Part shown: positions 1-64,000 of the stretch, piece after piece
Numbering within the stretch: position 1 is the first letter of the stretch
Layout: each line of letters opens with the position of its first letter
From: an uncultured Gammaproteobacteria bacterium
GTDB lineage: Bacteria; Pseudomonadota; Gammaproteobacteria; Steroidobacterales; Steroidobacteraceae
Assembly (NCBI GenBank): GCA_963794445.1
Contig: CAWCDZ010000001.1
Location: 177,190 to 241,189 of the forward strand
Length of the DNA: 64,000 nucleotides
Reading direction: 5' to 3'
Notes under the pieces: model-generated
The model's input: only the letters and a program-made list of their open reading frames with translations
Databases searched by the model: none
Told to the model about the DNA's origin: nothing
Made by a program: the position numbers and the translations under genes

Positions 1-1130
1 GGTGTTCAAGGGCAACGCCATGACCGAATACGGCCGTGAAGACTACAAGGTCGAAGAAGCCGCACGGCAGGGCGCGCAGGGCGTGTTGTTGATCCACGAT
101 GCGGCGGCCATGGGCTATGGTTGGAATGCGGTTCAGGCCACATGGGGCGGCGTGCAATTCGAACTGCAGGCGCCGGATACGGAGCCCGGCCGTCCCGCCC
201 TCGAAGGCTGGCTGCAGTATGACGCGGCGCGGGCCCTGTTCAGCGCCGCGGGCATCGATTTCGCGCGAACGGCCGTTGCGGCGGCGCACCCGGGATTCAA
301 AGCCGTGCCGCTCAGGCTGAGCGTCGATGCGACCATTCACAATACGGTCCGCGCCTTCAACTCGCAGAATGTTCTGGGCATCTGGCCCGGACGCAAATCG
401 CATGAATATGTGCTCTATACGGCGCACTGGGATTCAATGGGCGTGGACCCGGCCCGGAGCGGCCACAACATATTCAATGGCGCCGTCGACGATGCCACCG
501 GCGTCGCCGGCTTGCTGGCGTTGGCACAGTCCTTCAAGCGCACCATCGATCCAGTGCCCGAACGGTCCATCGCCTTTCTGGCCACTACGGCCGCGCAACC
601 CAATCTTCTGGGCTCGCAGTACTACGTACAGAATCCGCTACTGCCGCTGCGGGAAATCCTGGCCGTCATCAACATCGACATGCTGATACGACGGCGGACC
701 CACCCGGGATGTCAGCATCCTGGGGTTTGGCAACAGCGACTTGGACGATGCGGTGCGCGCCGAAGCGCTGCTGCAGGGCCGCGTGGCGCGTCCTGAGCCG
801 AACCCGCAATTCGGACTGTTCTTCAATTCGGACAGCTACAGCTTTGCGCATCGCGGCGTGCCGGTGATCTATACACAGGCGGGCATCGACAGCGCGGCGC
901 GCGGCCCCGTGTGGGGCAAGGCGCACATCGAGGATTACTTCGCACACCGTTTTCGCCAGCCCGGCGATCAATATGCCGCCGACTGGAACGTCGAGGGCGC
1001 GGTTAGCGATCTGACGCTGGACTATCGGCTGGGCATTCGTATCGCCGCCAGCCGGCATTTTCCGCGTTGGTATCCCGATAGCGAGTTTCGCGCCTCCCAC
1101 CATGGCGCCAACCCCACGTCCGACGAATAG
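1..1130 (+). CDS. M28-family zinc aminopeptidase (5' end outside window; one frame change near 680-740)
   Basis: ORF 2..796 has M28 hallmarks (YTAHWDSMG, NGAVDDATGVAGLLALAQSF). The C-terminal part (FNSDSYSFAHRGVPV...) continues in ORF 741..1130 in another frame. Confidence 0.75.
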
Positions 1131-1139
1131 GACCGGCTG

Positions 1140-1352
1140 CTAGCGTTTACCGACCCGGGTCCAGTTCTTGGTGCGATCGAAGCTGCCCGAGGTGTTGTAA
1201 GGATCCGAGCCTTGATCCTTGTAGGAGGGCCTCTTCGGTGCGGTATCCAGAGCCAAGGCTTGCGCGGCTTTGGCCTTACGCAGCTCGCGCACGGCGAAAC
1301 TGAAGTCGGAATCGTTGGCCCCCGGTGTTTTGTAATCGCTCGCCATCGTCAC
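1140..1352 (-). CDS. hypothetical small protein (70 aa)
   Basis: Isolated ORF with no competing ORF of better quality. No family recognised. Confidence 0.35.
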   Translation of the reverse strand: MTMASDYKTPGANDSDFSFAVRELRKAKAAQALALDTAPKRPSYKDQGSDPYNTSGSFDRTKNWTRVGKR

Positions 1353-1514
1353 GCCTCTTCAAAAAATCCAACCACTTGTCAATCTTCTAGTTCTCAAGAC
1401 GCCCGCAGAGCGAATGTTCCCAAATTGCGACAGGCACGATGCAGCTGCATCGCGAAACTGTGACGCGGTTCAAGTCGATCCAGACATAAGATCGTCGCGG
1501 CAGGACTTAACGGG

Positions 1515-3046
1515 CTAACCGCTCTTGGCGAGCGGCGCGGCGAGTTGCCGGTCGAACGGTACCGAGCGGTTGCGCCCGCGCAATTTGGCCGTGTAGAGCG
1601 CCTGATCGGCCGCCTTGACGAATTCGCCGTAGTTGGGAAATTGCAGTTGCGCGCCGTGAGTCGCGCAGCCGATTGAAACGGTGACCTTGGCGTGGTGCGA
1701 ACCGACCACGTGGCCGGTGTTGCGAAACGCCATCACGATGCGCTCGCAGATGCTGTGTGCGGTGTCGGCATCAGTGGCCGGCAAAACCACCACGAACTCT
1801 TCGCCGCCGTAGCGCGCAATCGTGTCGGTCTCGCGGGTGTTGCCGCGTAGGATGCGCGCGGTGGCCTGCAGGACGCGATCGCCCGCCTGGTGCCCGAAGT
1901 TTTCGTTGAGCAGCTTGAAGTTGTCGAGATCCACGAAGGCGACGCTCAAGGGCCATTGTGCCGCGACGAGTTTTCGAATTCGCGCGCCAGAAATTGTTCC
2001 AGATAGCCGCGGTTGTACACGCCGGTCAACGCATCGCGGCGCGTCTCCTCCTCGAGCTCGCTCGATTGCGGCGCTGGAGCTTTCGCGCTGGCGCGCAGCG
2101 TATTGATTTCACGCAGCGCGTGCAGGCTGCGCAGCATCAGCACCTCGCGCGCCTGTTCGAGGATCAGGTCTGGATGCTGCTTGGCCAGATGATCGGATCT
2201 CGAAGATCGCTTCGGTTTCCGGAATCATCGATCCGATGGTTCCGAGGACCTGGCCGAAGGCCACCTTGATCCAGGCCCAAACTGCGTTCGGCGCATAGCG
2301 CCGTCTCTGCGAATTGACGCTGCTCGGGATCCAGCAGGAACAGATCCGCCACCGGACCTGAGAGCGCGACGCAGCGGTCGAAGATCTGCGCGGGTTGATC
2401 GCTCGAACTCAGCTCCAAATGATGGCTGCGCTCGATGGCTTTGCAGAGCCGGGGCGGCAAGTTCCAGGTCCGCATGAGCCACCCGCCGACGGCGGCATGA
2501 TCGGCTTGCAGCCGTTTCTTCTCGTGCTCGGCGAGCGCCGCGTGGTCGCGCTGCAGTGCTTCGCCGCCGCGATACAAGATCGGGCACCGCCTGGTCGAGC
2601 GCCAGCATGCCGACATCCTGCAGCAATGCCGCCAGGAAGATTTCTTCGGCCAGTCGTCTGGCGCATGGCATCGCCGAGCGCGCGCGCCGCCGTCGCGCGC
2701 CAGGAGGGCACGGCGCCAATAGAGTTTGTAGCTCAGACCGTTGGGTTTGCGCGCCGCGCAGCGATTTCACCAGGGAGAAGCTCAAAGCGAGGGTCAAGGT
2801 GGCATTCAGCCCGAACACGACCAGCGCCTGGCGCAAGTTTTCGCTTTTGCGGCGCTGCGCGTACAGCGGCGAATTGGCGATGCGCAGTACTTTGCTGGAC
2901 AGCGCCGAATCCATGCTCAAGGCCTTGGCGACTTTGCCCATCTCGATCTCGGGATCTTGCGCCAACTCAATGATGTGCGTTGCCACTCCCGGCGGCGACG
3001 GGAAATTCACTGAGCGGCGAAGGTGGGCTTCGATCTCGGGATTCAA
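1515..3046 (-). CDS. HDOD-domain / GGDEF diguanylate cyclase (several frame changes)
   Basis: The N-terminal HDOD-like sequence (FPSPPGVATHIIELAQDPE..., LSSKVLRIANSPLYA) is in ORF 2225..3046 and 2164..2616. The GGDEF domain (RDALTGVYNRGYL in 1946..2143; FVDLDNFKLLNENFGHQAGD, RYGGEEF in 1515..1949) follows. The pieces are collinear but lie in different frames. Confidence 0.8.
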
Positions 3047-3091
3047 AACGCAACTCCAGGCGCAAAAGCGGATGGACCCGCTTATGGCAAG

Positions 3092-3422
3092 TTAGCGTCC
3101 GCGCCGGAGGAAACTTGAGGGTCTAGGGTTCAGGCGCGCGCTGGCGCGCCACCAGGCCCGCAGAGCCCGAAACACGAGATACAGGCCATAGGGGCCGAGA
3201 AAGACGACCCAGGAGGCGATGGATGCCTCTCGCAGGCCCGCGAACAGGCTGGAATAGAGGTGCGCCAAGGCTCGCGCCCTCAAAGCGGCCGAGGGTCGCG
3301 ACGCCCGCGTAAAAAATCAAGACCGGCATGAGGGCCACGCCCAGCAACAGCCCGGCCGCGGCCACCAGCATTTCCGCCGCCCAAGGGCGCTCTTCGGCGA
3401 GCTGCGCGAGACTTAAAGCCAT
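3092..3422 (-). CDS. hypothetical small membrane protein (one frame change near 3285)
   Basis: ATG at 3422 opens MALSLAQLAEERPWAAEMLVAAAGLLLGVALMPVLIFYAG. A hydrophobic continuation (ASWVVFLGPYGLYLVF) is in ORF 3092..3283. Confidence 0.35.
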
Positions 3423-3531
3423 GGCGTAATTGTAAACGAATCCCGCCGGGGCGGCCGCCGCTGTAGAATCAGCCCATGCCGCTCCTGGACGCCGCAGACT
3501 CTGTACGACGCTAAAACCCTGGGCCTTCATT

Positions 3532-3714
3532 GTGCTCGGCGCGGTTTTGGGTGTCGGCGCGATGCTGTGGTCGCTGGCGGCGGGACAATGGACCTTGTGG
3601 CGCGGAGTGTTGTGTCTGGCGGGCGTGGCGCTTGCCATCGTGGGCGGCGCGACCCTGCAGATGCGTCAGGAGTACCGCGCCAACAGCAAGTGGCGGCGAG
3701 ACGCCCCCCCTTGA
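3532..3714 (+). CDS. small two-TM membrane protein (60 aa)
   Basis: Hydrophobic ORF. Its TGA (3712-3714) overlaps a TTG at 3711 that opens the downstream oxidoreductase Rossmann motif (TTGA overlap). Confidence 0.45.
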   Translation: MLGAVLGVGAMLWSLAAGQWTLWRGVLCLAGVALAIVGGATLQMRQEYRANSKWRRDAPP

Positions 3715-4667
3715 TTCGCACGGCAGTGATCGGCGTCGGCTACCTCGGCCGATTTCACGCGCAAAAATACGCCAACCTGCCGAACTCTCAGCTCGTAGGT
3801 ATTGCCGATCCGTCGCCAACGGCGCGGGCCGCCGTGGGGGCGGAACTTCGGGTCGCGGCGCACCAGGATTACCGGGATCTTGTGGGCAAGGTCGATGCCG
3901 TCAGCGTCGTCACGCCCACGGCCTCGCATTTTGAAGTGGCCAAGGCTTTTCTCGACGCCGGCGCGCACGTGCTGGTCGAGAAGCCCATGACCGTGACCAT
4001 CGCCGAAGGCGAGGAGCTCATCGGCATCGCGGCGCGCGCGCAGCGTATTTTGCAGGTGGGCCATCTGGAGCGCTTCAATGCCGCGGTTCTCGCAGTGCAG
4101 CCCACCTTGAGCGTGCCGCGCTTCATCGAATCGGCACGGCTTGCGCCCTTCAAGCATCGCGGCACGGATGTCGACGTGGTGCTGGATCTCATGATCCACG
4201 ACATCGACCTGATTTTGAGCATCGTGCGCTCGCCGGTGGTATCGGTCGATGCCATCGGCACCAGCGTTTTTTCCAGCGAGATCGATATCGCCAATGCGCG
4301 ACTGCGCTTCGCCAACGGCTGCGTCGCGAATGCAACCGCGAGCCGCGTGAGCTTGAAAACCGAGCGCAAGCTGCGCCTGTTCCAGGACGACGCGTATCTG
4401 TCGCTCGATCTGCAGCAGAAGATTCTGACGGTGATTCGCAAGGGCGAGGGCGTGGGGCCGGACGGCATGCCGCAGGTCGCGATCGACGAGAAGACTTACG
4501 AACAGGGCGATGCGCTCAGAGCCGAGATCGAGGCCTTCTTGGCGGCGATTGCCGGCGGCCAGCCCCCGCAGGTGAGCGGCGAGGACGGATTATTGGCCCT
4601 GCGCACCGCGGTGAGCATCGGCCAGCAAGTTTTAAGCTCGATGCAAAAATTTTCCAAACGCGTGTAG
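3711..4667 (+). CDS. Gfo/Idh/MocA-family NAD(P)-dependent oxidoreductase
   Basis: N-terminal Rossmann motif IRTAVIGVGYLGRFHAQKY and an EKP motif (HVLVEKPMT). The long ORF 3567..4667 was trimmed to the TTG at 3711 just before the GxGxxG motif. Confidence 0.85.
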   Translation: MIRTAVIGVGYLGRFHAQKYANLPNSQLVGIADPSPTARAAVGAELRVAAHQDYRDLVGKVDAVSVVTPTASHFEVAKAFLDAGAHVLVEKPMTVTIAEGEELIGIAARAQRILQVGHLERFNAAVLAVQPTLSVPRFIESARLAPFKHRGTDVDVVLDLMIHDIDLILSIVRSPVVSVDAIGTSVFSSEIDIANARLRFANGCVANATASRVSLKTERKLRLFQDDAYLSLDLQQKILTVIRKGEGVGPDGMPQVAIDEKTYEQGDALRAEIEAFLAAIAGGQPPQVSGEDGLLALRTAVSIGQQVLSSMQKFSKRV

Positions 4668-5189
4668 CTAGTGCGCGGGCGGTGCGGCCGATGCAGCCCC
4701 GGTCGGTGCGGCGGGCGCCGGCGGCGGCGGCGGCGGCGCAGCGGAGGGCAGCGCGGTGGCGCCTGGTTCGTTGTCGGTGAAGGTCACTTTGTCGACAAAA
4801 TAGCGCGTGTCGGCAAAACAGTTGGTGGGAATGCCGGGATGTTCGGTGTAATGCAGTTGCACTCTGCGGCCCACCGCCTTGGCCAACTGCTCCGCGACAG
4901 CCTTGTCGCGTACGCTGAAGTCCCATAACTGCGGGGAGCCGGGACCCAGGTACGGGCCGCCGCCGTAGAACAGCGCAATTTCCCCTTCCTGCGTCTTGCA
5001 GATCCAGCCGCGGCGCACGAATTTTTGCAGCACGCCGGCGCGCTCGCCATCGGCATAGGCCCAGGCAAGCGTCAGCCAGGTCCACAGGCCGCCGCCGGCC
5101 ATGATCAGCAGCAGCAGAATCATGAACCAACGGCCGGCGCGTCCAGAACGGCGCCGTGCGGTGTTGTTGGGAACTTCAATTCTGGTCAT
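4668..5189 (-). CDS. hypothetical membrane-anchored protein with Pro/Ala-rich C-terminal tail
   Basis: ORF 4668..5255 trimmed to MTRIEV. It has one TM segment (WFMILLLLIMAGGGLW) and a tail ...PPPPPPAPAAP. Confidence 0.55.
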   Translation of the reverse strand: MTRIEVPNNTARRRSGRAGRWFMILLLLIMAGGGLWTWLTLAWAYADGERAGVLQKFVRRGWICKTQEGEIALFYGGGPYLGPGSPQLWDFSVRDKAVAEQLAKAVGRRVQLHYTEHPGIPTNCFADTRYFVDKVTFTDNEPGATALPSAAPPPPPPAPAAPTGAASAAPPAH

Positions 5190-5323
5190 AAGTAACCGGC
5201 GCGGAGCAAAAAAAATCGCCGAACCCTGGATGCCAGTATGGTAGCCGAAATCCACCGTTGGCAGTTGCCCCCGGAGTTGCCACAGACGGCGTGCGTTGCT
5301 CGCGTGGCTTACCGGGCGCTCTG

Positions 5324-5839
5324 CTACAGCCTGCCCGGCGCTTCATCGCGCACATCGAATACCTGAAAGCCGGCTCGCTGATAGACACCAATGGCGGCGG
5401 GGTGATCCCAGGTATCGGTATGCAGCCATATTCGGGTTGGAGCGGAGCGCCAAATGTCGTGAATCGCGACCGCCAGCAGCCAAGGTCCCAGGCCTCTTCC
5501 TTGGGATTCGGGGACCAACCCAAAGTTCTTCAGTTCTATTTCCGGGAATGCGCCGAGGTCGAACTCGCAAAAGCCCAATGCATGGCCTTGTAGATTCCTG
5601 AGCACGTAGATGCGCAGCAACCGACCCTCAAGCTGTTGCTCGAGCTCCGCTGCGCGCATTTGCAGTCGTTGATCCCAGCGCACCGGCTCACCGACGCGTC
5701 GATATAGCGTCAAATATTCATCGAGGGAAGGGCGCTCGAGCGCTATGCACTCGGTGCCGCTGCGCTCAATCGGAGGCGTTGGCGACTCACGAAGCTCCAT
5801 GTAAGTCACTTGCAAGGTAGCGATATTCGACTCGCTCAT
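5324..5839 (-). CDS. GNAT-family N-acetyltransferase
   Basis: The acetyl-CoA binding-type motif (LVPESQGRGLGPWLL) and YQRAGF lie in ORF 5324..6061. It was trimmed to the ATG at 5839 because the upstream part is antisense to tmRNA. Confidence 0.75.
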   Translation of the reverse strand: MSESNIATLQVTYMELRESPTPPIERSGTECIALERPSLDEYLTLYRRVGEPVRWDQRLQMRAAELEQQLEGRLLRIYVLRNLQGHALGFCEFDLGAFPEIELKNFGLVPESQGRGLGPWLLAVAIHDIWRSAPTRIWLHTDTWDHPAAIGVYQRAGFQVFDVRDEAPGRL

Positions 5840-5916
5840 CGTCGCTCGCTGTTTACCGCACGCCGGCCGCCAGTGCCGCGTGAGTTGGCGGCTATCATTA
5901 CCTCGATAGTGAACAA

Positions 5917-6268
5917 TGGTGGAGCCGGGGGGAATCGAACCCCCGTCCATAAGTCCTACGCTGCAAGATCTACGTACGTAGCCACGTCTATTGTTCTCAC
6001 CGCACGCTACCCAACGGGCAGGGAAAGCGCGCAGCCAGCCCGGTAATTTTTCGTTTAACACACCCCAGGCACGTGTGCTCCACTATCTGATGAGCGCTAC
6101 ACTTAAACATTCGCATCAGCACGAGCTGCTTAAGTTTCAACCGCGATTAGGCGGCTAGAGCGTAGTTGTCTTGATTGGCAACTATAAGTTTGCAAATAGT
6201 TTTACGAGGAACCTGCACCTCGGTACGCCCCTGCAGTTTCGCAACCCATGTCGAAACCGGTCGGCCCC
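5917..6268 (-). ncRNA. ssrA: tmRNA (SsrA), tag peptide ANQDNYALAA
   Basis: On the minus strand the 5' end reads GGGGCCGACCGGTTTCGACATGGG. The 3' end reads GGACGGGGGTTCGATTCCCCCCGGCTCCACCA (tRNA-Ala-like, CCA). The tag frame GCC AAT CAA GAC AAC TAC GCT CTA GCC GCC TAA lies at 6147-6179. The gene sits directly downstream of smpB. Confidence 0.95.
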
Positions 6269-6317
6269 ATCGAATCCCCAGTTTACGCTTTTTTCACCCA
6301 CCGCGTCAGTGACCAGG

Positions 6318-6791
6318 CTAGCGGCGCATCGCCTTCATGATTCGGCCCTTGTCGCGCTGCCAGTCGCGGTCCTTTTCCGTGTGGCGCTTGTCGTGCTGCT
6401 TTTTGCCTTTGGCCAGGCCCACGCTCAGCTTGGCGCGCCCCGCCTTCCAATAGAGCTCCAGCGGCACCAGCGTATAGCCGCGCCGTTCCACGGCGCCGAC
6501 CAAGTGATCCAGCTCGCGGCGGTTCAGCAGCAGCTTGCGCGTGCGTGTCGGATCGGTCTCCACGTGGGTGGAGGCCGAGGTCAGGGGATTCAAGTGGGCG
6601 CCGAACAGGAACGCCTCGCCATTCTTGACGTAGACATAGGCCTCGGCGATCTGTGCCTTGCCGGCGCGCATGCTCTTGACCTCCCACCCCATCAGGGAAA
6701 TGCCGGCCTCCAAGCGCTCTTCGATGAAATAGTCGAAGCGTGCTTTGCGGTTGACTGCGATCGGCGGTAGTTTTTCGGGTGCCTTTGCCAC
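6318..6791 (-). CDS. smpB: SsrA-binding protein SmpB
   Basis: Intact 157-aa ORF with conserved [21 protein letters not shown] and TRTRKLLL motifs. Confidence 0.97.
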
Positions 6792-6851
6792 GCGCTGAAG
6801 TCTACCGATTGTCCGATGGCGGCGCCCGCGCTTTTGCCGGACAATGCGCCC

Positions 6852-7283
6852 ATGCAGGTAGTCGAGCGCAGCGCCCTAGTCACCTTCACGCCCGCACAAA
6901 TGTTTGCCCTGGTGAATGATGTGCCTCGCTACCCGGAGTTCCTGCCCTGGTGCGTCGCGGTTCGCGTCGAGGAAGTCTCGGCAACCGAGCGCATCGCGAT
7001 GCTGAAAATCGCACACGGGGTTTTGAAGACCGAATTCACGACGCGCAATACGCTGGTTCCGGACGCGCGCATCGACATGCGCCTGACGCACGGGCCGTTC
7101 CGCGATCTCACCGGTGCGTGGCGCTTCGATGCCATCGGCGAGCGCGGCTGCCGCGTGAACTTCAAAGTGGAATTCGAGTTCAAGAACCGGCTCACCTCCG
7201 CGGCTTTCAATGCGGTTTTCGAAACATTGTGCGGCAGCATCGTGGATGCGTTCGTGGTCCGCGCGCAAAAAGTCTACGGTTAG
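6852..7283 (+). CDS. ratA: SRPBCC-fold ribosome association toxin RatA / CoQ-binding (PasT) family
   Basis: [10 protein letters not shown]...[14 protein letters not shown] motif. The position between smpB and rnfH is conserved. Confidence 0.85.
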
Positions 7284-7296
7284 CACAGCTGCCGTG

Positions 7297-7575
7297 ATGC
7301 GCGTCGACATCGTTTACGCAGAGCCGCAGCGCAGCCTCATGAAGTCTTTGAGCGTGGCGCAGGGCGCGGTGATCGCTGACGCTTTGAAACTGGCGGCGCT
7401 GGAAAAGGATTTTCAGGGCCTCGATTTGGCGAACGCGACGGTCGGCATCTTCGGCAAGGTGGCGCCGCGAGATCAGCCGCTCAAAGACGGCGATCGAATC
7501 GAGATTTACCGGCCGCTGCTCGAAGAACCCAAGCTCGCCCGCCGCAAGCGGGTCAGTAAATCCGGCCGTTTTTGA
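7297..7575 (+). CDS. rnfH: RnfH-family ubiquitin-like protein
   Basis: MRVDIVYAEPQRS...GIFGK...LKDGDRIEIYRPL is typical of RnfH. It lies immediately after ratA. Confidence 0.85.
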   Translation: MRVDIVYAEPQRSLMKSLSVAQGAVIADALKLAALEKDFQGLDLANATVGIFGKVAPRDQPLKDGDRIEIYRPLLEEPKLARRKRVSKSGRF

Positions 7576-7921
7576 TTTTCGCCGCCGACGCGTCTTGGGC
7601 CGCGGCTTCCGCATCCGTGGGTTTATCCAAGCGCGCGACTTTGTCGCCGTCGAAATAGACGGTGACACGGCGCGAGTCGACGTGCCGCGTGCGGCCTTTC
7701 TTGAGATAGTAGATATAGTCCCAACGTTCCTTGTCGAAGCTGTCGGCCACCATCGGAGTTCCCAACAAGTAGCGCACCTGACTGCGCGTCATGCCGGGCT
7801 TCACAGTGTCGACGGCGCTCTGGTTGAGGAAATTACCCTGTTGAATGTTGATGCGGTAAACACAGCCCGAAGCCAGCAATGAGAACGCGGACCCCAAAAC
7901 AAGGCGCTGAATTATTTTCAT
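7553..7921 (-). CDS. bamE: outer-membrane protein assembly factor BamE (SmpA/OmlA lipoprotein)
   Basis: Lipobox LLASGC, then YRINIQQGNFL and GMTRSQVRYLLGTP motifs. Confidence 0.9.
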   Translation of the reverse strand: MKIIQRLVLGSAFSLLASGCVYRINIQQGNFLNQSAVDTVKPGMTRSQVRYLLGTPMVADSFDKERWDYIYYLKKGRTRHVDSRRVTVYFDGDKVARLDKPTDAEAAAQDASAAKIKNGRIY

Positions 7922-7941
7922 GAAAGTGGTGAACAGCCGTC

Positions 7942-7960
7942 AAATGATTGATAATCAAGC
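7942..7960 (+). promoter_or_regulatory. candidate Fur box upstream of fur
   Basis: AAATGATTGATAATCAAGC contains the GATAATCA core of the GATAATGATAATCATTATC consensus, about 25 nt upstream of the fur ATG. The match outside the core is only partial. Confidence 0.35.
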
Positions 7961-7983
7961 CCTATCATACCGGAAGGCCCAGC

Positions 7984-8454
7984 ATGCCGCAGCGCCTAAA
8001 ACCTGACTCGACCAGCGAAAGCAATGACCTGCGCAATGCGGGTCTGAAAGTAACGCTGCCGCGCCTGAAAATTTTGGACATTCTCGCGGACGGCTCCGCG
8101 CGCCATATGAGCGCGGAGGACATCTACAAGAAACTGCTGGTTTCCAATGAGGACATCGGCCTCGCCACTGTGTATCGAGTGCTTACCCAATTCGAGGCCG
8201 CGGGTCTGGTCACGCGTCATCATTTCGAAGGCGGCATGGCCGTATTCGAGCTCAACCAGGGCGCGCATCACGATCACATCGTGTGTGTGGACTGCGGCAA
8301 GGTGGAAGAGTTCATGGACGGCGGCATCGAAGAGCGGCAGCACGCCGTGGCCAAACGCCTGGGGTTCGAGATCAGCGATCACGCGCTGATCCTCTACGGG
8401 CATTGCCGCAAGGCAAACTGCCCGAATCAAAAGCGCGCCAAGACAGCGTCCTGA
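7984..8454 (+). CDS. fur: ferric uptake regulator Fur
   Basis: LKVTLPRLKILDIL, ATVYRVLTQFEAAGLV, HHDHIVCVDCGKVEEF and HCRKANC metal-site motifs. ORF 7948..8454 trimmed to the ATG at 7984. Confidence 0.95.
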   Translation: MPQRLKPDSTSESNDLRNAGLKVTLPRLKILDILADGSARHMSAEDIYKKLLVSNEDIGLATVYRVLTQFEAAGLVTRHHFEGGMAVFELNQGAHHDHIVCVDCGKVEEFMDGGIEERQHAVAKRLGFEISDHALILYGHCRKANCPNQKRAKTAS

Positions 8455-8498
8455 CCAGGCCAGCGTCCGAAGCGGTGCGCAAAAGCCGCTCCGGGGCC

Positions 8499-10213
8499 TC
8501 AGCGCGGGGTGCTGCGCGACCCTTTTTTCCTGGGAGCCTCGGCGGGCGCGGCCCGCGCCAGCATCTCGCGCGCATGCGCGCGCGCCTGCTCGGTGATATC
8601 GATCCCGCCGAGCATGCGGGCAATCTCGTCGGTGCGCTCCGCCGGCCCCAGCGGCTTGACGGCGGTGCGCGTGATCTTGCCGTCGCTGAGCTTGGTCACG
8701 CGAAATTGACTGTGCGCTTGGGCTGCGACTTGCGCGAGATGCGTCACGCACAGCACCTGGGCCCGCTCGCCCAGCGCGCGCAGCTGCCGCCCGACGATCT
8801 CGGCGACCGCGCCGCCGATGCCGGCGTCGACTTCATCGAACACCATGCAAAGCGGCGAGGAGGCGGCGCGTCCGGCCACTTGGATCGCGAGACTGATGCG
8901 CGACAATTCGCCGCCGGAGGCCACCTTGGCCAAGCTCTTGAGCGGCTGCCCGGGATTGGCGCTCACCAGGAATTCCACCTCATCGCTGCCGTAGGCGGAG
9001 AATTCCGCTTCGCTGCGGGTTACCTGGACCGCGAAACTGGCCGCCCGCCATACCCAAGGTTTGCATGAGCTCGGTGACCTGAACTCCCAACAATTGCGCG
9101 GCCGTGTGCCGCGCCGCGCTGAGGTTTTGCGCTGCACTGCGGTACTCGGCCGTGGCCGCGTCGACCTGCTTCTCGAGAACCGTCAGGCTGAGCCCGACAT
9201 TGTCGAGCGTGGTCGCCTCCTGCTCGAGGCGCGCCAGCTGGTCGGGCAGTTCGCGGACGGCCACGCGATGCTTTCTCGCCAAGGCTTCGAGCGCCGCCGC
9301 GCGCCGTTCGATCTCGTCCTGGCGGCCAGGATCGATGTCCAGGTCTTCGCACGTAGCGCCGCAACGACTCCGCCGCCTCTTGCGTCAGGATCGCCGCTTC
9401 TGCCAATAGTTTGCCGACCTCGCCCAATTCAGGGTCGATGTCCGACACGCCGCGCAGCGCAGCCGATCGCCCTGCCGAGCAGATCGTGAGCGCTGTCGCC
9501 GTCGGATTCGTAAGCCGCGGTGAGCGCCGTGCGCAGCCGCGACGCTCAGGCGACCGCGGCCGGCGGCGCGTTTTTGGTCGGCGAAGAGTTCTTCGATTTG
9601 CGCCGCGCTCGACACTTCCGCCTTGAGTTCGCGCAGTTGGTAGCGCAGCAGGTCCAGGCGCGCATCGCGGTCTTGGCGCCGCGATTTTCAGCGCCTCGAA
9701 TTCGCGGCGGCCTGCGCTGTAGCGCTCGAAAGCCTCGGCGACAGCGCTCTTCAAGGCCGGCGCGCTCAGGCGCTCATCGAGCAAGTCGCGCTGGGCGGCG
9801 CGGCTTATCAGATGCTGGAACTCTTGTTGACCGTGGATTTCGATCAGCAACTCGGCCAGTTCCCGCAGAGACTGCAACGATACCACCTGACCGTTCACGT
9901 AGGCGCGCGAGCGGCCATCCGCGCCGATCACCCGCCGCACCACGAGCTCGCCGTCGCAATCGATCGACTGCTCTTCGAGCCAGGCGCGGGCAGCCTGCGG
10001 CAAAGCCGAAAAGCTCGCGCTGACTTCGGCACGCTCGGCACCCTGGCGCGCGATATCGCCGGTCCCGCGCCCGCCGGCGATCAGCAGCAGCGCGTCCACG
10101 ACGATGGATTTACCCGCGCCGGTCTCGCCGGTGAGCGCGGTCAGGCCGCCGCCGAGTTCGAGCTCGGCTTGATCGACGAGAACCAAATCCCGCAATTGAA
10201 GATGCGTCAGCAC
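8499..10213 (-). CDS. recN: DNA repair protein RecN (at least 3 frame changes)
   Basis: The N-terminal Walker A (LTALTGETGAGKS) is in ORF 9020..10213, middle coiled-coil pieces are in 9385..9615 and 8980..9282, and the C-terminal signature/Walker B (ASGGELSRISLAIQV, MVFDEVDAGIGG, QVLCVTHLAQVAA) is in 8499..9137. Confidence 0.9.
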
Positions 10214-10216
10214 GGC

Positions 10217-11119
10217 TTAGATGTCGGGGCTTCCGTTGTGGCGCGCCGCGGCCCCAGTGCAGCTTGGAGCGCAGCAGCCGATAGTAGTCATAGCCCGGCG
10301 GGTGCAGCAGCGTGATTTGCGCATCGGCGCCCTCGACATACAAATTATCGCCTTGCTCCAAATCGCCGATCGCGGTGCCGTCGCAGGTTACCTGCGCGCG
10401 CGATTCGAAACGATCCGACATGCGCAGCGCAATTTTGCTGCCGGCGCGCACCACGATCGGCCGGTCGCTCAAGGTGTGCGGGCGAGATCGGCGCCAACAC
10501 CCACACATCGAGATCCGGCTCGACGATCGGTCCGCCGCAGGAGAGCGCGTAGGCCGTCGAGCCGGTCGCCGTGGCGATCACCATGCCGTCGCCGCCGTGC
10601 GAATTGACGAACCGCCCGTTGATGGAGGTCTCGAAATCCATGGTCCGTCCGGTCTCCCATTTGTTGACCACGACATCGTTCAACGCCAGCGCGCGCGCGA
10701 CCCGGCCGTCGTGGCTTTCCAGCCGCGCCGCCAGCAGCGAGCGGCGGTCTTCGCTGTAATCGCCGGCGAGCACGGTGTCGACATCTTCGAGCATCGAGGC
10801 GGGGCTCACGTCGGTGAGAAATCCCAAACGGCCGCGATTGACGCCGAGCAGGGGCACCGAATGGCCGGCCACCAGTCGCGCGGCGTACAGCAGCGTGCCG
10901 TCGCCGCCGATGGCGACGATCAGGTCGGCGCGGGTTGCGAAGGCTTGTTCCGGACACAGCACGACGCTGCCTGCCTTGAAGGCCAGACCCACGCCGGGGT
11001 CGACCAGCACCGGCACGCCGCGCGCATGAAAGTGCGCGGCCAGGCCCAGCATGCATTCGGCGACGCGCAAATCTTTGGCGTTGCCCACCAAGGCGATGGA
11101 CTTGAAATACCTGAGGCAT
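10217..11119 (-). CDS. nadK: NAD kinase (frame changes near the start, near 10480 and probably near the stop)
   Basis: FKSIALVGN, DLIVAIGGDGTLL, GVNRGRLGFLTD, NDVVV and GDGMVIATATGSTAYALSCGGPIV are in ORF 10345..11178. PHTLSDRPIVV...LRSKLHWG is in ORF 10110..10508. The ends are approximate. Confidence 0.85.
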
Positions 11120-11180
11120 GATCGATTATAGCCCTCCCTCTGGACTTGACTTCGGCCGGATGCGCTAGATAGCTTCAAAC

Positions 11181-12254
11181 ATGTTATATGGACCTACTAT
11201 GACAGAAGGTACCGAGGAAGGACTCAACGAGCGCGCGCAGCTGCTGCTCAAGGCCCTGATCGAGAATTACATTCGCGAAGGCCAGCCGGTGGGATCGCGA
11301 ACCCTGTCGCGCGATTCCGGACTCAGCCTCTCCTCGGCGACCATTCGCAATGTCATGGCCGACTTGGAAGACCTGGGCTTCGTCGCGTCGCCTCACACCT
11401 CCGCCGGCCGCATACCCACCGACAAGGGGTACCGGTTTTTCGTCGACACGCTTCTCAAGCTCAAGCCCCTGCATCACGAGGAAATCGAGGATATCGAGCG
11501 GCGCTTGGGCTCGGAAGCGGCCAGCGGCCGTTCCTTGGTGCAGACGGTGTCTCAGATGCTTTCCAGCGTCTCGCACATGGCCGGTTTGGTGACATTGCCG
11601 AACCCGCACTACATCGCGCTGACGCAGATCGAATTCGTCTCATTGTCCGAAAATCGTGCCCTCGCCATCATGGTCATGAGCAACCGCGAGGTGCAGAACC
11701 GCGTGGTGCAGCTGGATCGCTATCATTCCCCCGAGGAGCTGCGCCGCGCCGCCAACTACCTGAATGAGGCCTTCGCCGGGCGTTCGCTGCCGGATGTACG
11801 CGCCCAGCTGCTGGCGCAGCTGCAGGAGACGCGCCAGCACATGGACCAGCTCATGCGCGACGCCATCCAAGTCGCGCAGAAGGTCTTCGACAGCGCCCCC
11901 GCGGAGCGGGTGGAGTATGTGATCGCCGGCGAAACCAATCTCATGGGATTCGCCGAGCTATCCAACATCGATCGACTGCGGCGGCTGTTCGAGGCCTTCA
12001 ACGAAAAGCACGACATCTTGAGGCTCTTGGATAGCTGCCTGCGCGCCGATGGCATTCAGATCTTCATTGGCCAGGAGTCGGGCTACCGGATTCTCGACGA
12101 CATCAGCGTGGTTACCGCGCCCTACATGGTCGACAACCAGGTGGTCGGGGTCTTGGGGATCATTGGCCCGACCCGCATGGCCTATGAGCGAGTCATTCCC
12201 ATCGTCGATATCACGGCCAAGCTGTTGGGTTCGGCCTTGAACGCTCGCAAATAG
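11181..12254 (+). CDS. hrcA: heat-inducible transcription repressor HrcA
   Basis: Intact ORF with LNERAQLLLKALIENYIREGQPVGSRTL and IATIRNVMADLEDLGF. An alternative start is the ATG at 11199. Confidence 0.95.
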   Translation: MLYGPTMTEGTEEGLNERAQLLLKALIENYIREGQPVGSRTLSRDSGLSLSSATIRNVMADLEDLGFVASPHTSAGRIPTDKGYRFFVDTLLKLKPLHHEEIEDIERRLGSEAASGRSLVQTVSQMLSSVSHMAGLVTLPNPHYIALTQIEFVSLSENRALAIMVMSNREVQNRVVQLDRYHSPEELRRAANYLNEAFAGRSLPDVRAQLLAQLQETRQHMDQLMRDAIQVAQKVFDSAPAERVEYVIAGETNLMGFAELSNIDRLRRLFEAFNEKHDILRLLDSCLRADGIQIFIGQESGYRILDDISVVTAPYMVDNQVVGVLGIIGPTRMAYERVIPIVDITAKLLGSALNARK

Positions 12255-12275
12255 CCCCCAAAATGTACCCTTCGA

Positions 12276-12299
12276 GCGGCTCCTTAAGCCGCCTGTTTT
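12276..12299 (+). terminator. weak hairpin + T-run after hrcA
   Basis: GCGGCT-ccTTa-AGCCGC followed by CTGTTTT. The stem is only 6 bp. Confidence 0.3.
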
Positions 12300-12314
12300 C
12301 GAGGCTGTAAACGC

Positions 12315-12871
12315 GTGAATGACAACAACCCAGTATCGGCGGCCGATATGGCACGATGCAGGCCCGGCGCCCGAAGGCGGCTGCAGGCACGGCATTGGCG
12401 GCGGCGGAGGCCAAGGCAAACGAGAATTGGAACAGCTACCTGCGCGCCGTCGCGGAGCTGGAGAACTACCGCAAACGCATGGACCGGGAGCTGGAAAACG
12501 CCCGCAAGTACGCCATCGAGCGCTTCGCGCAGGAGCTGGTCAGCGTCGCGGATTCACTGGAGGCCGGTATCAATGCCGGGGAGGCCGGTATCGATGCCGG
12601 TGCGGCGAATTCCGGCTCGGCTCTGCTCGAGGGCTCAACGGCGACCCTGAAGCAGCTGCTGCGGGCTTTCGACAAGGCGGGCATCAAGGTGATCGACCCC
12701 AAGGGTCAGCCCTTCGACCCGGCCTGGCACGAGGCCATGATCGCTCAAGCGAGCGCCGATGCGCCCGCCAACACCGTGTTGTCGGTGATTCAGAAGGGTT
12801 ATTCCCTGAATGGGCGGTTGCTGCGCCCGGCACGGGTCGTCGTCAGCAAGGCAGGCCGAATCGGCAATTGA
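12315..12871 (+). CDS. grpE: nucleotide exchange factor GrpE (core 12356..12871; N-terminus possibly frame-broken)
   Basis: YLRAVAELENYRKR, AIERFAQELV and KGQPFDPAWHEAM...GYSLNGRLLRPARVVVS. A GTG at 12315 (VNDNNPVSAADMA) may be the true start, reached through 1-2 frame changes. Confidence 0.9.
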
Positions 12872-12933
12872 AAAATACGCCGAATGTCCCCAGGTAGGGT
12901 CACAACGTTTCGAATTTTTAGAGGGTTTTCACA

Positions 12934-14881
12934 ATGGCTAAAATGATTGGCATCGATCTTGGCACGACGAATTCTTGCGTCGCGATCATGGAGGGCGGCA
13001 AGCCCAAAGTCATCGAGAACAGCGAAGGGGATCGCACGACGCCGTCGATCGTCGCCTTCACCAAGGATGGCGAGGTACTGGTCGGACAATCCGCCAAGCG
13101 CCAGGCCGTCACCAACCCCGCCAACACCATCGCCGCGGTGAAGCGCCTCATCGGCCGCAAATTCACCGACGAAGTGGTGAAGAAAGACATGAGCATGGTC
13201 TCCTACAAGATCGTCAAGGCCGATAACGGCGACGCTTGGGTCGAAGTGCAGGGCAAGAAAATGGCGCCCCCGGAGGTCTCGGCGCGCGTGCTCATGAAGA
13301 TGAAAAAGACCGCCGAGGATTATCTGGGCGAGACCGTGACCGAAGCGGTCATCACGGTGCCGGCCTACTTCAACGACTCGCAGCGCCAGGCGACCAAGGA
13401 CGCCGGCCGCATCGCCGGCTTGAACGTCAAGCGCATCATCAACGAGCCCACCGCGGCCGCGCTGGCCTACGGCCTGGACAAGGACGGCGGCGACCGCAAG
13501 ATCGCCGTGTACGACCTGGGCGGCGGCACTTTCGACGTGTCGGTCATCGAAATCGCCGAAGTGGACGGCGAGCGTCAATTCGAAGTGCTCTCGACCAATG
13601 GCGATACCTTCCTGGGCGGCGAGGACTTCGACCTTCGCGTCATCAATTACTTGGCGGACGAGTTCAAGAAGGAAAGCGGCATCGATGTGCGCAAGGATCC
13701 GCTTGCCATGCAGCGCCTGAAAGAAGCCGCCGAAAAGGCCAAGATCGAGCTGTCCTCGAGCCAGCAGACCGAAATCAATCTGCCGTACATCACGGCGGAT
13801 GCCGCGGGCCCCAAGCATCTGAACATGAAGCTGACCCGGGCCAAGCTCGAATCGCTGGTCGAGGATCTGGTGCAGAAGACCATGGAGCCTTGCCGCATTG
13901 CGCTGAAGGATGCGGGCCTGTCCATGAAGGACGTGGGCGAAGTCATCCTGGTCGGCGGCCAGACCCGCATGCCCATGGTGCAGCAGGCGGTCAAGGATTT
14001 TTCGGCAAGGAGCCGCGCAAGGACGTGAACCCGGATGAAGCGGTGGCCGTGGGTGCCGCGATTCAGGGCGGCGTGCTGTCGGGCGACGTGAAGGACGTGC
14101 TGCTGCTCGACGTGACGCCACTGTCCTTGGGCATCGAAACCCTCGGCGGCGTCATGACCAAGGTGATCGAGAAGAACACCACCATTCCGACCAAGGCGTC
14201 GCAGACGTTCTCGACCGCGGACGACAATCAGACCGGGCGTGACCATCCACGTGCTGCAGGGCGAGCGCGAGCGCTCGAGCGACAACAAGTCGCTGGGCCG
14301 CTTCGACCTCACGGATATTCCGCCTGCGCCGCGCGGCATGCCGCAGATCGAAGTCGCCTTCGACATCGACGCCAACGGCATCTTGAACGTCTCGGCGAAG
14401 GACGTGAAAACCGGCAAGGAACAGCGCATCGTCATCAAGGCCTCGAGCGGTTTGTCGGAGGCGGAGATCAAGCGCATGGTGTCGGACGCCGAGGCGCATG
14501 CCGAGGAGGACAAGCAGTTCCGCGAACTGGTGGGCGCACGCAACAAGGCCGATGCCACCATTCACACGGTGGAAAAGGCGCTCAAGGATGCCGGCGACAA
14601 GGTCTCCGAGGATCGAGAAGAAGGCGGCCAACGATGCGATGGCGGCGTTGAAGAGCGCGATGAGCGGCGATGACCGCGAGGACATCGAGCGCAAGACGAC
14701 CGGCGCTGGAGCAGGCCTCGAGCGCGCTCATGCAGAAGATGTACGAGCAGTCCGCGGCGGGCGCGGGCGCCTCGGCACCGGCGGCGCCGAGAGCGGATCG
14801 GCTGGACAGCATGCACCCAAGGAGGATGTGCTGGACGCGGAGTTCGAGGAAGTGAAGGACAGCGATCGCAAGAAGGCCTAG
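12934..14881 (+). CDS. dnaK: chaperone DnaK/Hsp70 (about 5 frame changes)
   Basis: [22 protein letters not shown] and [11 protein letters not shown] are in ORF 12934..14028. [23 protein letters not shown] follows in a second frame, then IHVLQGERE...[13 protein letters not shown] in ORF 14239..14673, and the tail [13 protein letters not shown] in 14498..14881. The first break is at the T-run 13998-14002. Confidence 0.95.
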
Positions 14882-14927
14882 CGGCGCTGCTGATGCGGTA
14901 GATTGTGATGCGTTAGATGCTGAATGA

Positions 14928-14963
14928 AACCGCCGGTATGCAGAGTGCCGGCGGTTCGTTTTT
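14928..14963 (+). terminator. rho-independent terminator/attenuator between dnaK and dnaJ
   Basis: Perfect 9-bp stem AACCGCCGG...CCGGCGGTT followed by CGTTTTT. Confidence 0.65.
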
Positions 14964-14990
14964 ATGGGACGGGCCTCATAGGGTAGAGTA

Positions 14991-16118
14991 ATGGCGAAGC
15001 AGGATTACTACAAACTCCTCGACTTGCCGCGCAACGCGTCGGAAGCCGAGATCAAGAAGGCATACCGCCGCCTCGCGATGAAATATCATCCGGATCGCAA
15101 TCCCGACGACCCGGAAGCGGAACACAAGCTTCAAGGAAGCCAAGGAGGCGTACGAGGTGCTGTGCGATTCGCACAAGCGCGCCGTCTACGACCAGTTCGG
15201 ACACGCGGGCCTCGAGGGCGGCCGCGGCGGGGGCTTCAGCGCCGGCGAAGCGTTCGGCGACATTTTCGGGGAAATGTTCGGCGACATCTTTTCCGGCGGC
15301 CAGCGCGGCCGAACCCAGGTGTTTCGAGGCGCAGACCTGCGCTACGAACTCGAATTGGATCTCGAGCAGGCGGTGTTCGGCACCGAAACCGAGATTCACG
15401 ATCCCGTCCATGGCGCGAGTGCAAGACCTGCAAAGGGCACGGGCGCCGCCAAGGGTTCCACGCCCGAAGACCTGCGATACCTGCAATGGCCAGGGTCAGG
15501 TCCGGGTGCAGCAGTCGATCTTCACCATCCAACAGCCCTGTCCGCGCTGCAAGGGCCGCGGCAAGATCATCTGCAATCCCTGCGATACCTGCTTCGGCCA
15601 GGGTCGGGTCCGGCAGGAAAAGACCCTGCCGGTCAAAGTGCCGGCGGGCGTCGATACGGGTGATCGCATTCGTCTGAACGGGGAGGGTGAAGCGGGGCGC
15701 AACGGCGGTCCGGCCGGGGACCTCTATGTCGAGATTCGAGTGCAGCGAGCACGCGATCTTCGAGCGCGAAGGCAGCCATTTGTCCTGCGAAGTGCCCATC
15801 AGCTTTGTCACGGCCGCGCTCGGCGGCATCGGTCGAAGTGCCGACTCTCGATGGCGAGGTCATTCTCAAGATTCCCGCCGAAACCCAGTCTGGCCGCGTG
15901 TTTCGCATGCGCGAGAAGGGCGTGCGTCCGGTGCGCGGCGGCGCACCCGGCGACTTGTTCTGCCGCGTCGTGGTCGAAACGCCGGTGAGTTTGCGCGGCG
16001 AACAGAAGGAAATGCTGCGCAAGTTCGCCGAGTCGTTGGAACAGGGCAGCCACCAGCCGCAAGCGAACAGACCTTTTTCGAGGGCGTAAAGAAGTTCTTT
16101 ACGCGCGCGGTAGAATAG
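14991..16118 (+). CDS. dnaJ: co-chaperone DnaJ (at least 5 frame changes)
   Basis: The J-domain ([33 protein letters not shown]) starts at 14991. The G/F region, CxxCxGxG zinc-finger repeats ([24 protein letters not shown]) and the C-terminal domain ([27 protein letters not shown]) are collinear across four ORF-track frames. The last frame ends FFEGVKKFF... at 16118. Confidence 0.9.
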
Positions 16119-16921
16119 GTGCCGCCGGGCTCGCTGACCGTCTTCGGCATCACCGGCCGCATGGGACAGTCGCTGATTCGAGCGCTGCGCGAGACTTCAG
16201 AGTTCCAGCTGTGCGGCGCGCTCGCCTCGGCGGGCAGTTCGCGGCTTGGATTGGATGCGGCCGCGGACGGGCAGCCGACCGGCGTGAGGATCACGGCGGA
16301 TCCCGGCGCGGCCCTCGAGGGGGCTTCGGTGGCGCTCGATTTCAGCGTGGGCGGTGCGGTTGCTCTGCATGCGCAAGCGTGCGCCCGCGCCACGGTGCCG
16401 CTGCTCGTGGGGGCGACCGGGTTCGACGCGCCTGCGAAGGCGGAACTTACGCGTGCGGCGCAGTCGATTGCCGGTGCTGATCGCGCCCAATACCAGCCTC
16501 GCCGTCGCGCGTATTGAATGAGTTGGCCGCTGCGGCGGCCCGGGCCCTGGGCAGCGCCTACGATGTGGAGATTTCGGAGGCGCACCACCGGCAGAAGCGC
16601 GATGCGCCCTCCGGCACGGCCTTGAATTTGGGCGAGGCCATCGCCAGGTCGCGCGGCGTGAGCTTCAGTGAAGCCGCGGTTTTCGAGCGCCAGGGTATCA
16701 GTGCCCCACGGCGCCCCGGCAGCATCGGTTTCTCGGTGGTGCGGGCCGGCGACATCGTCGGCGAGCACACCGTGACATTCAGTGGAGCGGGGGAGCGGCT
16801 GGAAATCACCCATCGGGCCACGGACCGGATCACCTTCGCCCGAGGAGCCTTGCGGGCCGCCGGCTGGCTGATCGGACAGCCCCCGGGGCTTTATGGCATG
16901 AAGGATGTGCTCGGACTTTGA
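16119..16921 (+). CDS. dapB: 4-hydroxy-tetrahydrodipicolinate reductase (one frame change near 16490)
   Basis: GITGRMGQSLIRAL is in ORF 16119..16517. EAHHRQKRDAPSGTAL and GEHTVTF...ERLEITHRA are in ORF 16514..16921. Confidence 0.9.
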
Positions 16922-16994
16922 GAAGAAGCATAGACAGTGATCGCGGGCATCGTTAATATTCGCGCCCGGAAACTGATCGCGAATCAACCCATGA

Positions 16995-17063
16995 AGCGGG
17001 AGGACGTTCTTAAGAGCGCCTCCCGCTTTGCGCATCTGCGTCAACGCGCCGTAGCGCAAAGCG
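16995..17063 (+). promoter_or_regulatory. two mutually exclusive hairpins in the carA leader (candidate attenuator)
   Basis: Hairpin 1 is AGCGGGAGG(16995)...CCTCCCGCT(17027). Hairpin 2 is CGCTTTGCGC(17024)...GCGCAAAGCG(17063). They share CGCT. A short ORF starts at the ATG at 16991. Confidence 0.3.
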
Positions 17064-17073
17064 AGGAACCGGA

Positions 17074-18253
17074 GTGTCGACCCCTGCAGTGCTAGCTCTC
17101 GAAGATGGCACCGTGTTCCGAGGCGTCTCAGTAGGCGCGAAAGGCAACACGACAGGTGAAGTAGTTTTCAATACGGCGATGACCGGGTACCAGGAAATCC
17201 TTACCGATCCTTCGTACTGCCGACAGATCGTCACCCTGACCTATCCGCACATCGGCAACACCGGCGCGACGCCGGAAGATCTCGAGTCGGGCGCGGTTTA
17301 CGCCGCCGGCCTGGTGATTCGCGACCTGCCGCTGCTGCATTCGAACTGGCGCGCCACCGAGTCCTTGCAGAGTTTTTTGCTTCGCTGCAAGGTGGTGGCC
17401 ATCGCCGACATCGATACCCGCAAACTCACCCGGCTGTTGCGCGAGAAGGGAGCGCAATCGGGGTGCATCATGACGGGCGAGAACATCGATCAAAACGCCG
17501 CGGTGCGCGCCGCCAAGAAATTTCCCGGCTTGAAGGGCATGGACCTGGCCAAGGCGGTTTCGACCAAGAAAATCTATCAGTGGAACGACGGACTGATCTG
17601 GAAGACCGCCGCCAAACCGCCGCGCCCGCAGAGCCGCCTGCACGTGGTCGCCTATGACTATCGGCATGAAGCGCAGCATCTTGAGGATATCTGGCGGAAC
17701 ACGGCTGCCGCATGACGGTAGTGCCCGCACAAACGCCGGCAGATCAAGTGCTTGCGATGAATCCTGACGGTATCTTCTTAACCAATGGACCGGGGGATCC
17801 CGAGCCCTGCGATTACGCCATCGAAGCAATCGCCAAGTTCTTGGAGACCGACATACCGGTGTTCGGGATATGCCTGGGACACCAATTGCTCGGGCTCGCG
17901 AGCGGGGCGAAAACCATCAAGATGAAGTTCGGCCATCACGGCGCCAATCACCCGGTGCTGGAAATCGATTCCGGCCGTGTACTGATATCCAGCCAGAACC
18001 ATGGTTTTGCGGTGGATGAAGCGACGCTGCCGGAGACCTTGCGCCCGACGCATCGCTCGCTGTTCGACGGCTCGCTGCAGGGTGTCGCCCGCACCGATCG
18101 GCCGGCTTTCAGCTTCCAGGGACATCCCGAGGCGAGCCCCGGCCCGCACGACCTGCGGCTGCTGTTCGAGCACTTCATGTACTTGATGGTAAAGCGCATG
18201 CAGGCCAACTCCCGCGGGCGCACCCCGGTCAAGCAAAAATCGGCGGAAGGCTA

Positions 18254-18254
<1 letters not shown>
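17074..18254 (+). CDS. carA: carbamoyl-phosphate synthase small subunit (two single-base insertions near 17662 and 17690)
   Basis: [11 protein letters not shown] and [12 protein letters not shown] are in ORF 17074..17715. [15 protein letters not shown] and SQNHGFAV are in ORF 17712..18254. The bridging peptide [21 protein letters not shown] is recovered by removing two bases. Confidence 0.93.
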
Positions 18255-21473
<3,219 letters not shown>

Positions 21474-21477
<4 letters not shown>

Positions 21478-21951
21478 CCCGGACTCCCATGACGCTGCGC
21501 GGCGCCGAGCGGTTGCGCGAAGAACTGAAGCAGCTGAAGAGCGAGGCGCGGCCGAATGTCATCAAGGCCATCGCCGAGGCGCGCGCGCACGGCGATTTGA
21601 GCGAGAACGCCGAGTACCACGCCGCGCGCGAGCAGCAGAGCTTCATCGAAGGGCGCATCAACCAAATCGAGAATCGCCTGTAGCAACGCCGAGGTGATCG
21701 ACGTCACCAAGCTTACCGCCAACGGACGCGTGGTCTTCGGATCGACGCTCGAGCTGGAGGATCAGGACGGCGGCAACAAGGTGATCTATCAGCTGGTCGG
21801 CGATGATGAGGCCAATATCAAGCAAGGGCTGCTGTCGGTGTCCTCGCCGATTGCGCGCGCGCTCATCGGCAAGTCCGAGGGCGATGTCGTCGATGTCACC
21901 ACGCCGGGCGGAACTCGAAGCTACGAAATCGTGTCCGTCCGTTACGTGTAG
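21474..21951 (+). CDS. greA: transcription elongation factor GreA (one inserted base near 21681)
   Basis: [13 protein letters not shown]...[23 protein letters not shown] is followed, after the shift, by [11 protein letters not shown]...[10 protein letters not shown]. The GTG at 21474 overlaps the carB stop. Confidence 0.92.
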
Positions 21952-21956
21952 GAATC

Positions 21957-22364
21957 GTGAGGATTTTGGCGCGCACCTGGCGGGTGCTCACCGTGCTGTG
22001 GGCGGGCAGCCTGTGGTCGCTGCTGTGGGTCGCGGCGGTGGTGTTTCACCTGCAAGGCGATCGGCATACCGCCGGTCTGATCGCCGGCCGGCTTTTCAGC
22101 ATCGAGACTTACCTGGGACTCGGCGTCGCGGCGCTGGCGCTGCTGCTGCCGGTTCGCGCGCGATTTTGGCCCGGATTTGTCGCAGCCGGCTTGCTCTCGA
22201 TCAACGAATGGATCTTGAAGGCGGCCATGATTCGTGCGCAGATGCACGGCGGCAGCGCGTATTTGAGTTTTGGTGCGTGGCACGGCATCTCGGCGGCCCT
22301 TTACGTGCTGGCCTGCCTGTGCGTCTTAGCTCTGATCTACCAGGATGAATATCGGCATGCCTGA
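21957..22364 (+). CDS. hypothetical 4-TM membrane protein (DUF4149-like by position and topology)
   Basis: Intact hydrophobic ORF between greA and yhbY. The family call is tentative. Confidence 0.55.
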   Translation: MRILARTWRVLTVLWAGSLWSLLWVAAVVFHLQGDRHTAGLIAGRLFSIETYLGLGVAALALLLPVRARFWPGFVAAGLLSINEWILKAAMIRAQMHGGSAYLSFGAWHGISAALYVLACLCVLALIYQDEYRHA

Positions 22365-22431
22365 TAGACGCCGGCACCGGCTCAGGCCGCGGATGCGGCC
22401 CGGCGAGCCGTGACACTTTGCAAATCTTTTC

Positions 22432-22732
22432 TCAGGCGTCGGGCAGGAGAATCTTCGGCAACCGTGGGCTGCGGCGGTAGAACAGGCCGACGTTGCCGAT
22501 GCGTTGCACGATGTCGCTGGAAGTTTGCCGGGCCAAATCCTCGAGCGCCGCGTCGCGGGCGCCCCGATCCCCGACCCGGGCGGACACCTTGACCAATTCG
22601 TGATCGGCGAGGGCGCGGTCCAATTCCTTCACCACACCGGTCGGTCAAGCCAGCATTGCCCAGCATGACGAGGGGGTGCAGCGGGTGCCCGAGACGGCGT
22701 AAATGTTTCTTTTGTTTCTCAGAGAGTGTCAT
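22432..22732 (-). CDS. yhbY: RNA-binding protein YhbY (CRS1/YhbY domain; one frame change near 22640)
   Basis: [31 protein letters not shown] comes from the internal ATG at 22732. [16 protein letters not shown]...GNVGLFYRR is in ORF 22432..22635. The gene is divergent from rlmE, as in many proteobacteria. Confidence 0.8.
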
Positions 22733-22757
22733 CGCGCGATTATAGTCGCACGTTAAA

Positions 22758-23385
22758 ATGCCCAAGCGCACTAAAAGCAGTTCCCGCTGGCTGGCCGAGC
22801 ACGCCAACGATGAGTTCGTCAAGCGCGCGCAGAAAGAAGGCTGGCGTTCGCGCGCGGTGTTCAAGCTGGCGCAAATTCAGGAAAGCGAGCGGCTGCTGCG
22901 GCCGGGGATTCGCGTGCGTCGATTTGGGCGCCGCACCGGGCGGCTGGAGCCAGTATGCGGCTCGCATCGTGGGCGGTAAGAGCCGCATCGTGGCCACCGA
23001 CATACTGCCCATGGACGCCATCCCGGGCGTCGATTTCGTCCAGGGCGACTTTCGGGACGAGGCGGTGCTCGAGCAGGTGCTGGAGCGCGTCGGGGCGGAC
23101 AAAATCGAGCTTGTATTGTCGGATATGGCCCCCAACATGGCAGGTATCGATGCGGTGGACCAGCCCCGCTCCATGTATTTGGCGGAACTTGCCATGGAGT
23201 TCGCAGATCGTGTTTTGGCGCCGGGAGGCGATTTGCTCGTGAAATTATTTCAGGGCGCCGGCTTCGAACAGATCATCCGGGAGGCCCGCACTCGATACGG
23301 CCGCGTGGTGACCAAAAAGCCGAAGGCGTCACGAACTCGCAGTCCTGAGATCTATCTGTTGGCGCGGCAGTTTAGGATGGTGTAA
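22758..23385 (+). CDS. rlmE: 23S rRNA (uridine2552-2'-O)-methyltransferase RlmE/FtsJ (one frame change near 22905)
   Basis: [31 protein letters not shown] is followed by [24 protein letters not shown] and KLFQG in ORF 22726..23385. Confidence 0.9.
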
Positions 23386-23444
23386 GTTGAGGAAATGCCC
23401 GTCAAATTTGCTGGTCCTTTGTGTGTGACGGTTGCAGGTGAAAC

Positions 23445-25357
23445 TTGAACGATCTGACGAAACAAATTCTCCTCTGGGTCGCGTTGGCCGTCATTCTGCT
23501 CGCGATTTTCAGTCAATTCGGCATGCGCACCGGTCAACCCGCGCCGATCATTTACTCGCAGTTCCTCACCGACGTGAAGAGCGGCAACATCGAATCGGTC
23601 ACCCTGAAGGGCGATGTCATCGAAGGCAAGAAGCGCTCGGGCGAGAGTTTCGTGGTCTATCAATCCCGAGACCAATAACGGCGCCTTGATCGATCTGTTG
23701 CAGCAGGAACACGTCAAGTTTGGCGGCGAACCCCCCAAGCAGCAGTCGGTGTTCCTGCAATTGCTTATCTCGGCCTTTCCGATATTGATTCTCATCGGCT
23801 TCTGGGCCTACTTCATGCGCCAGATGCAGGGCGCCTCGGGCGGCCGGGGGGCCATGTCCTTCGGCAAGAGCCGCGCGCGCCTGCTGGGCGAGGATCAGGT
23901 CAACATCACTTTCGCCGATGTGGCGGGCGTCGAGGAGGCCAAGCAGGAAGTCGTCGAAATCGTCGATTTCCTGAAAGATCCCGGCAAGTTCCAGAAACTT
24001 GGCGGCAAGATCCCGAAAGGCGTGCTCATGGTGGGCTCGCCGGGCACCGGCAAGACCCTGCTGGCCCGGGCCATCGCCGGCGAGGCCAAGGTGCCATTTT
24101 TCACCATTTCAGGCTCCGATTTCGTGGAGATGTTCGTGGGCGTGGGCGCCTCGCGCGTGCGCGACATGTTCGAGCAGGCCAAGAAACATGCGCCCTGCAT
24201 CATTTTCATCGATGAGATCGATGCCGTCGGCCGGCACCGCGGCGCGGGCCTGGGCGGCGGCCATGACGAGCGTGAGCAGACCTGAACCAGTTGCTGGTCG
24301 AGATGGATGGCTTCGAGGGCAACGAGGGCATCATCGTCATCGCGGCCACCAACCGTCCCGATGTGCTGGATCCGGCGCTACTGCGGCCGGGCCGTTTCGA
24401 TCGCCAAGTGGTGGTGCCGCTGCCCGATGTGCGCGGCCGCGAACAAATCCTCAAAGTTCACATGCGCAAGGTGCCGATCGGCGACAACGTCAAGCCTTCG
24501 GTCATCGCGCGCGGCACGCCCGGGATTTTCCGGCGCCGATCTGGCCAATCTCGTCAACGAAGCGGCGCTGTTCGCGGCGCGCGGCAACAAGCGCTCGGTG
24601 ACGATGGAAGAGTTCGAGCACGCCAAGGACAAGATCATGATGGGCGCGGAGCGCCGCTCCATGGTCATGACCGAGGAGGAGAAGCGCAACACCGCTTACC
24701 ACGAATCGGGCCACGCCATCGTCGGGCTTGAGTGTCCCGGATCACGATCCGGTCTACAAAGTCACCATCATTCCGCGCGGCCGCGCCCTGGGCGTGACCA
24801 TGTTCCTGCCGGAAGCCGATCGCTACAGCACCAGCAAGCGCCAGCTCGAGAGCCGCATCGCCACGCTGTTCGGCGGCCGCGTTGCCGAGGAATTGGTGTT
24901 CGGCGCGGACGCCGTCACCACCGGCGCCTCCAACGACATCGAACGCGCCACCGAACTGGCGCGCAATATGGTCACCCGCTGGGGCCTTTCCGACCGCCTG
25001 GGTCCGCAGACCTACAGCGAGGAATCCGGCGAAGTGTTCTTGGGACGCAGCGTCACACAGCACAAGCAGGTCTCGGACGTCACCGCGCACGTGATCGACG
25101 AGGAAGTCCGCCGCGTGATCGACAGCAACTATCAGCGCGCCTACAAAATTCTTCAGACCAACATGGACAAGCTGCAGACCATGTCGGAGGCCTTGATCAA
25201 GTACGAGACCATCGATGAGGAGATGATCAAGGACATCATGGAAGGCCGTGCCCCACGACCGCCCCGCGACTGGGACGACACACCGACACCGACGCCGCGG
25301 CCTCCCTCCGCCGAGAAGCCGACGCCGCCGCTGGTAAATCCCGCCGGACAGCACTGA
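23445..25357 (+). CDS. ftsH: ATP-dependent zinc metalloprotease FtsH (at least 4 frame changes)
   Basis: The TM N-terminus, Walker A ([18 protein letters not shown]), Walker B ([11 protein letters not shown]), the SRH ([19 protein letters not shown]) and HESGHAIVG are spread collinearly over five ORF-track frames. Confidence 0.95.
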
Positions 25358-25465
25358 GGAACAGTTTGCTCGGGCCGGGAAATGCGGCCCGCGCAATCAT
25401 CCTTTAGCGGCGGTGGCCGGCGATCAGTCGATCGAAGCCGGCCCCGGAGTCACTACAATCACCTC

Positions 25466-26302
25466 ATGCTGTGGCGCTGTCGAGAACGAAACATTGAGTT
25501 GAGGCGGCCGGTCGTCATGGGAATCCTCAACGTGACGCCGGATTCGTTTTCCGACGGCGGCCGCTATGCGGCGCTCGATGCGGCGTTGGAGCGGGCGCGG
25601 CAGATCGTCGCGGAAGGGGCGGCCGTCATCGATGTCGGTGGTCAGTCGACCCGGCCCGGCGCCCTCGCGGTGGACGCCTCGGTGGAGATCACGAGGGTCA
25701 TTCCTGTGATCGAGGCCATTGCCGCCAGCTGCGATGTGGCGATTTCCATCGATACATCCAAACCCAGTGTGATGAGTGCGGCGGTGGCGGCCGGCGCCTG
25801 CATCATCAACGATGTGTATGCACTGCGTGAGCCCGGCGCGCGCGCGGTGGCGGCAGAGACTCACGCGGGCGTGTGTCTCATGCATATGCAAGGTGAGCCG
25901 CGTACGATGCAAGATCGGCCGCACTATAATGACGTGGTGGGAGAAGTGATGGAGTTCTTGTCCGGGGAGCGCCGCGCGTGCATCGAGGCAGGTGTTGCGA
26001 GCGAAGCCATTGCACTCGATCCGGGATTTGGATTCGGCAAAAGCTTGGAGCACAACTTGACGCTACTCAGAGAATTACCGCGCTTCGCAGCGCTGCAGGC
26101 GCCGCTACTGATCGGCGTATCGCGCAAAAGCGTGATCGGAAAAATATTGGGCAAGAGCGTGAATGAACGGCTGTACGGCGGCTTGGGGTTGGCGGCGCTG
26201 GCGGTGGCCAATGGCGCTCGCATCATCCGGACTCACGATGTCGGCCCCACCCTGGATGCGGTGCGCAGCGTAAGCGCGGTGCTGCAAGGATCGGCCCCGT
26301 GA
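25466..26302 (+). CDS. folP: dihydropteroate synthase
   Basis: VMGILNVTPDSFSDGG, IIDVGGQSTRPG, INDV and DPGFGFGK. ORF 25382..26302 trimmed to the ATG at 25466. Confidence 0.93.
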   Translation: MLWRCRERNIELRRPVVMGILNVTPDSFSDGGRYAALDAALERARQIVAEGAAVIDVGGQSTRPGALAVDASVEITRVIPVIEAIAASCDVAISIDTSKPSVMSAAVAAGACIINDVYALREPGARAVAAETHAGVCLMHMQGEPRTMQDRPHYNDVVGEVMEFLSGERRACIEAGVASEAIALDPGFGFGKSLEHNLTLLRELPRFAALQAPLLIGVSRKSVIGKILGKSVNERLYGGLGLAALAVANGARIIRTHDVGPTLDAVRSVSAVLQGSAP

Positions 26303-27639
26303 GCCACTACTTCGGCACCGACGGTGTACGCGGCCGCGTCGGTTCCGCGCCGATGACCGTGGATTTTGCCTTGCGCCTGGCAAGTTCCGCCGCGCGGGTG
26401 CTTAGCCCGAACGGCGGCCGCGTGCTCATCGGCAAAGACACGCGGGTGTCCGGCTACATGTTCGAATCGGCGTTGGAAGCGGGATTTGTCGCCGCCGGTG
26501 TGGATGTGATGCTGATCGGGCCTTTGCCCACGCCCGGCATCGCGTACATGACCCAGCGATTGGGCTGTAGTTTCGGCGTTGTCATCAGCGCATCACACAA
26601 CCCTTACGAGGACAACGGCATCAAATTCTTCGATGCCACCGGCAGCAAGCTGTCGGACCGCGTGGAGCAGCAAATCGAGGCATTGCTGGATCATGCGGTG
26701 GTCACCCAAGAATCGCAGCACCTGGGCCGGGCGATGCGCATCGATCGCAGCCGCACGCAGTATCAGGAATTTTGCGCCTCCACCATTCCATCGGGCATGA
26801 ATTTGAGCGGCTTCAAGATCGTGATCGACTGCGCCAACGGCGCCGGCTATAAAGTGGCGCCGCGGGTGTTGGCGGATCTCGGCGCGGAGATCGTGCCGAT
26901 CGGCTGCTCACCCAACGGCCGCAACATCAATGACGGATGCGGTTCGACCTCGCCGGAGCTCCTGCAGCTCACGGTCCCTGGCGTGCGCGCCCACGTGGGA
27001 TTGGCGCTCGACGGTGACGGCGATCGGGTGGTGATGGTGGATGAGCTCGGTCGCTGCGTGGACGGCGACCAATTGCTGTTCATTCTGGCAACGGCGCGCC
27101 ATGGCGCGGGGGAGTTGAAAGGGCCGGTGGTCGGCACGGTCATGAGCAACCTGGGGTTACAGCACGCGCTCGAATCGCGCCGCATCGAGTTTCTGCGCGC
27201 CCAGGTGGGCGACCGCAATGTTCTCGCCATGCTGAATCAAGCTCACGGCACTTTGGGCGGGGAAACTTCCGGCCACATTCTGTGTCTGGATAAGACCACC
27301 ACGGGCGATGGTCTGGTCAGCGCTTTGCAGGTGCTTGCCATCATGAAGCAGACCGGATCGGGCTTGGCGCAGCTCGCCGCGGCGATGCAAAAATATCCGC
27401 AGGTCTTGCTCAACGTGAAAGTCCTGAAGCGCTTCGATCCGCAGGCCGAACCTGCCGTGGTGCGGGTGGTCGAAGAGGTGGAAGGGCGGCTCGAGGGGCG
27501 CGGTCGAATTGTGCTGCGCGCCTCCGGCACCGAGCCGGTCATACGGGTCATGGTTGAGGGCTCCGATGCGGCTCTCGTCAAGAAGGGCGCGCAGGATATT
27601 GCCGCGGCCGTCGAGGCGGCGTCGAACGCCAATTTCTAA
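26299..27639 (+). CDS. glmM: phosphoglucosamine mutase
   Basis: Intact 446-aa ORF with YFGTDGVRG, the active site ISASHNPYEDNGIKF, and DGDGDR. The GTG start overlaps the folP stop. Confidence 0.96.
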   Translation: MSHYFGTDGVRGRVGSAPMTVDFALRLASSAARVLSPNGGRVLIGKDTRVSGYMFESALEAGFVAAGVDVMLIGPLPTPGIAYMTQRLGCSFGVVISASHNPYEDNGIKFFDATGSKLSDRVEQQIEALLDHAVVTQESQHLGRAMRIDRSRTQYQEFCASTIPSGMNLSGFKIVIDCANGAGYKVAPRVLADLGAEIVPIGCSPNGRNINDGCGSTSPELLQLTVPGVRAHVGLALDGDGDRVVMVDELGRCVDGDQLLFILATARHGAGELKGPVVGTVMSNLGLQHALESRRIEFLRAQVGDRNVLAMLNQAHGTLGGETSGHILCLDKTTTGDGLVSALQVLAIMKQTGSGLAQLAAAMQKYPQVLLNVKVLKRFDPQAEPAVVRVVEEVEGRLEGRGRIVLRASGTEPVIRVMVEGSDAALVKKGAQDIAAAVEAASNANF

Positions 27640-27716
27640 CGGGGGCTTGCAGTTACGCGGCTGCGCGGCTAATCTTCGCCGCCTTTCCCGCAGGGCGAAA
27701 CGCCCGAAGGTTGGCT

Positions 27717-28478
27717 ATGCGTCGTCCGATGGTCGCCGGCAATTGGAAAATGCACGGGTCGCAGGCCCTGAATCGAGCGTTGCTCGGCGAGCTAGAGAGC
27801 CTTATCAAGCCGGACTGGCCGATCGACGTCGTGGTATTTCCGCCTTATGTCTATATTGCCGATGCGGTGCGCGCCTTGGAAGACGGCCGCATCATGGTCG
27901 GCGCGCAGGACGTGTGTGCCGAATCCGGCGGTGCCTTTACCGGGCAGGTGGGCGCCGCCATGCTCAAGGACGTGGGCTGCAGCTACGTCATCGTCGGTCA
28001 CTCGGAACGGCGGCGCTGGTATCACGAAGACGACACGTTGGTTGCACGAAAGTTTGCGGCCGGCCTCGCGGGGGGGCTGACGCCGGTGCTGTGCGTCGGG
28101 GAAACCCTGGAAGAGCGCGAGGCCAAGCAAACCGAGGCGGTGATCGGACGGCAGGTCGATGCAGTGATTGCCATGCTTGGCGCGGGCGCATTCGCCCAGG
28201 CAGTGCTCGCTTATGAGCCGGTCTGGGCCATCGGAACCGGACGGACCGCATCGCCGCAGCAGGCACAGGAGGCACATGCCTTTCTGCGGGGTCGGATGGC
28301 GGCCCATGATGTTAAGATGGCGGGCCACTTACGCATTCTGTACGGCGGCAGCGTCAAGGCCGGCAACGCGGCAGAGCTATTCGCGATGCCCGATGTCGAT
28401 GGTGGATTGATAGGCGGCGCTTCCTTGAGTGCCGATGAGTTTCGACAGATTTGCGCGGCTGCGGCCGCTCGCCACTAA
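27717..28478 (+). CDS. tpiA: triosephosphate isomerase
   Basis: MVAGNWKMHG, VIVGHSERR, AYEPVWAIGTG and ILYGGSV. Confidence 0.95.
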   Translation: MRRPMVAGNWKMHGSQALNRALLGELESLIKPDWPIDVVVFPPYVYIADAVRALEDGRIMVGAQDVCAESGGAFTGQVGAAMLKDVGCSYVIVGHSERRRWYHEDDTLVARKFAAGLAGGLTPVLCVGETLEEREAKQTEAVIGRQVDAVIAMLGAGAFAQAVLAYEPVWAIGTGRTASPQQAQEAHAFLRGRMAAHDVKMAGHLRILYGGSVKAGNAAELFAMPDVDGGLIGGASLSADEFRQICAAAAARH

Positions 28479-28489
28479 AGAGATTTTTT

Positions 28490-28870
28490 ATGTTGCGTGG
28501 TTTGATTTTGGGTGTGCATGTACTCCTTGCACTGATGATCATCGGACTGGTGCTGCTGCAGCGGGGCAAGGGCGCCGAGGCGGGTGCCGGATTCGGCTCC
28601 GGCGCATCGGGCACGGTGTTCGGCGCGCGCGGCACGAGCACCTTGTTTTCGAAGTTGACCGCCGTGTTTGCGGGACTGTTCTTTGTCACCAGCTTGACAT
28701 TGGCGTATCTCGGCACGCATGCGCCCGTGCAGCCCACCTCGGTGCTGGAACGCGCCGCGCAAGCCGCGGCCGCTGCGCCGACGAAGGCGCCGCCGCCGGC
28801 GCTCACGCCGACGCCACCGCCCGCCAGTGCGCCGGCACCGCAGCCGTCGCCCGCGCCCGAACAAAAGTGA
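28490..28870 (+). CDS. secG: preprotein translocase subunit SecG with Pro/Ala-rich tail
   Basis: LLALMIIGLVLLQRGKGAEAGAGFG motif. It sits directly upstream of tRNA-Leu, as in secG-leuU. Confidence 0.9.
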   Translation: MLRGLILGVHVLLALMIIGLVLLQRGKGAEAGAGFGSGASGTVFGARGTSTLFSKLTAVFAGLFFVTSLTLAYLGTHAPVQPTSVLERAAQAAAAAPTKAPPPALTPTPPPASAPAPQPSPAPEQK

Positions 28871-28875
28871 ATATT

Positions 28876-28960
28876 GCCGACGTGGCGAAATTGGTAGACG
28901 CGCTAGTTTGAGGGGCTAGTGGGGCAACCTGTGCCGGTTCGAGTCCGGCCGTCGGCACCA
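28876..28960 (+). tRNA. tRNA-Leu (anticodon GAG)
   Basis: 85 nt. Acceptor stem GCCGACG/CGTCGGC, anticodon stem CTAGT/GCTAG with loop TTGAGGG, a long variable arm, T-arm GCCGG-TTCGAGT-CCGGC, and an encoded CCA. Confidence 0.93.
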
Positions 28961-29021
28961 TGGTTTTGGATTGTTACGCGCGACGCAGCATAGGCGCGCC
29001 TGATACAATTATGGTCAATCC

Positions 29022-29399
29022 GTGCAGTCAACGGCGTCGATAATGTTGCGACAGTACTTACCGATATTGATCTTTCTGGGTTTGGCCACGGTTTTGGGCC
29101 TGGCGCTGTTTACTGTCGGTTGGATCCTGGGGCCGCGCCGTCCGGATTCCGAAAAACTCTCGCCTTATGAGTGCGGCTTCGAGGCCTTCGAAGACTCGCG
29201 CATGCGTTTCGACGTCCGCTACTACCTCGTGGCCATCATTTTCATCGTGTTCGACCTGGAAATCGCGTTTTTCTTTCCCTGGGCGGTGTCGCTCAAGATC
29301 ACCGGCACGTTCGGCCTTTTGGCCATGTTTATCTTCGCCTTGATTCTGGTGGTGGCCCTGGCCTACGACTACAAGAAAGGGGCCCTGGAATGGGATTAG
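29022..29399 (+). CDS. nuoA: NADH-quinone oxidoreductase subunit A
   Basis: LSPYECGFE and [19 protein letters not shown]. An alternative start is the ATG at 29043. Confidence 0.93.
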
Positions 29400-29869
29400 A
29401 GGCCGACAACACCGCGCGCGGCTTCGAAGTGACCACCGTCGATAAACTCATCAACTGGGCTCGCACCGGTTCGCTCTGGCCGATGACCTTCGGTTTGGCG
29501 TGCTGCGCGGTAGAAATGATGCACGCCGGCGCGGCACGCTATGACCTAGACCGCTTCGGCATCATTTTCAGGCCGAGCCCACGGCAGTCCGACGTCATGA
29601 TCGTGGCCGGCACCTTGGTGAATAAAATGGCGCCGGCGCTGCGCAAGGTGTACGACCAGATGACCGAGCCGCGGTGGGTGATCTCCATGGGATCCTGCGC
29701 CAACGGCGGCGGCTATTATCATTATTCCTATGCGGTGGTTCGCGGCTGCGACCGCATCGTTCCGGTCGATGTCTACGTACCCGGATGCCCGCCGACCGCG
29801 GAAGCGTTGCTTTACGGCATCATTCAGCTGCAGAACAAAATTCGCCGCAACAAGGCGATCATCCGATGA
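29390..29869 (+). CDS. nuoB: NADH-quinone oxidoreductase subunit B
   Basis: [25 protein letters not shown] and GCPP. The ATG at 29390 lies inside the longer ORF 29171..29869. Confidence 0.95.
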
Positions 29870-30626
29870 GCGCGACTCCGGGCAGCACGGCGGCGGTTGC
29901 AACACCGACCCGCCTCGAAGTTCTGGCCCAAGCGATCAGCGCCGCGCTGCCCGGCAAGCTCACGCCGGTCGCCAATCACGCCGGCGAGTTGACCTATGAG
30001 GTCGCTGCCCGATGAACTGTTGGCGGCAGCGCAAATCCTGCGCGATGCGCCCGAACTCAAGTTTGAAATGTGCATGGACGTCTGCGGTGTGGATTACTTT
30101 TCATACGGCCGCGACGAATGGAATACCGAGACTGCGACCTCATCCGGCTTCAGCCGCGGCGTGGCGCGCGGCGGGCAGCGCACAGACGCGGCGGCGCCGG
30201 GACGGCGATTTGCCGTGGTTTATCACCTGCTGTCGATCTCGCTTGAATCAACGGCTGCGATTGCGGGTGTATTGCGCCGACGACGCGGCACCCATGGTCG
30301 ACTCGGTGACCCCTGTTTGGGCGGCAGCGAATTGGTTTGAGCGCGAGGCCTTCGACCTATTCGGCATCCTGTTCAGGGGCCATCCGGACCTGCGCCGCTT
30401 GCTCACCGACTATGGCTTCATTGGCTATCCGTTTCGCAAGGATTTCCCGCTGTCGGGCAACGTCGAAGTCCGTTACGACCCGGAAAAGGGGCGCGTGGTC
30501 TATCAGCCGGTAACCATCGATCCCCGCGTGCTCGTGCCCAAGGTGATTCGTCACGACAACCGCTACGATCCCGCGCTCACCAACGCGCCTGTCCACACCA
30601 CGAGCCTTGCAAAATCCGATGGCTGA
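29866..30626 (+). CDS. nuoC: NADH-quinone oxidoreductase subunit C (two frame changes)
   Basis: ATGA overlap with the nuoB stop. [39 protein letters not shown] is in ORF 30012..30626. Confidence 0.9.
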
Positions 30627-31875
30627 GATTCGCAACTACACCATGAATTTCGGCCCGCAGCATCCGGCTGCGCACGGCGTGCTGCGCCTGGTGCTGGAGA
30701 TGGACGGTGAGGTGATTCAAAAGGCCGATCCGCACATCGGCCTGCTGCACCGTGCGACCGAGAAGCTGGCGGAGAGCAAGCCCTTCAATCAGTCGATCGG
30801 CTACATGGACCGTCTGGATTACGTTTCCATGATGTGCAACGAGCACGCCTATGTCATGGCGATCGAGAAGCTCCTGGGCCTCGAGCCGCCGCTGCGCGCG
30901 CAGTACATCCGCGTGATGTTCGATGAGATCACGCGCATCTTGAATCACCTGATGTGGCTCGGCGCGCACGCCATCGACATCGGCGCCATGACGGTATTCC
31001 TGTATTGCTTCCGCGAGCGCGAAGATCTCATGGATTGCTACGAGGCGGTCTCCGGCACGCGCATGCATGCGACCTATTATCGTCCCGGCGGCGTGTATCG
31101 CGATCTGCCTGAATCCATGCCGCAATACCCGTATTCGCAGTGGCGCAGCAAAAAGGAAGTGGACCGTCTGAACGACCGCCGCGCCGGCGGACTGCTCGAT
31201 TTCATCGCGGATTTCGTCGGGCGCTTTCCCGCCTGCGTCGATGAATACGAGGCGCTGTTGACCGACAACCGCATCTGGAAACAGCGCACCGTCAATATCG
31301 GCGTGGTGAGTCCGGAGCGCGCCATGCAGCTGGGCTTCTCGGGACCGATGCTGCGCGGCTCGGGGGTGGAGTGGGATCTGCGCAAGAAGCAGCCATACGA
31401 TGTGTACGATCGGTTGGATTTCGACATTCCCGTCGGCCTCAACGGCGATTGCTACGACCGCTACCTGGTGCAGGGTCGAGGAGCTGCGCCAGTCGAACCG
31501 CATCATCGAGCAATGCGTGGCGTGGCTCAAGGCCAATCCCGGGCCCGTCATGATCGACGATCGCAAGGTGCGGCCGCCGCGGCGCGAAGAAATGAAGGGC
31601 GACATGGAATCCTTGATTCATCACTTCAAATTGATGACCGAAGGTTATTGCGTTCCCGCGGGCGAGGTTTATGCCGCGGTCGAGGCGCCCAAGGGCGAAC
31701 TCGGGCGTGTATCTCGTCTCCGACGGCGCGAACAAGCCGTATCGGCTGAAGGTGCGGGCCGCCGGGTTTCGCGCACCTGGCCTCGCTCGATGAGATGGTG
31801 CGCGGCCATATGCTGGCGGACGTAGTGGCGGTGATCGGTACCCAGGACATCGTTTTCGGCGAGATCGACCGATGA
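30619..31875 (+). CDS. nuoD: NADH-quinone oxidoreductase subunit D (two or more frame changes near 31470 and 31700)
   Basis: [15 protein letters not shown] and [10 protein letters not shown] are in ORF 30607..31749. VEELRQS...EAPKGELG is in 31400..31825. The tail [12 protein letters not shown] ends in an ATGA overlap with nuoE. Confidence 0.92.
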
Positions 31876-32357
31876 GCGCGAGATTGTCGGAGCACGTGCG
31901 CGAGGAGATCGATCACTGGGTGGCCAAGTTTCCGCCCGATCGCAAACGCTCCGCGGTGATTTCGGCGCTGCATGCCGTGCAGCACGAAAACCGCGGCTAT
32001 CTCACCACGGATCTGATGGATGCGGTCGCCGAATATTTGGAGCTGCCGAATATTCAGGTGTACGAGGTCGCCACCTTTTATTCCATGTTCGAGACCAAGC
32101 CGGTGGGGCGGCATCACATTTCGGTATGCACCAACATTTCCTGCATGCTGCGCGGCTCGCAGGAAATCGTCGATCACATCGAGAGGAAACTCGGCATCAA
32201 GACCGGCGACAGCACGCCCGACGGGCGCATTTACCTGAAGCGCGAAGAGGAGTGCCTTGCGGCGTGCTGCGGGGCGCCGATGATGATGGTCGATCATGTC
32301 TATCATGAGAACCTCACGCCGCAGAGCGTCGACAAGATCTTGGACGAATTGACTTAA
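31872..32357 (+). CDS. nuoE: NADH-quinone oxidoreductase subunit E
   Basis: Intact ORF with the 2Fe-2S ligand pattern [11 protein letters not shown]...[10 protein letters not shown]. Confidence 0.95.
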
Positions 32358-32368
32358 GAGAGCCGCCG

Positions 32369-33700
<1,332 letters not shown>

Positions 33701-33704
<4 letters not shown>

Positions 33705-35870
33705 GCGACGATACGGTCAACATCGAAGTCAACGGCGTCGCGCTGAAGGCCCGCAAGGGGCAGATGATCATGCAGGTCACCGACCCTGCCGATATCTATA
33801 TTCCGCGATTTTGCTATCACGAAAAATTGACCGTGGCGGCGAACTGCCGCATGTGCCTGGTCGAGGTGGAGAAGGCGCCCAAGCCGCTGCCGGCCTGCGC
33901 GACGCCGGTGACCGAAGGCATGAAGGTGTTCACCCGATCGCCGAAAGCCGTGGCGGCGCAGCGCGCCACCATGGAATTTCTGCTCATCAATCATCCGCTC
34001 GATTGCCCCATTTGCGATCAGGGCGGCGAGTGCGAGCTTCAGGATCTGGCGTTGGGATTCGGACGCGATATCTCGCGCTTCAACGAAGGCAAGCGCGTGG
34101 TCAAGGACAAGAACTTGGGTCCCTTGGTCTCCACCGACATGACCCGCTGCATTCATTGCACCCGCTGCGTGCGCTTCGGCGCGGAGATTCAAGGCTATCC
34201 GCAAATGGGCGCGACCGGCCGCGGCGAGCACATGGAGATCGGCACCTACATCGAGCACAGCGTCGATCATGAGTTGTCGGCAAACATCATCGATCTGTGT
34301 CCGGTCGGTGCGCTCAACAACAAGCCGTTCCGCTATCACGCGCGCGCGTGGGAGATGACGCCAGGCGGCGCTGGTCTCGCCGCACGATGCCTTCGGCACC
34401 AATTTGTACGCGCACGTGCTGCGCGGCAAGCTGATGCGCATGGTGCCGCGCGAGAATGAGCAGATCAACGAGACCTGGATCGCCGATCGCGATCGGTTCG
34501 GCTTCGAGGGCATGTATTCCGCCGATCGGGTTTCACAACCCATGCTGCGCATCGACGGCACCCTGCAGGGCGTGGATTGGGAGGTGGCGCTCAATGCCGC
34601 CGCGGAAGGCTTGCAACAAGCCGCCGCAGTGAGTCAAGCCGCCACCGGATACCTGGCTTCGCCGCTGGCCACGCGTCGAGGAGCTATACCTGTTCGGACA
34701 AATTGCCCGCGGCTTGAAGTGCGGCAATATCGATCATCGCTTGCGGCAGCTGGATTTTCGCGCCCAGGAGAATGAGACGGCCTACCCTCATCTGGGACTG
34801 AAGCTCGCCGAGGTTGAGAATCTCGAAGGCGTTCTGGTCGTGGGCTCTGAACCTGCGTCATGAAGTGCCGATGCTCGCGCATCGCATTCGCAAAGCGGCG
34901 ATCAAAGGCGGGGCGCGCAGTGGCTTTCTTGAATCCGCGCCGCTTCGACTACATGTTCCCGGTCGCGGGTTACGTGGCCGAGCCCGACTTGGTTGCGCAG
35001 CTCAATGCGCTGCTGCACGCCGCAGCCGGCGCCGCCAAGCAGCCTGTACCGGCGGGCGTGCGGAGCGGCGATCGTGACGGATGCTCACAGAGCGCTGGTT
35101 GCCGCCCTCTCTCGTGGGTCGCGACGCGCCGTGATTTTGGGAACGCTGGCCCAGCGCCACCCGGCGTACTCGCAATTGAAGGCCTTGAGCGCCGCGCTGG
35201 CTGAACTGTGCGGAGCCAGCGTCGGATACATCACCGAAGGGCCCAACGCCGCCGGCGCGTACCTGGCCGGCGCCGTCCCGCATCGGGAAGCCGGGGGCGC
35301 GCCCGTCGGCTCAGCGGGCTTATCGGCGCGACAGATGTTGGATTCACCGCTCAAGGCCTATGTGCTGTTGGGCGCCATCGACCCGGCCAGCGATTTGGCC
35401 GTGGATCCTTGGGCGCTGGCGTCGGCGGACTTGGTCGTTGCCGTGACCTCGCATTTGCCGGAATCCTTGCGCAATGTGGTGCATGTGGTGCTGCCCATCG
35501 GCACATTCGCCGAAACGTCCGGCACCTTCGTGAATGCGGAGGGGCGCTGGCAGAGCTGGGCGGGCGCCGCGAAATTGCCGGGCGAGGCCGGCCCGGATGG
35601 AAGGTGTTGCGCGTGCTCGCGAACCTTTTGAACCTGCATGGCATCGACTACGACAGCTCGGATGAGATTCGCGAAGCCTTGAAAGCCCGCGTGCGGGCGT
35701 CGCGGCTCGAGCCGGCGCGCGCCGCTGCGGTCGGGCGCAATGCCCGAACGGCGAGATTCCCAACGGTTCCTGGGTGGAAATCCCGCCTTACCAGACCGAT
35801 GTGCTGGTGCGCGGCTCCGAACCGCTTGCAAAAAACCAAGGACGGGCGCCTGACCCGCGCCGTGCTCTGA
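33701..35870 (+). CDS. nuoG: NADH-quinone oxidoreductase subunit G (about 6 frame changes)
   Basis: The N-terminal Fe-S motifs ([43 protein letters not shown]) start at the ATG at 33701. Collinear fragments run through ORFs 34404.., 34860.., 34993.. and 35208..35870. Confidence 0.9.
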
Positions 35871-35871
35871 C

Positions 35872-36950
35872 ATGTGGGATTGGACGCCGCATCCGCGATT
35901 GGATTTCCGGCTACATCACGTCGTACTGGACCACGCCGTTGCTGCTCGCGGTGCAGACTTTGATGGTCATGATCGCGATCATTTTGACCATGGCGTTTTA
36001 TACGCTGGCGGAGCGCAAAGTCATCGGCTGGATGCAGTACCGCCGCGGTCCGAATCGCGTGAACCTGTTCTGGATACCGGGCCTGGGTCAACCGTTCGCG
36101 GACGTGATCAAGCTGATGTTCAAGGAGATCATGATCCCGGCGGATGCGAACGGATTTCTGTTCCGCGTCGCGCCCTTTCTGGCGTTGGTGCCCGCTCTCG
36201 CGCTGTGGGCGGTGATTCCGTTGCGACCCGAGCATGCCTTCGCGAATATCGATGCGGGGCTGCTATACGTGCTGGCGCTCACCTCGATGGGCGTCTACGG
36301 CATCATCTTCGCCGGTTGGGCGGCGAACTCCAAGTACGCCTTCCTGGGCGCGATGCGCTCCGCGGCGCAGATCGTCGCCTACGAGATCGCCATGGGTTTC
36401 GCCATGGTGGGCGTGCTGATGGCCTCCGGCAGCCTCAACATCGGCGAGATCATCCACCGGCAGTCGGGGATGTTCGGCTGGAACTGGACCTGGCTGTTCC
36501 CGCTGTTCATCGTGTATTTCATTTCGGGCGTCGCGGAGACCAATCGCGCGCCGTTCGACGTGGCGGAGGGCGAATCGGAAATCGTCGCCGGCTTTCACGT
36601 CGACTATTCCGGCATGGCATTCGCGCTGTTCTTCATCGCCGAATACGTCAACATGATTTTGATCTCCACCTTGACCTCGATCTTTTTCTTCGGCGGATGG
36701 CTGTCGCCGTTCGACGGCTGGCTGCCGGCGGACTCGATGGCTCGCGCAACCGAGCTTTTTCTGGCTCGCGCTCAAGGTATTCTTCTTCATGTTCGCATTT
36801 CTGTGGCTGCGCGCGACCTTCCCACGTTACCGCTACGATCAGATCATGCGATTGGGCTGGAAGGCGCTCATCCCGGTGACGCTCGTTTGGCTCACCGTCG
36901 AGGGAGTCATGGCCTACGTCCAGGTCGGTCCGTGGAAGGGGCATCCGTAA
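35872..36950 (+). CDS. nuoH: NADH-quinone oxidoreductase subunit H (two frame changes)
   Basis: [45 protein letters not shown] and the tail [21 protein letters not shown]. The stop TAA is at 36948-36950. Confidence 0.92.
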
Positions 36951-37438
36951 TGCAAGGCATTCGCAGTTTCATCAAGACCTTTTTGCTCTGGGAGCTGTTG
37001 CAGGGCCTATGGGTCACGATGGAAGGCATGTTCGCGACCAAGATCACGCTGAACTATCCGGAAGAGAAGGCCCCGCAGAGCAACCGCTTCCGCGGCCTGC
37101 ATGCGCTGCGGCGCTATCCGAACGGCGAAGAGCGCTGCATCGCCTGCAAGCTGTGCGAGGCGGTGTGTCCGGCGCTCGCGATCACGATCGAATCGGACGT
37201 GGCGAGCGATGGCACGCGCCGCACCACCCGCTACGACATCGACTTGTTCAAGTGCATCTATTGCGGCTTTTGCGAGGAGGCATGTCCGGTGGACGCCATC
37301 GTCGAGACGCGGATCCACGAGTACCACATGGAGAAGCGCGGCGAGAACATCATGAGCAAGGACAAGCTGCTCGGCATCGGCGAGCGCTACGAGGCCATGA
37401 TTGCGGCGGATCGCGCCGCCGATGCGCGGTACCGCTGA
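36950..37438 (+). CDS. nuoI: NADH-quinone oxidoreductase subunit I
   Basis: Intact, with two 4Fe-4S motifs [12 protein letters not shown] and [12 protein letters not shown]. Confidence 0.95.
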
Positions 37439-38045
37439 TGTTCCCGACCATCCTTTTCTTCATCTTCGCCGCCGTGCTGGTCGGCGCGGCCTCGGCGTGA
37501 TCCTGGCGCGAAATCCGGTGCACTGCGCGCTGCTGCTGGTGCTGTGCTTCTTCAACAGCGCCGTGATCTGGCTGCTGCTCGATGCGGAATTTTTGGGGAT
37601 CGTGCTGGTGCTGGTGTACGTGGGCGCCGTCATGGTGCTGTTCCTGTTCGTGGTGATGATGCTCGACGTCAATCTGGAGAAGCTCCGCAAGGAGTTCGTC
37701 GGCTACTGGCCGCTGGCCGTGGCGGTGGCGGGCTTCGTGGTGTTCGCGATCATCAACGTGATCGTGGTGCAAGCATTTGGGCGGCGCGGCCTTGAGGACC
37801 GCGCCGGCGACTGCCGCCGGATTATTCCAATACCCGCGACCTCGGCGCGGCAGCTGTTCACGCGCTATGCCTATCCCGCGCAGATCGCGGCGCGTGATCC
37901 TGTTGGTGGCGAGCGTCGCGGCCATCGTCCTGACGCTTGCGGCAACGCAAGGGCGGCAAGCCGCAGGACATCGCCGCCCAAGTCGCGGTGCGCGCCAAGG
38001 ACCGGGTGCGGGTCGTCAAAATGGCCTCCGAGAAGAGATCCATGA
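37438..38045 (+). CDS. nuoJ: NADH-quinone oxidoreductase subunit J (at least 3 frame changes)
   Basis: [20 protein letters not shown], then [52 protein letters not shown], then the tail DRVRVVKM. The stop is placed by an ATGA overlap with nuoK. Confidence 0.85.
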
Positions 38046-38347
38046 TCTCCTTGACCTACGTGCTGGCGCTGTCGGGCGTCCTGTTCGCCATCGCGGTCGC
38101 CGGCGTGTTCTTGAACCGCAAGAACATCATCGTCCTGTTGATGTGCATCGAGCTCATGCTGCTCGCCGTGAATTTCAATTTCGTCGCGTTTTCGCGCTTC
38201 CGCGGCGATATCGGCGGGCAGATTTTCGTATTTTTCATTCTGACGGTCGCGGCGGCGGAGGCGGCGATCGGTCTGGCGATCCTGGTGGTGCTGTTCCGCG
38301 AACGCAGCAGCATCGAGGTCGAGGATCTGGACACGCTTCAGGGCTAA
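38042..38347 (+). CDS. nuoK: NADH-quinone oxidoreductase subunit K
   Basis: Intact ORF: [15 protein letters not shown]...[16 protein letters not shown]...[13 protein letters not shown]. Confidence 0.93.
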
Positions 38348-38356
38348 GAAGAGCAC

Positions 38357-40325
38357 ATGCAGTCGATTTATCTGACGATCGTGTTGGCGCCGCTGATCGG
38401 CTGCACTCGTCGCCGGCCTGTTCGGCAAGACGCGATCGGCCGGGTAGGCGCGCACAGCGTCACCATTCTGGGCGTGGCGCATTTCCTGCGCGCTGTCCTT
38501 CTACGTGCTCTACAAGCAGGTCTTCGAGGGCATGGCTGCCTTCAACGGCGCGGTCTACACATGGCTGGTGAGCGATGGTGTGCAGCATCGATGTGGGATT
38601 TCTGATCGACCGGCTGTCCGCGATGATGATGGCGGTGGTGACCTTCGTGTCGCTTGATGGTGCACATCTACACCATCGGCTACATGGCAGACGACGATCC
38701 GGCTATCAGCGCTTCTTCAGCTATATCTCGCTGTTCACCTTTTCGATGCTGATGCTGGTGATGGCGAATAACTTCATGCAGTTGTTCTTCGGCTGGGAAG
38801 CGGTGGGCGTCGTGTCCTACCTGTTGATCGGATTCTGGTACACGCGGCCCACCGCCATCTTCGCGAGCCTGAAGGCCTTCCTGGTCAACCGGGTCGGGGA
38901 TTTCGGTTTCGTCCTCGGCATCGCCGCGGTGCTGCGTTACACCGGATCGCTGGATTATGCCACGGTGTTCGCGCATGCCGGCCAGATCGCCGCCGCGCAG
39001 GTTCACATCACGAGCACGGTCGCGTGGCCGGCGATCACCTTCACCTGCATTTGCCTGTTCGTCGGCGCCATGGGCAAGTCGGCGCAGGTGCCGCTGCACG
39101 TCTGGCTGCCCGATTCGATGGAAGGTCCGACGCCGATCTCGGCGCTGATCCACGCGGCGACCATGGTGACTGCGGGCATTTTCATGGTGGCGCGCATGTC
39201 GCCGCTGTTCGAACTGTCGGAGACCGCGCTTGTCGTTCGTGCTGATCATCGGCGCGACCACCGCGTTCTTCATGGGTCTCCTCGGCATCGTCGAACAACG
39301 ACATCAAGCGCGTGATCGCGTACTCGACGCTGTCGCAGCTGGGCTACATGACCGTCGCGCTGGGCGCCTCGGCCTACGGCGCCGGCATTTTCCATCTCAT
39401 GACGCATGCCTTCTTCAAGGCGCTGTTGTTCCTCGCGGCGGGCTCGGTGATCATCGCCATGCATCATGAGCAGGACATGCGCAAGATGGGCGGCCTGCGC
39501 AAGTACATGCCGATCACCTACTGGACGTGCCTGATCGGCTGCCTGGCATTGATCGGATTTCCCGGGCACCGCGGGGTTCTTCTCCAAGGACTCGCTGATC
39601 GAAGCGGTGCATGCCTCGCATCGCGTCGGGTTCCGGATACGCTTACTTCTGCGTGCTCACGGGCGTGTTCATCACGGCCCTGTACACCTTCCGCATGTTC
39701 TTCATGACCTTCCTCGGCAAGGAGCGCATGGATCATCACACGCAGGAGCATTTGCACGAGAGCCCCTGGGTGGTGACGTGCCGCTGGTCCTTCTCGCGAT
39801 TCCTTCGGCGATCATCGGCTGGTTCACCGTCGAGACCGATGCTGTTCGGCAGGTACTTCGAGGGCTCCATTCACGTGCTCCCGCCAACAATGTATTGGCG
39901 CACGGTCGGCGAGGAATTCCACGGGCCCGCGTCCTTCGTGCTGTCGGCGTTCCTGCGCCTCCCGTATGGCTGGCCGGCTTGGGCGTATTCGACGGCCTGG
40001 CTATTCTTCTTGTGGCGGCCGGCGCTCGCGGACGCGGCGGAAGCGAAGTTCAAATGGCTGCTACACCATACTGATCAATAAATTCGGCTTCGACTGGTTC
40101 AATGAGCACGTCATCATGGCCGGTGCCCGCATGCTGGGCGGCAGGCCTGTGGCGCGTCGGCGATCAGCTGGTCATCGATGGCGGCCTGGTCAACGGCAGC
40201 GCGCGTACCGTCGGCTGGCTGGGATCGGTCATGCGCTACGCGCAGTCGGGATACCTGTATCACTACGCCTTCGCCATGATCTTGGGATTGGCTGCGCTGC
40301 TCCTGTGGCTGATCTGGCGGCATGA
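38357..40325 (+). CDS. nuoL: NADH-quinone oxidoreductase subunit L (at least 7 frame changes)
   Basis: [59 protein letters not shown] and [11 protein letters not shown] occur in collinear fragments. The end is inferred from an ATGA overlap with nuoM. Confidence 0.88.
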
Positions 40326-41850
40326 GCTTGAGCGACCACTTGCTGTCATGGCTGATCTGGCTGCCCATCGTCGGCGGCTTCGTGGTGCTCGGTCTCGGTA
40401 ACGACCAGGGTCGAGCGCTCGCGAAATGGCTGTCGCTGGCGGTGAGCGCGCTCGCGACTGCTGCTTCAGCATTCCGCTGTGGAGCCTGGTTCAAGACCGG
40501 TACCGCGGAAATGCAGTTCGTCGAGCGCGCGCCGTGGATTTCGACCATCCATTCGCAATACTACATCGGCGTCGACGGCATCTCGATGCCGCTGATCCTG
40601 CTGACCACCTTCACCACCGTGCTGATCGTCATCGCCGGCTGGCAGAACGTCGAGAAGCGTGTGGCACAGTACATGGCGTCGTTCCTGATCCTCGAAGGAC
40701 TGATGATCGGGGTGTTCGCGGCGCTGGACGGCGTGCTGTTCTACGTGTTCTGGGAAGCAATGCTGCTGCCGATGTTCATCATCATCGGCGTCTGGGGCGG
40801 CCCGCGCCGCGTGTACGCCACCATCAAGTTCTTTCTCTACACCTTCATCGGCTCGCTGTTGATGCTGGTCGCGCTCATTTACCTGTACTTGAAGTCCGGC
40901 AGCTACGAGCTCGCGGTGTTTCAGCACATGCCGCTCACGCTTGCGGGAACAGGCTTTCATTTTTCTCGCCTTCTTCGCCGCCTTCGCGGTCAAGGTGCCC
41001 ATGTTTCCGGTGCATACCTGGTTGCCGGATGCGCACGTCGAGGCGCCGACCGGCGGATCGGTGGTGCTGGCGGCCATCATGTTGAAAATGGGCGGATACG
41101 GCTTCCTGCGCTTCTCGCTGCCGATCGCTCCCGATGCCAGCCGGGAATTGGATTGGCTGATCATCGCGCTGTCGCTGATTGCCGTGGTGTACATCGGCTT
41201 CGTGGCGCTGGCGCAGCGCGACATGAAGAAGCTGATTGCATATTCATCGATTGCGCACATGGGCTTCGTCACGTTGGGCATGTTCATTGCCTTTCAAATC
41301 GTCGCGCACACCGGCAAAACCAGCGGCATCGAGTTGGGTCTGGACGGCGCCGTGGTGCAAATGCTCTCGCACGGTTTGGTCTCCGGCAGCGATGTTCCTG
41401 TGCGTCGGCGTGATGTACGACCGCGTTCATAGCCGCGAGATCGCGAGCTACGGCGGCGTGGTCAACACCATGCCGAAGTTCGCCGCTTTCATGGTGTTGT
41501 TCGCGCTCGCCAACTCCGGCTTGCCGGGCACCTCGGGCTTCGTCGGCGAGTTCCTGGTCATTTTGGCGGCGTTCAAGGCCAACGTGTGGTATGCGTTTTT
41601 CGCGGCGATGACGCTGGTTCTCGGCGCGGCCTACACGCTGTGGCTGGTGAAGCGAGTGATCTTCGGGGAAGTCGCGAACGACAAGGTGGCGGCGCTCAAG
41701 GATCTGAACGGCCGAGAGTTTCTGGTGTTGGGGGCGCTTGCCGTTGCGGTGCTCGTTGTCGGGCTGTGGCCGGCGCCGCTTCTCGATGTGATGCGTGCGA
41801 CGACGCAGCATTTGGCCGAGCAGCTGCTCATCTCGAAGGTTGCACCGTAA
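40322..41850 (+). CDS. nuoM: NADH-quinone oxidoreductase subunit M (two frame changes near 40945 and 41390)
   Basis: Three collinear ORFs (40322.., 40941.., 41236..41850) with [26 protein letters not shown] and [11 protein letters not shown]. Confidence 0.92.
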
Positions 41851-41857
41851 GGTACGT

Positions 41858-43320
41858 ATGATCGCAGGCGCATTCAATCCGAGTTTCTTCAATTCAGGCT
41901 TGGTGCTACGCGTGGCCGGAAATATTCCTGTCGTTGGCCGCCTGCGCGATCCTGATGCTGGACTTGCTGCTGAATGATGCGCAGCGGCGCTGGACGGGCT
42001 GGTTGGCGATAGTGAGTTTGATCGTTACCGCGGTGCTGGTGGCGGTTCAGCCGCTGCCGACCAAAGTTCTCGCGCTCGGCGGCCTGTTTGAACTGGACCG
42101 GATGGCGCAAGTCTTGAAGATCGCCATGATCCTGATCGTGGCGGCCGTGTTCGTGTATTCCACCGATTATCTGCAACGCCGCTTGATATTGAAGGGCGAG
42201 TACTTCGTGCTTGGGCTGTTTGCAACCGTCGGCGGCATGGTGCTGATCTCGGCCGCCAGCCTGATTACCCTGTACTTGGGGCTGGAGCTGATGTCGCTTG
42301 TGCTTGTACGCCATGGTGGCGTTCGACCGCGACTCCGGTATCGCAGCGGAATCGGCGATCAAGTACTTCGTACTGGGTTCCATGGCATCGGGAACCTTGC
42401 TGTACGGCATGTCCATTGTTTATGGCGTCACCGGCAGCTTGGAGCTGGCGGAGATTGCGGCGGCCGTGCGCGACAGCGGCATTGGCGGCAACATCGGTCT
42501 GTTGTTCGGCATCGCCTTCTTGATCGTCGGCGTTGGTTTCAAATTTGGCGCGGTGCCGTTTCACATGTGGATACCGGACGTGTACGAGGGGTCGCCCACC
42601 TGCGTCACGGTGTTCATCGGCACCGCTTCGAAGCTCGCCGCGTTCGCGCTCGCGATGCGCCTGTTGCCCGAAGCGCTGGGCGCCTCGCAGCCGGACTGGA
42701 GCCAGATGTTGGTGGTGCTCGCGGTGTTGTCGATGACCATCGGCAACATCGTCGCCATCGCGCAGACCAACTTGAAGCGCATGCTGGCGTACTCGACGAT
42801 TTCGCATGTGGGCTATGTACTGCTGGGGATTCTTTCCGGCACGGCCCAGGGCTATCAGGCCTCGATGTTCTACATGATCAGCTATATCCTGGTCGCCGCC
42901 GGTGCGTTCGGCATGATTTTGCTGCTGGCGAAGCAGGGATTCGAAGCCGACAAGATTACCGACTTCAAGGGTCTCAACGCGCGAAGTCCGTGGTTCGCGG
43001 GCATGATGGCGATCCTCATGTTCAGCCTGGCCGGCGTACCGCCGTTCATCGGCTTTTGGGCAAAGCTCGGCGTCATCCAGGCCGTTCTGGGCGTGCACAT
43101 GGTTTGGCTCGCGGTGGTGGCGGTTTTATTCTCGGTGGTCGGTGCCTATTTCTATTTGCGCATCGTCAAGCTCATGTATTTCGATGAACCCACCGAGACC
43201 TCCAGCATCGGCGGATCGCTGTTGATGCGTACCGTTCTCAGCGCGAATGCGCTGCTGGTGTTTGCGCTCGGGGTGATACCCGGAACACTGCTGCAGATCT
43301 GTCAGAAGGCACTACTGTAG
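41858..43320 (+). CDS. nuoN: NADH-quinone oxidoreductase subunit N (two frame changes near 41915 and 42300)
   Basis: The ATG at 41858, ORF 41934.. (LGLELMSL) and ORF 42298..43320 ([31 protein letters not shown]) are collinear. Confidence 0.9.
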
Positions 43321-43371
43321 GCTGAGGAAGCGCAACCGCAATCACGCATTTGTGACTTTTCTGGAGGGGAT

Positions 43372-43968
43372 ATGATCACGCTGTATCACTCGCCGCAGAC
43401 TCGATCCGCCAGCATCGTCTGGCTGCTCGAGGAACTGGAGGTGCCGTATCAGACCAAACAGGTGGATTTTCGCCGCGCAGACGGCAGCGGCTCGCGCGAT
43501 CCCGTCAATCCGCATCCTCACGGCAAGGTTCCCGCTCTGGTCGATGGCGAGGATTTCGTGTTCGAAGGCAGCGCCATCGCGCTGTATTTGACGGACAAAT
43601 ACCGCAAGAAAAAGCTCGGCCCCGCAGTGGGAGAACCGAAGCGCGGAGAGTACCTGTCGTGGCTGGCCTATCGGCCCGGCGTGATGGAGCCTGCGCTCAT
43701 CTCGCGGCGCTTTGACATCAAGCACGTTTTTGGCGCGATGGGCTGGGCACCCGCGGACGAGGTGGAAGAGGTGCTCAATAAGCATCTCGCGTCGCGCCAA
43801 TATTTTCTCGGCGACGAATTTTCGGCGCTCGACATCATGTTGGGCGGCGGCGTGAACTTCATGTTGATGGCGAAGATGATGAAGGACACGCCGGTGATGA
43901 AGGCCTACGCGGCACGCGTCATCGATCGGCCCGCGTTCCGCAAGATGATGGAAACCGACAAGAAGTAG
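43372..43968 (+). CDS. glutathione S-transferase family protein
   Basis: Intact 198-aa ORF with an N-terminal thioredoxin-like fold motif (ITLYHSPQTRS..., GKVPALVDGEDFVFEGSAIALYL). An SD (GGAGGGG) lies upstream. Confidence 0.85.
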   Translation: MITLYHSPQTRSASIVWLLEELEVPYQTKQVDFRRADGSGSRDPVNPHPHGKVPALVDGEDFVFEGSAIALYLTDKYRKKKLGPAVGEPKRGEYLSWLAYRPGVMEPALISRRFDIKHVFGAMGWAPADEVEEVLNKHLASRQYFLGDEFSALDIMLGGGVNFMLMAKMMKDTPVMKAYAARVIDRPAFRKMMETDKK

Positions 43969-44030
43969 GGCCGACGCCGGTCGCCACCTTGCTTTGGCTG
44001 TCTGGACCGGTACAATGGGCGGCTCCCTGG

Positions 44031-44107
<77 letters not shown>

Positions 44108-44143
44108 ATTCTAACTCCTTGATTTATAAGGAGTTTATAATTC

Positions 44144-45713
44144 TTAAGCCACCCGACAGATTCGAAGCGTGCCCCTACACGTTCGTCTCGGGGTGAAAAC
44201 CGTCCCGCGTCCGCCGAGCATTTCCCGGACCATTTCGCGTTCCTCCGTGGAGCGCTCGCTCTTGGTCACGTGCTTGCCTAGATTTTGCACCACTTCAGTG
44301 TAGCGTTCCGCCGTTAGAGCAAAGGACTGGACGAGGTTGGCGGGCGACGTCTTCACGGTCGAGGCAGCCCTTCGACGTTTGATTGCCAAGGCGTCCAGCG
44401 CGGCCTGCGCGACATCCGGTGATAGAGTCCGATCCCTCAACATTTTTCGAAGCAGGACTTCTTCAGCGAGCAGGGCGTCATCCTTGGCAGTATCCTCGTG
44501 TTTTCGTTTCGCCTCCTCAAAAACGGCCGCTTGGTATTCGCGCTTTGCGATCTCTATCGCTTCGGGCGATAGCAGATCCACAGCGAGATAGTTGACGATA
44601 GCCGCCTCGGCTCCTTCTCTTGGCACGACGATTTGGTTTGAGCACGCGCTGGGGCCACTGTAGATCCGGGACGCGCACTGATAACTTCGCTGATTCCTGG
44701 CGACGAAGCGTGAGCCGCATTCGCCGCAAACAAGCAACCCGGAAAGGAGCGACGATGCGGGTCGCCCCGGCAGTCGACGTCTTTGCGCTTGTTGGCCTAC
44801 TCGCCTGAGCGGACTGTCGCAGCTTGACTCGCTCCCAGAGCTCGTCGGAGATGATTCGCAGCCGTGGATCTTCCCGTCTCACCATCAAGGCCGGGTCCGC
44901 CGCGACGGCAACCCTCTTCTTGCTGTTCGCCGCACCTCGTTTCCATTGGAGCCGGCCCCAATTCATACGTCCAAGATAGCGCTCATTGTTCAAAATACCG
45001 TAACCGCGCTTCGGGTCACCTTGGATAGCCGAGCCCACCCACTTGCCGCGGCGCTTGGCATGCTCGCCTGTGTCAGTTCGCCGCCACGCTGCACCCGGGC
45101 TCGGGATGTTTTCAGAATTGAGGCGGTCTGCGATGGCGCGCGAGGAAATGCCGCCGGCATACAATTCGAAAATCCGGCGAACAACCGCCGCTTCGGTCTC
45201 GATTATTTCGACCTGACCGGACGTTGACTGTGAGGCTGGCCGGTAGCCATATGCTCGGCCGCCTGCGCTCTCACCTTTGATGGCTCTACCCTCCAGTCCC
45301 CGACGCGTTCGGTAAGAAGCCTCGCGGCGGGCGTGCTCGGCAACGGCTTGTTTGATTTGAATGACCAAACCCCAGCCGTCGCGACGTGTGTCATCTCCAA
45401 CCGCAGTTACGCAGTGTACGCCGAAGTCCTCAAACTCTGCGGAGCGGGGACCGAATTCGGCCCGATTGCGCCAGAGCCGCGAGATATCTTCCACCACGAT
45501 GACGCTGAATTCTCTACGTCGCGTTGCCGACAGTAATGCCTGATATCCAGGCCTATCTGCAGTTCCGCCCGACATGCCCTTGTCCTCGAAGCGCGCGACG
45601 ACATCAAAGCCGGCGGTTCTGGCGACACGATCACATTCGCGGAACTGATCATCGATAGACGCGTCGCGCTGCTTGTCCGTGCTATACCGAGCGTAGAGAG
45701 CTGCTTTAATCAT
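44144..45713 (-). CDS. large serine recombinase (resolvase domain + recombinase domain + zinc ribbon; one frame change near 44800)
   Basis: The N-terminal catalytic motif is AALYARYSTDKQ, with VVEDISRLWRN. The recombinase domain has VVRRIFELYAGGISSRAIADRLN and ILNNERYLG. The zinc ribbon GLLVCGECGSRF...YQCASR is in ORF 44144..44737. The joining frame gives VGQQAQRRRLPGRPASSLLSGLLVCGECG. Confidence 0.88.
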
Positions 45714-45958
45714 ATTTCCCTCTTACTTGTGGCCGACGAGTCTCCCTAAAACGTGGCATGCCCGAGGCAAATTCTCGCTTACTTTATGAAAACCATTGTA
45801 AAAAGGGGGGTGCACGGGTTGGGCATGCGAAATTAAAATGAATGTTTCACCGGGTAAATGACGAGCGAGCCGCATACTGCTGCGCGTATTGAATTGCCAT
45901 AGGCCGAGCGCGGCTGCTGGTACAATCACGTTGTCGGCAACCAAGGAAGGGGTCAGTT

Positions 45959-46597
45959 ATGGCGACGCTTAAAGAGAAAGTTCTGGAGCTTGCAGCGATA
46001 GCAAAGGAGTGTCCTGAGACCCTGCAGGCTGTCTGCTTCGAATTGCTGCTGAAGAACTACCTGGATTCTCTGTCGCCCAAACCTCCAAAGACGCCCAAAT
46101 CTGAGGCGGCTGAAACTCCGGAGACTCCTCCCGCCGATAGGTCGAAGCCTGACGAGAAGAAGCAATCTCTCGAGGAGGTCGTCAAGAGCCAGGACGATCT
46201 GGCGGAATCGGACGTTCACATTAAGGTCAGGCACTTTATGAAGAAGTGCGGTGTGACAATGGAGCAGCTGAACAACCTCTTCTATACGGACGGAGGTACG
46301 ATCGCGGCATTGTACGAGGATTTAAAGACGACGCGTATGGCCGAAGGGCAGATCCGGATTGCACTTCTTCAAGCGCTCCGCGGCGCTATGTCGACGGGCG
46401 AGTTCCAGACTCAGGTCGAGGACGTGCGGGCAGAGGCCAACGTACGCAAGTGCTATGACCTTACAAATTTCACGGGGAATTTCAAGAAAAACGCTGAGCT
46501 CTTCGACTTTGAGACTTACGATAAGTCGACGAAAATACTGCGGCTATCAGAGGCTGGGCGCAAAGAGCTGGCAGAGGTCATCAAAGAGCTGCAGTAG
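45959..46597 (+). CDS. hypothetical protein A (212 aa): short helical N-domain, P/E/K-rich linker, about 140-aa C-domain
   Basis: Intact ORF with a strong SD (AAGGAAGGGG) 6 nt upstream. The linker SPKPPKTPKSEAAETPETPPADRSKPDEKK maps to about 46073-46162. No family recognised. Confidence 0.7.
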   Translation: MATLKEKVLELAAIAKECPETLQAVCFELLLKNYLDSLSPKPPKTPKSEAAETPETPPADRSKPDEKKQSLEEVVKSQDDLAESDVHIKVRHFMKKCGVTMEQLNNLFYTDGGTIAALYEDLKTTRMAEGQIRIALLQALRGAMSTGEFQTQVEDVRAEANVRKCYDLTNFTGNFKKNAELFDFETYDKSTKILRLSEAGRKELAEVIKELQ

Positions 46598-46603
46598 CAG
46601 GCC

Positions 46604-47416
46604 ATGGACGAACGGCTGCAAAAATTCCATGAGGACGTGAAGGCGCTTCGCCGACTGTTGAAAGCCGACTCCGCTGCGCACGTGGCAAAGAAAGCGGTCA
46701 GGGCGGAGGCGGAGAGGTTGGGGCGGATGTGGTTTGCGGAAATCACCCCGCACCTTGAGAGAAAGCGCATATTCACGGAGGAACTCCTCAAAAAGTATGG
46801 GGCCACTTGCCAACGGCTGATCAAGTTGTCAGCGCCGAACAACCAAAGGTCCAGTTACCTCGAGGTCCTGGACGCGCTGGCGAAGCCTATGCGCGACGAA
46901 CTGATACTCCCTCTCCAGGCCAACCCCGCGGGCGTGGCGACGCCGACCATGTTCCAGTCTTTCGTGACGGCGTTGAAGGATCCGGAGGTCGGCGCCTATT
47001 TCCAAGAGGCGATCGATTGCGCTAAGAACGGCTTCCTTCGGGCGGCAGCGGTGATGGCATGGTGCGCGGCGATTGACCGCGTCCACCGCAAGATAGAACG
47101 GGTGGGCTTTTCCACGTTCAATGTCACATCCGCCCAGATGGCGAGTCAACAGAAGGGGCGGTTCAAGCGCTTTAACCAGATCCAGAACGTCGCGAGCGTC
47201 AGCGAACTCCGAGAGGTTTTTGACACGACCATCCTATGGGTAGTTGAGGGCATGGCTCTAATCGACTCCAATCAGCACACCCGGCTCCGAAGCTGCTTTG
47301 AGATGAGGTGTCACTGCGCACACCCCGGTGACGCGCCGATCACAGAGTACAACCTGATGTCTTTGTTCTCGGATATTCATCAAATCGTCCTTGAGAACCC
47401 AAAATTCAGTATTTGA
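46604..47416 (+). CDS. hypothetical protein B (270 aa) with C-terminal HEPN-like Rx4H motif
   Basis: Intact ORF starting 6 nt after protein A. The motif EM-R-CHCA-H-PGDAPIT (R235..H240, nt 47306-47323) lies in a helical C-terminal domain (YFQEAIDCAKNGFLRAAAVMAWCAAIDRV...). The HEPN assignment is by motif only. Confidence 0.7.
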   Translation: MDERLQKFHEDVKALRRLLKADSAAHVAKKAVRAEAERLGRMWFAEITPHLERKRIFTEELLKKYGATCQRLIKLSAPNNQRSSYLEVLDALAKPMRDELILPLQANPAGVATPTMFQSFVTALKDPEVGAYFQEAIDCAKNGFLRAAAVMAWCAAIDRVHRKIERVGFSTFNVTSAQMASQQKGRFKRFNQIQNVASVSELREVFDTTILWVVEGMALIDSNQHTRLRSCFEMRCHCAHPGDAPITEYNLMSLFSDIHQIVLENPKFSI

Positions 47417-47726
47417 TCCTGGCGCGTCATACAAAGAACCCGGCTCCTTGATCTTACGGGCACGCGGCTCCGCGCGAGATAAACTGGACTCCTGGCGGCG
47501 GTCCGTGTGCAGCGTTCAGGGGGCTGTCTGTTTTGAGTGGATGAAAGGTGTACCAGCTGTATCTGTGGCGCTGGTCATTGGCGTGATCGCGGCCCTTATT
47601 GCGTGACGTCAATACAAAGTGGATCGGGCCCAGCTGAAGCTGCTGGCTAGGTTTCGCGATCGGTGCCAGCGGTAGGGTCCAGGGCCTTTGAAATCTCTTG
47701 GCGCAATTCCTCGCGCCAGCGGCGCT

Positions 47727-48829
47727 CTAGCTCGCCATAAGGGTTTCACCATCAATGTCGTTCCACGGATGGCTGTCCTCCCGGTTCGAGTGCTCGACAC
47801 TGAACGGATCGTACATCAGATAATCTTGGATGCGCCGCAGCTTTTCGGCGTCCTCGGGCCGTTGTACCCATAGAGCCGCGTCAGCTAGTTTCTTTTTGAC
47901 GATTAGCGGGAAAAGGATGGACGCGAAAGCCAGATGGGCGGCGCCGCTCCAAACAAAGTGATCCAGCTTGCGGTCGGCACCGTGAGCATTGGCCCCCCGC
48001 AGTGCGCTGAATTCCTGGGCCCACGCGCCGAGGATGCTGGGCGCTTGGGGGAATCGGTTTTTCCACTTGCCCAGCAGCGGCCCCTGTAGCTCGGCGTCAA
48101 TGTTGGGGATGCACGCTTGCAGGGCATTGGAAAACTCCTTGGCATTCGGTCCGATCCGCAGTAGCCGTTCAAAGGCAGACTTCACCAATACGACCTCAAT
48201 GTGGAGCGGCACGTCCAGGGAATCAGTGTTAGCCGCGTTGAATTCTTCCAGCGCGTCGATGAGAGGGTCATCTGCGTCGGGCGGAAGGTCCAGCAGGACC
48301 GCAGCCAGCTTTGGTCCAGTTCGATCCGAGCACGGGAGTCAACGTGTAGTGGGCGATGAAAGGCGAACGCATTCGCATTCCAATAGTTCGACGTGCCGCC
48401 GTCCCGGCGCCGGGTGCTATAAGCGAATCGGTCGGCCGCGCCCTGTCTGGTACTGTTGCACAATCATGGTGTATGTGTCATAGCAGCAATAGTGCATATG
48501 ACCGAACAGTCGCCGATGCGATAGCGCCGAAAAGCCGATGATGATCCGAGCGCGGAACAGGCGCTCCCTGGCGGCAACGTCTGCCTCCATCCCGGTGCTG
48601 CCACCCGTCTGCCTCGATTAAGGTGGCCTCGGAAACCCGAGTCTATGGGGCCGTTGCTGTATGCGCGGAGAACATTGTCCAGGTCCGCCTGCTTCGCGTG
48701 GTCAATATCACCTGGCTCCTGGCCCTTCATATGTGGCAGCAGCCGGACGGACCGCCCCAGAGCAACGGGCTCCGCAAGAGCAGCCCAAGGGAAGAACGCC
48801 ACGGAGCTTACGAAAGCCGACTCGGTCAC
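47727..48829 (-). CDS. hypothetical protein C with C-terminal HEPN-like motif (LRGANAHG); about 3 frame changes plus an in-frame TGA; possible pseudogene
   Basis: The C-terminal 161 aa are intact (ORF 47727..48212; RGANAH at 47982-47999). Upstream coding-looking pieces are collinear: 48464..48829, then GMEADVAARERLFRARIIIGFSALSHRRLFGHMHYCCYDTYTMIVQQYQTG in a second frame, then ORF 48182..48463, then LAAVLLDLPPDADDPLIDALEEF. The N-terminal limit is uncertain. Confidence 0.5.
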
Positions 48830-48995
48830 GATGGACGCCGCCTTGGTGCTCGGGTCACGCGAACCTATGCTGGGCAGTTTACTCGCGTGCGCGGTAGGCT
48901 TGACCCGCGAGGCCGATAGCCCCGACCCTGCGCGAGTTCCTGCTGCGATGTTGGCGGAATACGGCCTGCAGCCTGGCCGGGCGCTCGCCCGGTCA

Positions 48996-49310
48996 TCAGG
49001 CCGCCTGCGCGCTCAGCCGCATGCCGAATGCACCGACAATTTTCGTCACGGTCTCGAAACTCGGATTTCCGTCTGGAGAGAGCGCTTTGTAGAGTCCCGC
49101 TCGGGTGATGCCGGTATCTTTCGAGAGCTTCATCATGCCGCGCGCTCGAGCGACAACACCCAGGGTGTGAATCAGCATCTGCCGATCCATGGGCTCTTCG
49201 AATACCGCCTCGAGGTAGTTCTTGATATCGGCTTCGGTCTTCAGGTAATCCGCCGAATCGTAGGGCGCCACCTTGATCTTTCGGCGTTTGCTCTTGGCTG
49301 CCATGGTCAC
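48996..49310 (-). CDS. addiction-module antidote protein, HigA-like XRE HTH
   Basis: The 104-aa ORF ...YDSADYLKTEADIKNYLEAVFEE...GVVARARGMMKLSKDTGITRAGLYKALSPDGNPSFETV... is typical of the antidote partner of the RelE/ParE-fold killer family. Its start overlaps the toxin stop (GTGA). Confidence 0.85.
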   Translation of the reverse strand: MTMAAKSKRRKIKVAPYDSADYLKTEADIKNYLEAVFEEPMDRQMLIHTLGVVARARGMMKLSKDTGITRAGLYKALSPDGNPSFETVTKIVGAFGMRLSAQAA

Positions 49311-49630
49311 TCCTTCTTGGCCGGCTTTTTAACCGGTGGATTCAATTCTTTCCACATCGCGTGGGCGTTCTTGATGTCCGCATCCTGGCTGCCCTTGTCG
49401 CCGCCACACAGCAGCAGGTAGAGCGCCTTGCCGGCCCGCGCGTAGTACACGCGGTAACCAGGGCCGAAATCGATTCGCATCTCGCTCAGGCCCTCGCCAA
49501 TCGGTCCCACATCGCCAGGGTTGCCGTTAGCCAACCGGTCGATGCGCGCCTGAATTCTCGTACGGCCTTTGGAATCACGCAGTCCTTTGAGCCACACGTC
49601 GAAGGCATCCGTGCGCTTCACCTCGAACAT
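49307..49630 (-). CDS. addiction-module killer protein (RelE/ParE superfamily, HigB-like)
   Basis: MFEVKRTDAFDVWLKGLRD...RIDRLANGNPGDVGPIGEGLSEMRIDFGPGYRVYY...LLLCGGDKGSQDADI. ORF 49307..49708 trimmed to the ATG at 49630. Confidence 0.85.
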   Translation of the reverse strand: MFEVKRTDAFDVWLKGLRDSKGRTRIQARIDRLANGNPGDVGPIGEGLSEMRIDFGPGYRVYYARAGKALYLLLCGGDKGSQDADIKNAHAMWKELNPPVKKPAKKE

Positions 49631-49886
49631 GGAAGCACTGTATACCATAGGAGACACTCTGTAAACTGTAGGATACGCGCTGGACTTCTCAGAGCGGAGC
49701 CGCCGCAACAGACCAGGTACCTGATTCTTAAGGTGAAATGTGAAGGAGGTACCGCTCGGCGCATTCGCCTGTCATATCAACAATTGATCGATTGGGCGAT
49801 ATTGGTTTTTGTGCCATTTGTCGAAAAATATCTCGTGGCACAGCGACATCTTGCGTCGCCGCGTTCCGTTAGAATTCCGAATCATG

Positions 49887-49902
49887 CCCCCGCTACCAAT
49901 TC
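49887..49902 (+). repeat. direct repeat copy 2 (attR-like of island 1 / attL-like of island 2)
   Basis: CCCCCGCTACCAATTC. The preceding AATTCCGAATCATG resembles a diverged tRNA T-loop/3' half and is shared with copy 3. Confidence 0.85.
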
Positions 49903-50194
49903 CCAGAAAATCGTTTATTTATCAGTCACTTATTGGTGGCGTGATTTGAACTTTCGGCAATCTATATTGCGCGCCGTGATGGTCTTCGGTTGCAGCAGCA
50001 TGCCGCCGGCGGGCAGGCGAGAACGCTCCGCGGACCCACCGTAGTCATTCGCACAATCCTAATCCGCGATTTGGAAAGGTTCTAAATCCAAATACTCTGA
50101 CGGGATACCTTGTGCCCTTCAGCCAAACGTCGGGAGCGCGCAGATCAAATTGCACGGGAAGAGCAAGATCAAACGCTAGGTACCCGGTACACGG

Positions 50195-50651
50195 TTATTT
50201 TCTGATCGGGATAATTGTCTCGGCCGCGAACGCTGCCGTCACCCCGAAGCTCAACCGGCAAGTCGCCAAGCTCGGGCTCCAATCCTTGTACGAGAGATTG
50301 AGCCATAGGGCTGCTTTGGCTACGGCAATCGTTTTGCCGGAACGTGTTGCGGCGGTAAATTGGCGTGAATCCAGACGCAACGTGTCGCCGTCCAACACGA
50401 AGTACACGAGTTCGATGAAAGGTGCGGCGCGGCCTTGCTGATGCATACCCGGATTGACATCGTTCTCGCCCAAGCTTCGACCGTCAATTGAGTAGGACGA
50501 ACCGTCGATATAGTGCGTGCAGTCGGCCGTGCTCCGCGGGTGCAGCAAATCCAGGTGCCGTTGCATCGCACCCAGCCATCGAGAGCGCGAAGACAAGAAA
50601 ACTTGACTTGATGACGCGGCTGATAACTCCTCGCGATCTGTTCATGAACAT
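50195..50651 (-). CDS. hypothetical lipoprotein (one frame change near 50560)
   Basis: A signal peptide plus lipobox (MFMNRSRGVISRVIKSSFLVFALSMAGC) is in ORF 50484..50684. The mature part is in ORF 50195..50596. No family recognised. Confidence 0.45.
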
Positions 50652-50758
50652 AAAACGTTGCCCCTTGAATCGTTTGGGTATCACGGTGTTTATGCGGTTT
50701 ACGCATTGTCTTGATTCGCTAGTTCAAGTCCCAAGTCCACTCGACAGGGCGCCAAATT

Positions 50759-51618
50759 CTACCGACTATCGTCGAGCAGTGGATTGATAAACCCCGACAC
50801 CGCGGTGGTGAGTTGTTCCAGAGTCGTCCACGCAAGCTCATTCGCTCGTGCCATCTCGCGATAAGGGATCGACCAGTTCGCGGGTGGATCCGGAAGAGAC
50901 GACGGTATGGAATGAGTCGCGCGAAATTCAAACGTGCGTTCCAACGCTGAGCGCAGTCGCACTGCTTCGAGCGGCCGCGTGGTGGCGAGCAACGCGATGT
51001 CGGGAAGATCTTTGATGCGAGTATTGGGGCGCGCACGTGGCATCGTGTATGCATGCAGTTTCTCGGCGATGTGGGTCTCAATCGGATACAGCCGCACCAC
51101 CGGCGGTGCAATACCCGCGAACTCGAGCACATCGTCGGCGGCGACGGCTTCGGGCTCGCCCAGAATGGATCGCCAAAGGCGACATCAACGCCGAATGCTT
51201 GGCCGTATAGCTTGCCGGCCAATCGGCACTCGGCGCGAAATCTCAGGCCTTCGTACTTCATTCCATCGTTTTGGATTTTGGGCTGTTCCGTGTCGCGACT
51301 CACTTCGAAGGCCATGAAATCGCCGAGTACCTGCCGTCCAGCTTCCTGAAGATCTGCAAGTACGGTCTCCGGCGACCCGGTCAGCCGCAGGTCGATATCC
51401 TTGGTGGTCCGAGCGCGTTCCAGCCGAAGTTCAAGTACGAGCCCGCCTTTCAAGAGCACCGTGTCCCTCAGAACGGAGACGACGCGCGCCAAGAATCGGT
51501 CGAACACCAGTAGCTGTCGTCGGCGCGCAAAGTCGACACCGTTTTTGGATGCGGACCTCAGTCGTTGTTCCAGCGCCTCTTTGAAGGCTTGAGGAGAGTT
51601 GTACGTTCGTGCTGTCAT
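50759..51618 (-). CDS. abiEii: AbiEii/AbiGii-family nucleotidyltransferase toxin (DUF1814; one frame change near 51150)
   Basis: The N-terminal part (FKEALEQRLRS..., LLKGGLVLELRL...RTTKDIDL) is in ORF 50719..51618. The C-terminal part (YPIETHIAEKLHAY..., IKDLPDIALL) is in ORF 50759..51130. The start overlaps the abiEi stop (ATGA). Confidence 0.85.
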
Positions 51619-52199
51619 CCCCTAATTCCCCCAAAGGGCTTGAGAGTCTTTTCAACATCGGCAAGTTCCGCCTTCGTCACCAGCCCGCGGGCGAGGGCTT
51701 GCTTCGTAGCCTGGCGGAGCAGATCGGGAGAGAGGCCCGCGAGGGCGCAGTCGTTGAGCGTGCGGCGGGTGGAAGTCACGGGCACTGCGCCGTTCCATGA
51801 TCGATCTTGTCCCGGTACATCGGCGTAATGGAGCACGAGGCCTTTAGGGACGCGAAGCCGCCGTTGTCGCCATGTCAGCGGTAGGGTCAGATGAATTTGT
51901 GCCGGCAGCGTATCGGAAAGGCCTTGTAGCGAGAGCGCTGTTTGATGCGAAAGCACGCCCATTGCGTCGGTCCACAGCCACGCGGAGACTAACTCCTCCT
52001 GCTCGCCGGTCGGGAAATGAACCAGGCGATAAATTCCGCGGCGTATTCGCACGATGCGCCCAACCTTTTGATGGTGAGCTAGAAGCGGGTCCGAGTAGCC
52101 GGCGGCAGCCGCCTGACGGGTCGTGAATAGACCCTCTTGGGACGCGGCAATGTCGTAAAGCGCTTGCCAGTTGGGTTCGGCGACTGGGACTGAGTTCAT
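51615..52199 (-). CDS. abiEi: AbiEi-family type IV antitoxin / transcriptional regulator
   Basis: LYDIAASQEGLFTTRQAAAAGYS...LLAHHQKVGRIVRIRRGIYRL (N-terminal winged-helix-type AbiEi_4 pattern) plus a C-terminal domain. Trimmed to the ATG at 52199. Confidence 0.85.
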   Translation of the reverse strand: MNSVPVAEPNWQALYDIAASQEGLFTTRQAAAAGYSDPLLAHHQKVGRIVRIRRGIYRLVHFPTGEQEELVSAWLWTDAMGVLSHQTALSLQGLSDTLPAQIHLTLPLTWRQRRLRVPKGLVLHYADVPGQDRSWNGAVPVTSTRRTLNDCALAGLSPDLLRQATKQALARGLVTKAELADVEKTLKPFGGIRG

Positions 52200-52200
52200 A

Positions 52201-52231
52201 CACAAAACTTAAATTATATTGAAGTTTTGTG
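52201..52231 (-). promoter_or_regulatory. perfect 10-bp inverted repeat spanning a TATAAT box: candidate AbiEi operator/promoter
   Basis: The minus strand reads CACAAAACTT-CAATATAATTT-AAGTTTTGTG, ending 1 nt before the abiEi ATG. The spacer contains TATAAT. Confidence 0.6.
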
Positions 52232-52375
52232 CAAGTCTCTTGATTGGGATAAAAGTCGGACCTATCTATATTTTATAGCACTATCATACTTACCAGAACA
52301 TGTGGCTCAGTTAGTAGCCACTAAATCCTATAAAAAAATCTCCTGGCGGTTCCACTGGTTATAATTCCGATCATG

Positions 52376-52390
52376 CCCCCGCTACCAATT
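52376..52390 (+). repeat. direct repeat copy 3 (distal att-like site)
   Basis: CCCCCGCTACCAATT, preceded by AATTCCGATCATG. Confidence 0.8.
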
Positions 52391-52958
52391 AAAACAATAG
52401 GTTACAGAAAAACCTCCAAACTGGATTGACCTGGCGGTGACCAAATTGTGCCCTAAAAAGGCGCGGTTCTGGCTAAATCAAATAACGGCGGCTCATCGCG
52501 ATTCACCAGATCAATCCTGAATTCGCGAAGTGAATTCACTGGCGCTCATAGTCCCGTCGTCCCGCATTGGTCGCAAATTCAGCACCTTGCGATACGGGTG
52601 ATGCCCCCTTCTTCAGCGACGTCGCGGCGTGCGTGCGAGCGACTTGTCCATCGCAGTTGGCGAGGCAATCCTCATCGACGACCATCGGGTTCCTGCCCCG
52701 TACGCCGATGCGGGGAGCGTCAATTTATGTCGGCGAGTATGTGGGTCCACATCGTAAATTAGTTGTTGATAACTTTCCTCTGAGCACTCTGGCCTGGAAT
52801 CGACCGGAAATAGCGATGGACCAGCTTCGGCCAGAAAGCGTAAATGGCAGTACTGAGTTGACCGCCACATACCTGACATTCGCTGAGCAATGTAGACTCA
52901 CTGGCGGTAAGCGAAAGAGTTCCCACGCTGTGATGAACCTGCTGGAGAGAGTGCGATA

Positions 52959-53743
52959 GTGAGACAAGCAAGGAAGCCAAACTGGGATCGCGTTATTGCA
53001 GGCCTGCGGCAAGGCGTAGCCGCGGGAAACGCTCCAGCGATGACTGAGCTGGCGATTACCATTAATGACGGAATCCGTGAGGCAAACGGCCGGATTCTGA
53101 AGTAAGGCGCAACGCACCGTATGCGTTTCGTCTATTACGGCGGGCAGTCGAGAGCGGTGATGAAAGCGCTGCGGGTTCCCTGGGTTATGCCTATAACGTA
53201 GGAGCAAGGTACTAAGCGGAACGTCGCAGAAGCCATACGTTGGTACCGGCGGGCCGCAAGATCGGGGGACTCCACAGCAACGCCCAATTTGGCGACGGTA
53301 TATCGCGACGCTGGCAAAGCCGGGCTCGCGTTTCAATGGTGGAAACGAGCCGTCAACTTGCGCGATGGAGACGCTGCCGTCGATGTTGGCTACTGTTATC
53401 AATACGGCATTGGCACAAGAAAGAACACCGCGAACGCGAAGCGCTTTTTCAGACACGCAATTGAGTCCAAAGACATTTCCCATATGGCCGCGAAGAGGCG
53501 ATGTATCACCTTGCCGTTCAGTTCATCGATGAAGGGAAGCGGCAGATTGCGATTCCTCTATTGAAGCGGGCGGCGGCCGACGGCGATTTTTCCGAAGCGG
53601 CTTTGGTACTCAAACAACTAAACACGAACTCTGACTACGACCCGTGTCGCTGTAGGCGATTCATAAATAAGCAATTGCGCGGCCACACGAAATGCGCGCA
53701 GCATTCAGCGGCAAGGGTTGGAACAGGTCGATCGTTAAGATAA
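52959..53743 (+). pseudogene. Sel1-like repeat (SLR/TPR-type) protein, several frame changes
   Basis: Collinear fragments are GNAPAMTELAITINDG..., AFRLLRRAVESGDESAAGSLGYAYNVG, AIRWYRRAARSGDSTATPNLATVYRDAG, AFQWWKRAVNLRDGDAAVDVGYCYQYGIGTRKNTANAKRFFRHAIE and MYHLAVQFIDEGK...LLKRAAADGD. Together these give the classic Sel1 periodicity. The start is uncertain. Confidence 0.5.
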
Positions 53744-54203
53744 ATGGAATGCTGATGAGCGAATCGCGACGCAACGTTTGGAATATTTTGGCCTTTGCAT
53801 TGCAGGCGTGCGTATATATCTGTTTGAGGGGATTTGGATCTCCTATTGAGAACAATATGTTCGTCGCCACTCGCGCCGGATGCAACGGCGGGTCATGTCA
53901 TTTCTTACAATTGCCATGGCACCTTGGTTTTTATTTCTCGGACCCAAAATATTTTGCTCTACGGCCTGATCCCCGCGCTGGTTGGTGCAGGAGTTTGTGG
54001 AAGGGCTGCCCGCAAAAGGGCGGGGGCCACCAAGGGAACGGTGACAAATTGTCGGAGCATTTGGATTCTCCGTAGCGGTCGGCCCTGATCGTCAGCAGAG
54101 GGTCCGATCGCGGAAATTGTGATGTCCACTCGACGAGATGTTAGCGTCATGTCGACTTGCCGGGCCCAATCTGCTACTTCTGAGTCGTATTTATCCTTAA
54201 AGT

Positions 54204-54216
54204 AGGATATAATCCT
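54204..54216 (+). promoter_or_regulatory. AGGAT-ATA-ATCCT palindrome overlapping a perfect TATAAT (54208-54213) upstream of the Gp49-like toxin
   Basis: Seen directly, 24 nt upstream of the ATG at 54237. No good -35 element was found. Confidence 0.35.
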
Positions 54217-54236
54217 AAAACGGGGAAATTTGATCC

Positions 54237-54628
54237 ATGCGCCGAAGGTTGGCTCCCGGTGAGAAGCCGCTGTTTTGGATCGGTTCAAGCAAACGCGATT
54301 TGCTCGCAATGCCGGATCCCGTGGTTCGTCAGATCGGCGCTGCCTTGAGTGTTGCGCAGTATGGCGGCAAACACCCGGATGCTAAGCCTTGGAAAGGTCT
54401 CGGGCCTGGTGTCCTTGAGGTGGTGAGCGATTATAAGACGACACGTTTCGCGCAGGGTATGTGGTGCGATTTGAGCATGCGCTGTACGTCCTGCACTGTT
54501 TTCAGAAGAAATCGCCAAGTGGGACGCGCACGGCGAAGACGGATGTTGAAATGATTGAGCGACGCCTAAAGGCGGCGCAAGCAGATTACGAGGCGAGGTA
54601 TGACCAAGCAAGCCAAAAGCGCGAATAA
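54237..54628 (+). CDS. Gp49-like (phage-derived RelE/ParE-superfamily) toxin; one frame change near 54447
   Basis: KPLFWIGSSKRDLLAMPDPVVRQIGAALSVAQYGGKHPDAKPWKGLGPGVLEVVSDYK is followed, in the shifted frame, by DDTFRAGYVVRFEHALYVLHCFQKKSPSGTRTAKTDVEMIERRLKAA. The break is consistent with a missing G in AAGGAC. Confidence 0.8.
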
Positions 54629-54941
54629 AGTCGTGGCGGGTTCCGGGAATGTCTTTGCCGATCTCGGTCTTCCAGATGCCGCGGAGCTCGATACGAAGGT
54701 ACGGCTCGCGGTTGCGGTCAACCGCCTGCTGGAATCACGCCGGCTAACGCAGGCAGCCGCAGCCACTGCGCTATCCATCAATCAGCCCAAAATTTCCGCG
54801 CTCAAACACTACAAGCTTGAGGGGTTTTCAGTCGAACGGCTGATGACTTTTCTAACAGCCCTCGGCAGTGATATCGAAATCCGCGTTCATTTGCCGAAAC
54901 GATCTTCCTCACCCGGGAGAATTTTGGTCAATGCCGCCTGA
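54600..54941 (+). CDS. XRE-family HTH antitoxin partner of the Gp49-like toxin
   Basis: SGNVFADLGLPDAAELDTKVRLAVAVNRLLESRRLTQAAAATALSINQPKISALKHYKLEGFSVERLMTFLTALG. Overlaps the toxin 3' end. Confidence 0.85.
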   Translation: MTKQAKSANKVVAGSGNVFADLGLPDAAELDTKVRLAVAVNRLLESRRLTQAAAATALSINQPKISALKHYKLEGFSVERLMTFLTALGSDIEIRVHLPKRSSSPGRILVNAA

Positions 54942-55069
54942 GTGATTTTCGGCAAAATGCTGCATTGATTTGCTTTGTGCCCAGATCGTGTCCAAGACAA
55001 ATTGGGTGTGCCCCAATTGTGCCTTGAATAGGCGGGATAATGGGGTGGCAAGCGCTTTAAGCGACGCAA

Positions 55070-56238
55070 GTGGAATCTCCGGACTTCGAAGCCGGCAGGC
55101 CGCCTGCGGATCAGATTGCGAAGCCCGGGCGGGGACTCATCACCCTGAGCTGGTCGGCGCAGCCGCCGAACCACGCATGATGGGCTGTCGTCGAACGCTC
55201 GCAACTCGTCGAGGTCCATACGAGCGGCTGACACCGGAGGGCCTCGCGCCGACGAGCGCGCGCTTCGAGGATCGTCAGGTTCTCGCCGGCGCGAGCTACT
55301 ACTACCGGGTACGCGCCGTGACGCCGAGCGGAGAATTGGGGCCTGTCGGCTGACCCGGTCCGCGCTCAGGCGCTCAGCGCAGCCGCGTTGAGCGCGCCGC
55401 GGGACTGGCTGCCGAGGCGGGCATCAGCCAGATCAGCCGTGCGTTGGTCGCCCGTGCCGGGCCTCGCGCTGGCCGGCTACATCATCGAAAGACGGGGCGA
55501 CGCCTCGACGACGCGATGGGCTCGGTTGAACTCGCGCCTGCTTCCCGAGCCGCGCTATCTCGATGTGGTCGCGTCCGTCGCAGGGCGGCGGCTTCGACTA
55601 TCGTGTGACGGCCGTCGCGGCCGACGAAGGACAAAGCTGCCCCGAGCGCGGTGCTGCATGTCGCGCTGGTCGATTCGAGTACGCCGTCCGCTCCCATGTA
55701 TTGTCAGTGTCGGGCGCCGATGGGCGCGTGCAGATTCGCTTCGCGCCGGCCGAGCCCGTCGCCAAGACCATTCAAGTCGCGTTGCTGCGCTCGGAATCGC
55801 CGCAGGAGGAGGGCCTGGTCGTCGGCGCGCCGGTCGCGGCTGCCTCGGGAGTCATCGAAGATGATTGGGTGCGTGGTCGGCGAGGTCAATTGGTACCGTC
55901 TGGTCGCGTTCGACAAGAGCGGCCATCGCAGTCGACGACCGATGCCTATCAAATCCGTGTGGGCGCCGTAAATCTACCTACACCCAAAGGCGCCTAGCGT
56001 GAGTTACGCCGCCGATCCTGCGCCGCGGGTGACGTTGAAGTTCGACGCGCCGCCGTCGCATGTGCGGGTGCTGGTCGAGGTCGAAAGCGAGGACGGCCAT
56101 TGGAAAAAAGTCGTTGGTCCTTTGGATGGCTCATCGGCGCTCGATTTGAATCCGCCAGGAACTCACGCCATCTATCGAATCGTCTACCTCGGCGAGAGCG
56201 GCGGCGCGGGGGTGCCGTCCGCGCCGGCGCGCTGGTGA
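55070..56238 (+). pseudogene. 5'-truncated, multiply frame-broken gene of about four FN3-like modules
   Basis: Repeated module endings are ASYYYRVRAVTPSGELGP, GFDYRVTAVAADEGQS, VNWYRLVAFDKSGHRS and HAIYRIVYLGESGGAGVPS, with LITLSWSA-type beginnings scattered over three frames. No signal peptide or credible start was found. A stop lies immediately upstream of the first module. Confidence 0.55.
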
Positions 56239-56435
56239 ACGCGGTAATCGGCGTCATTTCGCGATGGCGACATAATACAGGCGATGTCGCTGACATAATT
56301 CCACAATCTCTTGCGACGGTGAACCAGCGCTCGGAACGCTGCGGCCTCGCCGCCGGCCGCATCACACATCGACAGTAGGGTTAACCCCTACACTTTTCGC
56401 GCCTGCAATGAAGCAGGCGATTGCGGAGTCAATGA

Positions 56436-59400
56436 ATGCTCCTCCTACGTGCAACGCGTTTTGCGCGCGCGTTTTTTGGTGGATGTAAGCCGGTCCTCGC
56501 GCTTCCCCTGCTGTGCATCTTGGCAGTGGCCAGCGGATGCCACTCCTCGTCCGGATCTTTCTCGCCGCCTCCCGTGCAACTCTCGTCCATCTCGGTGGGA
56601 CCGCCGGACAGCAGTGTTGCAATGGGTCAATCGAGTCAGTTCACGGCGACGGGAGTCTATTCAGACGGCTCGAAGCAGGACCTTTCGTCGCAAGTGACGT
56701 GGAGTTCCGCGAATTCTGCCGCCGCATGGATCAGCAACAACGGGCTTGTGACTGCAGCCGCCCCCGGTTCCACCATGATCACCGCCAAGATGGGACGAAT
56801 GTCGGGCTCGACGAGCCTCAACGTGACCCCGGCGAGTTTGGTGGTGATCGATCTCACGCCAACCAATGCCAGTGTGGCAAATGGTCTCGCGGATCGTTTC
56901 GTCGCGACCGGCGTCTACACGGACAATTCGGTGCACGACATTACCGCGTCCGTGACGTGGGCTTCCTCTGTCAATGCCGTCGCCTCGATCAGCAATGCGC
57001 CGGGCTCCAACGGCATGGCCACCGCCGCCGCGCCGGGCTCGACCATGATCTCCGCGTCTCTGGGCGCCGTGTCCGCATCCACGATGCTCACGGTAACCTC
57101 CGCGACCCTCGTGTCGATCGAAGTCACGCCGACGAATTCGAGCGTCGCCAACGGTTTGAGCCAAGCGCTGCACGCCACCGGTATCTATACGGACAATTCG
57201 AAGCACGATCTGACCGGTTCAGTGACATGGAATTCCTCGGCCGCCGGCGTGGCCGCCATCAGCAACACGCCAGGTTCGAATGGGCTGGCCGCGGCGATGA
57301 GCCCCGGTTCGACCACGATCACGGCAACCCTGGGTGGGATCTCCGGATCGACGAGCCTCACGGTCACTGCCGCCACGCTCGTGTCCCTGGGCGTCACGCC
57401 GCCGAATCCGAGCATCGCCAAGGGCCTGAAATCTCAGTTCACCGCGATCGGAACCTACACCGATAGCTCCACGCAAAACCTCACGACGCAAGTCCAGTGG
57501 AGCAGTTCCGATCCGACCATCGCCACCGTGAGCAATGCATCAGGCTACGACGGGCTCGGTGTGGGAATCAATCCCGGCTCGGTGACGGTCACCGCCGCGT
57601 TGGCCGGCGTATCCGCGTCTACCGTCTTGACCGTCACTCCCGCTACGCTCGTCTCGATCGGCGTGACCCCGGCGAACCCCAGCATTGCCGACGGCCTCAC
57701 GAGCCAGTTCATGGCGACCGGTGTCTATACCGACAACTCGACGCAGGACCTGACGACATCGGTCGCGTGGACATCTTCCGATGCCACCGTGGCATCGATC
57801 AGCAATGCATCCTCATCCCATGGACTTGCTGCGGGCATTAGCCCGGGTTCGGTGACAATTACCGCTGCCAGCGGCGCTGTATCCGGATCGATGACTTTAA
57901 GGGTTACCCCTGCGGTACTCGTCTCGATCGCTCTGATACCGGCAACTCCCAGCATCGCCAATGGGACCCAGCAGCAGTTCGCCGCAACCGGCACGTATAC
58001 GGACGCCTCAACGCACGATGTAACCGGAACTGCTACCTGGAGTTCGTCCGACGCGACCGTTGCCACGATCAGCAATGCCTCCGGATCCAACGGACTCGCT
58101 ACATCGATCGGTCAGGGATCGGTCACGATCAGCGCAACGCTGGGCACGGTCGCCGGATCCACCGCTTTGACGGTCACGCCCGCGGCACTGGTTTCGATCG
58201 CAGTAATACCGGCTAATTCCAGCATCGCGAACGGCACCGGCCAACAGTTCGCCGCGATCGGAACGTATACGGATAATACGACCCAGCCGCTGACGGCCGC
58301 CGTGAACTGGAGTAGCTCCGACACCACGGTCGCGACCATCAGCAACGCACCCGGTTCCCAAGGCTTGGCGGGTTCGGCCGGTCAGGGTTCGGCGACGATC
58401 ACCGCAACGCTGGGGGCGGTGTCGGGTACGACCGGATTGACGGTCACGGCTGCGACGCTGGTATCGATTGCCATCACGCCATTGAGTCCCAGCGTTACCG
58501 ACGGAACGACGCAGCAGTTCACTGCGACCGGCACCTACACGGATCACTCGACTCAGAACCTGACTGCGTCGGTGACGTGGTCATCCTCCGATACGACCAT
58601 CGCTTCGGTCAGCAATGCCGCGGGCTCGAACGGGCTGGCCGCCGCTGCCGGCGTCGGGACAACCTCGATCGGCGCGGCGCTGGGGACGGTGACGGCGCCT
58701 GTTGCGACCTTGACTGCGACCGCCGCGCCTGAATACGCCTACGCCTCGAACCAATCCGACAACACTGTGTCGGAATACACCATTGGTGCCGGGGGCGTTC
58801 TGAGCTTGGTCGGCACCCAAACAACCGGCGCCGAGCCCAATGCCATTGCGGTTGTGCCGTCCGGCCGCTATCTCTACGTAGCGAACTGGACCGACAATAC
58901 GTTGTCGGAATATACGGTCGGCAGCGACGGCACCCTTACAACAATCGGCACCATCGCCACCGGAGTCAACCCTGCCTCAGTCATAGTCGACCCCACGAGC
59001 AGCTACGTGTATGTCGCAAATTTGGGCGGCAACAGCGTCTCTGAATACGCGATTGGTTCGGGCGGCGCGCTCACGAGCCTCGGCACCATAACGGCGGGAA
59101 GCGGGCCTGCGTGCATCGCCATCGATCCGACCGGCCACTACGTCTACACCGCGAACCAAAACAGCAACGACGTGTCGGAATTCGCGATCGGCGTCGGCGG
59201 CACGCTCAGTTCCATGGGGACCGTGGCGGCGGGCGCGTTGCCCCAATCGGTTGCCGTCGATTCCACGGGCCGGTATGCCTACGTGGCGAACTATAACGAT
59301 GGCACCGTATCGGAGTACTCCATCGGCGCAGGCGGTACGCTCGGCTCGGTTGGTACCGTCGTTGCGGGGAGTCTGCCCGAGTCGATTGTGATCGATCCCA

Positions 59401-59672
59401 CCGGCCACTATGTGTATGCGGCCAATCATGGCGGCAACACGGTATCCGAATATCAAATCGGCACCGGCGGTGCGCTCGTCGCCATCGGCACGATCGCGGC
59501 CGGAGCGGGCCCGTGGTACATCACTGTCGAGCCTTCGGGCCGCTATGTTTATGTCGCGAACTTCAACGACAACACCGTGTCGCAGTACAGTCTCGGCGCC
59601 GGCGGGGCGCTCACCTTCATCGGTATCGTCGCGACCGGCAGCGGACCCAACGCCGTTGACACCGGACTCTGA
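56436..59672 (+). CDS. large lipoprotein: 8 tandem Big_2 (bacterial Ig-like group 2) domains + 7-bladed YVTN/lactonase-type beta-propeller
   Basis: Intact 1078-aa ORF with lipobox LAVASGC. There are eight units of about 90 aa (LVSIxVTPxNxSIAxGxxQQFxAxGTYTDxSTxxLTxxVxWSSSDxTVATISNAxGSxGLA...GSxTITAxLGxVSGSTxLTVT). They are followed by seven units of about 45 aa (YxYVANxxDNTVSEYxIGxGGxLxxxGTxxxGxxP). Confidence 0.9.
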   Translation: MLLLRATRFARAFFGGCKPVLALPLLCILAVASGCHSSSGSFSPPPVQLSSISVGPPDSSVAMGQSSQFTATGVYSDGSKQDLSSQVTWSSANSAAAWISNNGLVTAAAPGSTMITAKMGRMSGSTSLNVTPASLVVIDLTPTNASVANGLADRFVATGVYTDNSVHDITASVTWASSVNAVASISNAPGSNGMATAAAPGSTMISASLGAVSASTMLTVTSATLVSIEVTPTNSSVANGLSQALHATGIYTDNSKHDLTGSVTWNSSAAGVAAISNTPGSNGLAAAMSPGSTTITATLGGISGSTSLTVTAATLVSLGVTPPNPSIAKGLKSQFTAIGTYTDSSTQNLTTQVQWSSSDPTIATVSNASGYDGLGVGINPGSVTVTAALAGVSASTVLTVTPATLVSIGVTPANPSIADGLTSQFMATGVYTDNSTQDLTTSVAWTSSDATVASISNASSSHGLAAGISPGSVTITAASGAVSGSMTLRVTPAVLVSIALIPATPSIANGTQQQFAATGTYTDASTHDVTGTATWSSSDATVATISNASGSNGLATSIGQGSVTISATLGTVAGSTALTVTPAALVSIAVIPANSSIANGTGQQFAAIGTYTDNTTQPLTAAVNWSSSDTTVATISNAPGSQGLAGSAGQGSATITATLGAVSGTTGLTVTAATLVSIAITPLSPSVTDGTTQQFTATGTYTDHSTQNLTASVTWSSSDTTIASVSNAAGSNGLAAAAGVGTTSIGAALGTVTAPVATLTATAAPEYAYASNQSDNTVSEYTIGAGGVLSLVGTQTTGAEPNAIAVVPSGRYLYVANWTDNTLSEYTVGSDGTLTTIGTIATGVNPASVIVDPTSSYVYVANLGGNSVSEYAIGSGGALTSLGTITAGSGPACIAIDPTGHYVYTANQNSNDVSEFAIGVGGTLSSMGTVAAGALPQSVAVDSTGRYAYVANYNDGTVSEYSIGAGGTLGSVGTVVAGSLPESIVIDPTGHYVYAANHGGNTVSEYQIGTGGALVAIGTIAAGAGPWYITVEPSGRYVYVANFNDNTVSQYSLGAGGALTFIGIVATGSGPNAVDTGL
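56565..58726 (+). repeat. eight tandem coding repeats of about 270 nt (Big_2 domains)
   Basis: The periodicity is visible in the translation. The repeats are diverged at the nucleotide level. Confidence 0.85.
58727..59669 (+). repeat. seven tandem coding repeats of about 135 nt (propeller blades)
   Basis: YAYASN / YLYVAN / YVYVAN / YVYTAN / YAYVAN / YVYAAN / YVYVAN blade starts. Confidence 0.85.
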
Positions 59673-59704
59673 AGGCCGGCCACGCACAGCTGCAGAGGCG
59701 ATAT

Positions 59705-60883
59705 TTAAGGCGGGGTGACGGCGTCGCCGGCGGCGGTCACAAATTTTACCGGCACCATGGTGTACCGATAAAAGACCGGGTTTCGCCAGTCTCCCGCGAC
59801 CGCGATGAAAGCGTGCATATCCGCGCCGGCGCGCGACTGAAATTTGGCGAGCACTCTGGGGATATACCATCCCTGTGGATCGTTTCGGATGCTCTTGATC
59901 CGCGTCCAGGGACCCCATGGCTTGGGCGACTCGTAAAATACGAATTCCGTGGCTTCAATCCTGCCTGCATGACCGTTGCCAATCGGATAGTACCAGCTGA
60001 CCAGAACATACCGGCTCAATTCCGGCAAATAGGTAACTCCCGCTTCACCGCACTGTCCCGGAGCATTGATGATGAGCGCTGCATGGTTCATCTCTCGGGT
60101 CCAGCTCGTATCCCGCATTCCGTCTCCACCTTTGTAGAAACTCCAGTCACCGGGATCCAAGGCAGCGAGTCTCGATCTCGCGACACGACCCAAAATGAAA
60201 TTATCGCCGTTGTCCCAGAACCCATTGTTCGATGTCGCGTAAACATAACGGTCGGCCTTGTCTACGGTCGCCGCCGCGTATTCCTTGCCATAGTGAATGA
60301 AGAAGGGCGTGGCGAATCTCATGCCCGGAAACATCGGCCGATCCCGGTTTTCCTGCATCGGCCTTGACCAATTGAGGCCGCGATCAGTGGATTTGATGAT
60401 GCTCGAGTTGATCCGAGTCTGCCTTCCGCCGTAGCTTGGATCGACATAGCGATCCATGCCCACCGACATATACAGCATCCCATCAAGGGCGATGCCTCCG
60501 CCGCTTTTCCAATTCCTGCCGTCGCTCGCAACCGGCGCATTGACTGCGCCATAATCATCCATGATGTTGCGCAATTCGCCGGTGAGCGCCAGCGGATTGT
60601 CTCCTGATATCCGGTTGAAACCGACATTTCTCATGAGCGTGCCGAAGCCGGCGCCATCGTTTACCGCCGAGTACAGCTCATCATCCTGTGCCCAGGTGGG
60701 ATCCCATGAATCGCCGCTGGCGTTGTAGTAAGTTGGTGCACCCAGTTGGACATCAACGATGGGGATAGAAGCCCGGGACGGCGGCTTGGGATTTCCGGCA
60801 AGTGCGGATAAGGCAAAAAGGCCGGCGAACGCCGGCGCCAAATATTTCGCCAGCGCCTGCGGACAATCATTTCGATGCCGCAT
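59705..60883 (-). CDS. secreted protein of unknown function (possibly DUF4185/sialidase-like beta-propeller fold)
   Basis: Intact ORF trimmed to MRHRNDCPQALAKYLAPAFAGLFALSALAG (signal peptide). The fold guess rests only on motifs recalled from memory (WDPTW, FWDNGDNFILGR) and has low certainty. Confidence 0.6.
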   Translation of the reverse strand: MRHRNDCPQALAKYLAPAFAGLFALSALAGNPKPPSRASIPIVDVQLGAPTYYNASGDSWDPTWAQDDELYSAVNDGAGFGTLMRNVGFNRISGDNPLALTGELRNIMDDYGAVNAPVASDGRNWKSGGGIALDGMLYMSVGMDRYVDPSYGGRQTRINSSIIKSTDRGLNWSRPMQENRDRPMFPGMRFATPFFIHYGKEYAAATVDKADRYVYATSNNGFWDNGDNFILGRVARSRLAALDPGDWSFYKGGDGMRDTSWTREMNHAALIINAPGQCGEAGVTYLPELSRYVLVSWYYPIGNGHAGRIEATEFVFYESPKPWGPWTRIKSIRNDPQGWYIPRVLAKFQSRAGADMHAFIAVAGDWRNPVFYRYTMVPVKFVTAAGDAVTPP

Positions 60884-60935
60884 GCTGTCACCCCCCGAAA
60901 TCGTTGCGCCTCGCAATTCGTGAAACCTGCAGCGC

Positions 60936-62081
60936 TTAACCGGCCGCAGGTTCGAGCCGCAGCACCTGACCGTCGGTTTCGTCCGTGCAGACATAGAGGA
61001 AGCCGTCGGCGGGGGCGCGCACATCGCGAATACGCCGGTGTAGGTCGTTCAGCAATTGTTCTTGGTCGACGACCTCGCCGCGCTCATCCAGGTGCACACG
61101 GCGCAAATGTTTGAAGGCCAACGCGCCGACGAATAGATCGCCGCGCCAGGCGGGAAACTTATCGCCGTAATACATCGCAAGCCCGGACGGTGCAATCGAC
61201 GGCGTCCAATAGATCACCGGCTGCTCGAGGCCCGCGCGCTGGGTATAAGGGGAAACATACGCACCCGAATAGTCCATGCCATACGTGATGACCGGCCATC
61301 CGTAGTTTCTGCTCGCGACGATGAGGTTGAGTTCATCGCCGCCGCGCGGGCCGTGCTCCGTTTCGTAGAGCCGGCCGCTGTGTGAATCGAAGAACAAACC
61401 CTGCTCGTTGCGATGTCCCCAGGTATAGATTTCCGGCCGAACGGAAGCGTGGCCGATGAACGGATTGTCCTGGGGCACGCTGCCGTCTTCATTCAACCGG
61501 ACGATTTTTCCGAGATCGGAAGACAAGTCCTGCGCTTTTTCGCGATATTCGAAACCTTCGCCGATGGTCAGCGCGAACGTGCCGTCGGCGAGGAAGGCCA
61601 TGCGTCCACCGTAATGGTTGTCCGTATCTTTCAAAGGCATGGCTTTGAAGATCACATGCAAATCCTGCAGGGCGCTCCCGTCGAATCGGGCACGCGCCAC
61701 CTGTGTGCCGTTGGCTGCCTTTGTTCCTGCCGCGTAGGTGAGATAAAGGATCTGGTTCTGCGCGAAGTTCGGATGCAGCACGATATCGAACAGTCCCGCC
61801 TGGCTGCCGGTGTGCACGGCCGGAACTCCGGCAATGGGCTGAGTCTGCAACGAGCCGTTCTTGATCAGGCGCAAGCGGCCGACTCGCTCCGTCACCAACA
61901 TCGAACCGTCGGGTAAGAATGCCATCGACCACGGGTGATCCAGTCCCTTCGCGATCTCAGTGACCTTGTAACCGGTCGTGATCACCTTGGCCGGCTGCGG
62001 CGGTGGCGGTAGTCCGCGCACCGGCTGGGATGCCATGTCGGCGGTCGCAGCCGAACAAATTGCCGCGGCGATGGTGAGCAT
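60936..62081 (-). CDS. PQQ-dependent soluble sugar (aldose/sorbosone) dehydrogenase, YliI-like
   Basis: LDHPWSMAFLPDGSMLVTER.GRLRLI, GLFDIVLHPNF, YTWGHRNEQGL, EHGPRGGDELNLI and NYGWP. Trimmed to MLTIAAAICSAATA (signal peptide). Confidence 0.85.
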   Translation of the reverse strand: MLTIAAAICSAATADMASQPVRGLPPPPQPAKVITTGYKVTEIAKGLDHPWSMAFLPDGSMLVTERVGRLRLIKNGSLQTQPIAGVPAVHTGSQAGLFDIVLHPNFAQNQILYLTYAAGTKAANGTQVARARFDGSALQDLHVIFKAMPLKDTDNHYGGRMAFLADGTFALTIGEGFEYREKAQDLSSDLGKIVRLNEDGSVPQDNPFIGHASVRPEIYTWGHRNEQGLFFDSHSGRLYETEHGPRGGDELNLIVASRNYGWPVITYGMDYSGAYVSPYTQRAGLEQPVIYWTPSIAPSGLAMYYGDKFPAWRGDLFVGALAFKHLRRVHLDERGEVVDQEQLLNDLHRRIRDVRAPADGFLYVCTDETDGQVLRLEPAAG

Positions 62082-62156
62082 TGACACGCCCGCGCCAATC
62101 CCCTGAATGGGCCGATGATCCGTTATGATAGACACCCCACTTGCTTTGGATTCGCA

Positions 62157-62678
62157 ATGACACAGTCGTGGACACAACGAATGCTACGCCGGGTTATCGC
62201 GTTTGTCGTTGCCGCTTGCGTGATGGTGCTGTTGGGGTCGGCCGCCTCGGCGTATTTGGTGCAACGGGCATGGTCGGGTGCCGCTGGGCTTGCTGCCGGA
62301 ACGGTGCCGGCAGCCATTCCATTGGCGGATCGCATCAGCTGGGCCGCACATGATCTGGTCGGCATGATTGTGCCGTACAGCTCGGTGACCTCGATTGCAT
62401 TGTTTGTCGCATTCTTGCTTGCGGGCGCACTGGCTCGGTTCATCGGTTTTCGCATGACCGTGTTCGCCCTCGGCGGCGCGTTGGCGCTTTTCACGCTATT
62501 TACGATCTTGAGAAACGTGCTCGGGACCGTGGGCATTTTCGGCGCACGCGGATCGGCCGGTCTGGTGGCGCAAATGGCCGTGGGTGCCATCGCCGGCCTG
62601 GTATTCGCCCGGCTCACTGCACCTCGCAACGCCTCCATCTCCTTTGCTCATCGGGAGCCAACGGCTCCGAAGGACTGA
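62157..62678 (+). CDS. hypothetical multi-TM membrane protein
   Basis: Intact hydrophobic ORF 62115..62678. The ATG at 62157 is preferred. No family recognised. Confidence 0.5.
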   Translation: MTQSWTQRMLRRVIAFVVAACVMVLLGSAASAYLVQRAWSGAAGLAAGTVPAAIPLADRISWAAHDLVGMIVPYSSVTSIALFVAFLLAGALARFIGFRMTVFALGGALALFTLFTILRNVLGTVGIFGARGSAGLVAQMAVGAIAGLVFARLTAPRNASISFAHREPTAPKD

Positions 62679-62681
62679 AGC

Positions 62682-64000
62682 ATGAAATTTAGCGCGAGTC
62701 GGCTGGCAATCCTTCTGGGCGCGGTGACGATCATCGCAGGCTCCTCAATTCAAAGCGCGGTGGCACGCACCGAGAAGCCGGCGCTGCACGCCCAACACTG
62801 GATGGCGGTCACCGGCAAACCGCTGGCTGCGACCGCGGGTGCGATGATCTTTCAGAAGGGCGGCAACGCGGTGGATGCCGCATGCGCCATGATTGCGGCG
62901 ACCTCGACCATGTGGGACACGCTCTCCTGGGGCGGCGAAACCCAGGCGCTGATTTACAATCCGAACACCGGCAAAGTGATCGGCATCAACGCGCTCGGCG
63001 TTGCACCCACCGGTGCGACGCCGGAATTTTTTCACAAGAAGGGCATGAACTATCCGCCCGAATTCGGTCCGCTCGCCGCCGTCACCCCGGGGACCCCGGC
63101 GGCCTCATGACCATGTTGGCCGAATACGGCACCATGAGCCTCGCCGAGGTCTTGGCCCCCGCCATCCAAATGGCTGACGGCTATCCGATGGAAGCGGAGC
63201 TGTCCGATACGATCGAGCACTACAAGGACAAGATTGCGCAATGGCCTTACTCCAAGCACACGATCCTCATCCACCCCGGCGAGGCGCGCGAAGGTCCGCA
63301 AGCGGGGGAGATCTTCCATCAACCAGAGCTCGCGGCAACCTTGCGCAAACTGGTGGAAGCGGAGCACAAGGCCCTTGCTGCCGGCAAGGATCGCAAGGCC
63401 GCGATCTATGCCGCGTACGACCGCTTCTACAAAGGCGACATCGCGCAGGAGCTGGTGCGCGGTACCCGCGAGCAGGGCGGGCTATTCACCATGGAGGACC
63501 TGGCGAAGTGGAAAGTGCACATCGAGGAGCCGGTGCACACGAACTACAAGGGCATCGAGGTCTACAAGCTCACCACCTGGGTGCAAAGTCCGGTGATGCT
63601 CCAAACGTTGAACATTCTCGAGAACTTCGACTTGAAAACCATGGGCTATGACAGCGCCCGCTATATTCACACGCTGTATCAGGCCATGAACTTGGCTTAC
63701 GCGGATCGGGACTTCTACTATGGCGATCCTTACTTTTCGCCGCACTCGCCGATTCAGGGACTATTGTCCAAGGATTATGCGCGCGAGCGCGCGAAGCTGA
63801 TCCAATTCGATCACAACGATCCGGATATCCGCCCCGGAGATCCCTATCCCTACCAAGGAGGAAAAAATCCTTTCACGGCTATTTTGGAGAAATGGCACAG
63901 CAAAATGCCATCCTCGTCCGCCAAAGCGGAATGGAATCCGACTGCGCTGCTCGAATACGACCGCACCTTCCGGCTGGGTACGACGAGCGTCGAGGCCACG
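62682..64000 (+). CDS. ggt: gamma-glutamyltransferase (one frame change near 63100; 3' end outside window)
   Basis: A signal peptide, then AVTGKPLAATAGAMIFQKGGNAVDAACAM, are in ORF 62682..63110. An open frame follows to the window end (TPGGLMTMLAEYGTMSL..., ending at the autoprocessing-site-like RLGTTSVEAT). Confidence 0.85.

Follow-up and report, generated by a model that had tools for sequence, protein, structure and literature searches.

Layout of the locus

The window analysed here, a stretch of 64,000 nucleotides of DNA from an uncultured gammaproteobacterium, carries two adjacent genes on its forward strand, designated A and B, which are separated by a gap of 6 nt (caggcc) and together form a compact pair of 1.46 kb. 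Gene A (45959..46597, + strand) encodes 212 amino acids from an ATG start, and its product is the predicted partner, or antitoxin-like regulator, of the product of gene B (46604..47416, + strand, stop codon included), which also begins with ATG and encodes 270 amino acids. A Shine-Dalgarno-like AAGGAAGGGG, read off the sequence (45943..45952, + strand), precedes the start codon of A by 6 nt, so both the open reading frames and the Shine-Dalgarno element of the original prediction are present. Homologues are known for both genes (687 for B and 450 for A), and dN/dS values of about 0.03-0.07 in both A and B indicate purifying selection; A and B are therefore genuine genes and not chance open reading frames. 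The two evolve at similar, slow rates.

The pair lies within a 5.8-kb islet inserted at a tRNA-Met gene (anticodon CAT, 44031..44107, + strand, identified with ARAGORN), which is the integration target. The left copy of a direct repeat, D1, occupies the 3' end of the tRNA gene (44085-44115), a second copy (49876..49906, + strand) forms the right boundary of the islet, and a third (52365-52395) closes a second islet, which carries AbiE; across 31 nt the identities are 77% and 81%, and the core of the repeat is CCCCCGCTACCAATT. The islet contains a large serine recombinase on the opposite strand (44144..45713, - strand), which is read in two frames (44517-45713 and 44144-44737) and has the Pfam domains Resolvase, Recombinase and Zn_ribbon_recom, followed by A-B, a broken 403-aa gene, and a HigB-like/HI1420 pair consisting of an HI1420-type antidote with a Gp49/HigB-like partner. 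An AbiEi/AbiEii pair lies 3 kb from A-B in the same window, and the description of the locus as a tRNA-flanked serine recombinase island with toxin-antitoxin and abortive-infection modules is thus borne out in each of its elements. A neighbouring 161-aa open reading frame containing RGANAHG was compared as a possible second related HEPN protein; hhalign gave a probability of 5.6%, and there was no match in the PDB.

It had also been suggested that the intactness of A and B among broken neighbours is meaningful. Besides the recombinase, the 403-aa gene and AbiEii, the frameshifts in the window affect nuoL, nuoM and nuoN, all of which are intact in the relative L018, while in the relative L020 the recombinase is an intact 531-aa open reading frame and the downstream convergent gene is likewise intact, so the breaks in the window are probably assembly indels, occurring at a rate of roughly 1 per kb, at which 1.46 kb free of breaks is unremarkable. 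The suggestion was accordingly given no weight, and the idea that selection has kept the pair intact amid pseudogenes was rejected on account of the nuoL, nuoM and nuoN frameshifts.

Architecture of protein A

The AlphaFold (AF2) model of A (pLDDT 84.9) follows the predicted plan of a helical head, a linker and a C-terminal domain. The head is a hairpin (residues 1-38) formed by helices 4-16 and 20-38 and containing a conserved CFELLL motif, the linker (residues 44-74) is a disordered segment rich in P, E and K with pLDDT < 50, and the C-terminal domain (residues 75-212) is folded and contains a predicted winged helix. In alignment A2 the head is invariant and the linker variable in sequence. 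The top Foldseek matches of the model are all winged helix-turn-helix (wHTH) proteins, none of them at E <= 0.001; the best is F93 of STIV (E 3.6e-2, probability 0.96), and MarR-family proteins and AF1382 are also among them. The C-terminal domain is on this basis predicted to be winged-helix-like and of a DNA-binding type, as its appearance in the sequence had suggested.

Scans of protein A against Pfam, NCBIfam and PADLOC revealed no sign of a nucleotidyltransferase, and the protein matches no AbiEi model. It is not an MNT nucleotidyltransferase, a point on which the original prediction was correct.

Protein B and its HEPN domain

Protein B is divided in its AF2 model into an N-terminal domain of four long helices (residues 1-123, 46604..46972, + strand; helices 3-21, 30-54, 59-75 and 82-106) and a C-terminal domain (residues 124-270, 46973..47416, + strand) which is predicted from its sequence to be a HEPN domain with RNase activity. 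Protein B contains EMRCHCAHPGDAPIT, in which R235-C-H-C-A-H240 (codons 47306..47323, + strand, with R235 at 47306-47308 and H240 at 47321-47323) corresponds to the Rx4H catalytic motif of HEPN proteins that had been noticed at the helical end of B. R235 and H240 are invariant in an alignment of 34 homologues of B, and their conservation is at least 90% among 45 diverged C-terminal domains. The conserved Rx4-6H motif of HEPN proteins is expected where core helix 3 ends and the next loop begins (PMC3710099), and the placement of the two residues in the model of B agrees with this description: R235 closes the helix 222-237, and H240 belongs to the loop preceding the helix 248-263.

Among the sequence searches against the PDB, only the profile of the 45 diverged C-terminal domains (profile A3) reached a HEPN structure, matching 9wx2_A ("Dandelion-hepn") with E 2e-6 and 9wxf_A with E 3.5e-5, as against only E 0.41 for the narrow family profile A1; searches with single sequences and narrow profiles of A and B gave nothing meaningful. 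Profile A3 aligns with 9wx2_A over the helix-1 region, and its Rx4H motif is in register with RHLSAH in that solved structure. The PADLOC model PD-T7-3 matches the domain in the window with E 3.3e-4 and 13 of the 45 diverged domains with a best E of 1.8e-6, and the C-terminal domain of B also matches phrog_27609 (E 8.4e-9). The assignment of the motif to the HEPN type is upheld by these profile matches as well as by the conservation of its residues. The core fold of HEPN domains is an all-alpha, up-down bundle of four helices. The model of B is all-helical; Foldseek searches with the full two-domain model returned no PDB match at E <= 0.001 and no significant match in BFVD, and the HEPN entries 2q00_B (TMt 0.64), 5yep_C and 5fsh_A appeared as weak local matches only. 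The two-domain form of the model probably dilutes the Foldseek signal.

PD-T7-3 is DARNA, a HEPN tRNA anticodon nuclease of abortive infection whose motif is R117x4H122 (bioRxiv 10.64898/2026.02.22.705581), and the "Dandelion" entries 9wx2 and 9wxf appear to represent proteins of this type. A literature search for "Dandelion" together with HEPN found no relevant paper, and a protein search with a 42-aa "Dandelion" fragment for DARNA-like sequences returned one 65-aa fragment only.

The N-terminal domain of B has no Pfam or PDB match and no detectable relative. Distant relatives of the C-terminal domain carry other N-termini in its place (NTP_transf_2, LRR or Zn-finger), and one of them, P0300, unites the HEPN domain with an MNT-type NTP_transf_2 in a single fusion protein, which speaks for the HEPN identity of the domain. 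We propose that the N-terminal domain of B is a regulatory or partner-docking domain.

Neither protein could be placed in a named family, as the original prediction had stated: comparison of A and B with PADLOC, NCBIfam and a Pfam set without PF27235 gave nothing above threshold, and in precomputed annotation the homologues of B carry only PF27235 ("AF_1680"), an uncharacterised Pfam family. PF27235 is present in all 120 homologues listed of the 687, which are 54-77% identical to B over 94-100% of the query (the exception among the 120 listed is P0039, truncated and 99% identical). No relevant paper was found in the literature on AF_1680 or PF27235.

Conservation and mobility of the pair

The conservation of the pair, which had been singled out for checking, proved to be strict in both directions. 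In a genome scan seeded with B, A lies directly 5' of full-length B in 36 of 36 cases, and in metagenome loci seeded with A, B lies directly 3' of A in 67 of 67, with gaps of 0-8 nt among close relatives. In one locus (L040) B is frameshifted and A intact, and two relatives have lost A along with the 5' part of B, a pattern of decay which speaks for the reading preferred below. The pair is spread patchily over more than 10 phyla, with hosts that include Proteobacteria, Myxococcota, Planctomycetes, Acidobacteria, Bacteroidota, Firmicutes and CPR bacteria.

Copies of the pair lie in arrays next to intI, flanked by attC sites (imperfect hairpins with R'' RYYYAAC ... R' GTTRRRY), in at least three separate integrons, and in two of these the pair is the whole cassette (L001/L017 and L059, in which A and B alone lie between the attC sites); in the third (L002/L016) the L002 cassette holds a Bflower gene besides. 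An attC-like site lies just past B in 8 of 81 loci, compared to 3 of 185 control windows, and DNA homology among the copies is confined to the stretch from the ATG of A to the stop codon of B. Copies outside integrons adjoin tyrosine integrases, transposases or IS elements, R-M/Fic/PIN genes or TIR genes. The window copy, situated in its tRNA-Met/serine-recombinase islet, has no attC-like site beside A-B; it was considered as a degraded integron cassette, and this was rejected because no attC-like hairpin flanks the pair.

No conserved third gene was found in a survey of neighbours, in which the commonest family, Phage_integrase, accounts for 6 of 150 open reading frames; together with the integron copies in which the pair is the entire cassette, this indicates that A-B is an autonomous module. 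The phage and plasmid collections searched contain no homologue of B except for one weak match in a Streptomyces plasmid. Defence genes occur sporadically around the homologues, and their enrichment there is weak.

No conserved non-coding DNA was found upstream of A, and in the integron copies only 22-25 nt separate attC from the start of A; there is therefore no sign of an autoregulated promoter, a feature which is typical of type II toxin-antitoxin cassettes. A search of the region upstream of A in the window revealed neither a palindromic operator nor a sigma-70 promoter beyond chance.

Proposed function and alternatives

HEPN RNases, whose activity is metal-independent and relies on the R and H of the motif, are recurrent effectors in toxin-antitoxin, abortive-infection and CRISPR-associated systems, and the point of interest in each case is how the RNase is restrained. 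The pair described here has the generic features of a type II toxin-antitoxin system, in that its genes are adjacent, co-directional, tightly spaced and strictly co-occurring, and the upstream position of A, its disordered linker and its modelled wHTH domain are predicted to be antitoxin-like. A-B is most likely an uncharacterised module, either toxin-antitoxin or anti-phage, whose general kind is already familiar. From these features we infer a toxin-antitoxin or abortive-infection role, and the reading that we prefer, with a confidence a little above even, is that of an autonomous mobile conflict module of this type in which the HEPN effector B is restrained or controlled by A.

In such a module B would be the effector, and its C-terminal HEPN domain would dimerise as other HEPN RNases do, with R235 and H240 cutting cellular RNA (tRNA or mRNA) and so arresting translation. 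Protein A, co-translated with B from a shared transcript, would keep B inactive by docking on it through the N-terminal hairpin and/or the C-terminal domain, probably at the family-specific N-terminal helical domain of B, while the winged helix of A would bind nucleic acid in autoregulation or sensing. The RNase would be set free once A is lost or displaced, and possible triggers for this are proteolysis of the disordered linker in A, a signal from a phage, or the loss of the whole element. It is in this sense that we infer the RNase activity of B, its toxicity, its neutralisation by A and the trigger. Because the pair is compact and self-contained, a test by cloning the two genes would be easy.

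It is possible, if not probable, that the pair is instead a sensor-effector defence system, in which B alone is auto-inhibited, like DARNA, and A is a sensor or activator rather than a labile antitoxin, with its winged helix recognising a cue from a phage, either nucleic acid or protein, and thereby turning on the HEPN RNase. This would amount to the logic of DARNA split between two genes, since DARNA combines its ssDNA sensor with its HEPN effector in one protein. DARNA, the nearest characterised HEPN relative, is indeed a stand-alone, auto-inhibited enzyme which is activated by nucleic acid on its non-catalytic domain (bioRxiv 10.64898/2026.02.22.705581). An intact B also lies beside a disrupted A in locus L058, where A is interrupted by an IS behind residue 88 and a 130-aa C-terminal fragment of it remains, and possibly in L056, where A is readable in three frames owing to breaks that may be long-read errors; an intact B in these circumstances is surprising if B is lethal without A. 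The A-B integron cassettes are moreover promoterless, as are the phage-defence cassettes known from chromosomal integrons (10.1101/2024.07.02.601686), and both the absence of a conserved upstream operator and the similar, slow rates of A and B are in keeping with a sensor and its effector. These points must be set against the finding that among more than 100 loci there is no intact B without any remnant of A, and that in both natural deletions of A, found in two relatives, the 5' part of B was lost as well; nor are the neighbourhoods clearly enriched in defence genes, and the phage collection contains no homologue. A more specific proposal, which we regard as rather unlikely, is that A-B is an unnamed anti-phage system in which A senses phage nucleic acid or protein and licenses B to cut tRNAs, carried as a promoterless integron cassette which is silent until it is shuffled to an expressed position. 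If the anti-phage reading is true, a widespread two-gene HEPN system, whose hosts cover more than 10 phyla and include CPR bacteria, would join both the defence catalogue and the integron defence cassettes.

There is only a small likelihood that the pair takes no part in conflict and consists of a wHTH protein and a HEPN-like domain which act on one specific RNA, by binding or processing it, or else control transcription, with no harm to the host. Some HEPN domains are non-catalytic or act in RNA maturation (PMC3710099), the purifying selection on A and B is strong, and several A-B loci lie among metabolic genes, but the nearly invariant catalytic R and H speak against this reading, as do the patchy distribution, the integron, integrase and IS contexts and the variable neighbours, all of them features that mark selfish or defence cargo rather than housekeeping genes. 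That A-B might be a canonical HEPN-MNT system (HepT-MntA) in disguise, as the HEPN nature of the toxin and the one distant relative that joins a HEPN domain to NTP_transf_2 could suggest, is already refuted for A by its lack of a nucleotidyltransferase signature and its model of a helical hairpin and winged helix, and the additional 123-residue N-terminal domain of B, absent from HepT, leaves this explanation with next to no probability.

Should the conflict module preferred here prove to be active, a new HEPN system could be named and a function assigned to PF27235, and the case for chromosomal integrons as stores of conflict systems would be strengthened.

Comparison with known systems

[quoted passage not shown] DARNA is a single protein of ~456 aa with an N-terminal HEPN domain and a Pds5-like ssDNA-binding C-terminal domain, and it forms dodecamers, whereas B has its HEPN domain at the C-terminus, behind an unrelated 123-aa N-terminal domain, and depends on a separate, obligatory wHTH partner gene.

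HepT-MntA resembles A-B as a mobile and patchily distributed two-gene operon in which a HEPN RNase toxin with the Rx4H motif has its partner upstream. The systems differ in that A is not a minimal nucleotidyltransferase, so that neutralisation by AMPylation is not expected, and B is twice the size of HepT. In AbiE, which has a combined abortive-infection and toxin-antitoxin role, the wHTH antitoxin AbiEi is encoded upstream of the toxin AbiEii; the upstream winged-helix partner is common to both systems, but the AbiE toxin is a nucleotidyltransferase and not a HEPN protein, and A has no match to AbiEi. RnlA-RnlB and LsoA-LsoB are anti-phage toxin-antitoxin systems in which a toxin of several domains, the C-terminal one a HEPN RNase domain, is neutralised by a small protein unrelated to it; no sequence similarity to them was detected, and A differs from their antitoxins in being a wHTH protein encoded upstream.

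HEPN and defence cassettes occur in integrons (PMC3710099; 10.1101/2024.07.02.601686), and A-B shares with the integron HEPN family of PDB 3jrt and with the phage-defence cassettes the presence of a HEPN gene as an integron cassette. The 3jrt-type and phage-defence cassettes are single small genes, whereas A-B forms a cassette of about 1.5 kb in which both genes are obligatory, and 3jrt is absent from the sequence-profile and Foldseek results for B. A-B is no new principle when viewed beside these systems; its interest lies in the pairing of a HEPN domain distantly related to DARNA with a winged-helix protein in place of the usual MNT, RNA antitoxin or fused sensor.

The A-B gene pair

Genes A (45959-46597, 212 aa) and B (46604-47416, 270 aa) were found exactly where the original prediction had placed them, both on one strand with a gap of 6 nt, and with AAGGAAGGGG upstream of A ending 6 nt from the ATG. 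Both are real genes: at E <= 1e-3 the databases hold 687 homologues of B, which form 459 representative clusters at 50% identity, and 450 homologues of A, and dN/dS is 0.03-0.07 for A and B alike (in L002/L066, the pair of relative loci with the least saturation, A has 0.072 and B 0.048).

A and B form an obligate pair. With one genome taken per species, a B-seeded scan yielded 40 loci, and A lies directly upstream on the same strand in 36/36 of those with a full-length B, the remaining 4 carrying truncated B fragments; an independent A-seeded scan of metagenomes yielded 80 loci, and B directly follows A in each of the 67 that have at least 300 nt downstream. The hosts include Gamma-, Beta- and Alphaproteobacteria, Myxococcota, Planctomycetota, Verrucomicrobiota, Acidobacteriota, Bacteroidota, WOR-3, Hydrogenedentota and Clostridia, as well as the CPR bacteria Paceibacteria and Saccharibacteria, a patchy and phylum-crossing distribution which indicates horizontal transfer.

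Integron cassettes and other mobile contexts

At the DNA level the window resembles its relatives from the A start codon to the B stop and no further. In the Myxococcota loci L001/L017, a 131-bp attC repeat occurs twice, bracketing A-B exactly, in a cassette array with more than 25 members adjoining a Phage_int_SAM_4 + Phage_integrase gene; in Gammaproteobacteria (L002/L016 and L003-L005) the pair lies between attC sites of the form GCCCAAC...GTTAGGC, beside a divergent intI-like gene; and at L059 attC repeats at 6262-6346 and 7852-7914 flank it precisely. In the integron copies the distance from attC to the start of A is only 22-25 nt, and attC-like hairpins occur 3' of B in 8/81 unique loci, compared with 3/185 control windows. 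The L002-type loci (L002 6988-7338, also L003-L005 and L016) carry upstream of A a 117-aa gene matching Pfam Bflower, a 4-fold beta-flower protein (E 1e-31); since 15 nt without an attC separate this gene from A, it represents a three-gene cassette variant.

Elsewhere the pair neighbours IS elements, tyrosine integrases, a TIR gene, a type I R-M/Fic/PIN-Phd cluster or a primase/TrwB/methylase integrative element, and at one locus it is inserted among dihydroxyacetone-kinase genes. Phage_integrase (6) leads the families found in 150 surrounding ORFs at 27 loci, followed by the N-terminal SAM-like domains Phage_int_SAM_1 (4) and Phage_int_SAM_4 (2), the two-component signalling domain HisKA (3), and rve transposase, Zeta_toxin and HTH_3 (2 each); defence matches in this set are sporadic. 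Because A and B alone can form a cassette, with mobility supplied by IntI in trans, they constitute a self-sufficient unit of function and do not serve as housekeeping genes for any single mobile element.

Protein B

AlphaFold models B (34-sequence alignment, pLDDT 87.7) as an all-helical protein whose two domains are set apart by a loop of low confidence (residues 109-113). No relatives of the N-terminal domain (1-123) were detected. The identification of the C-terminal domain (124-270) as a HEPN domain, as originally proposed, is supported by sequence-profile evidence together with the Rx4H motif, EMRCHCAHPGDAPIT. None of 34 homologues departs from R235 and H240, and the two residues remain at least 90% conserved across 45 sequences with identities as low as 28%. 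In the model a helix ends at R235 and H240 falls within the next loop, which is the position of the Rx4-6H motif in HEPN proteins (PMC3710099).

The profile built on these 45 diverged C-domains matches the PDB entries 9wx2_A 'Dandelion-hepn' (E 2e-6) and 9wxf 'Dandelion' (460 residues, 12 chains; E 3.5e-5), in alignments that cover the first-helix region and the motif (...RnqsaHPg vs ...RHLSAHPV). Positions 13-121 of the PADLOC model PD-T7-3 match B 124-241 (E 7e-4), and the same model matches 13/45 of the diverged C-domains (best E 1.8e-6). PD-T7-3 denotes DARNA, a tRNA anticodon nuclease of abortive infection which assembles as a dodecamer and has an N-terminal HEPN domain with R117x4H122 (bioRxiv 10.64898/2026.02.22.705581). 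B also matches phrog_27609 (E 8e-9), and its homologues carry Pfam PF27235 'AF_1680', of which no mention was found in the searchable literature. A Foldseek search of PDB and BFVD with the complete model gave nothing significant, HEPN entries appearing only among weak local matches. In distant relatives (P0300, P0322, P0291, P0287) the B-type HEPN domain is fused to NTP_transf_2 (MNT-type), LRRs, a PglZ-like segment (E 1.7e-4, under the Pfam cut-off) or a DnaJ-type zinc finger, so that it behaves as a shuffled effector module.

Protein A

The model of A (pLDDT 84.9) has the three-part layout that was anticipated: a helical hairpin (residues 4-38) of nearly invariant sequence (E10, P19, Q23, C26-F27-E28, L30-L31), a predicted disordered linker (44-74) whose sequence and length vary, and a compact domain (75-212). 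The suspected winged-helix character of the last part receives support from Foldseek against PDB, where all top matches are winged-helix proteins, though none reaches E <= 0.001; the best is STIV F93 (E 3.6e-2, prob 0.96), and others include APE_0880a, NadR/MarR-family proteins, AF1382 and Cdc6/ORC WH domains. The sole family match is a sub-threshold one to DUF7189. Family searches found no nucleotidyltransferase signature in A, in agreement with the earlier view that it is not an MNT protein, and a canonical HEPN-MNT system is thereby excluded as far as A is concerned.

The window island and its frame breaks

The expected surroundings are present, namely a tRNA-Met (44031-44107), a large serine recombinase encoded on the minus strand, an HI1420-type antidote with an adjacent Gp49/HigB-like gene, and AbiE. 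The flanking tRNA is thus confirmed, but the single island originally described is in fact two tandem islets at one tRNA, as direct repeats of the tRNA-Met 3' end occur in three copies (44085-44115, 49876-49906 and 52365-52395; core CCCCCGCTACCAATT). The first islet (~5.8 kb) holds the recombinase, A-B and the HigB-like/HI1420 pair; the second holds AbiEi (51615-52205), intact and upstream of AbiEii, which reads in two frames on the minus strand (50719-51618 and 50759-51130). The split falls near profile position 152 of 310 and reflects a genuine frameshift or else a mistake in the assembly.

Frame breaks occur about once per kb in the window: the recombinase reads in two frames, and nuoL, nuoM and nuoN (37700-43320) each fall into 2-3 overlapping-frame ORFs. 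These breaks are probably assembly indels, because in related Gammaproteobacteria MAG loci the same genes are intact, nuoL, nuoM and nuoN in L018 (602, 454 and 492 aa) and the recombinase (531 aa) and the 403-aa convergent gene downstream of B in L020; every 'pseudogene' call in the window is probably placed in doubt by such errors. The claim that A-B stands out as intact amid broken neighbours does not survive, since nuoL, nuoM and nuoN are frameshifted too and, at this rate, chance alone would leave 1.46 kb free of breaks in about one case out of four.

A 161-aa ORF convergent with B contains a further Rx4H-like motif (FSALRGANAHG) and is part of the 403-aa gene (L020 10721-11932), whose window counterpart (47727-48829, minus strand) lies in three frames (47727-48212, 48182-48463, 48464-48829). 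This gene has no match in Pfam, PADLOC or PDB, and no relation to the B HEPN domain is detectable (hhalign probability 5.6%). Unrelated to the A-B finding, the window also carries a tmRNA gene (5917-6268, minus strand; tag ANQDNYALAA) and a tRNA-Leu(GAG) (28876-28960, plus strand).

Natural disruptions and proposed function

The reading favoured here, with a little better than even confidence, is that A-B is a toxin-antitoxin or abortive-infection module, in which B would act as a HEPN RNase effector and A, translated just ahead of it from a shared transcript, would restrain it; A may also use its winged helix to bind nucleic acid. In two islands closely related to that of the window, independent deletions have taken out A with the 5' part of B: in L020 window position 45778 is joined to 46927 via a CGC microhomology (L020 9950-10040), removing A and B codons 1-108, and L018 lacks window 44626-46839 (remnant region L018 10003-10553). 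The L018 B remnant shares 99.5% DNA identity with the window, against only 87-89% for the flanking chromosome, a difference suggesting that island DNA was recently exchanged. At L040 B is frameshifted and A intact. The decay at these three loci fits a toxin unable to outlive its partner. Two other loci, with A disrupted and B intact, argue against that dependence: at L058 (4581-6994) a DDE_Tnp_1 IS is inserted in A after residue 88, just past the linker, and parts the conserved hairpin from the winged-helix domain, so that this locus could reveal which half of A is required; at L056 A lies in three frames, possibly owing to long-read errors.

The loci with disrupted A also favour the main alternative, in which B keeps its effector role but is auto-inhibited, with A acting as its sensor or activator in the manner of DARNA; the short attC-to-A distance in promoterless integron cassettes points the same way, as does a search for conserved DNA or an operator upstream of A, which found neither. 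This alternative is possible, if on the doubtful side. A role outside conflict is unlikely in view of the distribution and genomic contexts of the pair.

Comparison with known systems

No name for the A-B system was found in the databases or literature searched, and it is a clean, easily testable candidate which in principle holds no surprise. The likeness to DARNA lies in the C-terminal HEPN domain of B, which matches the PD-T7-3 HEPN region, and a HEPN effector with toxin-antitoxin or abortive-infection logic is already familiar; what is new is the architecture, in which a unique N-domain is joined to a DARNA-like HEPN domain, the obligate winged-helix partner, and the repeated packaging of the two genes as an integron cassette.
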